A DNA stretch of 62,037 nucleotides, counting the filler, from Streblomastix strix (Eukaryota): assembly GCA_008636045.1 (NCBI GenBank). It is 3 parts of 3 records of this genome, joined end to end, with 100 filler letters (N's around TTAATTAATTAA, not from the genome) between each part and the next. Parts side by side here need not be neighbours in the genome. Positions count along the whole stretch, not along the records: positions 1 to 20,624 come from SNRW01000422.1; 2 more parts are not named here. The stretch is one strand, 5' to 3'. The translations under genes were made by a program, and so were the position numbers. Below the pieces are notes generated by a model. The model did no database searches. It saw only the letters and a list, made by a program, of their open reading frames with translations, and had not been told where the DNA came from. Within the stretch, counting starts at the first letter, position 1. Each line of letters begins with the position of its first letter. Of the stretch, positions 1 through 62,037 are shown in pieces.

Positions 1-1
1 T

Positions 2-120
<119 letters not shown>

Positions 121-2622
121 TCTTCTTTTGGTCTATTTTACAATCTATCTAAATTTTACAGTTTTAGATATAATTTGATTTCTAATTTTTCTTTTTCTTT
201 TCTAGTCATTTAGTTATTATGCATTCTTTTTAAGAATTAATCATTTTCTATTAAGTAGAGAGCATATTTTAATCTTAAATCTGAATTTTTACTTATTTCT
301 TCTCTTTTTTTATTCATTTCCGATTCTTTACTTCATCAGTTCAAATAAAATATTCTGGAGGACTTTGAAGATTCTTAACAAAATATCCTCTTTGCATCTA
401 TTTTATCCTTCTTCAAATAAAAAACATTTGTTCCAAACGTAATCATTTTTCTTATACTATAAGTTATTGTGAATAGTAATGCGTAAAGTACGCAGATATC
501 AGATCCAATAGTGGATTGATACAGATGGATGATTTCGCCCAAAGGCAATTTCAACAGTTTTATTTGATAAAATTATTTAAATAAATTTTATTGAAAAATT
601 TCCACAATTGCAAAATTAATAATTTTGCTGATTTAAAAAATACAGAAAAAAAATTATTTTGCACCTCGAAATAGATACAATATGCAGCATAGTTTGATGA
701 ATATTATCATTTATATTTGATATAAATGCAGATGTTAGATGATAAATATGGATGTTTCCATATCATAATCACACGAATAATATTTTATTTTGAAAAAGTA
801 TTATATGAATTAGAATATTATGCGGTTCATTTTTGCATAGTTGCCACAATTACATAGACAATGAACCTAAAAATTTTAAAGCCACAATAGTGCAATGAAA
901 ATAATTATGAAACGTAATTTAAATATTGATTAATTTTGAAAAAAATATAACATATTAATATTAACAAAGCACAATTGAAAATTTAACTTTTTTGCATAAT
1001 TGATCCATTAGAGTAAGGAAAAATGTTTTATAAAACCTGTATAGCTACATTGTTGATAATTATTTTTCTTTATTTTATCTATGTAAGCGATTCAATGTAA
1101 GAAAGAGAAGATGTTTATTTGATTTAAACTTCAAAAATTAAAGACTTAAATGAAAATAAAAAACATTCGTAATTTGAATTTCGAGGATATTTAGAGTTAA
1201 TTATAATAAGTGTTGCTCGAATTCAGGTTGCACTGCTTGGAGTCTATATAGTTGTACAGTTAATTAGTCAGGCTAAATCAATATCAACCCCCTATAAAAC
1301 TCCTACTTCTACAATTCATATACATTGTGCAAAAAAAATATTTTTTTGTGTACTATAATTATATTTAAATATTTAGTATGTTAATAATAGTTTATTTATT
1401 AATCAATCATTCAATAATAATAAATGTCATATTTAATCAAAGAGCACTCAAATTTTGAAGAATCTGTCTTAAAAATAATTTTTTTCAGATCTGCTTTTTT
1501 TCAATAAACGATAGCTAAGAAAAAAGCAAGAATATCCTATTTCTTTTCCAATAAATGAACAACTGAATTCAGGATAGATTCATCTTCAGGTATTTAAATA
1601 TAAGAAATATTAATATTTTATTTAAAATATAGCGATTTATTTTAATTATCTTTATTTATTTTGCATTTTGTCTTAACAACATGCCAAGAATGCTCAATAA
1701 ATCAAAAATGAGAAAAGCAATGAAATTTTAATAAGAAATAGATGAAACCGAAATTAAATCTAAAATAACTCAAAATAAATAAGATGATAATGAAGAAAAT
1801 AAAAAAATCAAAAGTAAGTATCTTTAACTTTTTTATTTTATTTTATTTTGAACTGTATTTTGTTAAATAAATTTATTTAAATTTCATAAAAAAATTAATA
1901 AAATTTATGCATTCAATACAATTTTGATATGTACTTCGGAACAATAAATTTCATTTTTTAGCTATTTTCCAATTAAAAACTTTTATTTTTAATTTTCTAC
2001 TTTTTAAAAAAATTTTTTTTAATATAATGAAAAAGTTTTAAAATTTCATATAATTTATTTTAATTAAATAGAACTTAATTTATGCATTGTTCATTGTAAA
2101 AACTTGGAGATGGTGTAAGTGTTGAATTTTTCCTTTTAAATTTTTGAAAATTGTACCAACGGAGTTCATGAAAAATAACTATTTATTTTTTGAAAATTTA
2201 GAGTGGCAGCAAAAACCGTCCCAAAATGGCTGCTGCCACACAAATTTGTATTTAAAAAAATCATTGGTTCTAACTCTTCTCCCTATCCAATATTTAGTTA
2301 AATAATTTATTACAAATTGCATAAGCCATCAACACAACTATTCATTAAAGGAATCAATTTTCTATCAAATGACAAGAAATGCCTGATGTGGCTCATTCTC
2401 GGTAGATAATATTAAGAGTACCACATTTTAATTAAAGAGAACAATTAAATTAAAATGAACAAAAGTTTTATGCTTAAAACTCCAATAACCCTTCATATAC
2501 ATTGCCATCTTTACAAACTACACCAATTGAATTCATTATCTAATCAAAGATATATGAAAATCACTGATCAGCATTTTTCTAATTCTTGAAATTGATTTTT
2601 TAACGTAATATTTTATTTGAAT

Positions 2623-4162
2623 TAGAGCTATTAAAATTCGTCAATGAATATTGTTTTTTCGAACGAATTCATCAGTAAATTTAAAAATTTTAACTAAAAT
2701 AACTTAATCTTTATATTTCAATGTAAAGGATAAGAATTTGGTATACTATATTATGTATATTAGTACAAAATTCGAAAATAAAAATAAAATTATAAGAAAT
2801 TAAATTAGTATTATATTATAAAATGGATTAAATTGAAAAATTAAAATTGAAACAAATATTTGATTTATTAAAAAGATAATATAAAAAATAGTTTGTTTAA
2901 TTGCAAAAATATTTATTATAAAATACTTATTAAAAATATAATTGAGTAAATTATATATGAAATTTTAGTTTAAAGATATATAAAATAGACATTATTAAAA
3001 ATAATAAAAAAAATTTGTTTGAGAGCAAGGTGAATAAAGATTAATAAAATATATATTGAATTTTTCTTATTTTCGTATATAACTCAAATATAAATTATTT
3101 TCCAAAGAAATAAAAAGTTATTTTGGTATAAATATGAGTTTTATTATTAAAATTCAGTTTTATTATTAATAATGATTTCAGTTGATTGAAAGGATGTTAA
3201 ATTTTATCATTTTCGAGATAAATATTAAAATTATTTATAACTTATACAAATATTGAACAGTTAACCTGATTAAAACTTAATAATGAATTTTTAAAAATTC
3301 TTTCATAACTACATGATCGATTTTCTATTTAATGAATATTAATTTTTATGAGAAAGAGAGAATCAGGCCAATAAATTTGAAATAATTTTCAATTTATTAT
3401 TGCTGGAATTCACATTTCAAACTTTTCATCAAGAAAAATCACTGACGAAAAAGTTTCACCCACGATTATCTTTTCTAAATTCATATTAATTAAATAAAAA
3501 ATATTCAATAATTCTCTCCGAATCACAACATTTATATATAATACCTATTCAATAGGTTTTGTTTAAATAAAAATTTGATCTTAATAAGTTTTTGAAATAT
3601 TTGTTTTAACTTAATATATGAATTAAATTAAATATTATATGTAATATAATTTAATAATTTATATAAAAGTATTTAATTTTTATGGACCAAATTTGAAAAA
3701 TCTTAAACAGTTCACAAATAAAATATAAAATTGACGAATTCGTCAAAATTTAATTGGCTGACGAATTGGCGGCTTCAAAATTTTTCGCTAAATTCGTCAA
3801 ATTCTCATAAACTACCTATTGTTTTATCGATTTTAACTATTTCTATTTTTATTACAATTATTACACGAATATGATATAATTTAATCAAATTCGATATTTT
3901 TAAGACTAAGAAAAAAAAATAAATTGATTTTTTGTTTATTTTTTAATAAAATATGATCTTTATTTAATATAATACTTCAATTTGATATATACCTGTAATG
4001 AATATTAAATATATTAACATTAATATATTATTCAAAGGAAAACATCAAAGTCTAGAATGCTTTAAAATTTTTATTTTTTTTATTTTAAAAAATATTTTGT
4101 GACGAATTTCGTCAAGGAAAATTGCCCATTATGGACGCATTTGACGAATTTTAACAGCTCTA
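2623..4162. mobile_element. Non-autonomous hAT-like DNA transposon (MITE-like, 1540 bp)
   Basis: TIRs TAGAGCTATTAAAATTCGTCAA (2623-2644) and TTGACGAATTTTAACAGCTCTA (4141-4162) match 21/22. A perfect 8-bp direct repeat ATTTGAAT flanks both ends (2615-2622, 4163-4170). Repeated subterminal GACGAATT/AATTCGTC motifs at ~3731-3800 and ~4099-4115. No transposase ORF seen. Confidence 0.85.
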
Positions 4163-4321
4163 ATTTGAATATTTGAATAATATTTCAAACAAAAGATAAT
4201 AAATGAATATTTTTGAAATATATCTAATTTTATTATAATTTACTGTATTGAGATGGTTATTCATAAGTAAAAAAAAATGAATGCATAAATTCAACAACTC
4301 CATTATTTTGTATTAATTTAA

Positions 4322-7048
4322 TCAGTCCTTCCTCCTCTTCTGCAACGCGCCAACCATACCTTCGCTGATCTACGCCAGTTATTGTGTTATCTACGACGGC
4401 GCCTCTTTGAAAGTCAGCCCATTAACAGATTTCTTCAAATGCGGGTGCTTGTCACTCAGCGGGTCTTCCTTAGCTGCAGATTACTCACCTTTCTGCTGTG
4501 ATGCGCTCTGATTAGATCCATTCTGCCCACTTCCAAGCTGCGCATCGCCAGTAAGTTTTCTCTCAGCTTCTTCCTCAATAAGTCTCTTGGTCGAAGGCCC
4601 AATGTAATCCAAGTATGTCGGTGACTTGTACATCAGAGCGCCTGCACCACCTGCTTTGAGCATTCCAACAGCTGACGGTGCTGATTTCTTAAGCGCGCGC
4701 CTCTGACCGACGTTGTAATCAATCACACACGGCCCATCAAAAAACATTATCGGTTCGTCTAGCTCATCTTCTGTCATATCAGCATTCGCTTTTGTTGCTT
4801 TCTTCTTGCTACTCACATTTTAACTCACTTCATCATTTTATTAATTCTGATCTTCGCCTTCGCCTTATGTCCCTCCAATCTAATTATCCTCATTATCTTC
4901 ATCATCATCATCGCTTCCTTCTTATCCTTAAACTCCAATTTCTGCATCTCGTCTTTCACGAAGTCTTTTCAATCTCTGCTCTTCTTCTCTTTGGACGTCT
5001 TATGCGATGTCAACTGGGCTGATAACTGCTCCTTTCTGGTTCGCGATCGCCATAAGTTGAACTCCAGGTCCAGAATGTGCATGTTTGGATGATACGCCAG
5101 GTTGCTATAAAGATCGGAGGCCCTTTTTTGATGCGCCGAGCTGCAAGAAAAGCCCAAATGACGAGTCTGCTTCTTCCACGAATATCTTTCTTCGCTTCTT
5201 CTGTGAGATTGGAACAACTTCTGTCATGAATCCATCAAGCGGGCGATGAAGTTTTTGTTTTTCTTCATCGTTTTCATCTTTTTCTTATTTTTAAGCTTCA
5301 TTTGAATCACCCTCTGGTTATTCTTAGATTTCATCCAATTATTTTGATCTGTTAGTGATATTTAACAGACTATCTTACTAATTATCACTTTTATTTTCTT
5401 ATTCCTACTCTTTCTATTTATTTTATTCATCAATGTTCTTCTTCTTCTCTTTGAATTCATACCCTCCTTTCCCTTCATAAATAGCTCGCATCATATCGCC
5501 CGACATCTGCCTCGACGCTCTCTAAGCCAGGAAAGTAGCCTCAAAGTCTCTTTACACGTGTTATGGGCTGAAGTCGAACCTCTGTCTGCTTGTAAAAGCT
5601 TTTCCAGCTTTGGTTGTTCCAATTGGTCCGTTACTTGCATTTGATGCCATGTTACCATACTTATCGATTGTGAATGATGGAACATACAGTCCAGTATCAT
5701 TCAAAGAATCCGTTATCTGGTCATTTTCAGCTCCTGTTTTGTTTGTTTTTTAGCTTCGATCCGTTTTATTGAGTCTGTCAGATGAAAGCATGTTTGATTA
5801 TTAAGCACTTTTACCTTTAGACGTATTATCCATACTCCTCGAAGTCCCATCAAGCTCATTCCCCAACCCCACAATCTGATCCACATCCTAACTATCTCTA
5901 TTCTTCAATGATCTCCCCATAAATTAGTCCATGTTGTCGCATCCAGAAGATGCAGCTGCTTTTGTCAGTGGCGCTCTTAGAGTCCTGTTTCCAGTGTCTG
6001 TTGTTGGTGGTGGCAATCCAGACACTGCGATATCTGACGGGATGAACTCGAGCCTGCGAAGTGTAGGGTGCGATGGCTAATGGGGTTATTTGGTGGTGAT
6101 ATGGAATAGAATGTTGATAGTATATAGGAAAAGAAAAATATATGAGTTGATATATATTATGAATTTGGTAATAAAAGTATATTAAATGGTTTATAATTAT
6201 TTGGAATAATAATGTTATATTAACTAAATGTAAATATTTCAAGATATAATCTTATATATAAATAGATATAACAAACAAGTGTTTATGCCTAAAGATCAAT
6301 TTTTGGTACTTTGGTTTATTACTGCGAATTTAGTGTTCCAGAAAGATTAGATCCGCTGTTTGCTGTTCGGTTTGTTTAAGTAGGAGGCTCTGTTTCGTTC
6401 ATTTCAGCTTCAAGTGCTTGCTAATTCATATGATTATATAGTTAAGAATAAATATAATAAGATAATAATCGTAGAATATACTTTTTCTTGATATGGTAAA
6501 GTTCGTTTTGTAAGAACTGCTTCCAACTCATCTATGTCAACATCTCCAAATTGGTTTTCAATTGTTTTCTTAGGTACACTACCTTCCTTTACCATTCCAA
6601 ATAATCGCAGGTGTGATATGGGAACATCATAATCCTGTGGAAGATGGAATAATAAAAAAACATAATTAAAGTATGTAGAAAATCGTTATTATTATTGGCA
6701 AACGCAAAATGATTCTTTCATCCTAGACATCATCACATTTTCGAGGTGGTAATTATCATGGTAGTTTTTTTATTCAGCAACCGGGTCGATTCCTGAAGTT
6801 TTTCTGTTAATTTTGGTTTTCATAACGATTTTCATAGTAATGAAAAATTTATTAAATAAATAACGCTTTAAAATATTTTTTATTTTAAAAAATTAAACAA
6901 ACCTGCTCTTTGCAAGTGATGAAGGAGCATTAACAAGCCTCAGTTTCATTCTGCGCTCTTTCAGCATTTCAAGTCCGTTGATGGCAGCTTCCACTGGCAA
7001 GTTTCCGATATGTGCAGGACTCTCGGGTACTAAACGTGCACGAGTCAT
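4322..7048 (-). CDS. Multi-exon hypothetical protein (acidic/Gln-rich, unknown function)
   Basis: ATG at 7048 (MTRARLVPESPAHIGNLP…), several GT-AG introns between ~6100 and 6900, and a long last exon open only with TAR=Gln that ends …GALQKRRKD-TGA at 4322. It contains the listed ORF 4481-4816. Confidence 0.7.
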
Positions 7049-8107
7049 TGATATTTTGGTGAAGTGGAGGCGATTTTGTTACAAAGTTTCTTAACGGTTA
7101 AAAATTTGTTCTTGTTTGATACATTATTAAACCTTTTATTTTTTTATTAAATAATGTTATTATTTACAATATGAAATTTTAATTGTATTAAATATGGTTA
7201 TTCTAACTGTATTAATTAAGTTATAAAAACTCAATTAATTTAATCTACTGTCATGTGTTTATTAAGTTAACATACAAATTCAGTAGCACTCTTTTGAATT
7301 CTTTTGATTTATCTTTCTAGTATATTTCAATCATCTTTTTCTTAAAAAAATAACAAAATTTTTTTTATTCATGAACCAGAAATTTATTTTTTATTATTAT
7401 TAATCTTCAATGTAAATTATATAAAGATATAATATTAGAAAGTTATATTTGAATTCATATATTAAATATAATTTATGAAACTCTTTAATCATTATTAATC
7501 ATTGTCATAATTTTGCTGATAAATTTAATTAGTTTTTTATTTTTTTTTTAAATCTAACTGTATACAGCGTTCCCTCTAGCCTTTGGACTTGTTGCATTTT
7601 GCAACAAGTCAAAAAATATTAATTGGAAGGTGCATCAAGTCATATTGAAAATTGAAGGAAAGATATATATTAAATACATGATTCTAAAAGATGGTCAACT
7701 ACCAAATAAATAATGCAGTAATCTACAATCAATATGTATCTTAGAATATAAGAAGAGAAAGAAAATCCTTAAAAAGAAATTTCGCTTCCTAAATCTCAAC
7801 TTGTATTATAACATCCTCAATCAATCACTTTTCAATTAAAACTAATTAATGTTTAACACGAATAATTATGTATTTCAACATAACCAAAAGTCACATCAGA
7901 ACCAAAGATAGTGATTCAACCTCCATAAATTCAAGTAGCTGTTATGTAAATGTCATAAGGTATTATTAAAGAGAAAATTAAATTAAGATTTGATTATTTA
8001 TTTAAATAATTAAATTTTATAATTATTCTTAGTCAATATTAATCATAATATCTTTTTTTAATATATATTTCATATATAATATTCATATTATATTTAATTA
8101 ATATAGT

Positions 8108-9200
8108 CCTAACCCCAGTTGAGAGCGAGTGCCTCAAAGATGTTGAAGTCAGTGGGGATACATATACCCATACAAAAGAGAATAGGAATAATTGTACAAT
8201 TCTATTAGACACGATAATCAATAAAGGAGTTGTGAAATTGGAAATACTCGTAATAAAAGACTTAGGAGGTTATATCAAATATTGATAATTAATAATTGAA
8301 TAATAATAATTATATATTTATTTAAATATATTAAATAACTTTTTCATATTTATTCTTATTCACTTTTTATTTATATTTAATTGAACAGGTATTGGAATCG
8401 CAGAAGGATCTGTGTTCTATGATCGAAATGAATAGCCTTGGGGAATTGACTTATAATATTTAATATATTTGAGATTATTGAATAATTAATGAAATATTCA
8501 TTATATTCTTTATACTCAATATTAACTATAATAGGCTGGGATAAGATCGTTGAATATATTTGCACGTGTGATTATTATAATATTTCAACAATTAATTTAT
8601 TTCTTTTTTATTTGAACTATTTTGTACTTTATCATCATTGCATTTATTTCTATCGTATTATTATTATATTAATTATTTTAGCAGAGGTTTTCAACATATT
8701 GGTAGAGATTGTATTAAAAGAAACTCTGTATTATATGATGATGGATCTCGTATTGGAATGTAGGTTTGTCTGATTGAGATGAATTGATTTATTATTAAAA
8801 TATTAGAAGAATATATAATTATTAATAAACCATATATTTTAACATCAAATGTATTATTCTTAATTTTTCATTAATTTAAATCAAATAAATATAGATTCAA
8901 ATCATAGTACTCTTACTTTCTTTGTTAATGATGAAGAGCAAAAGAACTTTGTCACTAATATTCCAAATATCGTGAGAATATTTGTATGTAAATAATATTA
9001 TATTAATTAATATTATATCTAAACTAGTAATAAATATATTTTATTAATATATTTCTATTAATCATCACTTTTTTATTATTAAATTAACAGTGTTACATTT
9101 GGGTTAATGATGTTTCATTTAGAATCACAAAGTTCGAATTTCTCTCAACTCCGACAGCCAATCATGAAAAAGGATCACGAGCTTTGAAATATTTAAAGTT
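8108..9200 (+). CDS. B30.2/SPRY-like domain protein, multi-exon (5' extent uncertain, possibly degenerate)
   Basis: Short exons translate as DTYTHTKENRNNCTILLDTIINKGVVKLEI / IGIA / GWDKIVEY / YYDDGSRIGM / TLTFFVNDEEQKNFVTNIP, the beta-strand pattern of SPRY domains. Confidence 0.55.
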
Positions 9201-9331
9201 ATGAGCGAATGGAGAATGTATTTTAATTTAATACTCAATTTAATCAAATAACGAATTTCTGTTTAGAATTTTGTCCAACAAATTAATTTCTATAATTTTC
9301 ATAATTATCTCTTTTTCAGATTAGACTTGCA

Positions 9332-10010
9332 ATGGCACAAGCACTCATCGTCTGCTACTCACCAACCTCAAACACAAAACTCATTTCTAGTCTTATTGTT
9401 GAAGAAATGAACAAAAACATTATACAAGCAAGTGTAGAGAATGTTTCGTAGAGTGATGTCAAACCCTGATTCTTTTCAACCTTCAAACAGGGTTTCAAAA
9501 TGTTTGACAGCCATAGCTACAAACTTGATAATCCACCCCAAAATGATCCACGTAAATTCAAGAAAGTTATTTTTAGGGAACACGTTTTGTGGTATAATGT
9601 AGTATCACCTTTAAATGAATGGTTGAAAATCGCGAAATACGACTTATAGAACTCGAATTTTGGCAGAAATATCAGATCCATTCTAAAATACTAGATATTA
9701 ATGATAAAGAGATTTGTGATTAGAAAAGTTTCTATGTTGGATCATAATTTGCAGGGAGTATACTTCTTAAAGGTCCTCTTCTTAGAAGAAGTGAGAATAA
9801 ACCAGCCAATGCACATTAACTCTATACTGAATATATAAATGATGATAAACTAATTCCAAAAGTAGAAAATGGAAATTCTGAATTTGAAGCATTGAATTAA
9901 CTTTTTAACCTCGAGAGCTTAATCCTTGGGAAATCAAGCACTAATCCACCAAATAAAACAACTCCAACTTCAGATTCAAAAAAGAACGAAGAAAAACAAG
10001 AATTAAATTA
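9332..10010 (+). pseudogene. Flavodoxin-like pseudogene
   Basis: MAQALIVCYSPTSNTKLIS resembles the flavodoxin FMN-binding start (IVYYSxTGNTxxIA). In-frame TGA at 9467-9469. Downstream remnant VIFREHVLWYNVVSPLNEWLK. Confidence 0.5.
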
Positions 10011-10357
10011 GATTGTTATTTATAATTTTTATTATTCATTCATTTTTATTTACAAATTAACAAACAATAAACTTAATATAATGTTACCATCTTAAAACTT
10101 CAAAAAATAGCTAAATTCATTTTATCAACCAAGTACTTATTTTATATTGCAAGAATCACTTACAAGCATTATTTAATATTCGGTGGAATGCGCAGATACT
10201 AAAATAAAATTTCAATTTGTTATAAGCATTGGATTATTATTACCTTATATTTACAATAAGATTAAGTAACTAAAAAAATAGAATGTACTAATTAGTATGA
10301 ACCGAATAACTATTGTTCAAAAATAAAATATATAAAAATTTGAACGTACCAAATTGG

Positions 10358-11056
10358 TCATATTCTACGCCTGTGAATGAAGTGGTTCAGTATTTCTGCT
10401 TTGGCTTTATTTGCTTATTATTTGACATCACTATAATATCCTTATACTTTTCTATAATTACTCATTTAAGCTTCAATTTCTTCATTTGCTCCTTCTTCTT
10501 CTATTTATTCTTCTGTCCTTCGTGCAAGTAATGGAAGTGGTTGGAAAGATGGTTACCAATTTCTCCTTTCATGAAGTGCTCTGAGGAAATTGAAGATGTG
10601 AAACAATTCATTCAAGATCTCCTCATCCTTTTCCTCGTTAATGCCTCCAGCTGTGCTGAATGAAATGCAAATCACTTTTCCATATCCAACATTTACAAGA
10701 TCAGCAAAGTCTTATGCATCTCCATATTCTTGAATCCAGCTAAGATATTATCTACTATTATATCTGACATTTAATCTCAATCGATCAACTTTTTAGTTTG
10801 AATGATTACCGAGTTTGAATATGGTCAGCTAATTGATTGATCGAAGAATATTCTGATTCTTAATCATTTATTTAAAGTCATTATTATTTTTGACTTTATC
10901 TCTTAGGAATTTAATAGAAGAATTAACTTTAGTAAGAGAATCTGCTGATTCTGATTCTTGTAATTCATTTTATTTTCTTTCCTTTTTATATGCGTATGAA
11001 TCAGTAAACGAAATTATGGCTCTAGCTGCATTATAGATTTCTTATTCTGTTTCCAT
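10358..11056 (-). CDS. Expanded-family helical (ARM-like) hypothetical protein, 232 aa
   Basis: Intact single-exon ORF with TAR=Gln (METEQEIYNAARAIISFTDS…STAGG…EQIEEEGANEEIEAQ…). Paralogue of 59518-60237. Confidence 0.75.
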
Positions 11057-12012
11057 TTTATCCTGATTTTTTTATATTAATAAAATAGAAAATGGAATAA
11101 TTAATATGAAAATTATAAGAGAAAGAATAAAAATATGGTTATTAGGCGCATAAAATATGTGGGAATGGCGAAACTAAGCGTTCTTTAAGAAAAAATCTCA
11201 TTTATTGCTATATATCATCATATTTATGACGTAATTTGTAAAAATTAAGTGCCACGCCTATTGAAGTTGTATAAAAACATTTTAAAATTATATTTTGATT
11301 TATGTAACATTTGTAAGAAATGATATTAAGCGAAGAATTTTGAGTTAGCAATTAAGAAGCAATTATAATTTGAATTAAGTAGATTTGTTGAAAAATAATT
11401 ATAAAGTTTAATTGCAATATTCAACATGTATCTATTTAGAGGATTGTTATGTTGTTCATCCACATTTTGCAAAATTATATTTTAACATCAATTAACAACT
11501 TATAAATAATTTTGATTGTGCCATTAGATAAAATTATTAAATGATGATTGAAAAAGACCTTATTGTAGCAAAATTATAATTAATTTGATGGTAAAATTGA
11601 ATTCCAAACCTGGAGTTTGAAACGCTTCTAACTCTTTTTTTTGTATCTATTAAAGTTAAATTTTTTATTTTTACTTAAATTATTCCATACATTAATATTA
11701 TTTTAAAATAATTAATTGTTTTCCTTAATATAATAATTTTTTTAAAAATTATTTAATTGAAAAACAGCCCATCAGCTAGGTTATTCAGTATGCTAATTAT
11801 TTAAATATATAATAAGTAAATAAATAAATTTCTTTTTTAAACAAAATTTTTTACTTAATTAATGCACATTTATAATTAATATTAATTAATGAATTTCTCG
11901 ATACTTATATAAAATTAATCTAATTAAGTATAAAAATATAGATACTATACAAAAAATTAGCGAGAAATTTGAGAAAAATTTAATTGATATAAGTAGTATA
12001 GTAAGAAGAAGT

Positions 12013-12116
12013 TTGTCGTAACTTCAAAATCATATTAATTTATATCAATTTGCCAGCGATTATTGAATCGGTATGACAAATTGATTTTATTTAATATGAT
12101 TTTAAACCTACGGCAA
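12013..12116. repeat. Long imperfect inverted repeat (hairpin)
   Basis: Arms 12013-12055 and 12074-12116 pair at 35/43 positions, with an inner stem CGATT-attg-AATCG (12057-12070). Confidence 0.85.
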
Positions 12117-12912
12117 CCAATCTTCTCCAAACCTATAGAATAAACATATTGTAAAGCATTTATCCCTCAAACGCATTGTATAAACGAATTGGAAAGCATT
12201 AATCATAAAAATTAACACAGCGATAAACGTTGTGTTGGGTTAATCATGTGTATTGTCATATATATGAACGGTAACGATTATTCAAGCGCCTGTTCCTAAT
12301 TTATAATTAAAAATATAAACAGTTAACCAATAAAGTTAGTCTTTATAGTAAATTGTATGGAGCAGCGTGTAGGACTGTTTGTTCGGTTTTATTTTTGGTT
12401 AATATTTTATAAAAATGTGTATGAGTAATAAAATAGTATTATTGAATAAAAATTTATAAGGAAAAAAATACAATCCTTGAATTTTTGAAAAGCTTTGCAA
12501 TTAATTTGATTACATAATTATTATAATAGTCTGTAGATGTATAGTACATATATATATATTTATTATTATATATAGCATCTATGTTTATAATGAAACAACA
12601 AATTAATTTATAAAAATTTTATTCATATAAAACCATTGCCATAACCGCAACTAGCCAACATGCTAAGAATGGAATATCATCTGACTTAAAAAATGTATGA
12701 ATCAAAATGTATATTATGATTATATAAAATTATTGCAATCGGTTTAATGATTGTTGTGTGACACTTCGGGGACGGATATATTCACCAGCCTGTATTAAGA
12801 TTGTTGAAGTACCAATTTATTATACTCATAAGGTTGCAAACAATATAGAAACATTAAAAGATAAATATAAGAGAACTTTTAAATTAGTTTGATATTTTTT
12901 CTAGATAAATAA

Positions 12913-13230
12913 ATGGATACAGAAAACTTAAAACTTACTTAAAAGGTTTATAGACCAAAGAAATATTTTACAGAATAGGAAGCATAAGAAATGGCTAAGA
13001 AGTAACGTGGTGAAGCTAAGAAAAGATAGCGTTTAAAGTAAAAATAATTTAAAGAATAACTCTCAATTTAGCAATCAATAATAATAGACACATTAAATAA
13101 AAAAATATTATCAGATGATATTTTAGAGTAAATTTCTAAATTAATTGAAGATCCAAACCTTTAATTGATCATTTCTTTTTTCATCTAAGTTTATTTTAAA
13201 GTTATTCTTAAGCTTTAATTGATGATATGA
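12913..13230 (+). CDS. Small basic hypothetical protein of the virus-like element
   Basis: MDTENLKLTQKVYRPKKYFTEQEAQEMAKKQR…, 105 aa with TAR=Gln, no intron. Confidence 0.5.
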
Positions 13231-14192
13231 TTCGTTTAGTTGCAACTTTATGTGTTTTAGGTCTGTCCATGTTTAATCGATCTTCCTTAGATAACAGTAC
13301 TTTACGTTATCTTGCGTTTAATGCTCCCTAATCAGTAACGTTATAATCAACTACTTTATGTGACTCGTTAGGATATTTTCCATACGATTGATGAACTGGT
13401 TTTTATCCCCAATCTAATCCTCCAATATATTATAGATCTTTGTTTGTTTCTTTACTATCTTAAATTAGTTATTTTTACTATTAATTTTATGCCTTCTATT
13501 ATTCAATATGTTATTTAAGAGAATCAGCTTATTATGCAAAATCAGTGAATTATTCTGTATCTGTTTCAAATGGATTAAACAAGCCATTTTAAAGCTTTTC
13601 TTACCATCGATTGTAACCTCCAAATTTTTCCATTCTACCCATCTTCACTATCATATATTCTTGGATCAGGTGCAGATGGTTATATCTTTTAACTAACATC
13701 ATGTGATGGTTAATTAAAACGATCATTAATATTTTAATTAGTATCAGCATCCGCTTATTACGTAAGTTGTTATTATTATGGAACTAGATATTGGTTTATC
13801 ATCTATTAAGCTTCTACATTACTTTCTATTAGATCATTAGGATCATATCCTCCATAGTGTCGCTTTTATCTAACTCCCCCTTTATATCCTTATATTCCTG
13901 CATCAGCTTCTTATCTCGAAATACTTGGATCAACTTCAATAATTTAATCAACAATCATTTCATATTAATTTCTAAGTAATTTTTTATTAACATTTTCTAT
14001 CTATCCAATATTATATAGAATTTAAGGTACTTTACATACTTATCTTGAATCAATGATCTATTATTTATGTTTATACTTTTATTTTAATTACATATATTCA
14101 TATATGTCTGATGTTTGTGGTAAAGTACTTGGTCTTCCTGCTTTCTTTGGCTTTGAACCTGCTGATTTAGCTCATTTAACTTCTCTTTACAT
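13181..14192 (-). pseudogene. Hypothetical protein of the virus-like element, disrupted
   Basis: MQREVK*AKSAGSKPKKAGRPSTLPQ…IIEVDPSISRQEADAG…; early in-frame TGA plus a probable frameshift near 13570-13640. Confidence 0.5.
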
Positions 14193-14229
14193 TTTAATTG
14201 TTGATAATTAGTATTATAGTAATAAACAA

Positions 14230-14352
14230 ATGGAAACTAAATAATACCTTAGGCAGCAACAAAGTTGCTAGCACAATAAATGTAATCAGATATGTTGTGA
14301 CATTCTAATTATCATTTCAAGCATTTTGTTAATAATTACTTTATTGAAATGA
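14230..14352 (+). CDS. 40-aa Cys-rich single-TM micro-protein
   Basis: METKQYLRQQQSCQHNKCNQICCDILIIISSILLIITLLK* with a hydrophobic C-terminal helix. Confidence 0.45.
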
Positions 14353-14376
14353 TATTATTTTTTCTAGTTTAAAAGT

Positions 14377-14601
14377 ATGGCAAAAATAAATTGTAAAGAA
14401 TTTATGACTTACTCAACGTTTTTGAGTTAACTTATATCACGAGCGACAAAGAATGATCCTGAGATAGAATTGAGATTTATATTATGATAATATAATAAAC
14501 GTCTTAAGATGGAACAGTTAAAAGAAATTATATAAATGGCTTCAGAGAGCAGCTAATCAGCAGTAATGAAATTGATATAGTATTTAAATGAAAAATCTTG
14601 A
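14377..14601 (+). pseudogene. Small helical hypothetical protein with internal TGA
   Basis: MAKINCKEFMTYSTFLSQLISRATKNDPEIELRFIL*QYNKRLKMEQLKEII…; TGA at 14485-14487. Confidence 0.45.
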
Positions 14602-14673
14602 AGATGTTCGATCTGCCAAACCATAAGTTGAAGGCTTTGCCTGAAGCAATGCTTAGAGTTTATTTTTATTGAA

Positions 14674-16143
14674 ATGACTAGCATTGATTTACAAATTATC
14701 AACTCAGATTCAGATAAAGATTATGTTACATGGTAAGCGACTATCCCTAGCGGATGTTAACGCTTTTAAGTTAATAGTATCAATAACATTCCAATTAATT
14801 TAATATACTATTTGAACAATGATTACATAGAAATTTTACATAATATAATATCTACTGATTCAAGAAAAATCTTTTTCTAACAATTGATTGGAGAGGACTA
14901 GTTTCATTGTTAATTGCTAGATAGATTACCTCCAATACGTATTAGCTTGAATACAGCTATTAATAATGCTTATAGTAGTGATCAAACAATATAAGCTTAT
15001 AAATATACTCCATAATTACTATTCTTAACACTAACATAATATGATAATTTTACCAATACAATTGAGAAATATTTTAGGACCTAATCAACTTTGAATAGTG
15101 GAGCAATATGCTTTAATAATGCAATTAACGAGCATGTCTAAAAATTATAGAATAATATGTTTTCATTAAACTAGAATTATGGATAAGATTTAGTGAATTC
15201 AGCTATCAATTACATTAACCTTAGAATTGATGCATTTCTTTATCACTACTGGATCTTAGATTCCACAGTTAGTGAGTTATATCGAATGATTGGATTAATA
15301 CGATTATATTGCCCAACATCAAATAACTACATAACATCAATCGAACCTAAATATTTTACATAAGGTAACGGGTTATCAATAAAATACCTATTCGGTAAGT
15401 AAGTTGATATAAATGCTAATGTAACATTTACTACATCTGATTCTTAACCAATTAATGTATAACAATTAATAATGTAATAAATCATTAATAATATTAACAC
15501 ATTTCCAGTAAGAATTATCAATTCATTACCAGCATTTAGTATTGTTGAATGGTAAGATATTTATACAGCTGTTGGAAGAACTAATTATTATGGATAATTA
15601 ATCCCATAAGTTGTGACTGAATACTGTTAGTAAAATAACGATTATTGGTTTGCTAATCGTATACTTTTATCTCCAAATCTATACGTACAATTAGTTGGTG
15701 GATAAGATCTATATGATGGATTGAATGAAAATAGCGCTAATTAATTTGTTAATTTAGCATCAGCTATTAAACAAATTGATCTCGAAGTATGGTTCTATTA
15801 AACTAAACATGATAGTTAAAGTTTAGAAGTAGATCTTCCAATATTCTGTCCATATATCGGGAATTATCTAGAATATCCATAAATGCTGATAATTTGTGTA
15901 TCTAACTAATTATAAGGAATAACTCTTTAATCAATCGGAGGTAATGGATTCTCAAACGTATGCTTTAAATAGAATTTGGTTGATGTGCCAGTATTACGGG
16001 GATAGAATATGATGAGTCAGTAATGTCTAGTGGGATAGAACAAATCTTTAGTGTTTACATTATATGATAACTTTGGAAGGAAGATACCGATGTAATATAT
16101 GGATATGTATAATAATTTACTTCTAGAGATACAATTTTAATGA
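14674..16143 (+). CDS. Putative minor capsid protein (penton, single jelly-roll), 489 aa
   Basis: Uninterrupted 490-codon ORF under TAR=Gln, beta-rich termini. The C-terminus LVFTLYDNFGRKIPMQY…LLLEIQFQ resembles the hxhxLxDxxGxxh…hxLxF ending of Polinton/virophage pentons. Lies directly upstream of pPolB. Confidence 0.6.
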
Positions 16144-16177
16144 GCTGTATAAATAAATTATTTTTATTTTAATCAAA

Positions 16178-19100
16178 ATGTCTTATCTAAAGAAAGCAGA
16201 GCTAATTAAACTACTCAAAATTAATAATAAAAACATAAATGAATCATTAAAATTAAATTAGCTTAAAGATTAACTCAATGAATATTTAGACAAAATTAAT
16301 TATAAGAGACGAGGAAGAAATAACTACAATAATTTGAAAACACATTTAAAATAGATTCATTAATACAATCAATAAATCCTCAAAAGTAAAGATTTGGTTA
16401 AGCATTTCAAATTGAATCAATATGATTAATATTTATAAGAATATCGTACGGATTAATTGTAATTATAAGCGGATATCTATTATGATGATTTATAAGAATA
16501 GAATCGATAATTGCATTAAGATTTAACTAATTATCACTCAAATTAATATGAATAATATTTATAAGAATATCGTAGAGAATAAGAAAAACAATAAGCTGAT
16601 GATTATTGGACTGATTTAATCAACAGAGAACAAGAATAAGCTTAAAGAATTATGGATGAACAGTATGATGCGAATCTTCAATATTAAATAACTATCAAAC
16701 AAAATAAAGAGAATAATGATAGGATTAATTAGTTTAGTGTAAAAAATGATAGAGAAATAGATAATGATGCAGGTACTCCATTATATTTTCTTCCTGAGAA
16801 TATGGAGTAATTTATTGCTACAGTTTATGATGCAAGATAAGGATTTGCTCGTGAACGTACAATAGAAAAAACAGAGCTCAATGGATAACTTAGTGAATTA
16901 CACTATAATAATGTTATCTAATCTTTATCAGATATTGAATATTTTGTTGATTAAGTTTATGAAGAATTGCACCATAAAGCATTCAAGATTCAATTCAATT
17001 TTGGAGTAATCTACGAAGAATTAAAGTACGATTAATATGAGTTCGTTTATGTTGATTATGGATATATATTACCTAGAGATACTCGTATACAAGAACATGC
17101 TAATAAACTTATACAATCTGAAGATGATATTATTGAGTATTATTAATATATTAAATCTGAGATAATAAACATGTAGAATTATACGTTAGATAATACAAGA
17201 TAACGATACATAGCTATCTATTCGATGATGATTAAAACGTTTAATCTTTAACGTCAAATTGTTGGAGCTAGTATGAAAGAATTAATCTATTTTCATTTTA
17301 ATTGTCGCAAAAATGTTATATACAAAAATACTGGAAATAATAACAATTGTTATATGGAAGCAGTAGCAAAAGCATTGCATCCTGATATGAAAGAGAAAAG
17401 TTATAAAAGTGAATCAATTATAAGCATTAGTAGAGAATATTTAGTTTAAGTATTAGAGTTACCATTCGATTCAAAGAGTAGAAAAATGACTGATTTATTT
17501 AAGACATTTGAAGGATTAGATATAACTAAATATGCTAATATAGTATCATAAAAGTTAAAAATTAACTAAGACATTTACTATTACGATAATGAACATAAGA
17601 ATTATTATAGAGGATTGTAGAAAATGTATTAATGTGAGGATTAAAATGATATCATATAGACTATCGATATATTAGTTGTTGAATCAGAATGGGAAGGGAA
17701 TAAGATATCTCATGCTTTCGCAATAGCTAATAAATAAGCATTAACTGGATTGAAATTTTGCCCACATTGTTACTCAAAAGCATTCGATTCTAAAGATAAA
17801 AACTACTCAAGAGACTATGAGAAACACATTATAAAATATGAGAATAACGAAGGAAAAATAGTTAAGAAAGTTAAACTAGATTATATCTAAAAGCCATTTG
17901 TTCCACATATTATGTAGAATAAAACTTATCAATATCTATTTGCGAATGGAAGATAACCTGAATTTAAACCTATACAATACTTCATCACATACGATCTTGA
18001 AACAGTACCTAAAATCGTTAATAAAAATTCAATAAATCAAGCTATTAAATGTATGAACTATTTCCTTTATCAGTTGCATCAACTATTCGTAACAAGGGGG
18101 GACTTAAAAGGATCTTCTTTAGCTAATAGGATGAAGATGATTTTATAGTATAATGGTTAAATTAATTGTTTAAAGAAGCGGAGTAAGTTAATGCTGACAA
18201 CTAATATTTAACAGAAGCATGTACAATTGATGAAACAATTCCTTATTCAATGGAAGTACCAATTGTTGGGTTTAATAGCTCAAGATTTGATATATCATTA
18301 ATTATATAATAGATGTAATGTAAAGATTGGATAATTAGTAATTATATAGGTAACGCTTCAACAGCTAAGCAAGTAATTATGCATCATAAGATATTGAATT
18401 TGAAAATGAAATTTGTTGATATGTTAACGTATCTTTAACCTATGGAATTAAAGAAAGCAGCTAAGGATTTTGGTGATGGATATGATGATAAGAAAGGCTT
18501 ATTTACCTATGAAGCTTTCAACACTGATAACGTTAATGAAGTACTAAGTAAATCAGAACCATTTACGATGGAAGATTTCAATTCATCATTAAAGAAGACA
18601 AAAATTAGTTAAAAGGATTATTAGATTTATCTAGAAGATGCAAAACGATTTAAAAATAGATGGGATTACTTACAGTTCTATAACGAATAAGACACTTAAA
18701 TAATGATCAAACCGTTAATGACATTAATTAGCTTACAATTTAAATATAAGATTGATATGTTTAGTTTCATGAGTATGGCTGCATGCTCTAATGCTATCAA
18801 GTATACTAAAGCTTATGAGGATTTTGATATTCTGGGAACATATCCTAATTTTGAAGACTAATCATAGAAATTCTACTAAACAGAGTACTATTGGTAGAGT
18901 AAAGTGCGGGGATATCAATTGTAAGATAAACATTAAAAAAGAGACACAACAAATAATGTATAAGATAGTGATTTCGATTATTTCAAACAATTATTCAAGG
19001 ATTCTAATTGCAGCATTTGCGGATGTAAATTCACTTTTGCTAATAATCCAACACTTGACTGAATCGATTATTTAAAAGTTCATTCAAAAGATAATGTTTA

Positions 19101-20510
19101 ACCCTGTTGATTATACTTCAATTGCTTCTGTTCTAACAAAGACAAAAATATAGGTAAATTGTTTATATAATTACGTAAATATTGAATGATAAGATGTTTA
19201 CCAACTAACCTTACAGATATTGATGTATATCACTTAATCAAGTCAGGAATAACAGGTGGATTATCAAATGTTATGCATCGAGTTAATAGAGCAGGAATTG
19301 ATTTCATAAAAAGATTATGGTATGATAATGATAATAAGAAAGTTACTGTTCTAACAACTGATCATCGAATTACTCATGTAGTTGGTGTTGATTTCAATTC
19401 ATTATACCCTAGTGTTATGTCATCAGAACCACATTAATTTATTAAATATACTAATGAAAAAATATATATGTGTGGATCATAAACAGGAAAGATTGAGGGT
19501 GATGATTAGCATTCAAAATAAACTATACTTCGAATAATTAATAGCAAAAAAAAATTTACAGCTGATGGCTAATTATTCGGTGCAGAAGTTAAAGGTCATA
19601 TTGATGAGAATTATTTGAACGATTTCATTAACTTCCCACCTATTCTAAGGAATTATGAATTCACAACTGATGAAAGAACTATTGGTAGTTATATGTATAA
19701 TCATATGAAAGATAATAAGATTAAGACAGATCAAAAATAAAGAAAGCTAACTAATCTATCATCAACGATGGGAGAATATATAGCATTTAGCTCATACTAT
19801 TTATGGTTCTTAATTGATGATTGTCATTTTATTATAGATGATGTGAAATAGATAATTCTGTTCAATAAACATGATTAATTCAATTCATTTATTAAGGAAT
19901 TTACTATAAACAGAATTGAAGCAAAATTAGATGAGAATAAGGGATAAGAATAATTCTTTAAGATAGTTATGAATGGTTCTTATGGGAGTGATGGTATGAA
20001 CACTGAGAAATATCATAAAGTAAAAATAATGAGTGAGAAGTAGACTGAAAGAGCAATTAGATCTAATGCGTTCATGGATGAGCAAAAAATATCAGAAGAC
20101 AGTTATATTGTATAAATGAACCCAGTGCATTGCAGTTGTAAAACTCCTTTATAAGTTACCTTCTTTGAATTAGATAATGCTAAATATTGGTATCTAAATT
20201 TCATATATAACTTCATATACAAATGCTTCGATAAGAATAATATACATTTTATCGAAGGAGATACTGATTCAGCTTATAATGCGATTAGTGGAAATCTTAA
20301 TGAAGATTTTACTTAGTAATTTAATGCTGTTATAAGTTATCGAGATTTTTTATAACGAGAATGCTAAGTATTTCTTCCCCACGATTAAAACAGACGTTAA
20401 TGATGAGTAGAAAATCCTTGGATTAGCAATCGAAAGACAGGGAACCGCAATGTATGCTCTTGCTCCTAAAAATTACATGATAGAAACTAACTACTGTGCT
20501 AATTCAAAGA
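16178..20510 (+). pseudogene. polB: Protein-primed family B DNA polymerase (pPolB), disrupted and 3'-truncated
   Basis: ExoI YDLET (~17990), ExoII GFNSSRFD (~18270), ExoIII YNEQD (~18680), motif A DFNSLYPS (~19390), motif B KIVMNGSYG (~19960), motif C EGDTDS (~20255). Frameshifts near 18025 and 20350; in-frame TGA at 19060, 19108 and 19183. Confidence 0.92.
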
Positions 20511-20624
20511 AGGTAACTTATAAAGGAGTTTTACAACTGCAATGCACTGGGTTCATTTATACAATATAACTGTCTTCTGATATTTTTTGCTCATCCATGA
20601 ACGCATTAGATCTAATTGCTCTTT
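20499..20624 (-). repeat. Exact inverted copy of 20048-20173 at contig end (probable amplification chimera)
   Basis: 126 nt reverse complement of an internal pPolB segment. Confidence 0.9.
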
Positions 20625-20724
20625 NNNNNNNNNNNNNNNNNNNNNNNNNNNNNNNNNNNNNNNNNNNNTTAATTAATTAANNNNNNNNNNNNNNNNNNNN
20701 NNNNNNNNNNNNNNNNNNNNNNNN
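20625..20724. other. Artificial contig linker (N44-TTAATTAATTAA-N44)
   Basis: 100-nt spacer with a stop-codon cassette, identical to the one at 41338-41437. Confidence 0.97.
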
Positions 20725-21653
20725 CCTTTTATATATTCCTCATCTTCATCCTAATAATCAACATCTTCATCCTAATAATCAACAACTTCATAATAACACC
20801 AGTCAATATCATGACAATCTCCTTATTAATAATACAATTCAGATTCTTTTCATTATAATTAATTAAAATTATTTACTAATTTATCTCCTTTTATATATAT
20901 TTAGAATGAATTTAAGAATAAATGAAACATAAAGTAGAAAAAATGATATAAAAATAAATGAATAAAGAAAATTAACAAAAGAATTCATATGAAAAATATT
21001 AATTGTTAAAATAAACAACAAATTCAAAATTCACCTGATTCTAATTCTTGTTATAAATTATCACATCAACCACATTATTTTCTGAACAATATCAAGAATA
21101 TTGAATTTATCATTTTAACTTTTATTTATTTTTAATTAAAATTAATTTATTTAATTTAAAATTTATATTCAAATTAGTATTTATTCAAATAGTATTGAAT
21201 ATCTTCCAGAAATACTCAGTATAACTTTGAATCAAGTATTGAATCAAGAATAGAATGAAGTATAAGATACAGAATATCTAGACATAAATACATTTAATAT
21301 ATTTGAAAAAGGAGTCAAGATTTGAAGAATTTAAATGAATGCTTTAAAACTTGTACTCTTAAGTATTAAATCTACAACTATGAAATTTATACTTGAGAAT
21401 GGAATTGATTCTTTTTATTATGCTTAAGTTTATAATAAATATACTTTAAGTTATTAATTTTCATTTTTCGGATATTTATTTTATTTTCGATAATCTTACA
21501 TGCAAAAGGAATTAAAAATGTAAAAGTGTTATACAAAGATTTCTAAATTAGTTACATTAAATAGAAATGCATAAAAAAATAAATAAAGTTCAAATTGTTT
21601 TAAAGGGATTGTACTGCTTATTCCATTGCACATGTAATCATTTACGAAACAGA

Positions 21654-23883
21654 TCAAAATCGCCCATTATACCACCTTGGTTTTGGGTTGCTCTTATCTA
21701 CGTAGTAATACAATATCCTTCTTTTGACAAAGTCGGCTGAATCCTTGATATTATATCTTTATCCTTTATTAATCAGTTGTGCCTCAACTTCTTCATATCC
21801 ACCTTCTTCCTCTATTTGCTCTTTTGAACTTCGAGCAAATGAAGGAAGAGGTGGGAAAGGAGGTTAATCTGGGATTTTTGGATTTAATCTCCCTTAATAA
21901 AGCTCTTTGAGGAATCTGGATAAGTAAGACAATCCATTATCGATCTCTTCATCTTATTCTTCACCTTGACCACCTGCAGTACTTATTGCAATGACATTTG
22001 CTCTAACATATCCTTTACTCACAAGTTCAGCTTAATCTTATTCATCACCTGTATCCTGAATCAAAATAAGACATAATCTACTTTTGATTCTAACTGACAA
22101 TGATTGTAGATCATATTCCTAATTGAAGCGAGAGTTGATATTGTAGAAAGTGAGTAAGATAAGCGAATGGAGAGCGTCTGGGGTACTAATAACATCTTTA
22201 CTTATATTATAATTTCTGATTAGATCTTAAAAGAAATCAAGAGATAAAGTAATATCTAATATAGAGGAGGTTGATTCTAATTATTATTAATTATATTATT
22301 ATTATTATTAACTAATTTATTTATTTAATTGGGATTTGGATGCAAATAAAACAAGAGGACGAGTAAGATGGAGAATGAAGTTATGTTCAATCATTAGCAA
22401 TGATTTGAATTCCTTATTAAATCTTGATATTTCAGCAAGAGATAAGAATAAAGCAGTTTTAAAATCTAATAAAGCAGGAGATTGTGGAATATTGATACAC
22501 TATTAACAATTGATATCAGTAGGACAATTGAGATGAATAAGTGGACATATTCTTTCTTTCACAATCTTCATAATCTGATCTGGAATGCTTGTCTTGTAAT
22601 AATGGCTATTCAGATTTTTCTCTCCAATTAAAGGAATAGCTTTAATTAATTGTGCTGATTATTTTAATTCACTTTCAGTTTCTTCATTCTCTTATTCATT
22701 CTTGTTTCCTTTATTATTTTCTTACTTTAATTTATCGATTGCAATTAGTAAATTATTTAAATTCTTATCTATAACTTTAATATAAATATTCTTCATTTAT
22801 TAATCAGTATCTCTTTCTTTCATTATTTGAATTCTAATTCTTATTAATTGTTCAGCTTCATCTGAATATTTCTTTTGTTCCTTTTCTTCTTCAATCTTAT
22901 TCTTAATTACCAATTCAATCTAAGTATTGAGTTCAGATTATTGGAAATCATCGAAGAATCGATTAGGAAAAAATTATTCAAATAAATTTTGCATTTATAC
23001 TCCACGTTCTGCAACAAATTCAATTATATCTAAAAATATCTTCTCTATTCCACTTCTACAATCATTAATATAACTCCGAATTAATTTGAATGAATTAATA
23101 TTAAATATTCTTCTTAATTCATTTTGATCTTTTTTTTCAGTTCATTAAATATTTCTTTAAATTTTATTTCTTTCTCTTCATCATTTATTGTTTATGATTC
23201 AATAATGGAATGAATATCTTTCATTATTTAATGCAATTAATCAAATTAATATTTTGGAGCTGTTGAATATTTAATGAAAATAAAAAAATATTTAAAAAAA
23301 ATTATGAATTGAATATAAATTGGTAATTTATTTAAAATTTAAATATTTTAAAAATAAATATATTATATTAATTACCTTCTTGTACAATCTCTTGTTTTTC
23401 AGATTTGGAACCTGTTTATTATTTTGGATTAATCTATGTTTATATTTAATTCTCGGGTTGCTGTTTTATTTGATCATTTGAGTGAAGTGAAATGATTTTT
23501 GATTTGTGATTATCATTTGTTAAGATAGATTTAGTTTATGAAATTTGTTTATTAGATTATTTTGAATTTTAAGATGATTAAGTAACTATAGGTTGTTTCA
23601 GTTTATTGCCATTTAATGTCTTCACTGATTTCTTCGCTTATAGAACTTTCTATTTTGTTTGTTTCAGTAAATTCATCTGAATCTAAGATATTTTACTCTC
23701 CTTTTAAACTAATATTCATTTTGGTACTTTTCCAATATGTCCATTCTTCTCAATTGTGAACAATTCTTTATCCTTCTTTATCAATCGAACAACATCACCT
23801 TTTATAACAGCAATATAATTTGCATCTCCTTCAATTCCAGCAAAGTCAGCAATTACTTCAAAGTATTGACTTGAAATTGACAT
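21654..23883 (-). CDS. SH3 domain + Gln-rich linker + ARM-like family domain protein (probably disrupted)
   Basis: The N-terminus MSISSQYFEVIADFAGIEGDANYIAVIKGDVVRLIKKDKELFTIEKNGHIGKVPK is SH3-like and is followed by an in-frame TGA. Intron from ~23375. The C-terminus STAGGQGEEQDEEI…EQIEEEGGYEEVEAQ…RWYNGRF* matches the 10358/59518 family. Confidence 0.65.
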
Positions 23884-24754
23884 TTATAAACTGAATAAAA
23901 AAAGTGTGTGAAAAAATATATAAGTTATCAGTATGATAAAATAAGCATTTGGAAAGTAATATGAAAATTGGTGAATAAATCAGTGTTTGGCAGTTATAAA
24001 TCAGCATGTGGAAGTTTTTGATGAATTTATGATAGTAAATGGACCATGCAATCAATAAGACGATGATTTAAACTCAAATAATAATTCTCTACAAACAATC
24101 AACGGCACAAACTGTGCTGAAAGAAAAAAAATTCTTTCAAAGTCCCTGCTGCTCTTGTACGTAATAAAACAGATTATATTGGTTTGAAAGAAAATAATAA
24201 TATTTCATACGTTATTTTATTTGATATTCTACAAATTAACATGTACTCTAAAAGAAAAAATCAACAGATCTTCGTTACATTTTGTTCTGTTTCGTTCTGG
24301 TATGAAACCCAAGTTAAAATACGTTTTATGAGTTATTATTTGGTCTGTACTATTATTTATCTTGGCGGATCTTGCATATTTGTGAGAAAATTATACTTTT
24401 TTCTAGAAATTTAAAATGGATAATTTTTAGCCTTTTGTAAAAGCATGTATGCAACATTCTTGTTTATATTTCAAATATTTGATAAATTCTTTCCTAAACT
24501 TTTCATAACAAAATGCATATTTAATTCTATTCGTAGAATATCAGAAATTGGATTATTTCAACTGTACTCAATTTATGAATTTCTCTTTCATATATAGGTG
24601 TTATAACTTTTAAGAGTGAATTTTTTTATTATAATTAATTAGAACTTTATTTTATTGATAATAAAAAAGATAAAGCTTTAATTATGAAGAAAACAAAAAC
24701 AAAAAATAAATATTCATATTGTTCATTTATTATTGTATTTATATATCAACTCTT

Positions 24755-26503
24755 TCAAAATACGTGAGGTATTTATTTTGTGCAGTATATCATACTTTAA
24801 AGAAATAATTGCCTTTTAAAACTTTATTTAGTTTCCACCAAGCTCAATTCAAAATTTCTTTCTGTTTTCATCTTCTTTTACATTTATTTACTCTTATCTT
24901 TTAAAATTGTCTTAATTTCTCTATTTATTATTATTTATCAAAATCATTAATATTTCATCATATTATATATAGATATTTCTAGATCTTTAGCTATGGTTTT
25001 CACATCATCAAAAATCTCTTATGACTTTACATAAATATGTGAAACAATTTCTTCTATTCCTCCTTCTTCTTCTAAATCTTCATTTATCAATAGTTCTATT
25101 TATTTATGCAAATGATATTGAAATTAATTTTTTCGTAGATATTCAAATGCTGAGCTTATTTGAACAAGTCCATATTTAATTACTTTCAAGTTCTCCTCAT
25201 GACTACCACCCACAGTTCCTATAGATTGAACCTTTACATGAATATATCTCCAATTATTTAATGACTTTATTTATATACTCATATCACTGTATGAATAAAT
25301 TGAATATAGAAATTCATTGCTCCAACACCGAATTTCAGCATCGTCTCTTTTCCTTTAATTATTGCATTGATTCTCTCTCTCATATTAAGTGAGTGATATT
25401 ATTGAATTAATGAGGATTGAATTCTGAGCTAAAATATGATATTTGGGAAGATTTTTATAGGTAAGTTATCTAAGTAGATGAATTGTTTCAGCAATAAAAA
25501 TTTTAGACGATTCTTTTCGGGAATTTGATGGCAAAGTTAAATTCGGATTTGATTATAAAACATGTATATTACTAATAAGATTTTCAGTACATGAAATAAT
25601 AATCATAATAACATGCTATAATACAGATTTATCCTATAAAAGAGTTTATCTAATATCAATTTAATGTTTTGAGAATTCAGCAAGTACTCCACATGCAACA
25701 TCCCTAAGTTAATGAGTATATTCTGTGTTTGGAAGAACAAGACTTTTATTGCAGTTGAGTTTTGGAGAACAATTGATGTGAAGAAAAGCCTATACAGATT
25801 CATGTATCTTGTTTTCTTTAAATTATTAATTATTAGAGTCCTTTTCCAGGATTCCTAAAAGTCCTTTCAGAGAATGTATCATATTTATCATTTCTTTAAC
25901 AAAATCAATTTGATTTATTTTATTATCTTCCTTATTTTTTTTAAATGTTATATTAAGTTAGAATATCTAAGAATTTATTACTTTTGAGCAAATTTTAGCT
26001 ATATTATCATCAAAAAATTAATCTTTATGAATAAAGAAGACTGCTTAAATAAGTTGAATGAAGAATTCAGAATAAATTTATTATTCTACATCATTTTTCT
26101 CGACAATAAATTATTGTAATATTATTTCTTTCAACTTTTATGTTAATCCAGATTGTCTGAACAATATATAATAATAATTTTAACCATAATGATCAGTCAA
26201 TTTCATTCCAAGTTCAGCAATTTTATTGGTGATGAGAAGGAGAATTTTCTAAATTTGAGTTTTTCCATAATTAATTTGCCTATTCAATTCTTCCAACAAT
26301 TATTCATTGATTTGTGGATTGATGTTGTTCTAATCAAGATTAGTGACATGAAATTGTAGTTGTTATGCATTTTCAAGTTTTTTATCCTGGTTCTTCTCAT
26401 TTGAAATTGATTTCAGAATAGTCAAAAAATCAATTTGTTCATATTCTGGAGTTTATATATCAATTTAAGTAGATATATTTAGATTTCCTACTGAAGATTT
26501 CAT
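24755..26503 (-). CDS. Helical (ARM-like) hypothetical protein
   Basis: Long ORF under TAR=Gln from MKSSVGNLNIS…; contains VGGSHEENLKVI…LEEEGGIEEIVSHI, related to the expanded family module. Confidence 0.55.
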
Positions 26504-26998
26504 ATTATAATAATATGAGAACTAAAAAAATATAAAAAATATAAAAAATTAAGAAATTGTGTTTGATTTAACAAAATTACAAAAAGAATTTGTAAAATTT
26601 CCTATTTTAACTTGCAAAATGTTAAATAAAATAATTAATTATGAATGTAAATATTATATTTACAGTAAATATTTAAAAAATATAAATTTTTATCACATAA
26701 TTGAAGATATTTTACGAGATATTTTGTTATATTAAACTATTTGTCTCCTTATTTTATAATTGTGAGTATTTCATTCAATACATTGAAATTTTTAATTATA
26801 AAAGCAGTATTTATACTAGAAGTTGCATATATGGCAGAATATTTATCAAAAATAATTTTTATACACTCAGAAAATTGATTCTATTAAGAAAATAATAATA
26901 CAATAGAGTGAATTGTAGGTGAATAATAAATATATTTCAGAAAATGAATTAAATAAACCATTTGAAATATAAACGATGAATTGAATACATATGAAACA

Positions 26999-28267
26999 TC
27001 AACTGTCATGTTTCCAATCGATCATATAATGCAAATTCGGTTTCCATCGAACGCCAGTCCTCCGCTCCTCCAGCATTCCTTACATAAACAGTTGTATGTT
27101 GTCCTGAAGGAGTTATTAGAAAAGATTGTTGGTATGAACAGCTCCAGAGAGTGAAGGTGAAAGGATTAACCGAGAAGGAGGCAATTTTGATGTGATAAGC
27201 GGAGATGTTGGTGGAAGTGGTTAGATATTGAAAACATCCAACTGAATAAGATAAAAGTGTTTAATAGAAAAAGAAAATAATTATAATAAGAACACTTAAT
27301 GTAATTAAAGATTAAATCATACAACAACTGTCTGTATCCAGTTTTTATTAAGAGCATGAATAATTTCATTTTCCGATATTATAGTATTACACCTGAGGTT
27401 TATAAGTATGCAGGATGGTTTGCAATGTTAGAGCACATGTCTGGCTTATCTTTCATCCTTTGAATCGCTCCCTCCAAGTAGATATGTAGTCTCAGAAGAC
27501 TCAGGAAGAGCAACAACTATAACATCCACACCGCTCAGGAACTCAATAAGGACTTCATCCTGCGTTTTAGTTTTATCGCCATCCAAAGCAAACATTCTCT
27601 CAAAGCATTATGATATAAGGGGAAGTTTGTCTGTGCTTTCTCTCTCCTATTTATAAGCTGGAAACAAAGGCTCACCATCTTTTCGTGCGTGTCTGTGCAG
27701 TCCCCAGATCTTACCACCAAGGACATGAACACGTCTTGCCACTTCCTGTCCATTCTGTCCAACACCAAGCACACCAAAGCGAAGCTGTGAGAAATGCAGG
27801 AATTGAAGACAAGGTGCTTAAACAGAGAATGGAGCGCTTTATGAATTGGCTAACAGGAGGAACTTGTGCTGCAGCATGATGACCATACCAATAACGTACT
27901 CAGCTACTAATGCACCTTGGAAATTGTATGAATGTGACAAGATGAATGGAGGCTCAGATTCCTCATAATGTGGTGCCATCTGTAGGATCTCTTTTTGATC
28001 ACTGCTCAGACTCATAAACCATTTTAGATTGGGACAATCGCGCTTCGGTTTCTGCATCCTTTGCAATAAGCTTGGGTTTCCAAATACAACATGTGCTCGC
28101 TTCAATTGCATGGGAAATTCGGGGTTGTCCTAGTTGTTCAGAAAGATGAAGTCGAAAATAAAATTCTTGTCTAACATGCTGAGGATATCTAGCATCTATT
28201 TTGCTAATTCGTTAGACTGTTATACAAAAAGAATCAAATATTTCTTGTCCTTTTACAAATTAGACAT
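26999..28267 (-). CDS. D-isomer-specific 2-hydroxyacid dehydrogenase family protein
   Basis: VAEYVIGMVIM, Rossmann motif GVLGVGQNGQEVARR, DVIVVALPESSETTYLL, ILINLR and VFNIQPLPPTSPL. At least one intron (~27250-27320). Confidence 0.85.
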
Positions 28268-28824
28268 CGAACTCACTGCTTTTATCAAAGGCTACAATAA
28301 TAATAGTAAAATTGCAAGATTGCACTCTAATTTAAAAATCACACCACACTCCCTTTGCCTACACTAATTTATTGTTTGATCATTGTACAATATATAGCTG
28401 AAATAAAAAAATTTCTATATAATATTTGTTAAAAATAAAGTATAATACTATTTTTAGCGACAGAATTGATGTTATTTATTTTTTATAAATATTAAATCGA
28501 TTTATAAAAGTTTGAATTGGCAATATTATGAGATTATTAAATAAATTAAATTTTAAAATTAAGCAATTAAAGTTATTTATTTTTATTTATTGATTATTAT
28601 GCCGCATCGTGCGAAAAAATACAATTTTCAATTGGAGATATTTTTTCTCTGTCATATTAAGTTTAAAACAAAAAATAAGTTTAAATAATTGTTATTCAAT
28701 AATTTACCTTTTGCATAACATATAGTTTAATAGAATGGATGTACCAGTAGCAATATAAACAATTTTACTGCTTTTAATCTTAAAAACAAAGTTATATATT
28801 GAAATATCAGTAATTTAAAAGTAT

Positions 28825-30468
28825 TCAATCATCCAGTTCCATTAGTACAACTCTAGCTCTTTGTCTCTATTTTATTCTCATAATTGTATTTTTAGCTTCT
28901 TTTGCTCTTTCACGAACTCCTCCTCCTTCCCAAGCTTTAGTTTCGTTGTGAAATAGAAGAATTTCGCATTCATCATAAGTTCCATTCTCTTCCATACTAA
29001 TTTCTATTTCATTTCTTATTTATGAAAAAGAACTTTATGTTTCGTATTATTCTTCTAATACCATTTATTGAGTCTAATCATGAGCATCTCTGATTAAACG
29101 AGGGCATCGCTAATTGCGTCTACCAGTGAAAGTCTAAGGTTCGTTATTACCTTCCAATGAAAAGAATAAATCGCGGATATTACAAAGTGTCTATGAAATG
29201 ATTAAATTATAGATTTAAACATTTTCCTTTCCATTATCATCTAATTACACTTACTTTGACTTATTTTGTTAGTTTTTAGTTTAATTTTGATTTAATCCGA
29301 TTGAACTACTAATTAAATTGCAGAGGAGAATTACATAGCTGTTATTGTTCATAATTTGTCTTAATGAAAATCCTTTTATGTTCTTCAAACAAGCATTTAA
29401 GAAATACAAACTCTTCATTTAGATTTCAGAAATAGCTCTTTGTTATTCACCATCCAAATTCCACATCCACGTTTCTCCAGAAAATTGGATATTTTTATAC
29501 AATAAGTTGTATCCTTTCGCTAATTCCATTGATTTTTATAATATATCTGAATTCAATATAAGCGTGCGAAATTCTGATGTGTTTAAATCAAAGAGAGAAA
29601 GAGTGAGATGAAGCGCTTTTTCAACCAGAATTAGATGAATCGATTGTTATGAGTTAATTGTAAAAGCAGATTTGATATGATCCAGAATGTGATGCTCTTC
29701 AATTAAGGATGTTTGGAGGTCGCATCTTCCAGCAGACAACTCAGCAATGGCATGAAAAGCAGATGCTGTTACTTTCTGAGAAGTGAAGATGTCACTATTT
29801 GAATGAATATATGAAATGCATTGAGGACAAGAACATCCAATATGAATGAATGGCACTACTGCATCAAAAATTTTGTTTCCTCGAACGATTGATGCTCTTT
29901 TATAACTATTGGAGGCTGCATATGCGACTGCTTCTAATGTTAGAATTGCATTTTCTATCCATTCATGAGATAAAATGATTTAAATTGAAGAAAAAGATAA
30001 TAATTTGTTTTCATTTGTTTAGATATAGAATTCTCTAAAAAGTAATCTGAGTTCATTTTCAAATATATTTGAACTCTATTTAATGGCTTCTTCTTATATT
30101 CCTTCCATATGCTGCATCATCCACAGAGCTCTTATTAAACTAAGAATGATCTGATAATTATTGTTGTTAGATTATAAATCATTTTCATATTTTATAAGTT
30201 GTTTCTCAATACTGCTCACAAGTCCAGATTCAGCAAAAATATTAATACCAATTGAACCTGCGGATTAGCATCGAAAGGCAAGGAGTTCAAGAATATGTGA
30301 AATTTGATGTGTTTATTCGGATTATTAATCATCTAATCCTTTCCTGAGACGCACACATAAAGTTGAATTGAAAAGTTACTGGAATTCAGAAATACTCATA
30401 GTTTAGACTTCCATTAAAATTGAAGAATAAAATTTATTAAGTTCATCATTTTTCGACTGTGAAAGCAT
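28825..30468 (-). CDS. ARM/HEAT-like helical protein, ~547 aa
   Basis: Single ORF under TAR=Gln (MLSQSKNDELNKF…VLMELDD*) that includes listed ORF 29647-29856. Confidence 0.65.
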
Positions 30469-31009
30469 TGAATATCTACATTAGAATGAGATTAAAATGA
30501 AAATTAAATTTATACGAAATAGAAATTATTAATTATTTTGTTAAAAATCTATTATTTGCAAATATTTTTCAACTTTTTCAAACAAAAATTTACGTAGTGA
30601 AATAATTGCCGTATATAGATCTATTAGAAATTAATAGGATGGAATATATATGAAAACTAGGCAAATAGAATAAGTAATTTATTAATATTTTAATTAATCG
30701 TTCAAATCACAGGGTATTTTGATTTTTTTCTGTTTAATCTTATTCACATGTGTATAACGTGTTGGAATTGTGTCTCAATTTATAAATGGGTTAATTTCCA
30801 TATCATAAAAATATTTAATAAATTACAAATGTTTTTAAAGGCGTTCCAATAAGATAAAGTGAATAAAATTTTTGAAATGTGAAAAAATATATTCAAACTA
30901 CAAACTTAACATTATTATAATACGTTTATAACTAAAGTACTTTAATCTTAATTCATTTTATTATCAAATTATTATAAGACAAATAAAAAAATAGTACATC
31001 ATGCTCATT

Positions 31010-34000
31010 TCATTTTACTTCCATCCTGAAGAAGATCAAGAACAATCTTTGCATATTTCACCACATTTGCATTCTTATTCATCATCAGCACTTACAACTT
31101 CTTTGTCTTCAATTCTGAATGTATAAATTACTTTGTTTAATCACTTCCAATTTAAAGAAGTCGTTTGATAAGAATAAGGAGGAAGAAAAGTGCTTCACCA
31201 GGTATCCATCTATAATATCAATAATGAGAAATTGTAATTATTTGAAAAAGTGTAAGTAAAATAAATCAATTACAAAAAGAATTTTAATTATAAACTAAGA
31301 ATAAAATAAGTTCATACTGTAGTAGATCATTTATCAAATAGAAGAATCGGTTAGAAAGAATGAGGTGATGATTTGCTGAATTAATGAAAATTAAAAAAAT
31401 TGTTAAAAATATTCTAAAAAAATTGTCAAAAATTATTCAAAAATAAATAATAATGTATATCAATTCTGCTAACCTTCGCAAAAAGCCAATGATTTCAATG
31501 CATTAATAGATGAGCGTAATACATAGTAATCATACTCGCATTCCTCTTCAGTGTTATTTATTCCTTTTTACTATTCAGAATGTTTTTGTCTATCATTATT
31601 ATCATCATCAATTTTATATTCATCTTCTTATTATGAATACAAACTCACTCCTTCAACATCATCATCTCCATTTCCACTCATACTCTCAAATTCATTATGT
31701 CTTATTTCATCTTAATATAAGTCTTGTCCATTTTAATTCATTTCTTATTTATTCTTCATTTGTTGCAATTAAGCTTCCATCTCGCTCTTCTTTGCAAGCG
31801 TGGCCATCTCAATAATCTGTTTTTTAAGGAAGAAAGCAACCTTATGCAGATCTTTAGGCAATGCCACTGCTCTGTATAAGAATCCTAAGCAAATTGAAGT
31901 CCTTTATCTGATATGGGTTTGTTTCTTGAGACATTTCGCTTTCAGGAATGAGGCTATCTTCTGGATACCTCCATTTTCTTCTAATTCCTGTCTGTATGGA
32001 TGTGGCTAATCATGATTCTTATTAAAAGCCCCAACTGCAATGTTGCTTATGGAGGAAATAACATCGCTGATTATTTCTTCGTTTTCTTAGTTTTCTAAAA
32101 GATTGATCAATACGGGAAATGCTTTCATCTCATGCAATCGTTCTAGCTATGGGTCGTCAGCTCGAGTTGTACATGCAAATATTGCAGCTGAATGAACAAT
32201 ATCTACAAAACCTACTGTGTATTTGATGAAACTATCAATTTTGTTGCTAATTTCAAATTCCTTTTCAGATATGTGAATTTTCTATCTTTTCTAATTATTT
32301 TTAGCAATGTTATCATCTAAAGAGGTAGATTCTGGTTAAATTTATGAGTTTTCTTTTGCAATTAAATTATCATTCTGTAGATTATTCATATTCAAATTAA
32401 TATCTAATCTTCCAATCACTGAGAATAAAGCTTCAACAACACCAGAGTCGATCAAAGCTGTTAGAAGTAATCGAGACACAGAAATGCCATTGGATGTGTT
32501 ATCACAGGATAAGAATCCCTCTATGAAGTGACAGACGCTGATAATTACATCAAATTGTGGCCATTTCCCATCAGATGATTAAATAAGCTGAATTATTTTC
32601 ATCTTTTGCCTTTAATTTGTGTTGGAATTTTTTATCTTTTTAGAATCTGAATATTTGTCTTTGATTTATTTCTTTTGGTGCTTTTAGTTTGGAGCAGTTT
32701 TAGTATTTTTTATCTTTTTCAAATTTTATTGTTTATCTTTATTGAATTTATCCATCTTTTGAAGATTGTTCTTCTTCTTATTTTTATTCTTTATTCCTTA
32801 AAATGCTTCATCATCTTCTTCTTCTTCATCATCATTATATTCATCATCTTCTTCTTCATCTTCTTCTTCATCGACTTCATCAAACTCGTTAAATTCAGGA
32901 TCATTCATTTTCTAATTAATTGATTTAATTTTCCTTCTTTTCTCTTTTTCTCTTCGATTCATTTCATCCAAAATCAATTTTGCTATTTGTTGTAATATTC
33001 CCGATTTTGCAATTTGTTGTTTAACTTCTGGAGAAACTGTTTTTATTTCATCGCACATTATTTGTAATGAAATCGAGAGGATTTTATTTGATTAATCACT
33101 AATTTATGAGGGAAATAAGTAGATATTTAAAATTGAAGAATTAATAATATGAAAATTGAAAATTAAATTTAATAAATACATAATATTTCTATTATAATTA
33201 TATAAAACTTTTCATACATATATTTTGCACTTCCAAGTATGATCTACTAATATGGTATGTTTAACAATTAATCAGTATTCGGATGTATTTCTGATTTATC
33301 CCAACTTTAATGTGGAGTAGATGTACTTGAATTATTTTAGCTGTATTGAAACTATTATTAAGAAGAAGATGAAGATAAAGTTTGCAAATATTATGAAGCT
33401 GGATTAATAAACAAAGTTGACTGCTGAAACTAGGTAGGAGGAACATACGATGGGGTCTATTATAGAATTAATGGTTAGTTCTAATTATTAGTCTTGAATA
33501 ACTAATACTACTGCTGTAATACTGGTGACAGTGCCAATGGAGTTTTCCCAAAATATGCGTTAGCTGCATATTATGAAGAAGGAGAGAAAGACAAAGACGG
33601 GTAATTATAGGATGAATTAGAGGTTGAATTTGTCTGATTTTATTCTTTTTAATATTATGCTGGAGAAAGTGAAGGTTGTCTATGCGCTGAGACAATGGCA
33701 TTTGCTGTTCCAATTATATTCATGTCTGGTTAGTCGGAAATAGTGACAAATTGTACTTCAGTTTGCGCATGTTAGAATTATGATGGTTAATTCTGTTATT
33801 ATTATTATAATTATTATTAATTATTTTTGGTTTTATTCACTAATGGGTATTATGATTAATATCCTTATCCTTATATTAATGATTTTGAAGGCATTGCAGA
33901 TTTCGATGTAAGTGTTGGAGGAGAAGGCAAATGTTGTTATTAAGAAGTACTATTAATATTCTTCATCATTGTTGGTGTGTTTCTTCCAGATGAAGTCAAT

Positions 34001-37000
34001 TAATAGTTATTTGATGATGAAGACTAAATAAGTCTCTCAGGTTTGTCTGTTTATTAATCAAGATCAGTGATGTTTGAGTTTGATCGTGAATTAATATCAG
34101 GGATGTTACTATTTGATAGATCTGGTGTATTTGATGATGAAGTTACTAAGAAGAATGGTTGTGAAAATGGAGTTAATTCTCTGGTGCTTAAGACATTTGA
34201 TTGATCTTCTTTACTGATATTAAGGTTATTATCTGGTTGTAATAGAGTAAATTGATTTGATTATAATGTAGGTGAATATTATTCATTCTATTTATCAGAT
34301 TGATTCTATTTTTATGATAATGAGCGTAACTTAGCATTTGCAAACTATTGATTGTTATATTGTTGAGTCATTTGTGATAAAGAAGATTATGATGAATTGG
34401 AAGATTATGATTGGAAAGACTTAAAAGTGTTGAATTGTTCTGTTTATTCTGACAATTAACTGTTTGTTCTGCTCATTTGTTTTGCTTCAACTGATTTTCT
34501 TGATGAATCTGGAGATTGGTTTTATTTCTTTGGATCATCAACCACTAATGTTTTCCCAAAGAAAATGCTCTTTCTGGATGTGTCTTTCATTAGTTCTTTA
34601 TCCAATGTTTATAAATTATCTTGAGAATTCATTTATATATTGGTATTCGAGCTATGAACATTTTGCTTTATTTATAATTTTTGAGGTTTTTGTTTATTTT
34701 GAGGGCTTAGGATTTAGTTATTCAGATTGGAGAAACTTGCTTATGCAGAAGCAAACACAAAAGTATTCTTAATTTCAGGTTATTGTTATTATAAAGGTTA
34801 CTAAGAAGAACTAGAAATCATTGATGAATCACTTTGTGGTGAAAATAGTTGTATTAATTGTGAATTCTAATTTAATGGTTACGGAGAATTGAATGTAGAT
34901 ATTTATAAAGTCTTTGCTAATTATTTTTGAGATTATTATTAATTTGATGTTTCATTGTTTGTTTATAAATTATTTTCATCTGTTTATTATTCTTCCTTAT
35001 TTTCATTAGCTTTTCTAACCAATATTTATGGAGTAGTTTATTGAGAAACAACCCTTTCTGTTACTGCAGATTCAGAAGCAACATTTGAAACTGTTGATGT
35101 TTGTGATTGTGATAGAGTGGTTAAAGATTACAACTGTAATAATAATTTAAGTTATTGGCCCTAATCCTATTACTGTTGATCTAAAACTGTATCTGATTAT
35201 AATTCAGTTTATTATGTCAAATTAAGAGTCTCTGTATGTAATGAATATTTTGATGGAGAAATTGTTATCTAATTTTTAGTTGGTGAGAAATCTTTTGTTT
35301 GAATCACGGGTGTTGATATTGTTGTCAGAGATTATATTTATTGTATTTAACTTTAATCATTTGTTTAATTCTCTTCATTTATCTTATCCTAAACTAAAAC
35401 TGCTTTTTCTAATGGGATATTAGTATCCTTAAAGATGTTGTGTGCATTTGGTACACTAGATGTAAGTTTCTGACAAATTAGAGGTTTGTTATTTTATTCT
35501 ATTAAACCATCATTATATGAAAGAATTGTGTTTTTGAGCAGTTTTTCTGACTGTGAATGTTAATTGTCTAATTATTCATTTTATTTTGAATCCATAATCT
35601 CTTTTAATGGTTCATTTTATTCATTTTAATTTGATTATTATTTATTTTGATTATATTTATTATTATTTTGAGCTTAAACATTGCTTGTAAGAGTTGCTAA
35701 AGCTGATGATGATTATTCTCTGCTAATTTCATCATTATCTATATTAATATTGAGATTAATAGTTGGCGAACTTGAGAATGAATGTATTTTAGTTTGACTA
35801 TTCTCATATTATACTATTTCTGAAGTCTTATTGAGGTTACTCATGAAATCATCCTATTGCATTCCTTATTTCATTGTCTACCACCCAATTTTCATCTACA
35901 AAGGCGTTTAATCAGGAGCAGCGGCGTTTCTGCGAACAAACTGCACTGATCGACTCAAAGCTGATCTCATTGGTGGAATGAGATTAGAATTCCCTTAATT
36001 TGTTAATGTATGAGTATTATTCAATCTTTAGTCAGGATCTATGATTGATGGAGTTGGTGGCAGAGATCTGGGCTAAATAGATAAGTTAATCCTCCTTTCG
36101 CTTTCTGGGGAAGAAACAAATATTGAAGACTGAGAAGTATTTGAATTGGTTCTGGTTTATTGTATCATTTGTTGGATGTTGTTAGAAAATTCGGATACTT
36201 GAGAAATGACCTTTCGAGAATCATTTGTAGAAGTTTCTTAAGAAGATGTTGAAAGGAACTGACTCTCTCGTGTTATGGATACGTGAGTTTTCTCAGCACT
36301 AACATCAGGCGATGATTTCATATCTTTCAAACTCAGTTTTTATGTATTTTTCCCACTTTTCAATTTTTTCAATATTTCAATTTCCTTTGTCAATTCAATT
36401 TCATGTTCCCTCAATAACTTAATCTCCATCTTCAAAGCCAAAACCTCATCAATTAATTTATCCATAGCCTTCTTCCTTTCTTATTCCCTCATCTTGTCTT
36501 CTCTGTCTCTTTCTCACTGAATCTACTTCTTCAATCTTTCTTCATCATCTTTTTCTTTTTACTCTAATTTCATCTCCCGAGCCTCATCACGAGCATCACG
36601 GATTAAACGTCTGAGGAATTTGTTGTCGTCTGACAGGCGCCTGATCTCATACTGCCTCTGGCGGGATTTGTCTCTTTCTTGCTGAAGGTTTTTGGTGAGC
36701 TTGCTGATTTGGTCGGATTAATGGGGAGATTATTCTGGATCAGTTTTGTTTAATGATCGAGTTTCTTTTGTAATTGGGGATGAAATGCTTTGATCTGCTT
36801 CAATCTTCTGGCGAAGATGGATAATTTCAGCATCTTTTTGTTGAAGCACTTTCTGGAGCATTTTGATTTAATCTCAAGAATTACTTTTCTTCCCAAATTA
36901 GAGTAATTCACTTGTCAAATTATTCTCACTATGTTAATTGGAATGTGAAGATGAGATGTTCTATGATGAATCTTAACTTGATTCATCGTGATTCTATTCA

Positions 37001-37068
37001 GTACTGTCTGTATCATCAACTTTTGAATTCTATTTCTTATGTGAGCTTTTCTTTTGGCTTTTTTCCAT
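31010..37068 (-). CDS. Very large Gln/Ser-rich protein with N-terminal coiled coil and C-terminal ARM-like region, multi-exon
   Basis: ATG at 37068, ~3.8 kb first exon open under TAR=Gln, intron ~33100-33217, acidic tract ~32800-32880 and ARM-like segment ~31800-32560. 3' exons are approximate. Confidence 0.6.
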
Positions 37069-37700
37069 TATACTACTAAATAAAGAATAAATATTATAAA
37101 TTATTATAGCAATTATATAGTTTCTTTTGTAATAATTTATGATATGTGAATTATAAATTGTATAATTTATAACATTAATAATTTTTTAAGTTGAACATAT
37201 AACAACTTTTATTTAGGGCTTGAGAAAAAACAAAAATACTAATTTAAAAAATAAATTATTATTAACTTTGAAAAAATTAATAAAATTTTATAAAAATGAT
37301 TTAAAATATATATTAAATAATTAAAAATGCAAAAGTTCTTTCTAATCATGAGTTTTAACAGAGAAAATCGTTGATTTTAATAAAAATGTTTTTACAGACT
37401 GTTTGATATGTAAACAATTAATTTCACACTAAAAATGTCTATTGGCATTGTTTTATTAAGTATAAAAATATTAAATGCAAAATCAAACATTAGATAAATA
37501 TGAAATTATAAACTCATCTTAAATTTCTAAAATTGAATGTATTTCAATAAAATAATAATAGTTGCAATTGATAAATAAAAAAAATATAATATTTTGAAAT
37601 CGTAAAATAAGAACTTTAAAGCAATTTGTATAGAAAAACTAAGAATAAACAAAGAATTTCAATTTACTTATTAACACTTTATCTAATTTAGCTTTCATAT

Positions 37701-40337
37701 TCATTTCTTTGTAAAACAATTAATATTTTCTTCCTCTTTACCTTACTTTTCATCAATAATTTTATTTATTATTGATAATATTTCAGTCGATTTTGACCAT
37801 GTTATCTTTTTCTATTTATCTTTCCATTTATGTTTCTGAGAAAGTTATTCAAAATGTTCAATATTTAACAAATTATCAACTTAATATTTCACAGTAAAAG
37901 CAATTCTCTTCTTATTTTCATCTGATCCATATTTTAAGATAGGAAGAATAAAAAGAAGATATTTAAGTAAATAATAATCATCTTTGAAGAGTTGTTTCTC
38001 AAATTCATTCTCCAAGATCGCTTCTTAATTTTCTTTGAAGGAATAAAAAAATTTATTAAAACTAAAGTTAGAAAATGAATTAAAAACAAAATAAAATACC
38101 TGGACATTCTACTAGATAAATAAGTTCATCAAATTTATTTTATTCTTTGAGGTCATCAATGATTTCTCTGTATTCAATAGGAAATGGTGAAGCTTTGAAT
38201 AAGAATACAAGAGTTTATTATATTTAATTTTAAATATCTTCATTTTCTTTGACTCTAAGAAGTTGGAAAAGCATTGTTATAAATCCAATCTTTGTGAATT
38301 GTTGGAGAAATGGATGTTATTCACCTTCTTTTAATCTTTCAATTTCAGCAAAAATAAGATCTTTAATAAATTCAATTGAGAGACTCTTTATATATTCATC
38401 TTATGACATCAACATCTTACTCATCAATGTAATGAAATCTTTAGAGAAAAATATCTTTTATATTTTGATTGGAATATTGAATGAAAGATAATAAAGAATA
38501 GAAAGATCTTCTTCTTTCAATTTAGAAACTGGAAGTGAAATAAGAATAGAAAGAAGCTCTTATACAAAGCCAGTTTCTTCAATTATTATACTACAAGCTT
38601 CTAAATTCCCTTTAACCAATGTATTAATAATATCTCCAATAACAATCATTCCTCCCTCATTATCATTCATTTAAATAATCTTAACCATAATTTCTTATAT
38701 TGACAACATTAATCCAGCTTTTATCAATTCAATATTCCCATTTCCATTTCTATTCTTCACAATTCTTCTTATTCTTACTAATTATTTCATTGATTCGGGA
38801 TCTTAGAAAGAAAAGATTAAGGAATAAACTTCATCCCAAGTAAATAGTTTCTTCAGATTGTTAATTATTATTTGTTTGCGAATTAATTTTTATGTTTGTG
38901 TTGAACCAAAAAGAAACAGATTTTGAATAATATTGAGTGAATTAATGTTACATTACCAATCTTCATGTGAATTGTCAGATCCTTTTCTGTTAGATATTTA
39001 TTTTAAGTATGAAATAAAAATTATTATTATTATTATTTAATTAATTCATTTCATACTTTATATAAGCAGCAACAGATTCAATAGTGTGACTTGCAATAAT
39101 ATCTTCATGATTGTCTGAATTTAAATAATAATATAATAAAAAATTAGAATTAAGAATAATATTTGAAATCTTAATTTAATATATTTAATTAATTAAAACC
39201 TCTATTAATAGCCAGAAATGAGAGAACTTCCATTGAATTTGAATTATTATCTTCAATTGACTTAACTTCATCGCATAACTAAAATATTATTTATTCTTGA
39301 ATTTTGCTTGGGAGTTAGATCCCTTCAATATAAAGAATATCAAGAAGAATATAAGCCAATTTCCAATTTAGTAAAGTGATTTCATTATTCATTATCACAT
39401 TATCAATTAATGTCTTTATTATTCCCTATTTTTCAAATAAACTGAGAAATGGATTAGGAAGTGAGAGAAGATATTCTAAAGATTATTATTTTTAAGGAGA
39501 TAATGAAAATGGAGATGATCTAGAATAATTTGAATTTGAGTTTCCCCATCCATTCTTAGTGATATTAACAAATGAGTCAAGAATATATGCTTTAATACTA
39601 TCATCTTCATTATTCAAAGATGGAATCATGCTTTAAATTATTTGCATTTTATTCATTTTCTATATTTGTTTTTCTGAACAGAAATGAATGAAATAATTAA
39701 TAGATTATATTACAAACATTGGAATTTGATCAAATGAAATGGATTTCGCGAATTCAATTAATTATTGAATAAATCCAGATTTCAATCCAAGTTTCACTGC
39801 TTCTGAATCTTTAATAATATTTTTAATTATTTTAGGAATAAATTCTGAAATTTCCAAGATTAATTTATTCATTTCTTCTGATAGTTTAGTTTTATCTAAT
39901 TCTTGTGATTATCTTATAGTTTATAATGCATTTAATAATCTGTTGAATAAATCTTCAGATAATTCACTTTCTTCTTTGATTAGTAAAAGTTCTTGTTTGA
40001 TTTCAATTAATTATTACTAAGATATAGTTTGTGTGATTTAAAAAGATAATTATTATTCATCTTTTTGTTTTTCTTTCTTTTTTACTTTCTTTCCTTCTAT
40101 TCGTTTTTATTTTTCTTTATCTTTTGATTCTTTCTTCTTCTTCCCTATTTCCAAATTTTCATTTTCATTAAAATTTTAATCTTCATTTTAATTTATTTCT
40201 TCTTCTCTTTTCTATTCAATTTCAATTTCTATATCTTTCTTATGTTTATGGTGTTTCTCGTGTTTTTAATGAATATCCTTCTCAAGTTAATCATTATTAT
40301 TATCATCTTGATCTATTTTTATTGGTTAGTCGATCAT
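37701..40337 (-). CDS. ARM-like helical repeat protein, multi-exon
   Basis: ATG at 40337, Lys/Glu-rich N-terminus, Leu/Ile-rich helical repeats, introns near 38040-38100, 39000-39055 and 39120-39200. Confidence 0.55.
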
Positions 40338-40821
40338 TATTTCAATTGTCTGTAATTATTAGAAATATAAGTTATAATTAATAAATAAAGATAAAAGTCA
40401 TCGTTTAGAAAAAATTTTGTGAAAAAAATTAATTGAGGCAAAATAAGGGTGATATATAAGTAATAAATATATATAAATTGCTTATGCATATATTTAATTA
40501 TAACATGAGATATGTAGGATAAATAATTTTATTTTAAATCTCACACAAATCAACAATAGAATAATTATAACTAAAGTGGCTTTTTAATAGCATTGGTTAT
40601 GAATAATTTATGAGAATTAATTGAATTTAATTGTATTAAATATTTTTATGAAATAAAAATAATTTATGAATGCCAATATGATGAGTCTACGCCAAAAAAC
40701 TGATTTTTGTAAATTCTTTAAGAGATCGACGGGTGAAAAGTTTCATGATAATTTCAATTTTGAAATGGTTTAATTAAACTATTTCATTACTAAATATAAT
40801 AATGATGATAATGGTGAGTTA

Positions 40822-41273
40822 TTGGCTAAATCTATTCTAGTAGGAAAACATTATGGAGCAACAGGAGAGATAATTTCAATTGAATCAATGTTATCAACAG
40901 ATGGAGAAATATTTAATCAACCGATAAGACCAGGAAAAGATAAAGATAATAATAAGAAGAAGAATGATGATGAATCTGGATATAATAATGAAAGAGATGG
41001 GAAACAATCTCATGATATGACATCATTTATGAGATCACTTCATGAATTCTCTTCTCCATTTGGTGATCATATTGGAAAATTGAGAATGTACTAATTATAT
41101 GAAGAGAATGGAAATAAAGAATGTTTGTCTCGAACTAATTTGTTATAACCTAGAGCAATGAGACGAGCTCAAGATATCAGAGAGTAACTTACAAGGTTGT
41201 GTGTGAATGCTGAAGTTATTATGAAGAGTAATCAGAATAATGATGTGCTTAAATACATGGACAATGTAAGAAA
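40822..41273 (+). pseudogene. DEAH-box RNA helicase (Prp2/Prp16/Prp22/Prp43 type) HA2-region fragment
   Basis: LAKSIL…EIISIESMLS…FSSPFGDHIGKLRMY…AMRRAQDIREQL. No upstream helicase core, and the contig ends shortly after. Confidence 0.7.
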
Positions 41274-41337
41274 GTAAAATAAATATGACAACATTATAAA
41301 TATTTGAATTTAAAATGCCTTTTTATTTTAAATATTT

Positions 41338-41437
41338 NNNNNNNNNNNNNNNNNNNNNNNNNNNNNNNNNNNNNNNNNNNNTTAATTAATTAANNNNNNN
41401 NNNNNNNNNNNNNNNNNNNNNNNNNNNNNNNNNNNNN
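41338..41437. other. Artificial contig linker (N44-TTAATTAATTAA-N44)
   Basis: Same spacer as 20625-20724. Confidence 0.97.
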
Positions 41438-41444
41438 GTCCAGA

Positions 41445-42118
41445 AGCGAGAGGACACCACTGTTCTCGTAGTAAAGAGCAGGAATTTGGTATTTCTCAAA
41501 CATGATCTCAGTCATTTTCTCGCGGTTGGTCTCCGGATTCAGAACTGGTTCGGATATTAATATGGGAAACTCATAGGAGTTAACATGAAGGATGTTGGAA
41601 AAGGTGTAATTCTAAACAAATAATAATTTTAGTTAAAAAAATTAATTTAATTTACAGATAATAATAATATATGTAAATCATACCCATATTTTCTCCATCT
41701 CTTCCCAGTTGTTCACATTTCCGCGCTCAATTGGATAGTGCAGATTCATATTGTCACACAGACTAAATGCATCATCTCCAATCTTATAGTCTTTCTCATT
41801 CTATTCAATAATTTAAGGAAATACTGATCTTGGTTTGTCTTCACCCGCCATACCAACTTTCATTATCCCTGATCCGTTATCCAGAACAATAGATTTTATA
41901 TCCCCATTTTAATCCCGGATGTATCTATGCTCAATTTTCATAGAGGTAATACGAACTGACGCTCTGCTGTTCTTCATCTATTGAGTCACTGCCTGTTAAA
42001 CACCAACAAAGGAATTCTACTGTTTGATTGATGGATGTTTGTTATTTCTGTAAATGGATTGTTGTATGTGATGAGTTACATACTGCTGATGGAAGCCAGG
42101 ATCTTTGGGATAGTGCAT
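41445..42118 (-). CDS. Actin-related protein, N-terminal part (truncated at contig start); near-identical to the actin module at 52728-53291
   Basis: [25 protein letters not shown]…[18 protein letters not shown]|intron|…[18 protein letters not shown]. Confidence 0.8.
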
Positions 42119-43434
42119 CAAATATCATAAGAAATGCTTTTATTGATTGGTTACAATAACTCATTCACATAGTAATTTTAAAAGAGGTTCAATAATATCA
42201 ACTCCTGAAAATGAATCAATTATTTTTAATGTCATCAAATATGCGTTTTTCTGATGAATTATTATTTTATGATGATTGAAAATTAATCAGATTAAACGAT
42301 TGTTCGAATAAACAGATCTGCATTTAAATTGAAAATTCCCTAAGAAAATTAAATAAAATTTCTTATAAAGTTGAATTAAAAAAAAATTATACCGAAATCA
42401 CACAAATATTGTCTGGTTTAGAATGTAAATAATAATAATTATTATTTTCAAAGTTGATTAATCGAGCATGGAACATCTTCTTTATTCGCCCTTCATGAAT
42501 TGATAGTATGATGATTGTAAACAAAACAAAAATTAATATAAATTGAGTATTATTACTAAAATTAAACATACAGGGATAAATTTGAACATAAAATAGAAAC
42601 TCATGGTATTTTCTTCTTCTTTTTGAGGAACGCAGAAGCTTTAGAAATATAAATAAGAAGGTAAAAGATAATAATAATAGTCATATATAAAATAAAAAAT
42701 GAAACACAAACAATTTTGATTTTGCTGCCATGATTTAGACTTCCAATAACTCACTTGTTTTTATAACTCTAACTTCGTGGGAAATGAGAAACAAATTTTA
42801 TAATTTGTAATTATTATTAAACCAAAAATCTTGTGATAAACATAAAAAAAGTTCATATAAATAAAAATATTTCTAACATATCGTGAAACGGTGCGTTTTT
42901 TTAAAGTATCAAAATATCTCGTTATATATAATATTATTTGATTAATTAATGATATTAATTGTTGTTATAAATGTTTTAATATGAAATAATTCAGATTAAA
43001 TGATGTTTGAAAAACAATTAAACCTGTAAAACGAGATAAAATAATTAGAATGTATAATTCATAGTAATAACTTTAAATAAATGACGAATTATACAGATAA
43101 TTTTATTTTATGTAAATGGAAAAATAATAATTACATTTGGTTGATATTCGACTTTTTCGTTTTTACACAATACTGAACTCTTAATTTATCACGATAATAA
43201 TATTTTTAATTATTTTTATGCCAATATTTATCAAATATATTAAATATTTATTCAATTTAATTATAGCTGTGCTTGGAAATTAAAATGAAAATATTTTCAC
43301 TAAATATTAAAATTCATATCACATTCCTAATTAATATTAACTTTTTTTAAGTAAAATCGACAATTCATATATATTGGTTATATTGAATACAATTATTTTT
43401 TTCTATTTAGTATTCAGTGCATCACTAATTAAAT

Positions 43435-44732
43435 ATGAAACGTTTCCACTTGATCTATTTAGTATTTAGCATCATCCAATTCATTTTCGGTATTGAGAAC
43501 TTCATATTATTCCTTGTTGCATATTATCCAAAATATGGGTTTAGCCTCTTGACTATAATAAGACTGATTAATTCGATTTGGCATTTAGTTATTGGAATTT
43601 CAGGAATAATTTACTCAATTTGCAACGGAGGAAAAATATATCTGCTTATTTTGTTTATTGATTCTATATTTGTTGGCTCAGAGTTTTACGGATCAATTTT
43701 GATGATGAACCCATGCGGAATATTATTAATTGATTCTTCATAATGCAAAATCAATTAAAGTAATAAAATAATTGAATATTAAATGAATGAATCTGGAATG
43801 TCAGATGATTTAGATAAAGATTATTATGGAGCATTTCTGTTTGGTGGAATTGATTTCTTTCTCCAATCACTTGTTTTTTATTTAAAGATTGGCATTATTT
43901 TTCCTAAGGATGAAAAAGTTAACAAAGAAATATACTTCGTATGCTAATAATTATTAATTTTTTTTTATAAAAACATTCATCAATTTTTATTATAAAAACA
44001 TTCATCAATTTTTATTATTATCTTCATTTGATTTTTATATTTTAGATTTACTTTTTATCTGCTATCGTGCGTTTTAGTGCTGGACCTATTTTATACATTA
44101 TTGTTGAATGCTTCTATTGGCATAGAATTCTGATATATTCTGCTTCTTCGTGTCTTGGATTTTGGATAATAGTACTTATTATAGGATTAGTAATTTTTTT
44201 TTTAGATTAATCTGATGGACTCCCTGTGTCATTTTTTTGGTTGCATTTATTTCTGGGATTTTTCTACATCCCATTTCTTGTAGTAGGACTTAAATTTACA
44301 AATGATTTTGGGGAAAAAGAGAAGAATCCTGATACAAAATCATTATCACTTGGTGCAGGGATTTTCATGATGATTTTTTAATCTATAGGTGAAATTAGTT
44401 AAATGATTATTTTTGTCTAATTAGAAGATAAAGATAAATAAAAATATAATGATGAAGATGATGAATATATAAATTGTTCAAAATGCTGTAATTGTTGTAA
44501 GAGAAAACCAAAAGATAATAACAAACACTAAATAATTGATAATCCAAATTAAGAGGAGAGAATTGTAGTTCCATTATCAGTTTTTCAAACAACTTCTGGA
44601 TAATAACGAGAATAACCATATGTTATTTAATAAAATCCATTATTCAATCCTTCTATTTCTTCTTCTTCTTCATCATCTTCATCATCATCTTCTTCTTCAT
44701 CTTCATCATCATCTTCGTAAAATGCTCATTGA
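43435..44732 (+). CDS. Multi-pass (about 7 TM) membrane protein with Cys cluster and poly-Ser tail
   Basis: Two exons (intron ~43939-44046), seven hydrophobic segments by eye, CSKCCNCCKRK after the last TM, TGA at 44730-44732. Confidence 0.7.
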
Positions 44733-46009
44733 AATTAATTGTTAAAAGTGAAAATGAATGAATTTAACTAATATTTGTTTATTGATTAATTGAATTACCA
44801 TTTTAAACTAATATTTCTTTATTGGTTAATTGAATTACCATTTTAAACTTTCCATTCTTTTATTTTCATCTCATTTTCACATCAAATATCTCACTGAATC
44901 TTATTCTACTTTAAACAATTATTTATTAATACAGCAACATCTTATTAATAAATTTAATCACTTTTTCTTTTTTATAAAACTATTCTTTCTGCATCGTATT
45001 AACACAATCCCATACTCGTCCGCATGCTGCTTTTAATGTCCCAATAACCTGAATATTCTTCAGTCCAAGTTTTTATCCTACTCCAGATAATACTCCATTT
45101 TCACTTTAATCTGATTAATTTAAATTCATTAAATAAATTTATTTTATCTAAATATTAAAACAATACTTATTTTTTATTCATATTTTAAATAAGGAACAAA
45201 AATAATAATTCAAAATAATTTAGATAACTTTATTATCATATCAATATTTACCATTATTTCAAATATTATGTCTAATTCATTTTGCATTACTTCAGTAACT
45301 ATACTGTTAGTTTAAATTTTATATTGATTCATTTTTTATATAGGAACAAAAATAATCAATTAATATTATTCAAAATTTAATATCTTTATAATATTTTTCA
45401 TACTACGTAGATTCCTCTTAACATTCGTTTTGAGTATAAACATATTTAATTACATATTCTTTTTCAAATATCTATTTGGGTTACATTTATCGTTTAAGTT
45501 TTTAGTAATATGCCCTATTTATCTAACAGCATCTTAATGTTAATGCTTAATAAATGAATTTTGAGTTCTCAACCTGATTAGTTCCTCTAAATCAAGTTGA
45601 GGATTAGTATAAATAATTTATGGAGTTTTTGATGTTTTTACGATTCTTTTTCTGACTTATTTCTTTAATAGTTTTTCTCTAACTTCGCTTAATGATGTTT
45701 CATCGGTTTCATTTTAATCCTCTTATGGTTCATAAGATTTAAAATCTTCATCATCAGTTTATTTTTAAAGATATTTTTATGCATATTTTTTCTTAGGTTC
45801 AAGCCCTCCTCCACGAGATTCTAATAATAATTTATTCTACTACGTTTAAGTTTATTTTTTAAGTATCTGTTTTCTCTCTTCAAACACCTTAATTTCTTTA
45901 TTAACTTAGATAACATATCCATTATCAAAGTAATCATTTTTTGAATCATTTTCTATCAAATTCTTTAGTGCTTATTGTAAGTCCATTTGAACAATTTAAA
46001 ATAAAGAAA

Positions 46010-46720
46010 ATGATAAAGGATATAGAAAGAAGTCAAATTAAAATATCAAAAACTATAAAATAATTATTTATGATAAAACTTAGAGATCTAACCGATGATG
46101 ATAAAATAAGATTGCAATTGATCGATGATGCAATTAATCGCATTATAACAATGCCAAAGATAGATCTAGAACGAAGTGAAACAGTCGATGGAACGATTAA
46201 GCCTAAAGAAAATTTAACATAAACTGATAATGAAATTATTCCTGCAATACTTGAATAATTGATCATTAAATAATAATAAATAACTAAGTTTAAGAGTTAA
46301 TATAATAAAGATTAATATTATTAAATTGATCAAACAACTGCTTAAGTTAACCTTGAGGAAGTAGTTTAAAATATTTATCTTTTTCATTCAAATCTTGAAG
46401 TGATGAAATTCATTATTGATCGATTATGGACTACAGTCACTATAAGAAAAAGAGGTAAAGATTTTATATTTTCATCAGAAAATTTTATAAAACTATAGGC
46501 ATAAAACACTTTTGAAAATGAAGATGATTTAGAAATTGCATTAAAGAAACCAGTAATGAGATCCCATTCATGCCTAGATAAATTATATAAAAAGAAAGAT
46601 TTTATAAGAGTATTGGATGTATTAATTAAAAATGTTTGTATACCAGTTAGTGGTAATGTTCTTTTTAATTCTGTTGAATAAACAATATCGAATAATTAAA
46701 GACTTTGTTCGTTTGTCTGA
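46010..46720 (+). CDS. Hypothetical protein in virus-like cluster (degenerate continuation to ~47230)
   Basis: 237-codon ORF under TAR=Gln (MIKDIERSQIK…). Confidence 0.45.
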
Positions 46721-47305
46721 TGCGCCTATATCAGAAATAACAAAAGATGATTTTGAAATTATTATTTTACCTGTCCAATTTTTACATTTAATTATTTTTA
46801 TCGACAACAAAAATGCTTGCACAATCTGAAATAGTCAAAGTTAAATTACTTGTTCATCTTCAAAATATACCAAAAGAAATATACATGGAACCTATTTATT
46901 AATGTGGAGATGATTTATATTAATGAACAGTAAATAAATACAATAAACCATACTATAGACTACTAAAACCATATGGAAGTAATCCTAGTTATCCATAACA
47001 TGTTTATATAATGATTGAAAAAAGAAATAATTAGCTTTTTGATGATACAATTAAATAGTATACATAACAGATGAAGTATCATAGAGATTACAATATCTCA
47101 TTATCCTTTTAGAAACTTAAGTGAAGATGATGCAATCAAATTTAGGGAACTAAGAGAATCAGTTAAATAAATGTAATCTTAAACAAAATTTAATTAATAT
47201 AATTAATTTATATTTAAACGTCTTGATAATTGTAAATAATACTTTGTTAATGAAACCTGATGTTTAAGCTTCGTTAAATGATCATTGATTATTTTTGTAA
47301 TAAAA

Positions 47306-48064
47306 ATGGATCAAAACTTAAGTGATTTAGATATGATTGAAGAAGATGAATAGATTAATTAGTAAAAATAAGTAATTTAATTAATAAAATAATAAGCAGA
47401 AAAATAAAAAAAAATTAAAGAAAGAAATTTATTAATGCAAGTTATTGATAATGAGATAATAAAGCATTTGAATTATTTGAGTTAATTCTTTAGGAGTTCT
47501 ATCGATTTTGTTTATCTACATTCTGTTTAGATTATTCGTGGAGTAAAGACATTTTTATAACCTATAACAGCTGGTAAAATTATTAAATAAGGTGGAACAA
47601 GTAATTAAATTCTATTATCAAATGGTGATACTATTGATAAAAATTATTTAGATTATAAACCTATTGAAAATGCGCGTAATTCATCAATTGCTTATGGAAT
47701 GTATGAATCACGAATATGGTATACATTAACAACATAAAATAGTAGGGTATATATTTCTCAGTAAGTTACTTATTTTGATCCTTATACAGTATGGGATTCA
47801 GGATATACAATATTCTCTATCGTTGATAATGCTATAAAACTAAAATTCAGTGGAACACCAACTAACATATCATTAAATGCTGTTCTCTTTGCATAAAAAG
47901 TTATTGATTATTCAATATTTTGGAATGGAGCAATTCCAATAGTTTGCTTTATTAATCCTAATGGTAATGTTAAAATTAATACAATGTTTTAGCTAAGTTT
48001 AACTGATGATTTTTGTGTTTAAGTATGTGATTCATATGCCATTCATAATTAATCAGCCAATTGA
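47306..48064 (+). CDS. Putative viral fibre/receptor-binding protein, 252 aa
   Basis: Coiled-coil N-terminus, fibre-like motif QIIRGVKTFLQPITAGKIIKQGGTSNQILLSNGD and a beta-rich C-terminal head (…CFINPNGNVKI…VCDSY). Confidence 0.55.
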
Positions 48065-49418
48065 ATAATTTGAAAATAAACAAATGGAAGGATTCAATGA
48101 AATAATCATTTATGCTCTAGATTAATTGAACATAAACTGGCACGAAATCTTTAAAGCTATTTGGGAAGCAGCTATCAAATACGCTTGCGAATCAATGATA
48201 TGGAGTTGGCTTTTTCAATTGAGGAAAAATGGTAAATTTCACGAACTAGAAGAATTGGCAAAATAAATACAATAAATATAATTTGTACATAAAAATTATC
48301 ATGCTTAAAAGTTTGACGATGTCTTCCCTATGAACTTTTATGATTTTTAAAATTTATCAGTAAAATTTTATTCTATATAAATGTTTTAAAATCATTAGGA
48401 TTTGCTTTAATTGTTTCAAAATAATATTTAAATATTTGTTAATTATATATTTGTTAATTTTTTCATTTAAATACTTTCAATAATATGCAGTTTTATTAAT
48501 TCATTAATAGAGCAAGTAACAGTTAACAAATATTCAAAAGCAGTTTGATAATATCCAAAAATTAAACAATCACCTATAAATTTGATAATATTTAAATAAA
48601 AAATAAAAGTTATAGCTTTAATTTCCATCATCAATATTTTTTAGATAATAACGATTTTCTGCCTTAACTTTTGATTGTTTATCTATCATAAATAGTATTT
48701 TATACCAATATATGCAATTTAAACATAATTATCTACAAAACGAGTAAAATAATAACACATATACAAAGTATGATATGATATATCAACTAAATTCAAAATA
48801 TTAAAATTCCGAATAATTGGCTAATTAATTTTTGATCTATTTAAATTGTTTAAATTATTTTCTATTATTTAATCAAAATTATGTGAATTATATAACCAAT
48901 AATATTACAATTTAATATTTTTTTAACCATTTTTTTAATTAATGTGAGCTAAAATCTAAGCTGAAGAAGCAGACTTTGAAGAAATCACAGAACATACATT
49001 ATAACGTAGACTTGCAGTTGAATAGAGGTTGGATTAATTATTAATTAATGTTTATTATTTAATTATGATTATAACTGAATATAATACTAAATTTTTATTT
49101 TTAAAGTTATTATACAGCTGATTCAGAAAAGAATTTAGCGATATATACTCTTCGCTCTTTACTTGATGTTATAAACGATAAGCTACACAATTATGAATAG
49201 GGGGACAAAAGAAACTTATTGCTGGAAATTATGTTTATATATGATTGTATTTTAAGTTACGTTTTTTTATTATACGTTTCATTTTATATAATGTGAATGA
49301 TTGATAATAAATTGAATGGCTTTGACAACTCCAGAATGTAATAAAAAACTTAAAAAATGAATTGATATGCCACCCATATTAATATATATTTATAAAAGCT
49401 CATCATTAAAAAGTAAAC

Positions 49419-50065
49419 TCAGTCAACCTCTTCCATTTCATTCTATTCACCTTCTGCTGCTCCACCTCCTGTTGATTCATGTGGAGGAAGATCTGCTGCA
49501 ATATCTCCTGTATCATCAATTGAAAGTCCTAATTTAATCATTCTATATATTCTAGCTGAGAATGATGCTGAATCTTCATGTGAGAAACCTGAAGTGAGAA
49601 GAGCTGTTTCATATAACATCAAAACTAAATCTTTTAATGTTGCATCAGCTGCATTGCCCCGCTTCTTACGCAATTCTGCAATGATAGCATGATCTGTGTT
49701 AATTTCCATAGTATTCTCTGGTTGAATGTATGAGAATGAAGATGCATCACGTAATGCTTGTGCTTTCATAATACGTTCTATATTCGCACTCCATCCATAT
49801 TCATTAGTTACAAGACAGCATGGTGAATCATCGACGCGCATTTATACAGCTACTTTCTCCACTTTCTCTCCAAGAATATCTTTCATTACTTTGCAAAGAC
49901 TTTCATTTGCTGCTTTCAATTCTTCTTTTCTTCTTCAACTTTTGGTTCATCTTCTTCTCATTCTTTTTTCTTTTCTTCATCTTTTTTCTCATCTTTTTCT
50001 TTTCTTTTTCTCTTCTTCATCTTCCATTTCCTTCTCAGCCGTCTTCCTTGTCTATAATTCAACGA
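49419..50065 (-). pseudogene. HSP90: Cytosolic Hsp90 fragment (5'-truncated, middle domain deleted)
   Basis: SPCCLVTNEYGWSANIERIMKAQALRD…LYETALLTSGF…RIYRMIKLGL…GEQNEMEEVD*. The charged linker is joined directly to the C-terminal region. Confidence 0.9.
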
Positions 50066-51122
50066 ATTAAGTAGTTTAATTATGTTTTAAAACTAAAATT
50101 AAATAAAATAGAATAAAGATGAATAAGAAATATGTAAATAAATCATAAATGTAATAAAACACTCATCAAATTCTATTATGATTTTAAAATAACAGTATAT
50201 AAATATTGAAACTGGCAAAATGTTATTTTTTTAAAATATTTATAATAAAAATTTGATCATTTACCCAATGGACGGCTAGGAAGTTGAAAATAAAATTTTT
50301 CTAAATTTTTCAACATATTAAATGGAATATAAAATTAGTAATTATTTATGTGAATTTTATAATAATATATAATCAAAAATGATTTTACAATTTCTAATAA
50401 ATTGCATGTGTGAATCAAGCATAAAATTGTTTTTATTAGTGAAAAAAATATTTCTTTCGTTAGCTTTATATACTTTACAATTTACAATATCATAATGATA
50501 ATTTAAATGAAAAGATATAAAAAGATTAAATTAATATTCATAAAATATATAAATATCACTAATTAAAAAATTCAATTTAATATTTTTTCGTGAGATATTT
50601 CTCCATAACGCTCTATACGATTTTTGTAATATAATAAAATTAAATGTAAATTGTTTCAATAAATAGATATATATTTGTCATATTTCTAGTTAACGTCGCA
50701 CCTAAAGCCATTTAGAAAAAAATACTGCTTTTTTTAAAAAATATTCCGTAAGAGACGTAAACAAATTAAATTTTTAAATTATAATTTTAATTTTACTTAA
50801 AATTATATATTAAGTTCAATTATTTTAGTTACATTAAAAATTATCAATTTTTTATTTAATAAAATTTGGATTAAATTTTTTTTTTTTTAGAAAAAACGCC
50901 ATATTTCTCTTCGACTCTCTATACGTTTTTTTTATTGTCTTTTAAATGTTTCTTATATTAATATATATTATTTATTTTTATTATTATTATTGCTGGTTAG
51001 CGTCGATTGTAAACACGAAAAGCCAGCTCCATATGCCGATGAAATCGGTTATTGCTAATGCAAAGTAGATGAAAAAATAAATTTATTTTTGCTTCACCAA
51101 CTTCGTTGGCGGGCATAAATGC

Positions 51123-51733
51123 TCACTGAGGCTTAATATCTCCACCAGCAAGTTTTCCAATAACGTCAATATTTAGTTCTGATTGCATGGAGCTATCATC
51201 AAATATAATTCTAACAAACGCATCACATAAATGATGCGTCATTGGTATAAATGATACTTTAGCAGGATCAGGATATGCTCCTGTTCCAATGAATTGTTTG
51301 ATATAATTTTAATTCTATGTTGGACATTAGTTGTATCAACTATTCCATTAGTCAAATTTCATATCAAATTCACTAAATTATAAGATCTTGAACCTGCATT
51401 TGAATAGTTATAGTCTCTCATGAATGAATTTTTAGTAGATAATTTTCATGCAAGCATATATTTGTCAGGATAAAGTGTTCTAATAACTTTGCTTTCACCA
51501 TGCAATACAGTTAGATATAATAAATTAGAAGTTTTATATTAATCTTATTTATCGTGAAATCCATAGAAATTACATTTTTCATCAATATTCAAGTTTTCAA
51601 TTGTAAGAGAATGATATAGATCTGATGCGCACTAACAACATCTTAATCAACGAAACAATCAAACACTTATCCATTAGTTGCATAAGTTAACGCATTATAT
51701 GGTTATGGAATAACATTATCCTAATCAATAAAT
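51123..51733 (-). pseudogene. Candidate major capsid protein C-terminal fragment of a Polinton-like virus
   Basis: Intron-less, frameshifted ORF FIDQDNVIPQPY…FDCFVDQDVVSA…KYMLA*KLSTKNSFMRDY…MTHHLCDAFVRIIFDD…LNIDVIG; beta-rich. The assignment rests on recalled family resemblance only. Confidence 0.4.
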
Positions 51734-52023
51734 TAAATATAAAAAACGTTTCTAGTCACTAAAAGGCATACAGAAAAGGCATTTCTTTTTGTAGTCTCGG
51801 TTTATCAGCAAATCATGATTTATTTGCAAATCAATAAATAAGGATAAAAAATCAAATAAAATCAAATGTTTTTGACTAAAATTTTTATCATAGATTAAAA
51901 TTTAAAATAGTAAAAGATAACAATACTGATGAAGATATTAATTCAGAAAAATTGTAAAACAATATAATTGAGTATAACAAAAAATAAGGAGGAAAAAACG
52001 AAAGATTTCATGTTTAAATTGAG

Positions 52024-55000
52024 TCAAACACAGTTCTATTTCACAACAGCATATCCTCTTTCTTTATATTCTTATTTTGTGATCAACCAATCCCCGAAAA
52101 CTTTCATAGAAGCCAAAATTGATCCTCCAACCCACACTGAAAATTGGCGATCTGGAGGTGCAATAATGTTGATATCAGCTGTTTTTGGTGCGAGAATCTA
52201 AAGCTCTCTATTCAATCTCTCAGCAAATCCATTGAGCATCGACGTTCCTCCAGAAATGCAGATACTTTTGAAAAGCTCGTTGCGGACTTTGGAGTCACAA
52301 TTCTGAATTGACTGAAACACCAAGTTATGAACACCAGGCATATCAAAACCAATTAAACTAGGTTTGAATATGGCTTCTGGACATCTGAATCTTTCTGATC
52401 CAATTGAAATTTCCTAACCATCAGGCATAGTATATGTCATGTCAACCAGTTTCTATGCTTTTCTTTTCTGTGATTTATAGTCCATAACAATATAGCAAAG
52501 CTTTTCTTTAATATCTTTTGCAATCTCGTAATTTAATTAAACTCCCTTTTCCAACAGTTCTCTTAAAATTGAAACAGTTACATCTCTTCCCGCCATTTCA
52601 TTTCTAAATATTCCATTTGGCTGCTTCAACCCATTATAAATCGGGACAACGCTAATTAGACAATCTCCGCTCTCAAGAACGACTCCGAATGTTCTCCCTG
52701 TTGAATAAAGCGAGAGGACACCACTGTTCTCGTAGTAAAGAGCAGGAATTTGGTATTTCTCAAACATGATCTCAGTCATTTTCTAGCGGTTGATCTCCGG
52801 ATTCAGAACTGGCTCAGATATTAATATGGGAAATTCATAGGAATTAACATGAAGGATGTTGGAAAAGGTATAATTCTAAATAATATAAAAATAATTATAA
52901 TTAAAAGAAATAATTTAATTTACAGATAATAATAATATATGTAAATCATACCCATATTTTCTCCATCTCTTCCCAGTTGTTCACATTTCCGTGCTCAATT
53001 GGATAGTGCAGATTCATATTGTCACAAAGACTAAATGCATCATCTCCAATCTTATAGTCTTTCTCATTCTACTCTATAATTTAAGGAAACACTGATCTTG
53101 GTTTGTCTTCACCCGCCATACCAACTTTCATTATCCCTGATCCGTTATCCAGAACAATAGATTTTATATCCCCATTTTAATCCCGGATGTATCTGTGCTC
53201 AATTCTCATAGAGGTAATACGAACTGACGCTCTGCTGTTCTTCATCTATTGAGTCACTGCCTGTTAAACACCAACAAAGGGATTCTACTGTGTAATTAGT
53301 GAAGCTGTATATTACTGATCTGGAGAAGGTGGCTATGAATCAGGGGAAGGAGGAGGTAATGGAGATAATGATTAGGAATGTTATTATTATTATTATGATT
53401 AGGAATGTTATTATTATTAGGAATATTGTTATTATTATTATGGTTAGGAATATTATTATTATTATTTATGCAATGGAGTTGAAGGAGAAGGAGGAGCAGA
53501 AGGAGGTCCTGATGGAGGACCCAATGATAATTACGAATTTGTTGGAGAAGGAGGATTTGAAGGAGGTCCCAAATCAGGCGTTGTTGATTGACGCAATTTT
53601 TGTTGTTATTTTGGTGAAGGCGAAGGTTTGCGTAAAGAAGCAATTTTTGAAGCTGGTGGAGAAGATGATTATGAAGAATGTTTTTATTAGTAAGGCAACT
53701 GTTTCTAAGGAAATAACATTTTATTATTTCTTGATTTAAGTTCGGCATTAAGTTGATTGATGTCCTCTAAAGTATTTTGAGGTTTGTTAATTTTATATTA
53801 TTGTTATACTATTACTTATTTATTTTTATCTATTGTATCTTTTTATTATTGCTATACAATTACCTATTTATTATTATCAATTGAATCTTTTTATTATTGC
53901 TATACAATTACCTATTTATTTTTATCTTTTGTTTCTATTTATTATTTTTCAATCTTATTCTCAATTTTTTATTCTTTATCTTTTGTCTCTATTTATTATT
54001 TTTCAATCTTATTCTCAATTTTTTATTCTTTGTCATTTGTTTCATGTTATTTAAATTTCTTATTCATTTCCTGATTTGTTTCTTTTTCATCTTTGTATCT
54101 TTCAATTATGGACACAAGTTACATTGTATCACTTTGGAGAAGTTATTATATCGAAGGTCTTTATGATGGATTCTTATTGAAATATGTAATAGTAATTATA
54201 AAAAATAATGACTATAATAACAAAAAATAAATATTAAGATTATTGCATACTAAATTCATCATTGATTCCAACATAAGTTTCAAATCACCATAAATTAATT
54301 CAGGAAAATGTTTCATTTTCCCATTTTAAATGTTTTTAACAGTTTCATTTTAAGTCAAACCTTAGAAAGGATGAAACCCAGTTACAATTTCGACTATTAT
54401 AACACCAACTTACCAAATATTGCTTTCAGAAGTCATTCTATGATTGTATTATAAAACGAATAAATACAAAAGAGATTATTCTAAGGAAATAATAATAATA
54501 AATTATTTGAAACTTTTCCTGCTAATATGCTTCGGGTGGAATGTAAGTCTAGCAAGCTATATTTTAAGATGAACTAAAATCTGCAATATGAATATTCAAA
54601 TGTAAATTCGTAAATTGAATAATTAATATCGTAAAAATAATATAAACCGATTTTAACATTTTCATCTTAATCAAAATATATATTTTCAGGCTTTAAGTCT
54701 TAATAAATGATTCCTTTTGAATGAAGTTCGTTAATGCATTTTAAAATTTAGTATCCATACAAATATCCCTTCTGCACAATTAAAAACATAAAAATTATGT
54801 TAAAATTATGAATGAGTTAAAATAATTGGAGTAACTCTAAAATTTAATATAAACCATTTTCCTATCATTTCCAGTCATTGTTTTCAATTCATTTCCCATC
54901 ATATTACGCAGATTTCCATTGGGACAATACTCAAGTACAAGGCATATATCTTGTTCATGCGGGAATGTTTCAATCAAATTAACTAAATGTTTGGATTTAG

Positions 55001-55866
55001 CGAGATTCAAATTTTTTATTTTTTCATCAGCAAACTTTTTTTATTCAATGGTAGTATATTGAAGCCTTTTGATGATAACTGATTCTTCTTTTGACTTCTT
55101 TTTTAAATACATACGAAGGATTGAGTCCGAAGAATTAGCTTGAAGTTCTTCAATTAGCACATCTAAAAATATATAAAAATACGATGAAAAAGAATAAGAG
55201 AAAAAATTATTTAATGAGATGCAAACAATCATTTAAAGTATGCATTGAAGAAGAAATTTTATCTACATTATCCTTTTAAAAAACTGATAAAGATATATTT
55301 TATGTCTTTATTGTAGCTGATTATCGTTTGGCCTATTTAAGGACTTATTATTATTTAATTTGTTATTATTGAGATTGTTTATTGATTGATTATTCGTGAA
55401 CTGAATCATTAATTGCTTATTAGTGATGTGAAGCATTTAATTATTACGTCGATGATTAAGACGTATTTGAATTTAATTAATTATTGATTTATATGTTCGG
55501 TGTCTAAACTTTAGAGCCAAGGTTTTGATCCGATGATATTTGAATTGGGTGAATTTGATTCATACTATTATGCAATTTATGAGATTGAGCAGGTGTTAAT
55601 TAGCTTGTTTATGATGCAAAGTCATATTTGTTTTCGATGGTGGCAGTGATTGTTTATTCCCCAACCAGTGTTCCATTTGTTTTTAATTATGCATTTTCAG
55701 CGTCTTTCTCAGATAAGAAACTCACAAATGCTCTTCCTCCATCTTTTCCCAAAGGCGCGTTTTTCATATTTATTTCAATCGCTCCATAAGGCTTAAATAA
55801 CTTATTCAGCTGAAAGTATGTAATGAATCCTTATGTCCAGCTGATATTCAAGCCAATATGTGACAT
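52024..55866 (-). CDS. RRM + degenerate Ser/Thr kinase + repeat stalk + Pro-rich linker + actin-fold fusion protein
   Basis: RRM ([16 protein letters not shown]) ~55630-55866; kinase exons ~54130-55163 ([46 protein letters not shown]). One exon (~54173-52952) runs in frame from the kinase end into [11 protein letters not shown]. Actin continues after intron 52876-52951 to …[10 protein letters not shown]…VVKQNCV*. Confidence 0.85.
53795..54035 (-). repeat. Coding tandem repeats in the fusion gene
   Basis: Two ~51-nt units ([17 protein letters not shown]) and three ~48-nt units (KNKQVIVQQQQKD). Confidence 0.8.
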
Positions 55867-56404
55867 TGACGCTCAATTTATATAAGAAAATAGAAATAAT
55901 AATTAAAAAAGTTAGATAATTACTATCCAAGTGATTATAACATGAATTAAGCGATATATGAGTAAGTAAATATTTATATAATATAAAATAAATTATCATT
56001 AGAATGTTATTCTGCTAAATTAGCCTACAAAATTAAAAAATATTCGTTTTCGGCGGATTAGTAGTATTTTGTATGAATTATTTATAAATAAAATAAATAT
56101 ATTACTAAGCAATAAAATTATTATTTTTTAGAGAATGTTTATCGGTTAATCCAGCGTCAGGAATAATTTTTTTTAAAAAAAATCAGTTATGAGCCCGCCA
56201 GATATGTAATTAAAATGAAATGTAAAGATAATTACTAATTTTTTTAAAAAAATGAATAAAAAATAAAAATTTGCACATAATATATAAGTCACGCGAAAAA
56301 AATAAATTAATTTTTATTTTTTAAAAAATTTAAAATACACAGCTTACATAATGTTGTAATAACATTGATAATTTTAAAATTTTTGTATGTTTAATATTTT
56401 ATTT

Positions 56405-57216
56405 TCAATATTTAGTTACTGTTGGCAAATATTCTGGTAGTGATGCTGGTTATTAATTTGTTTATTGGTCTAATTAAACAGACGGTTGAAATTGATTTGA
56501 AATGACATTAGAATTATTATATGGAATTGAAGATGATTAATAATACTGTTCATTTTGATTAGCTTGTATATTTTGTCCTTAATTTTAAACGACAATGGTA
56601 ATCTGCTGATGAATCTGAGGATTATACATTATATTTTATTCTTCACGTCTTCTTCTATGATTATCATTAAACTCTTTCAATGCTGGACTAAATGCAGCAA
56701 ATATTGGATCTAATTCACCATCTTTAAAAACCTAAGGAGAGAAAAATTCATTATCATTTGGGAGGAAGACTTCCAATGCAATTCGAATGCAACAGTCTTA
56801 CACACCAATAGAAATTATTTAATCAAGTCTGAATGTCGTTATTTTTTCTTTACTCTTACAGAATAATCGCTTAACAAGACTCCTGATCTATACAAATTGA
56901 GTAATTAATTAAATATGCATAATTAAAGAAACGCGATCCAAACATTAATGATTTACAACTCTTATTTGTTTGCATCAAATAATATAGTTGATTGAACATC
57001 TTAAAATAACCATAACATATTAACCCACACAATGAAAAATACAGCACCTAAACTTACACAAATTATCCAGAGAATAGTTGAAGGTGGAAATATAAAGCCA
57101 ATAATGGCTCCTACAAGGCAGATTATGTCCAAAAGAAAGAAGAAAGGTGCTAAAATCCACAACTTTGACTTTCCAGTAACTTTAACCAACGGATCATCTA
57201 CTCCTTAATGAATCAT
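56405..57216 (-). CDS. Two-TM membrane protein with Gln-rich C-terminus, one intron
   Basis: MIHQGVDDPLVKVTGKSKLWILAPFFFLLDIICLVGAIIGF…; contains listed ORF 57001-57189; intron ~56890-56955. Confidence 0.6.
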
Positions 57217-58063
57217 TAAATACTAAATTAATAAAAAGATATAGAAAAATATATTTTGAAAAGAAATATTAAACAATTTAAAATACAAAAAACAGCAGAA
57301 AGTACAAATTCGATTTTAGTGTAAAATTGATATTACGATTGTATGCAGACAATCAGTTAAGAAATATAAATAAAAGTATTGAAATATTCAAGCGAATATA
57401 TAATATTATAACATTAATACAAGCATTGATACTGACAAGACATGGAATAAAATGGAATTTATTGAGAAATAACGATTTGAGTAACTTTGAGTGTTAAAAA
57501 ATATTGTTTGTACATAAATTTTTAGTAATGAATAGTTAGAATTGAAAAATTATAATATTTTTACTAGATTATGTGAATATGTGCCAATAAGTTAATAAAA
57601 TAGTCAACTCTTAAAAATCTGAATTTTATTGCATACATATTTTACTAAATTGTAAATTATATTTAATGTGTTATACTATAATATTTTACTTACATTATTT
57701 TCATTCTTCTAATATGTAAAATTATTTATGCTTGGATCACAAATTCTCATAAAAAACGCATTTTTTGCACTACGCAAATATTCTATTCCAATTTATAATA
57801 TTCATATCTTATTTAAAATACATTTGATATTATTTTATAACTCATATACGTATTTCTGTTTGGTAGTAGTGTCTATGAGCACTTTTACTTACATAACTGA
57901 CCAATTCTGCAAAACTCAACTTTAACATTTATTTGAATATATATATTTTTTTTTAATTTTAGATACATTTTTGCATATATATTAATACAAGTAATACAAA
58001 ATTATTTTTTATTAAAAGTTAAACCGATTTATTTATAATTTTTTAATCTTTTTTTTATCAGAA

Positions 58064-59094
58064 ATGAGGATTGCTCAGATAGTTTGTGGGCCAGCTGGAT
58101 GTGGAAAGTCAACTTTTTGTAACATCATGTACGAGCACTTGCGAATCAACAAGCGCATCGCGCATGTCATGAATCTGGACCCAGCAGCTGAGACATTCAA
58201 ATATCCAGTAACAATGGATATCCGCTCGATCATCAACGTTCAATAAACAATGGAGAAGCAGAAACTTGGCCCAAATGGCAGCCTCGTTTATTGCATGGAG
58301 TATCTACTCGAGCGTGAGGACTGGTTGCACGAACAGCTTGATGGTTATGACGATGACTATCTGATATTGGATATGCCTGGACAGATCGAGCTATATACGC
58401 ACATGGACATCATCCGACAACTTGCGCACTTCTTATAGGACAAATTAGGGTACCATGTATGCGCGCTCTACTTGCTAGACTCTCATTTCATCACCGATGC
58501 GGCGAAGTTTGTCTCTGGTGCACTATCTGCGCTGTCTGCTATGATCCAGCTCGAAGTTCCACATTTGAATGTTCTGACTAAATGTGATCTTCTTAGCGGC
58601 CGAGAAGGTCTGGATCAGTTTCTGGATCTGAACACAGCTGCATTGTTAGAGTAGATGGATGCAGCTATGGGAAGTAGTGTTTTAACTTATGAATCCAAAT
58701 AGAGAGATATTTCATCTTAATCTTCATCTTCATAATCTTAATCATCATCATCATCATCTTAATCATCATCTTCAACATCATCATCATCTTCATCTTAATC
58801 ATCATCATCTTCATCATCTTAATCAAACGTAACTAAGCTGAATATGCGAAGAGAGAAGTTTCACAGATTGAATCGCGCGCTTTGCGAGTTGATGGACGAA
58901 TATTCTTTGGTTTCCTTTGTGCCGTTGGATATCACTGACGAGGAGAGCATTGAAAGAGTGCTAATGCATATTGATACTGCTACTCAATATGGAGAAGGTT
59001 TTATTAAGTTATTTAAGTTATTGGATTATTTAATTATCTCTTTTTTAAAACAGATGTAGAGCCTCGTGAACCAAAAGACGAAGAAACTGAATGA
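58064..59094 (+). CDS. GPN3: GPN-loop GTPase 3
   Basis: GPAGCGKST, NLDPAAE, LGPNG, DMPGQIELYTH and NVLTKCDL. Four listed ORFs join in frame through TAA/TAG. Intron 58998-59053; ends EPKDEETE*. Confidence 0.93.
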
Positions 59095-59517
59095 ATATTT
59101 ATAAATAAAATATTTATATATACATTTCAATTTAATTAATTATTCTCATTTCATTATTCTATTTATTTTTTTTGAATATGACAAGATAAATATTTGAAAT
59201 AAATTCGAAATAAATTGAGTTTTAAAGGATAATTCGAATATTTATTTTTTTAATTCTGAAATGTTATTTTATTTTCTATTAAATATCAAAATAGCAAATT
59301 AATATTAATATTTTGAATATATTTTTTAACATTTAAGTAGATTTTAGAGAATTATTAAGAAAAAATCCAGTAAGAGCATGGGGCATTTGGAAGCGCAGGC
59401 GTTTATCGCGACATTCAATCCAAAAAACAATTTATTATCACGCGTAACACAAGTAAAAATATGGAATATACATATGAAACGGATAATTATTACTCAAAAA
59501 TGAAAAATATATAACAC

Positions 59518-60237
59518 TCAGTTATACCAAAATGGTCTTGTGTTACTCAGATCAATATAGAAGTTAAGTACCATTCCTTTGGCTGTGTTTGCTTCATAAC
59601 TGATATTATTATATTATCCTTTTCCTTTGTTAGTCATTTAAACGTCAAGTTCTTCATTCCCACCTTCCTCCTCAACTTGTTCAACAGATATTCGTGCAAG
59701 TTACGGAAGATTTGGGAAGATTGGTTACCTAAAATCATCATCGTTCCCTTCACTAAGATTTTCGAGGAAATCGGAGATGTGACGCAATCCCTGATAGATC
59801 TCATAATCATCTTCTTCACCAGATCCACCTGCTGTACTGAATGAAATGGACAACACACTTCCATATCCTTCTTTAACAAGCTCATATTGGACTTATTCAT
59901 CACCATGAAATTGAATATGCCACAGACATTCTCTACTCCAAAATCTGATTTAAAATCTCTATCGATCATATTATTCGTTCATTAGGGTACCAAGTTTGAA
60001 TCTGGTAAGTGCAACGAGTGTATGAAACAGATTCGGTATCTAAATCAATGGTTTACTGGATTTATTATTATGTATTTTAATTCTAAGTAATTGAAGAGAA
60101 TAAGAAACATTAGAAATAAAAGCTGTTGATTCTGATTCTGATTAATCATTTGATTTTCTTCCTTTGTTATGCGTGTATGAATCAGCAAAGGAAGTTATGG
60201 CAGTAGTTGCATCTTAGATTTCTTATTCGTATTGCAT
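59518..60237 (-). CDS. Expanded-family helical (ARM-like) hypothetical protein, 239 aa
   Basis: Intact ORF MQYEQEIQDATTAITSFADS…STAGGSGEEDD…EQVEEEGGNEELD…RPFWYN*. Paralogue of 10358-11056. Confidence 0.78.
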
Positions 60238-61069
60238 TTTATCCTGATTTTTTAGCAAAAATAAAATAGAATATAGAAAAATAAATATGAAAAATATAAG
60301 ATAAAGAATAAAAATAGGTTATTATATGCTCAAAATATATGGGAAAGACGGAACAAAACATTCTTTAAAGAAAAAATATCGATTTATGCTGGATAGATAG
60401 CATCATATATATGAAATTATTAGTAGGAATTTAAAAATCCTACAATTAGAAGTGTTATAAAAACTTGTTAAAATTATATTTGGTTGTTTGTAGCACTTGC
60501 TAGAAGTGATATTATGAGAAATATTTTGAACGAGTACTTAAGAAACAATTATAATTAAAAATATGTAAATTTTCTGAATTAAAGTAAGAGAGTTTAAATG
60601 TAATGGTTAATATATATCTATTTAGAGTATTGTTTTGTTGTTCAATCAAATTTTGTATTATTTTAAATTAGAAACGCACAACAACTTTTAAAAAATATTT
60701 CATGTATAATTAAATAAAATTGTAGAATAATGATTGAAAAAACTTCAATAATAGCAAGTTTATATCTAGTATTTTGGAAAAATTGAATTCCAAACTTAGA
60801 ATTTATGAAGTTTTTAGCTCTTGTCTTAGATATAAATCAGAGTTGAATTTTTATTTTTACATCAGTAATTCCAAATATTTCAATTTTTAACTTTAATTTA
60901 ATATTTATCTGTGAATCTTCATTTAAAAAAAATTTTTTTTTCTAATTCTTTTAATTACATATCGAATAATAATTCTATTACAATTTTTTATATTTATTTC
61001 GATAAATAACAAACAAGATTAACTGGAGTAGAAACATTACCAAGAAGTATTTATCGATCTGTAAAGTAT

Positions 61070-62009
61070 TCCTCAATTAATAGCAACTATAAATTCTTTC
61101 TCTTCTTGAACTATGTTTCGTAATGCACACAACTGATATGATGCTCATCATCAACACTTAATGGATCTACAAACAAATCATGATAGGTTTATATTCAAGA
61201 ATTAAATCATTTTGAGTCAGATCTGGAGAAAAGAAAAGAAATGCTGGTTAAATTGGCTAAATTTAAATTTCGGAATCAGAATCAAATAAAAGAAAATTAA
61301 ATAAATACTCCAACATCGCAATGAAGTCAACAATTGAGCATATCTTGCTAAGGACTTAAATTTATCCAACTCAAAATTTTTATCTTCATCATCGCACAGT
61401 CCATCAAACTTAACTGATCAAATGAATGGAAATCCTCAGAGAATTAATATTAGAGAAAAAAATAATAGAGAGAAAAAGAATGCGAAAGTGAAAATGATAA
61501 ATTCAATTTGAGTATCTTTTGGAATGATTATGAAGAATTAAAGATAGAAAAAATTGATAATATTTCTTATTGACCATTGACAATAATTTCATAAGTTAAT
61601 AATGAAAATTTGAATGATAAAGATAACTAATAGTAATATTTATATTCAATACTAATTTAGAATAAATGATTATAATATAATAGTAAGCTTATAAATACAT
61701 TATCGTGCTTAAAGACGTACGATGCAATCCCAGCATACAGCCTCTCATTCACAGCGATTCCAATCAGAATCATAACTGGGTCAAGAAAACCCTTCGCAAA
61801 TTCAGCAGTTGCATCTAATGTGAAAGTTGCTCTCAAATTGCTGCTTTCTTCACATACAATATTGAGGTTAGGCCAGACGGAATGAATTAAACCTATCATG
61901 ATTTGTTTGTAGATCCATTAAGTGTTGATGATGAGCATCATATCAGTTGTGTGCATTACGAAACATAGTTCAAGAAGAGAAAGAATTTATAGTTGCTATT
62001 GATTGAGGA
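61070..62009. repeat. 122-nt inverted duplication (61070-61191 vs 61888-62009)
   Basis: Reverse-complement match with about one mismatch, close to the contig end. Confidence 0.85.
61697..61910 (-). pseudogene. Inositol monophosphatase / 3'(2'),5'-bisphosphate nucleotidase family fragment
   Basis: WPNLNIVCEES and TLDATAEFAKGFLDPVMILIGIAVNERLYAG resemble the GEE and DPLDGTxEF…VLIGIA motifs, with an internal deletion. Confidence 0.6.
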
Positions 62010-62037
62010 GTTGTATTTGATCCATTATCGAACAGAG

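Follow-up and report, generated by a model that had tools for sequence, protein, structure and literature searches.

The window, the whole 62 kb stretch of Streblomastix strix DNA analysed here, consists of three contigs of about 20.6 kb each, joined end to end by an artificial linker that recurs identically at 41338-41437, and the element described here is the final 8.6 kb of contig 1 (Table 1). Its two largest genes are an intact ORF of 489 aa and, beginning 34 nt after the stop of that ORF, a protein-primed family B DNA polymerase (pPolB) pseudogene. The cluster is as tightly packed as first described, with divergent start codons at 14192 (-) and 14230 (+) only 37 nt apart. GC content ranges from 24 to 28% within the element and from 20 to 30% across the preceding 5 kb, with no step at the border at 11992. 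The left flank contains a gene family that recurs on both other contigs, and no tRNA genes were found in the whole window. At its right end contig 1 folds back on itself, likely through an amplification or assembly chimera, and contigs from sequencing run X2 carry different letters beyond 20508. Because these last 126 nt are an inverted copy of upstream sequence, the polymerase C-terminus and everything rightward of it are missing.

Table 1 Features of the element and its borders, in window coordinates
Position	Strand	Feature	Basis
11992..12003	+	Possible left terminus, AGTAGT start, candidate	Seen in sequence
12004..12126	.	Imperfect hairpin, arms about 55 nt, directly inside probable left end	Self-match and DNA fold
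12913..13230	+	Small basic ORF, 105 aa	Table-6 ORF
13181..14192	-	Broken gene, about 336 codons, basic N-terminus, Gln-rich	Table-6 reading; kin of P0012
14230..14352	+	Putative 40-codon ORF, C-terminal half hydrophobic	Table-6 reading
14377..14601	+	74-codon helical ORF, TGA at 14485	Kin of P0001 and P0153
14674..16143	+	Intact 489-aa ORF, likely long penton (minor capsid protein)	Relatives, predicted model, weak structural matches
16178..20498	+	pPolB pseudogene, 1,440 codons, C-terminus missing	PF03175, phrog_1907, colinear with full-length relatives
17336..17722	+	Likely vOTU protease domain of pPolB; Cys codon 17348, His codon 17711; CxxC zinc finger next	Motifs read by eye against the TP-vOTU-Exo-Palm layout (bioRxiv 2024.03.18.585575)
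19014..19135	+	HNH-type zinc-finger nuclease insert between Exo and Pol; two TGA stops inside	CxxC...LDRI motif
20499..20624	-	Fold-back, exact inverted copy of 20048-20173 (126 nt, 100%)	Self-comparison
20625..20724	.	Artificial linker, non-biological: N run, TTAATTAATTAA, N run	Seen in sequence

Genetic code of the cluster

Under table 11 the longest stop-free stretch between 11992 and 20498 is 100 codons and no ORF of at least 100 aa was listed between 6.3 and 31 kb, whereas under table 6 the longest ATG frame reaches 777 codons; the mean over 200 first-order shuffles is 293. Table 6 also opens ordinary eukaryotic genes in the window (actin, kinase, GPN-type ATP-binding and Arm repeat). The original prediction that the element is missed by standard-code gene calling and could not be translated in standard-code cells was borne out. 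Across nine gene segments (2,457 codons), 185 codons are TAA (149) or TAG (36) and 39 are CAA (32) or CAG (7), and TAA and TAG are used as sense codons in the element. When TAA/TAG sites were masked in an alignment, the residue most frequent among relatives was Gln at 7 of the 58 sites, Lys at 11 and Glu at 10, and at CAA/CAG sites it was Gln in 1 of 13; the two kinds of site behave alike, and Gln is not singled out. The assignment of Gln is instead taken from the S. strix literature (PMC10120064, PMC13002328), where this oxymonad is described as reading TAA/TAG as Gln (PMC13002328). Genes in the cluster end in TGA, and read-through of TGA was rejected on that ground and because, of five TGA sites, three correspond to Arg and two to Cys in relatives. 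That the element is long adapted to its host, as had been proposed, is plausible, but TAA/TAG use by itself is not proof, as CAA to TAA drift in an AT-rich code-6 genome would yield an identical codon pattern; the better evidence for long association is that the polymerase lineages within S. strix are deep.

The polymerase pseudogene and its relatives

The Pol part of the polymerase gene matches PF03175 (E 1.3e-9, above the curated cut-off), and the gene also matches the DNA polymerase family phrog_1907 (E 5.8e-9). Its layout comprises a long N-terminal region, likely vOTU Cys/His motifs, Exo I, II and III, an HNH-type insert, and Pol A, B and C, with all Exo and Pol motifs readable. The CxxC...LDRI motif of the insert is present in all four relatives checked, and the Trichomonas vaginalis relative P0184 matches PF01844 HNH at E 0.027, below the cut-off. 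The long N-terminal region, the Cys/His motifs before Exo I and the homing-nuclease-type insert resemble the TP-vOTU-Exo-Palm arrangement described for Polinton pPolB (bioRxiv 2024.03.18.585575), although the domains in the window are assigned by motif and the copy is broken. Frameshifts lie near 18022 and 20346 and in-frame TGA stops at 19060, 19108 and 19183, where S. strix relatives have ordinary residues. The claim of a pPolB of more than 1,400 codons therefore holds for the span and the motifs but not for a single open frame, and that of intron-less genes holds for pPolB, which is colinear with full-length relatives. With five breaks in the gene, the window copy is unable to make a polymerase and is most likely a dead relic.

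A search with the Pol region across 1,752 candidates of 675-2000 aa identified 113 related proteins. Of these, 23 are S. strix models and one is a T. vaginalis cluster (350 members, 54%), and the remainder are unnamed or bacterially labelled metagenomic records. The nearest matches are labelled Streblomastix strix, and 38 of the 39 matches in one homologue search were S. strix gene models, indicating many dispersed copies. Contigs also piled up on the element in four runs (X1-X4, termite-gut or coded samples from three studies, of which X1 may be the source sample and is not independent). In two quick trees, built with SH-aLRT support only and with no named Polinton, plasmid or adenovirus outgroup, the window pPolB grouped with P0015, P0016 and P0017 (support 100) and the S. 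strix rows formed five to six deep lineages. The first tree dropped 9 of 122 candidate rows for short overlap, while the second used 50 hand-picked rows; the phage polymerase of locus L016 aligned over 17 residues only and was dropped from the first. The free 50-row tree required three changes of the S. strix label, and a single S. strix origin was not rejected (p-AU 0.158, LG+G4, same 50 rows). Related polymerases also occur in fifteen metagenomic loci, which use the standard code, and IMG/VR contained no relative of P0020. The T. vaginalis polymerases, which we infer to be Maverick genes from their copy number and from PMC10120064, are 54% identical to the window pPolB over the Pol region and share its motifs and HNH-type insert. 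In contrast, they use the standard code and are not the sister lineage in the quick trees, and the match to P0184 begins after the terminal-protein region, whereas the window gene continues upstream.

The window copy carries eight breaks in three genes, which could in principle be amplification or assembly errors in a collapsed repeat whose cellular version is unbroken. Copies of this kind can contain artefacts, as Bellas et al. 2023 (PMC10120064) caution, and similar stops that they describe in another protist disappeared after polishing; the contig end is itself a fold-back, and the window letter at 19060 accounts for about 65 of 1,165 depth units in X1 and for none in X2-X4. However, the number and spread of the breaks fit real decay, as do a protein difference of about 10% from the nearest relatives and an end branch of 0.06-0.08 for the window pPolB, compared with 0.03-0.05 for P0015 and P0016. 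A collapsed consensus would also track the majority, while the window copy departs from it at many sites; contigs from X1-X4 mostly differ from the window at 19060 and have indels at the frameshift sites. Real decay is therefore the likelier explanation, and an intact cellular copy appears quite improbable.

Still less credible is that the element is free in S. strix, as a virus or linear plasmid, and became attached to host sequence solely through a chimeric contig. The proven fold-back, the smooth GC profile across the border and the finding that none of the 32 pieces displayed (of about 15,950) bridge 11992 would suit such a genome, but a free replicating molecule would not carry five polymerase breaks, numerous diverged copies occupy separate contigs of S. 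strix, and the left-flank gene family is shared with the other two contigs, making this reading highly improbable.

Candidate penton, left end and other viral genes

The 489-aa ORF is intact, and ATG ORFs of this length arose in 4 of 200 first-order shuffles (at least 615, in none of 200). Fourteen relatives, all labelled Streblomastix strix, were found among 4,164 candidates, and the family has 51 matches in 1.84 billion representatives, including one distant full-length relative, P0169. The predicted structure (pLDDT 48.8) is likely a single jelly roll built from both ends of the protein and interrupted by a sizeable insertion. Among Bamfordvirae, long pentons (mavirus 6G41, PBCV-1 P1v1 and EhV-201) likewise have a jelly roll split by one large insertion, and the model weakly matches the insertion domains of these three. 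VIA returned weak matches to 8rbt_S, 8h2i_bG and the mavirus penton 6g41_A, and P0169 has look-alikes in Atlas. This weak but convergent evidence suggests that the ORF likely encodes a penton, as originally proposed. No significant Foldseek, Pfam or PHROG match was obtained for the ORF, including in Foldseek searches of BFVD and PDB with the pLDDT 48.8 model; an earlier model from five sequences (pLDDT 31.5) gave noise in a viral structure search, the family profile gave chance matches only against PDB (E 0.6), and a 112-aa penton-like ORF of locus L012 had no match in the window. Re-inspection of the Foldseek list turned up only short beta-propeller blades, and L016, the one locus considered for P0169, was rejected as a relative, being a phi29-like phage with a chance match over 41 residues.

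Three of the four smaller genes also have relatives in S. strix. The 105-aa ORF shares 90% identity over its first 39 residues with the start of gene model P0006; this model also contains part of the 489-aa family, a shared gene neighbourhood. The minus-strand gene, interrupted by a TGA at 14174 and a frameshift near 13640 that is absent from other contigs, shares 63% identity with P0012 across 172 aa, and P0012 lacks a stop at that site; as a guess, its product may be a core or cement protein. The 74-codon ORF is 72% identical to the start of P0001 and 58% identical to P0153, and the 40-codon ORF has no relative among 213 collected proteins.

Polinton ends begin with AG/AGT repeats, and the AGTAGT and hairpin at 11992-12126 may represent the left end of the element. 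The hexamer by itself is weak evidence, as it occurs nine times on the plus strand of the window. The hairpin has a self-match of 75% over 126 nt, 43-nt arms that are 81% complementary, and a DNA fold of -26 kcal/mol (z -6.4), equalled by none of 200 shuffles. As read-contig depth near 11992 is about flank level, the left end is a candidate only.

Consistent with the original description, a six-frame search of all 62 kb with profiles of related elements detected no MCP-like, packaging ATPase-like or integrase-like gene (best E 0.71, 0.015 and 0.058, respectively), an absence that is indecisive because the contig stops inside pPolB. The MCP-like profile was based on three ORFs (from L011, L012 and L015) identified by visual comparison with the S. 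strix MCP row in the supplement of PMC10120064; these ORFs have no PDB sequence match, and the profile matched none of the 213 collected proteins (best E 0.067). The integrase-like profile and the Pol fragment gave nothing useful against PDB sequences, and Pfam scans gave no match to an adenain-like maturation protease. In related metagenomic loci, a weak A32-like ATPase was found (E 0.0017), with the Pox_A32 match adjoining the related pPolB in L004, as was a weak rve-like family (E 0.1 in L011). In the S. strix model P0068, of another lineage, a weak rve match (E 0.0019) lies behind the pPolB, and the model matches the integrase-like profile of the related loci at E 8e-42.

A capsid-less self-synthesizing transposon, which had lost its MCP, moved only within the genome and retained the 489-aa ORF as a leftover or unrelated gene, would account for the lack of MCP and ATPase in the window, the below-threshold penton evidence and the unmatched MCP-like profile. 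However, the contig simply ends within pPolB, the retention of the 489-aa gene at 44-89% identity across several subfamilies together with a full-length outside relative fits selection for function, and 820 MCP matches are reported from the S. strix genome (PMC10120064, Table S4). We consider such a transposon unlikely.

Probable affiliation with Metamonada viruses and the code barrier

The locus is very probably a decayed, truncated copy of a many-copy S. strix family, written in the host's code with TAA/TAG as sense. This family likely represents a Maverick/Polinton-type endogenous DNA virus in which the penton gene lies beside pPolB. The predicted Polinton/Maverick-type endogenous virus in a code-6 protist is supported by homologues labelled Streblomastix strix, and of the hallmarks of such elements it has a protein-primed family B DNA polymerase, here a pseudogene, and many dispersed host copies. 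It is likely a member of the Metamonada group of Bellas et al. 2023 (PMC10120064), a link suggested by host, code and polymerase kinship. That study places S. strix MCPs with those of five parabasalids, gives about 32% identity between T. vaginalis and S. strix MCPs (Table S5), and describes endogenous viral elements like this one in host (by homologue labels), code, many copies and intron-poor packed genes. The group is defined by MCP genes, however, and the window has none. The accessible text and table rows of that study describe neither a penton nor a pPolB layout, gene order or ends in S. strix, although its figures or Figshare data may annotate a minor capsid protein or ends. The novelty implied for a virus in the host's code does not stand, as it had already reported that S. 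strix elements use the host's table, which it took as a sign of long association. It was the only work found on Streblomastix with Polinton, Maverick or endogenous virus capsids, in a search whose scope excluded most subscription papers. A 2026 preprint places the MCP of T. vaginalis polintons outside the maverick-polinton clade, and oxymonads and genetic codes go unmentioned in its accessible part (10.64898/2026.10.13.758929).

An intact family member would use an rve integrase to place its linear genome in host DNA. Once excised, the genome would be copied from end to end by pPolB, primed on the polymerase's own terminal-protein domain, which the vOTU protease would release. An A32-type ATPase would then load this genome into a capsid built of double-jelly-roll hexons and bearing the 489-aa-family penton at the vertices, its large insertion presumably facing outward. 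Host ribosomes would make all of these proteins, reading TAA/TAG as Gln and TGA as the sole stop.

The five to six deep polymerase lineages might reflect separate invasions of Streblomastix by standard-code Maverick-like viruses, each later recoded, with at least one lineage still producing virions in code 6 that carry a long penton and hairpin-marked ends, a scenario that we regard as tentative and rather doubtful. Among standard-code relatives, 28 of the 36 long ORFs with a stop end in TAA/TAG (some of these being shadow frames), and an invader would therefore first suffer read-through. As a single locus, the element is a dead, truncated copy. To a published S. strix record of two sentences it nevertheless contributes a gene order, candidates for a penton and an end structure, and deep polymerase lineages. 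Eukaryotic viruses in a reassigned nuclear code test whether code change acts as a firewall against viruses, and the deep polymerase lineages allow single crossing of this code barrier to be tested against repeated crossing.

A second ORF cluster and repeats on contig 3

Contig 3 carries another group of packed, intron-poor ORFs (45400-48550), which are read with translation table 6. The ORF beginning at 48084 shares 62% identity over 39 aa with the S. strix gene model P0163, which also contains part of the family of the 489-aa, likely penton ORF. No Pfam match was found in this cluster, which is likely to be the remnant of a related element.

ORFs of the contig 3 cluster
Feature	Position	Orientation	Translation table
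ORF	near 45878	divergent	6
ORF	46010-46717		6
ORF	47306-48061		6
ORF	48084 onward		6

Near the end of the same contig, an inverted repeat of 122 nt (61070-61191 and 61888-62009, 99% identity) resembles the terminal fold-back of contig 1, and is likely another amplification chimera. A segment of ~475 nt from the beginning of contig 3 (41444-41918) recurs 11.3 kb downstream (52708-53186) at 95-97% identity, reflecting either a recent duplication or an assembly artefact.

Host genes in the window

Members of a repeated host gene family, at 10358-11056, 21654-22994, 24944-26692 and 59518-60402, have a C-terminal motif in common, and the 300 nt upstream are also conserved (73% between 11263-11562 and 60449-60748). 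None of the three members scanned had a Pfam match. On the minus strand, 52946-54595 encodes part of a kinase domain and then, in the same reading frame, a Gln/Pro-rich segment and the N-terminus of an actin-family protein, and is possibly a kinase-actin fusion.

Variation among copies and related polymerases

A segment of 62 nt between the 74-codon and 489-aa ORFs (14594-14655) is skipped by contigs in three public runs, and we interpret this stretch as an insertion particular to the window copy or its subfamily. In the metagenomic locus L013 (649-5035), a related pPolB is split into three consecutive ORFs, each ending in TGA, and is near-identical to the unbroken pPolB of locus L012. The related proteins P0092 and P0215, which bear bacterial names in their source, are polymerases of the element's eukaryotic virus family, and the underlying records likely contain protist-virus DNA.

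Follow-up and report, generated by a model that had tools for sequence, protein, structure and literature searches.

To our knowledge, actin almost never tolerates fusion to other domains, and the described cases, POTE-actin and filactin, keep a near-conventional actin. In both the primate POTE-actins (POTEE/POTEF) and Dictyostelium filactin, a whole actin fold forms the C-terminus of a long lineage-specific protein; the filactin domain is reported to have high homology to conventional actin, and that of POTE to be derived from beta-actin by retrotransposition (PMC8292509, PMC2441452; excerpts). Arp11 of dynactin, a free subunit, lacks actin residues 38–57 and is predicted to bind pointed ends only and not to polymerise (PMC2174220; excerpt). 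With regard to kinases, Giardia has expanded, mostly inactive Nek kinases, whose inactive members have lost K72, D166 or D184 and bear ankyrin repeats or coiled coils (PMC3218828; excerpt). UHMK1/KIS, which phosphorylates splicing factors, carries an RRM-fold domain in the same chain as its kinase (PMC10033318; excerpt).

The locus described here belongs to Streblomastix strix, a termite-gut flagellate that reads TAA and TAG as Gln (NCBI table 6), with TGA as its sole stop, and lies in a 62,037-nt stretch of DNA (the window). Its gene model encodes, in order, an RRM, a Gln-rich linker, a NEK-like kinase, a repeat stalk, a Pro/Gln linker and an actin fold. In contrast to POTE-actin and filactin, the actin-like domain stands behind an RRM and a kinase fold, is intron-bearing, has diverged by 50% and is without the D-loop and the catalytic residues; with only 50% identity and another front end, it is not a fusion of the near-conventional type. 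The locus shares with Arp11 a deleted subdomain-2 loop (38–47 here vs. 38–57 in Arp11) and an altered pointed-end face. However, Arp11 is not fused to a kinase, identity is low to 5adx_J, which we take to be the Arp11 chain of dynactin (23% identity, Z 30.5, vs. 48% for actin), and dynactin-specific subunits are missing from Monocercomonoides exilis, so that the likeness is at best convergent. As in Giardia, the kinase comes from a large lineage-specific metamonad NEK-like family with degenerate members and mobile accessory domains, but its K/D/D residues are retained and its partners are an RRM and an actin fold. In UHMK1 the kinase comes first and no actin domain is known, so both the order and the actin fold differ; this likeness is one of description.

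The preliminary description of this DNA did not recognize the architecture from any described protein, and our searches agree. No relevant description was found in the literature, and none of 392 proteins examined had kinase and actin domains together. The full-length product was not among the matches of protein searches. A long-protein search with an exon 5–6 query, which is of low complexity, scored 7,970 candidates with none at E 1e-5; metagenome contigs contained no exact match to a 32-nt pattern, and a related-locus scan returned 11 loci at 30–46% identity, none close. No fused orthologue from another organism thus appeared in the protein, metagenome or related-locus searches, and the fused form is known from one genome, as one fused copy, read from DNA.

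Gene model and continuity of the reading frame

Seven exons on the minus strand give a single frame of 3,399 nt (1,132 aa) in the model built from DNA, with a start codon in exon 1 and one terminal TGA in exon 7:

55227..55866, minus strand: exon 1, RRM (aa ~6–78) and Gln/Ser/Asn-rich linker, ending in MHTLND; includes M208, a possible alternative kinase start
55163..55226, minus strand: intron 1, 64 nt, GT-AG, from the RRM exon to the kinase
54855..55162, minus strand: exon 2, kinase N-lobe; QANSSD in place of the Gly loop, VIIK lysine kept, alphaC Glu replaced by Lys
54648..54771, minus strand: exon 3, catalytic loop YQDLKPEN; HR replaced by YQ, D/K/N kept
54514..54580, minus strand: exon 4, DFS for DFG with one residue missing ahead of it; activation/P+1 loop (AAGT) deleted in frame
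54251..54437, minus strand: exon 5, kinase C-lobe, SNIW for SDIW
52952..54172, minus strand: exon 6, 1,221 nt; kinase subdomain XI, charged 54-/48-nt tandem repeats, Pro/Ser/Gln linker and the N-terminal part of actin, with the phosphate-1 loop and the D-loop deletion
52024..52875, minus strand: exon 7, remaining actin fold (Q137S, D154E, H161S, 201–204 deleted) and TGA

All six introns are GT-AG and 64–83 nt long; retention of intron 1 would end the frame at a TGA at 55150 (a 240-codon frame). Pfam identified RRM_1 (E 1.9e-8), a kinase (E 5e-10, exons 2 and 3) and Actin in both exon 6 (E 2e-17) and exon 7 (E 2.2e-83), and an NCBIfam profile search gave nothing above cut-off. Every motif quoted in the preliminary description was located at its place on the minus strand under table 6. 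Its claim of one spliced gene agrees with the continuous frame and the GT-AG introns, with splicing into one transcript being a prediction from DNA.

It had further been claimed that kinase subdomain XI and the actin phosphate loop share an exon and frame without a TGA, and this was confirmed by coordinates: NPSQRPSIQQLL (54172–54137) and LDNGSG (53152–53135) lie in the same frame of exon 6, and neither a stop nor an intron-like stretch interrupts the path from the kinase end to the actin start. The absent stop alone is modest evidence, because 1.2% of 5,000 draws from a first-order Markov null left the 288-codon linker free of an in-frame TGA, and the window has 27 frames of such length among its 2,861 stop-to-stop frames. 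Stronger evidence for continuity comes from the lack of intron-like composition and from repeat periods. Specifically, none of the GT-AG candidates in exon 6 (0/156) or exon 1 (0/32) matched the actual introns in composition (T ≥ 0.49, GC ≤ 0.18), and the stalk repeats that scored best recur every 54, 48 and 45 nt, each a multiple of three. The 200-nt bins upstream of M752, the Met encoded by the ATG at 53245, are also coding-like (GC 0.31–0.40, vs. 0.19–0.22 in the AT-rich DNA before the gene start).

The kinase fold and the RRM

The degeneracy first reported for the kinase (no Gly-rich loop, YQD, DFS, SNIW) was found throughout, and two further lesions were added, namely the alphaC Glu to Lys change and the loss of about 9–10 residues from the activation loop. 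Catalytic or regulatory invariant columns were changed at 14/25 positions vs. 3/54 for other invariants (Fisher p 1.4e-6), with a motif set that was picked after the alignment was viewed; the altered elements are the Gly loop, alphaC Glu, HR, DFG Gly, P+1 loop and alphaF Asp. The same columns were unchanged in five paralog controls (0/25 in four, 0/19 in one), and the kinase region contains neither frameshift nor stop. Taken together, this contrast, the intact controls and the open frame suggest a loss pattern that fits selection for the fold and not decay.

Whether this is a pseudokinase, as it had been called, depends on the definition. The formal rule requires that one or more of the VAIK lysine, HRD aspartate and DFG aspartate be lost (K72/D166/D184; PMC3218828, excerpt). 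The triad is retained in full (K245, D341, D358) and the label therefore falls in this sense, whereas in the functional sense (fold kept, ATP-binding and regulatory motifs lost) the sequence agrees with it. Since K, D and D are retained, some residual kinase activity is conceivable. The closest kinases, as best matches among 1.84 billion representatives, were NEK/CAMK-labelled paralogs from S. strix itself (38–52% identity).

The RRM fold is supported by its profile (RRM_1, 34.5 bits vs. a cut-off of 20.7) and by PDB matches to TIA-1, Sxl and ELAV. Its RNP1 reads GRAFVSF, vs. GYGFVSF in relatives, with one Phe kept and Arg at the other aromatic site, and its RNP2 (LNISW) has no aromatic when judged against what we take to be the consensus position. 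The RNA-binding domain of the preliminary description thus stands as a fold, while RNA binding is doubtful because RNP1 is altered and the RNP2 aromatic is missing.

The actin-like domain and its origin

The D-loop, which had been noted as about 10 aa shorter than in canonical actin, carries a deletion of exactly 10 residues (actin 38–47), and ESGDC indeed stands in for DSGDG. Residues 201–204 are also deleted and R62C and G63D changes are present, so the D-loop and subdomain-4 polymerisation contacts of conventional actin are lost. The D-loop is described as the main intra-strand contact in actin, with Q137 and H161 named as catalytic candidates (PMC7221352; excerpt). Here, the catalytic sites read Q137S, D154E and H161S, a departure from the conventional-actin set. 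The nucleotide loops are kept (DNGSG, SGD and GGT for phosphate-1, phosphate-2 and adenosine) and are identical to Monocercomonoides exilis actin at 19/28 positions. Without the D-loop, residues 201–204, Q137 and H161, the domain is probably non-hydrolysing and non-polymerising, with an Arp11-like anatomy; the earlier suggestion of a non-polymerising module is in this way upheld as probable.

Erosion differs between the two faces of the domain, for which we used interface residue sets that we assume to be representative. The pointed face is identical to Monocercomonoides actin at only 8/37 positions, with 14 gaps, vs. 184/370 (~50%) overall (p 0.0004). The barbed face (19/42, p 0.62) is kept no better than the rest of the domain. 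AlphaFold2 predicted an actin-like fold (pLDDT 83, pTM 0.82; 112-row alignment) whose top structural match was actin (Z 38.0, rmsd 3.2, 333 aligned, 48% identity). Next-best matches included trypanosomatid doublet-microtubule actin-like chains (Z 36.6 and 35.2) and nuclear Arps (Z 32–36); Arp1 and Arp2 did not appear as separate rows. A complex prediction of the domain with an oxymonad-type actin (P0293) scored 0.05 vs. a mark of 0.34, a level that speaks neither for nor against binding.

The phylogeny suggested earlier was built from actins. In this tree of actins without Arps, the query pair and 11 oxymonad-type actins split from 31 other actins with 100/100 support, on a very long branch. 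All six motif states considered, which were chosen from the query itself, are common to the query and oxymonad actins. The Arp4, Arp8 and remodeller rows showed 18–28% identity and lower Z, with one PBAF chain at 32% as the exception; nuclear Arp chains stood at 24–26%, and a comparison with 48% for actin gave no sign of membership in Arp4/5/6/8. An ESM Atlas search returned actin-family clusters only. The domain is most likely derived, judging from these comparisons, from an oxymonad conventional actin and not from a nuclear Arp. Of the two links that the preliminary description proposed, to the cytoskeleton or to chromatin, the latter is weak because of the grouping with oxymonad actins and the low nuclear-Arp identity.

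Copies of the actin block and competing readings

Part of the actin-coding region is repeated in the window, a feature that the preliminary description had missed:

52708..53297, minus strand: shared block of the fused copy, 95% DNA identity to copy 2, with its upstream edge ~52 nt before the ATG at 53245 (M752)
41444..42029, minus strand: copy 2, a truncated actin-like block at a contig tip with the same intron (NCBI KAA6401220.1, partial)

Copy 2 lies 11 kb from the fused copy, has no kinase upstream and has its frame closed by a TGA 50 codons ahead of the same ATG, which shows that the actin block also exists unfused; the upstream flanks of the two copies do not align. A third copy (KAA6382465.1) is on a 5,618-bp contig. 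The copies are young (dS 0.12), and between the fused copy and copy 2 the dN/dS ratio proposed earlier as a check was 0.09 (10 synonymous vs. 4 non-synonymous changes over 153 codons), which indicates purifying selection on the actin coding block. A few motif-like fragments upstream of copy 2 were considered as a decayed kinase and rejected, given that tblastn with 14 paralogs, a paralog HMM (--max) and Pfam were all empty. We also dropped the near-identity of the 52 nt before M752 as a sign of coding constraint, because identity also covers the opening 41 nt of the shared intron. A C-terminal-only Hsp90 fragment 2 kb from the locus indicates that partial duplicates occur on the same contig.

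The S. strix assembly is described as fragmentary and derived from a single cell (PMC10703272; excerpt). In run X1, which like X2 may be the source sample, 96% of the region's sampled words were present; none of the three runs listed was an RNA run, which is neutral as to expression. Contigs of both runs were short pieces and, among the matches listed, none spans the linker-actin junction. Unitig depth was 54 for the exact fused-copy actin vs. 19 for the variant. Elsewhere in the window, inverted duplications of ~126 nt occur near two other contig tips, and such duplications are typical of whole-genome amplification.

We consider it reasonably probable that one fused protein is made. Unlikely, though deserving attention, is expression of the actin-like gene alone from M752, with the in-frame link being a recent by-product of a duplication into the low-complexity tail of an upstream RRM-kinase gene and the long form rare or functionless. 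NCBI annotates the actin part only, as a stand-alone protein (KAA6401222.1, 381 aa, starting MKNSR at M752) that omits the kinase; we infer that this split is gene-finder output and not transcript-based. In copy 2 the shared block likewise reaches 52 nt ahead of the ATG, next to a flank of unrelated sequence. The youth of the copies, the nearby Hsp90 fragment, the number of equally long frames and a TGA-only code that makes such a link tolerable are consistent with this reading. However, the bins upstream of M752 do not resemble pre-gene DNA, and the upstream kinase gene has neither a stop of its own nor an intron-like exit. It is very improbable that amplification or assembly created the junction near 53297 as a chimera of an RRM-kinase gene and an actin-like gene from elsewhere, although the nature of the assembly, the inverted duplications, the lack of a bridging piece among the matches listed, and the way in which two distinct flanks join one block at a common point, where a short overlap is nearly identical, are in favour of this. 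The junction lies within a contig, in frame and coding-like on both sides, whereas copy 2 occupies a contig tip and, should one of the two be an artefact, would be the better candidate; the word coverage and unitig depth also argue against a chimera.

If the fused protein is made, its actin-like domain could be a monomeric structural subunit or docking module and not a filament cap, for instance in axonemal/axostylar dynein complexes, with profilin-/WH2-type partners or in a nuclear complex. We regard this as doubtful. The same evidence from frame and selection, the retained nucleotide-binding loops, the doublet-microtubule and nuclear Arp chains as next-best matches and the barbed face without special conservation are compatible with it; M. 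exilis is also described as having neither myosin nor dynactin-specific subunits (PMC6759080; excerpt), and filament roles may thus be limited. On the other hand, the deletions concentrate on the pointed-end face, as expected for a terminal subunit, nuclear Arp chains are only distantly similar, and M. exilis retains its own ARP4 and ARP6 (PMC6759080; excerpt).

Our preferred reading, which we hold tentatively, is an in-frame chimera of RRM, eroded kinase, linker and actin that would act as one non-catalytic scaffold, with the actin domain at or capping pointed ends. The continuous frame with its splice sites, the selective loss of kinase catalytic and regulatory motifs around a kept structural core, and an actin fold that keeps its phosphate loops but has lost the D-loop and carries Q137S/H161S along with erosion of the pointed-end face are observed directly. 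The protein would be translated as one chain without kinase or ATPase activity, and its actin-like domain, presumably unable to polymerise, may bind the terminal actin subunit through its barbed-end cleft by analogy with Arp11. The kinase fold, Pro-rich linker and degenerate RRM could then serve as docking surfaces for proteins or RNA. A more specific version is improbable: a double pseudoenzyme in which a dead NEK-like kinase and a non-hydrolysing, D-loop-less actin co-evolved as a pointed-end cap that holds RNA or RNP to actin through its RRM, independently of Arp11 and in a lineage without myosin or dynactin, the unfused copies being partial duplicates, alleles or artefacts.

If the scaffold reading is correct, a chain of kinase fold and actin with both active sites eroded and the actin trimmed on only one face would be a new filament cap or tether, with a bearing on actin use in oxymonads, whose model species is without myosin and dynactin. 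The chimera likely arose by domain shuffling within the expanded S. strix NEK-like kinase family. A single-stop code and a shuffling kinase family can yield long chimeric frames that are split by public annotation. Among the public models of the kinase paralogs, an FKBP domain is found at the N-terminus of one and a tandem kinase in another, which indicates that the family swaps partners.

Continuity of the fused reading frame

In the AT-rich DNA of this window, where TAA and TAG are read as Gln, the RRM, kinase and actin-like domains are predicted to be encoded by one spliced gene:

55866-52024, minus strand: RRM-kinase-actin gene, 7 exons, six GT-AG introns of 64-83 nt

It lies on the last of the window's three contigs (41438-62037, 20,600 bp; N-linkers at 20625-20724 and 41338-41437), whose DNA is matched by the S. 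strix NCBI proteins KAA6401220.1 and KAA6401222.1. PMC10703272 describes the assembly as single-cell and fragmentary (50,889 contigs, N50 5.18 kb).

The modelled product has 1,132 aa and one TGA, which is terminal, and its Pfam domains follow the exons in the order RRM_1, protein kinase and actin, bearing out the single frame claimed in the preliminary description. Kinase subdomain XI and the actin phosphate loop do share one TGA-free exon (exon 6; 1,221 nt), together with 54- and 48-nt tandem repeats and a Pro/Ser/Gln tract. The lack of TGA in the 288-codon linker is by itself modest evidence, since its null probability is 1.2% and frames of this length make up 27 of the 2,861 in the window. 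The T-rich composition of true introns was found in none of the GT-AG candidates of exon 6 (0/156) or exon 1 (0/32), and composition is coding-like right up to the actin block, so that the kinase gene has no visible stop before the TGA of the actin. The fused reading frame is real and unusual.

At intron 3 (54581-54647, minus strand), the expected acceptor AG is apparently TG; splicing would instead use the AG located 3 nt further along, which costs one codon but leaves the frame intact. Paralogous kinases carry one residue more before DFG than the fused kinase; the acceptor shift appears to explain this loss.

Erosion of the three domains

The RRM scores above the Pfam cut-off, with matches to the RRMs of TIA-1, Sxl and ELAV, but two of the three aromatic residues usual in RRMs are absent, which makes predicted RNA binding the weakest step of the model.

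The nearest relatives of the kinase are S. strix kinases labelled NEK or CAMK (38-52% identical). We aligned it with 12 paralogs and scored columns conserved in at least 90% of them. Changes affected 14/25 catalytic or regulatory columns, a textbook-based set picked after a first kinase alignment had been viewed, vs. 3/54 other columns (p = 1.4e-6). They include the Gly loop, alphaC Glu to Lys, HR to YQ, DFGLA to DFSSS, deletion of AAGT and alphaF Asp to Asn; no catalytic position was changed in five paralog controls. Unlike under neutral decay, the core is spared, and the kinase fold is thus probably under selection. The label of pseudokinase holds for the motif losses but not formally, since K245, D341 and D358 are kept and the K72/D166/D184 rule defines inactive kinases among Giardia Neks (PMC3218828). 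The domain is best called catalytically eroded and is probably inactive. Public models of 12 paralogs scanned for domains include one tandem kinase and one with an N-terminal FKBP domain (KAA6371754.1), another unusual fusion in the same kinase family.

The actin-like domain shares 184 of 370 residues with the actin of Monocercomonoides exilis, and its predicted fold is that of actin (pLDDT 83). The top structural match among 48,161 chains was actin (Z 38.0, rmsd 3.2, 333 aligned, 48% identity), with Arps at no more than 32% identity. A tree of 44 sequences was built from both full copies, 11 actins of oxymonad type and every second sequence of 61 other actins, without Arps. In it, a 100/100 branch set the domain together with the oxymonad group, albeit on a very long branch and within a group whose unnamed members were selected by motifs shared with the query. 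The shorter D-loop noticed earlier was confirmed: residues 38-47 are deleted, as are 201-204, and R62/G63 are altered. Using residue sets that we take to represent the two faces, identity was 8/37 on the pointed face (p = 0.0004 vs. the rest) and 19/42 on the barbed face (p = 0.62). The nucleotide loops are retained, with Q137 changed to S, D154 to E and H161 to S, all named catalytic candidates of actin (PMC7221352).

Loop loss here resembles that of Arp11, which lacks actin residues 38-57 and is predicted to bind pointed ends only (PMC2174220). Such a resemblance would be convergent, since M. exilis, according to PMC6759080, lacks dynactin-specific subunits and myosin while retaining ARP4 and ARP6. 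The predicted product is an actin-fusion protein, a known kind, in this case combined with an eroded kinase and an RRM. Known parallels are POTE-actin and filactin (PMC8292509, PMC2441452), the inactive Giardia Neks, Arp11 and UHMK1 (PMC10033318). None of the 392 proteins gathered joined kinase and actin (376 matched the actin part only, 16 the kinase only), and no kinase or RRM Pfam domain occurred in the 120 matches listed of 308 long actin-bearing ones. Because actins crowded these searches, the absence of a joint match among the proteins gathered is weak evidence that none exists. No account of the architecture turned up in searches of open-access article text, in keeping with the first impression that it is undescribed.

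Copies of the actin block and competing readings

The actin block recurs twice. One copy is KAA6382465.1, on another contig (98% identical); the other lies in the window:

42029-41444, minus strand: copy 2 of the actin block, 95% identical, same intron, cut by the contig end

Both carry H73R relative to actin. Over 153 codons, copy 2 differs from the fused copy by 10 synonymous and 4 non-synonymous changes (dS 0.118, dN 0.011, p = 3e-5), so the block is under purifying selection; selection on both branches would suit a functional gene, unfused or differently fused. In X1, a sequencing run, variant unitigs differ at 6/119 bases in the actin block and at 4/113 and 7/156 in the adjacent GPN GTPase gene. 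With such similar divergence, the copies may be paralogs or alleles.

It is reasonably likely that a single fused product is translated. NCBI models the actin part alone, as a 381-aa gene from M752 (ATG at 53245), and the long fused product was absent among matches of protein searches made with the gene's parts. In copy 2, a TGA closes the frame 50 codons before the shared ATG, and no kinase remnant was left upstream. These points would suit an actin-like gene expressed on its own, its in-frame link to the neighbour being incidental, yet we consider this unlikely given the coding-like, intron-free approach to the block. The block edge (53297) lies 52 nt before M752 in coding-like DNA, which, with copy 2's contig-tip position, would suit the fused gene as duplication donor, although the selection on both branches pulls the other way. 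None of the contig pieces listed spans 53297, as a chimera would predict; X1 nevertheless contains 96% of 455 words sampled from 51900-56000, although it is possibly the assembly's own source sample. We regard the junction as very probably real and a chimera as improbable.

Our leading, still tentative, working model is that the protein would act as a non-catalytic scaffold whose terminal actin module does not polymerise. A monomeric docking role for the actin-like domain of the fused protein seems rather unlikely.

Neighboring features

58064-~59100, plus strand: GPN-loop GTPase (ATP_bind_1, E 5.8e-73), long Ser/Gln insert
49419-49934, minus strand: C-terminal part of Hsp90 (Pfam positions 354-499 of 518)
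51106-51807: high-copy repeat directly downstream of the fused gene, X1 summed contig depth 3,300-6,600, many variants
27320-28627, minus strand: D-2-hydroxyacid dehydrogenase-like gene (2-Hacid_dh_C, E 2e-10)
4325-6238, minus strand: 638-codon frame, GC 0.41, no Pfam match
20048-20173 / 20499-20624: inverted duplication of about 126 nt, 100% identical, near contig end
61070-61197 / 61883-62009: inverted duplication of about 126 nt, 98% identical, near contig end
10268-11758 and 59451-60956: paralogous 1.5-kb blocks, 70.6% identical, separate contigs

The GTPase variant unitigs suggest haplotype or paralog divergence of about 4%. The Hsp90 fragment seems to be a partial duplicate; the tested frame upstream of it showed no further Hsp90 match. 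A six-frame Pfam scan of the high-copy repeat gave nothing credible. The inverted duplications are possibly amplification fold-backs. A third, partial match to the paralogous 1.5-kb blocks lies at 21667-22049.
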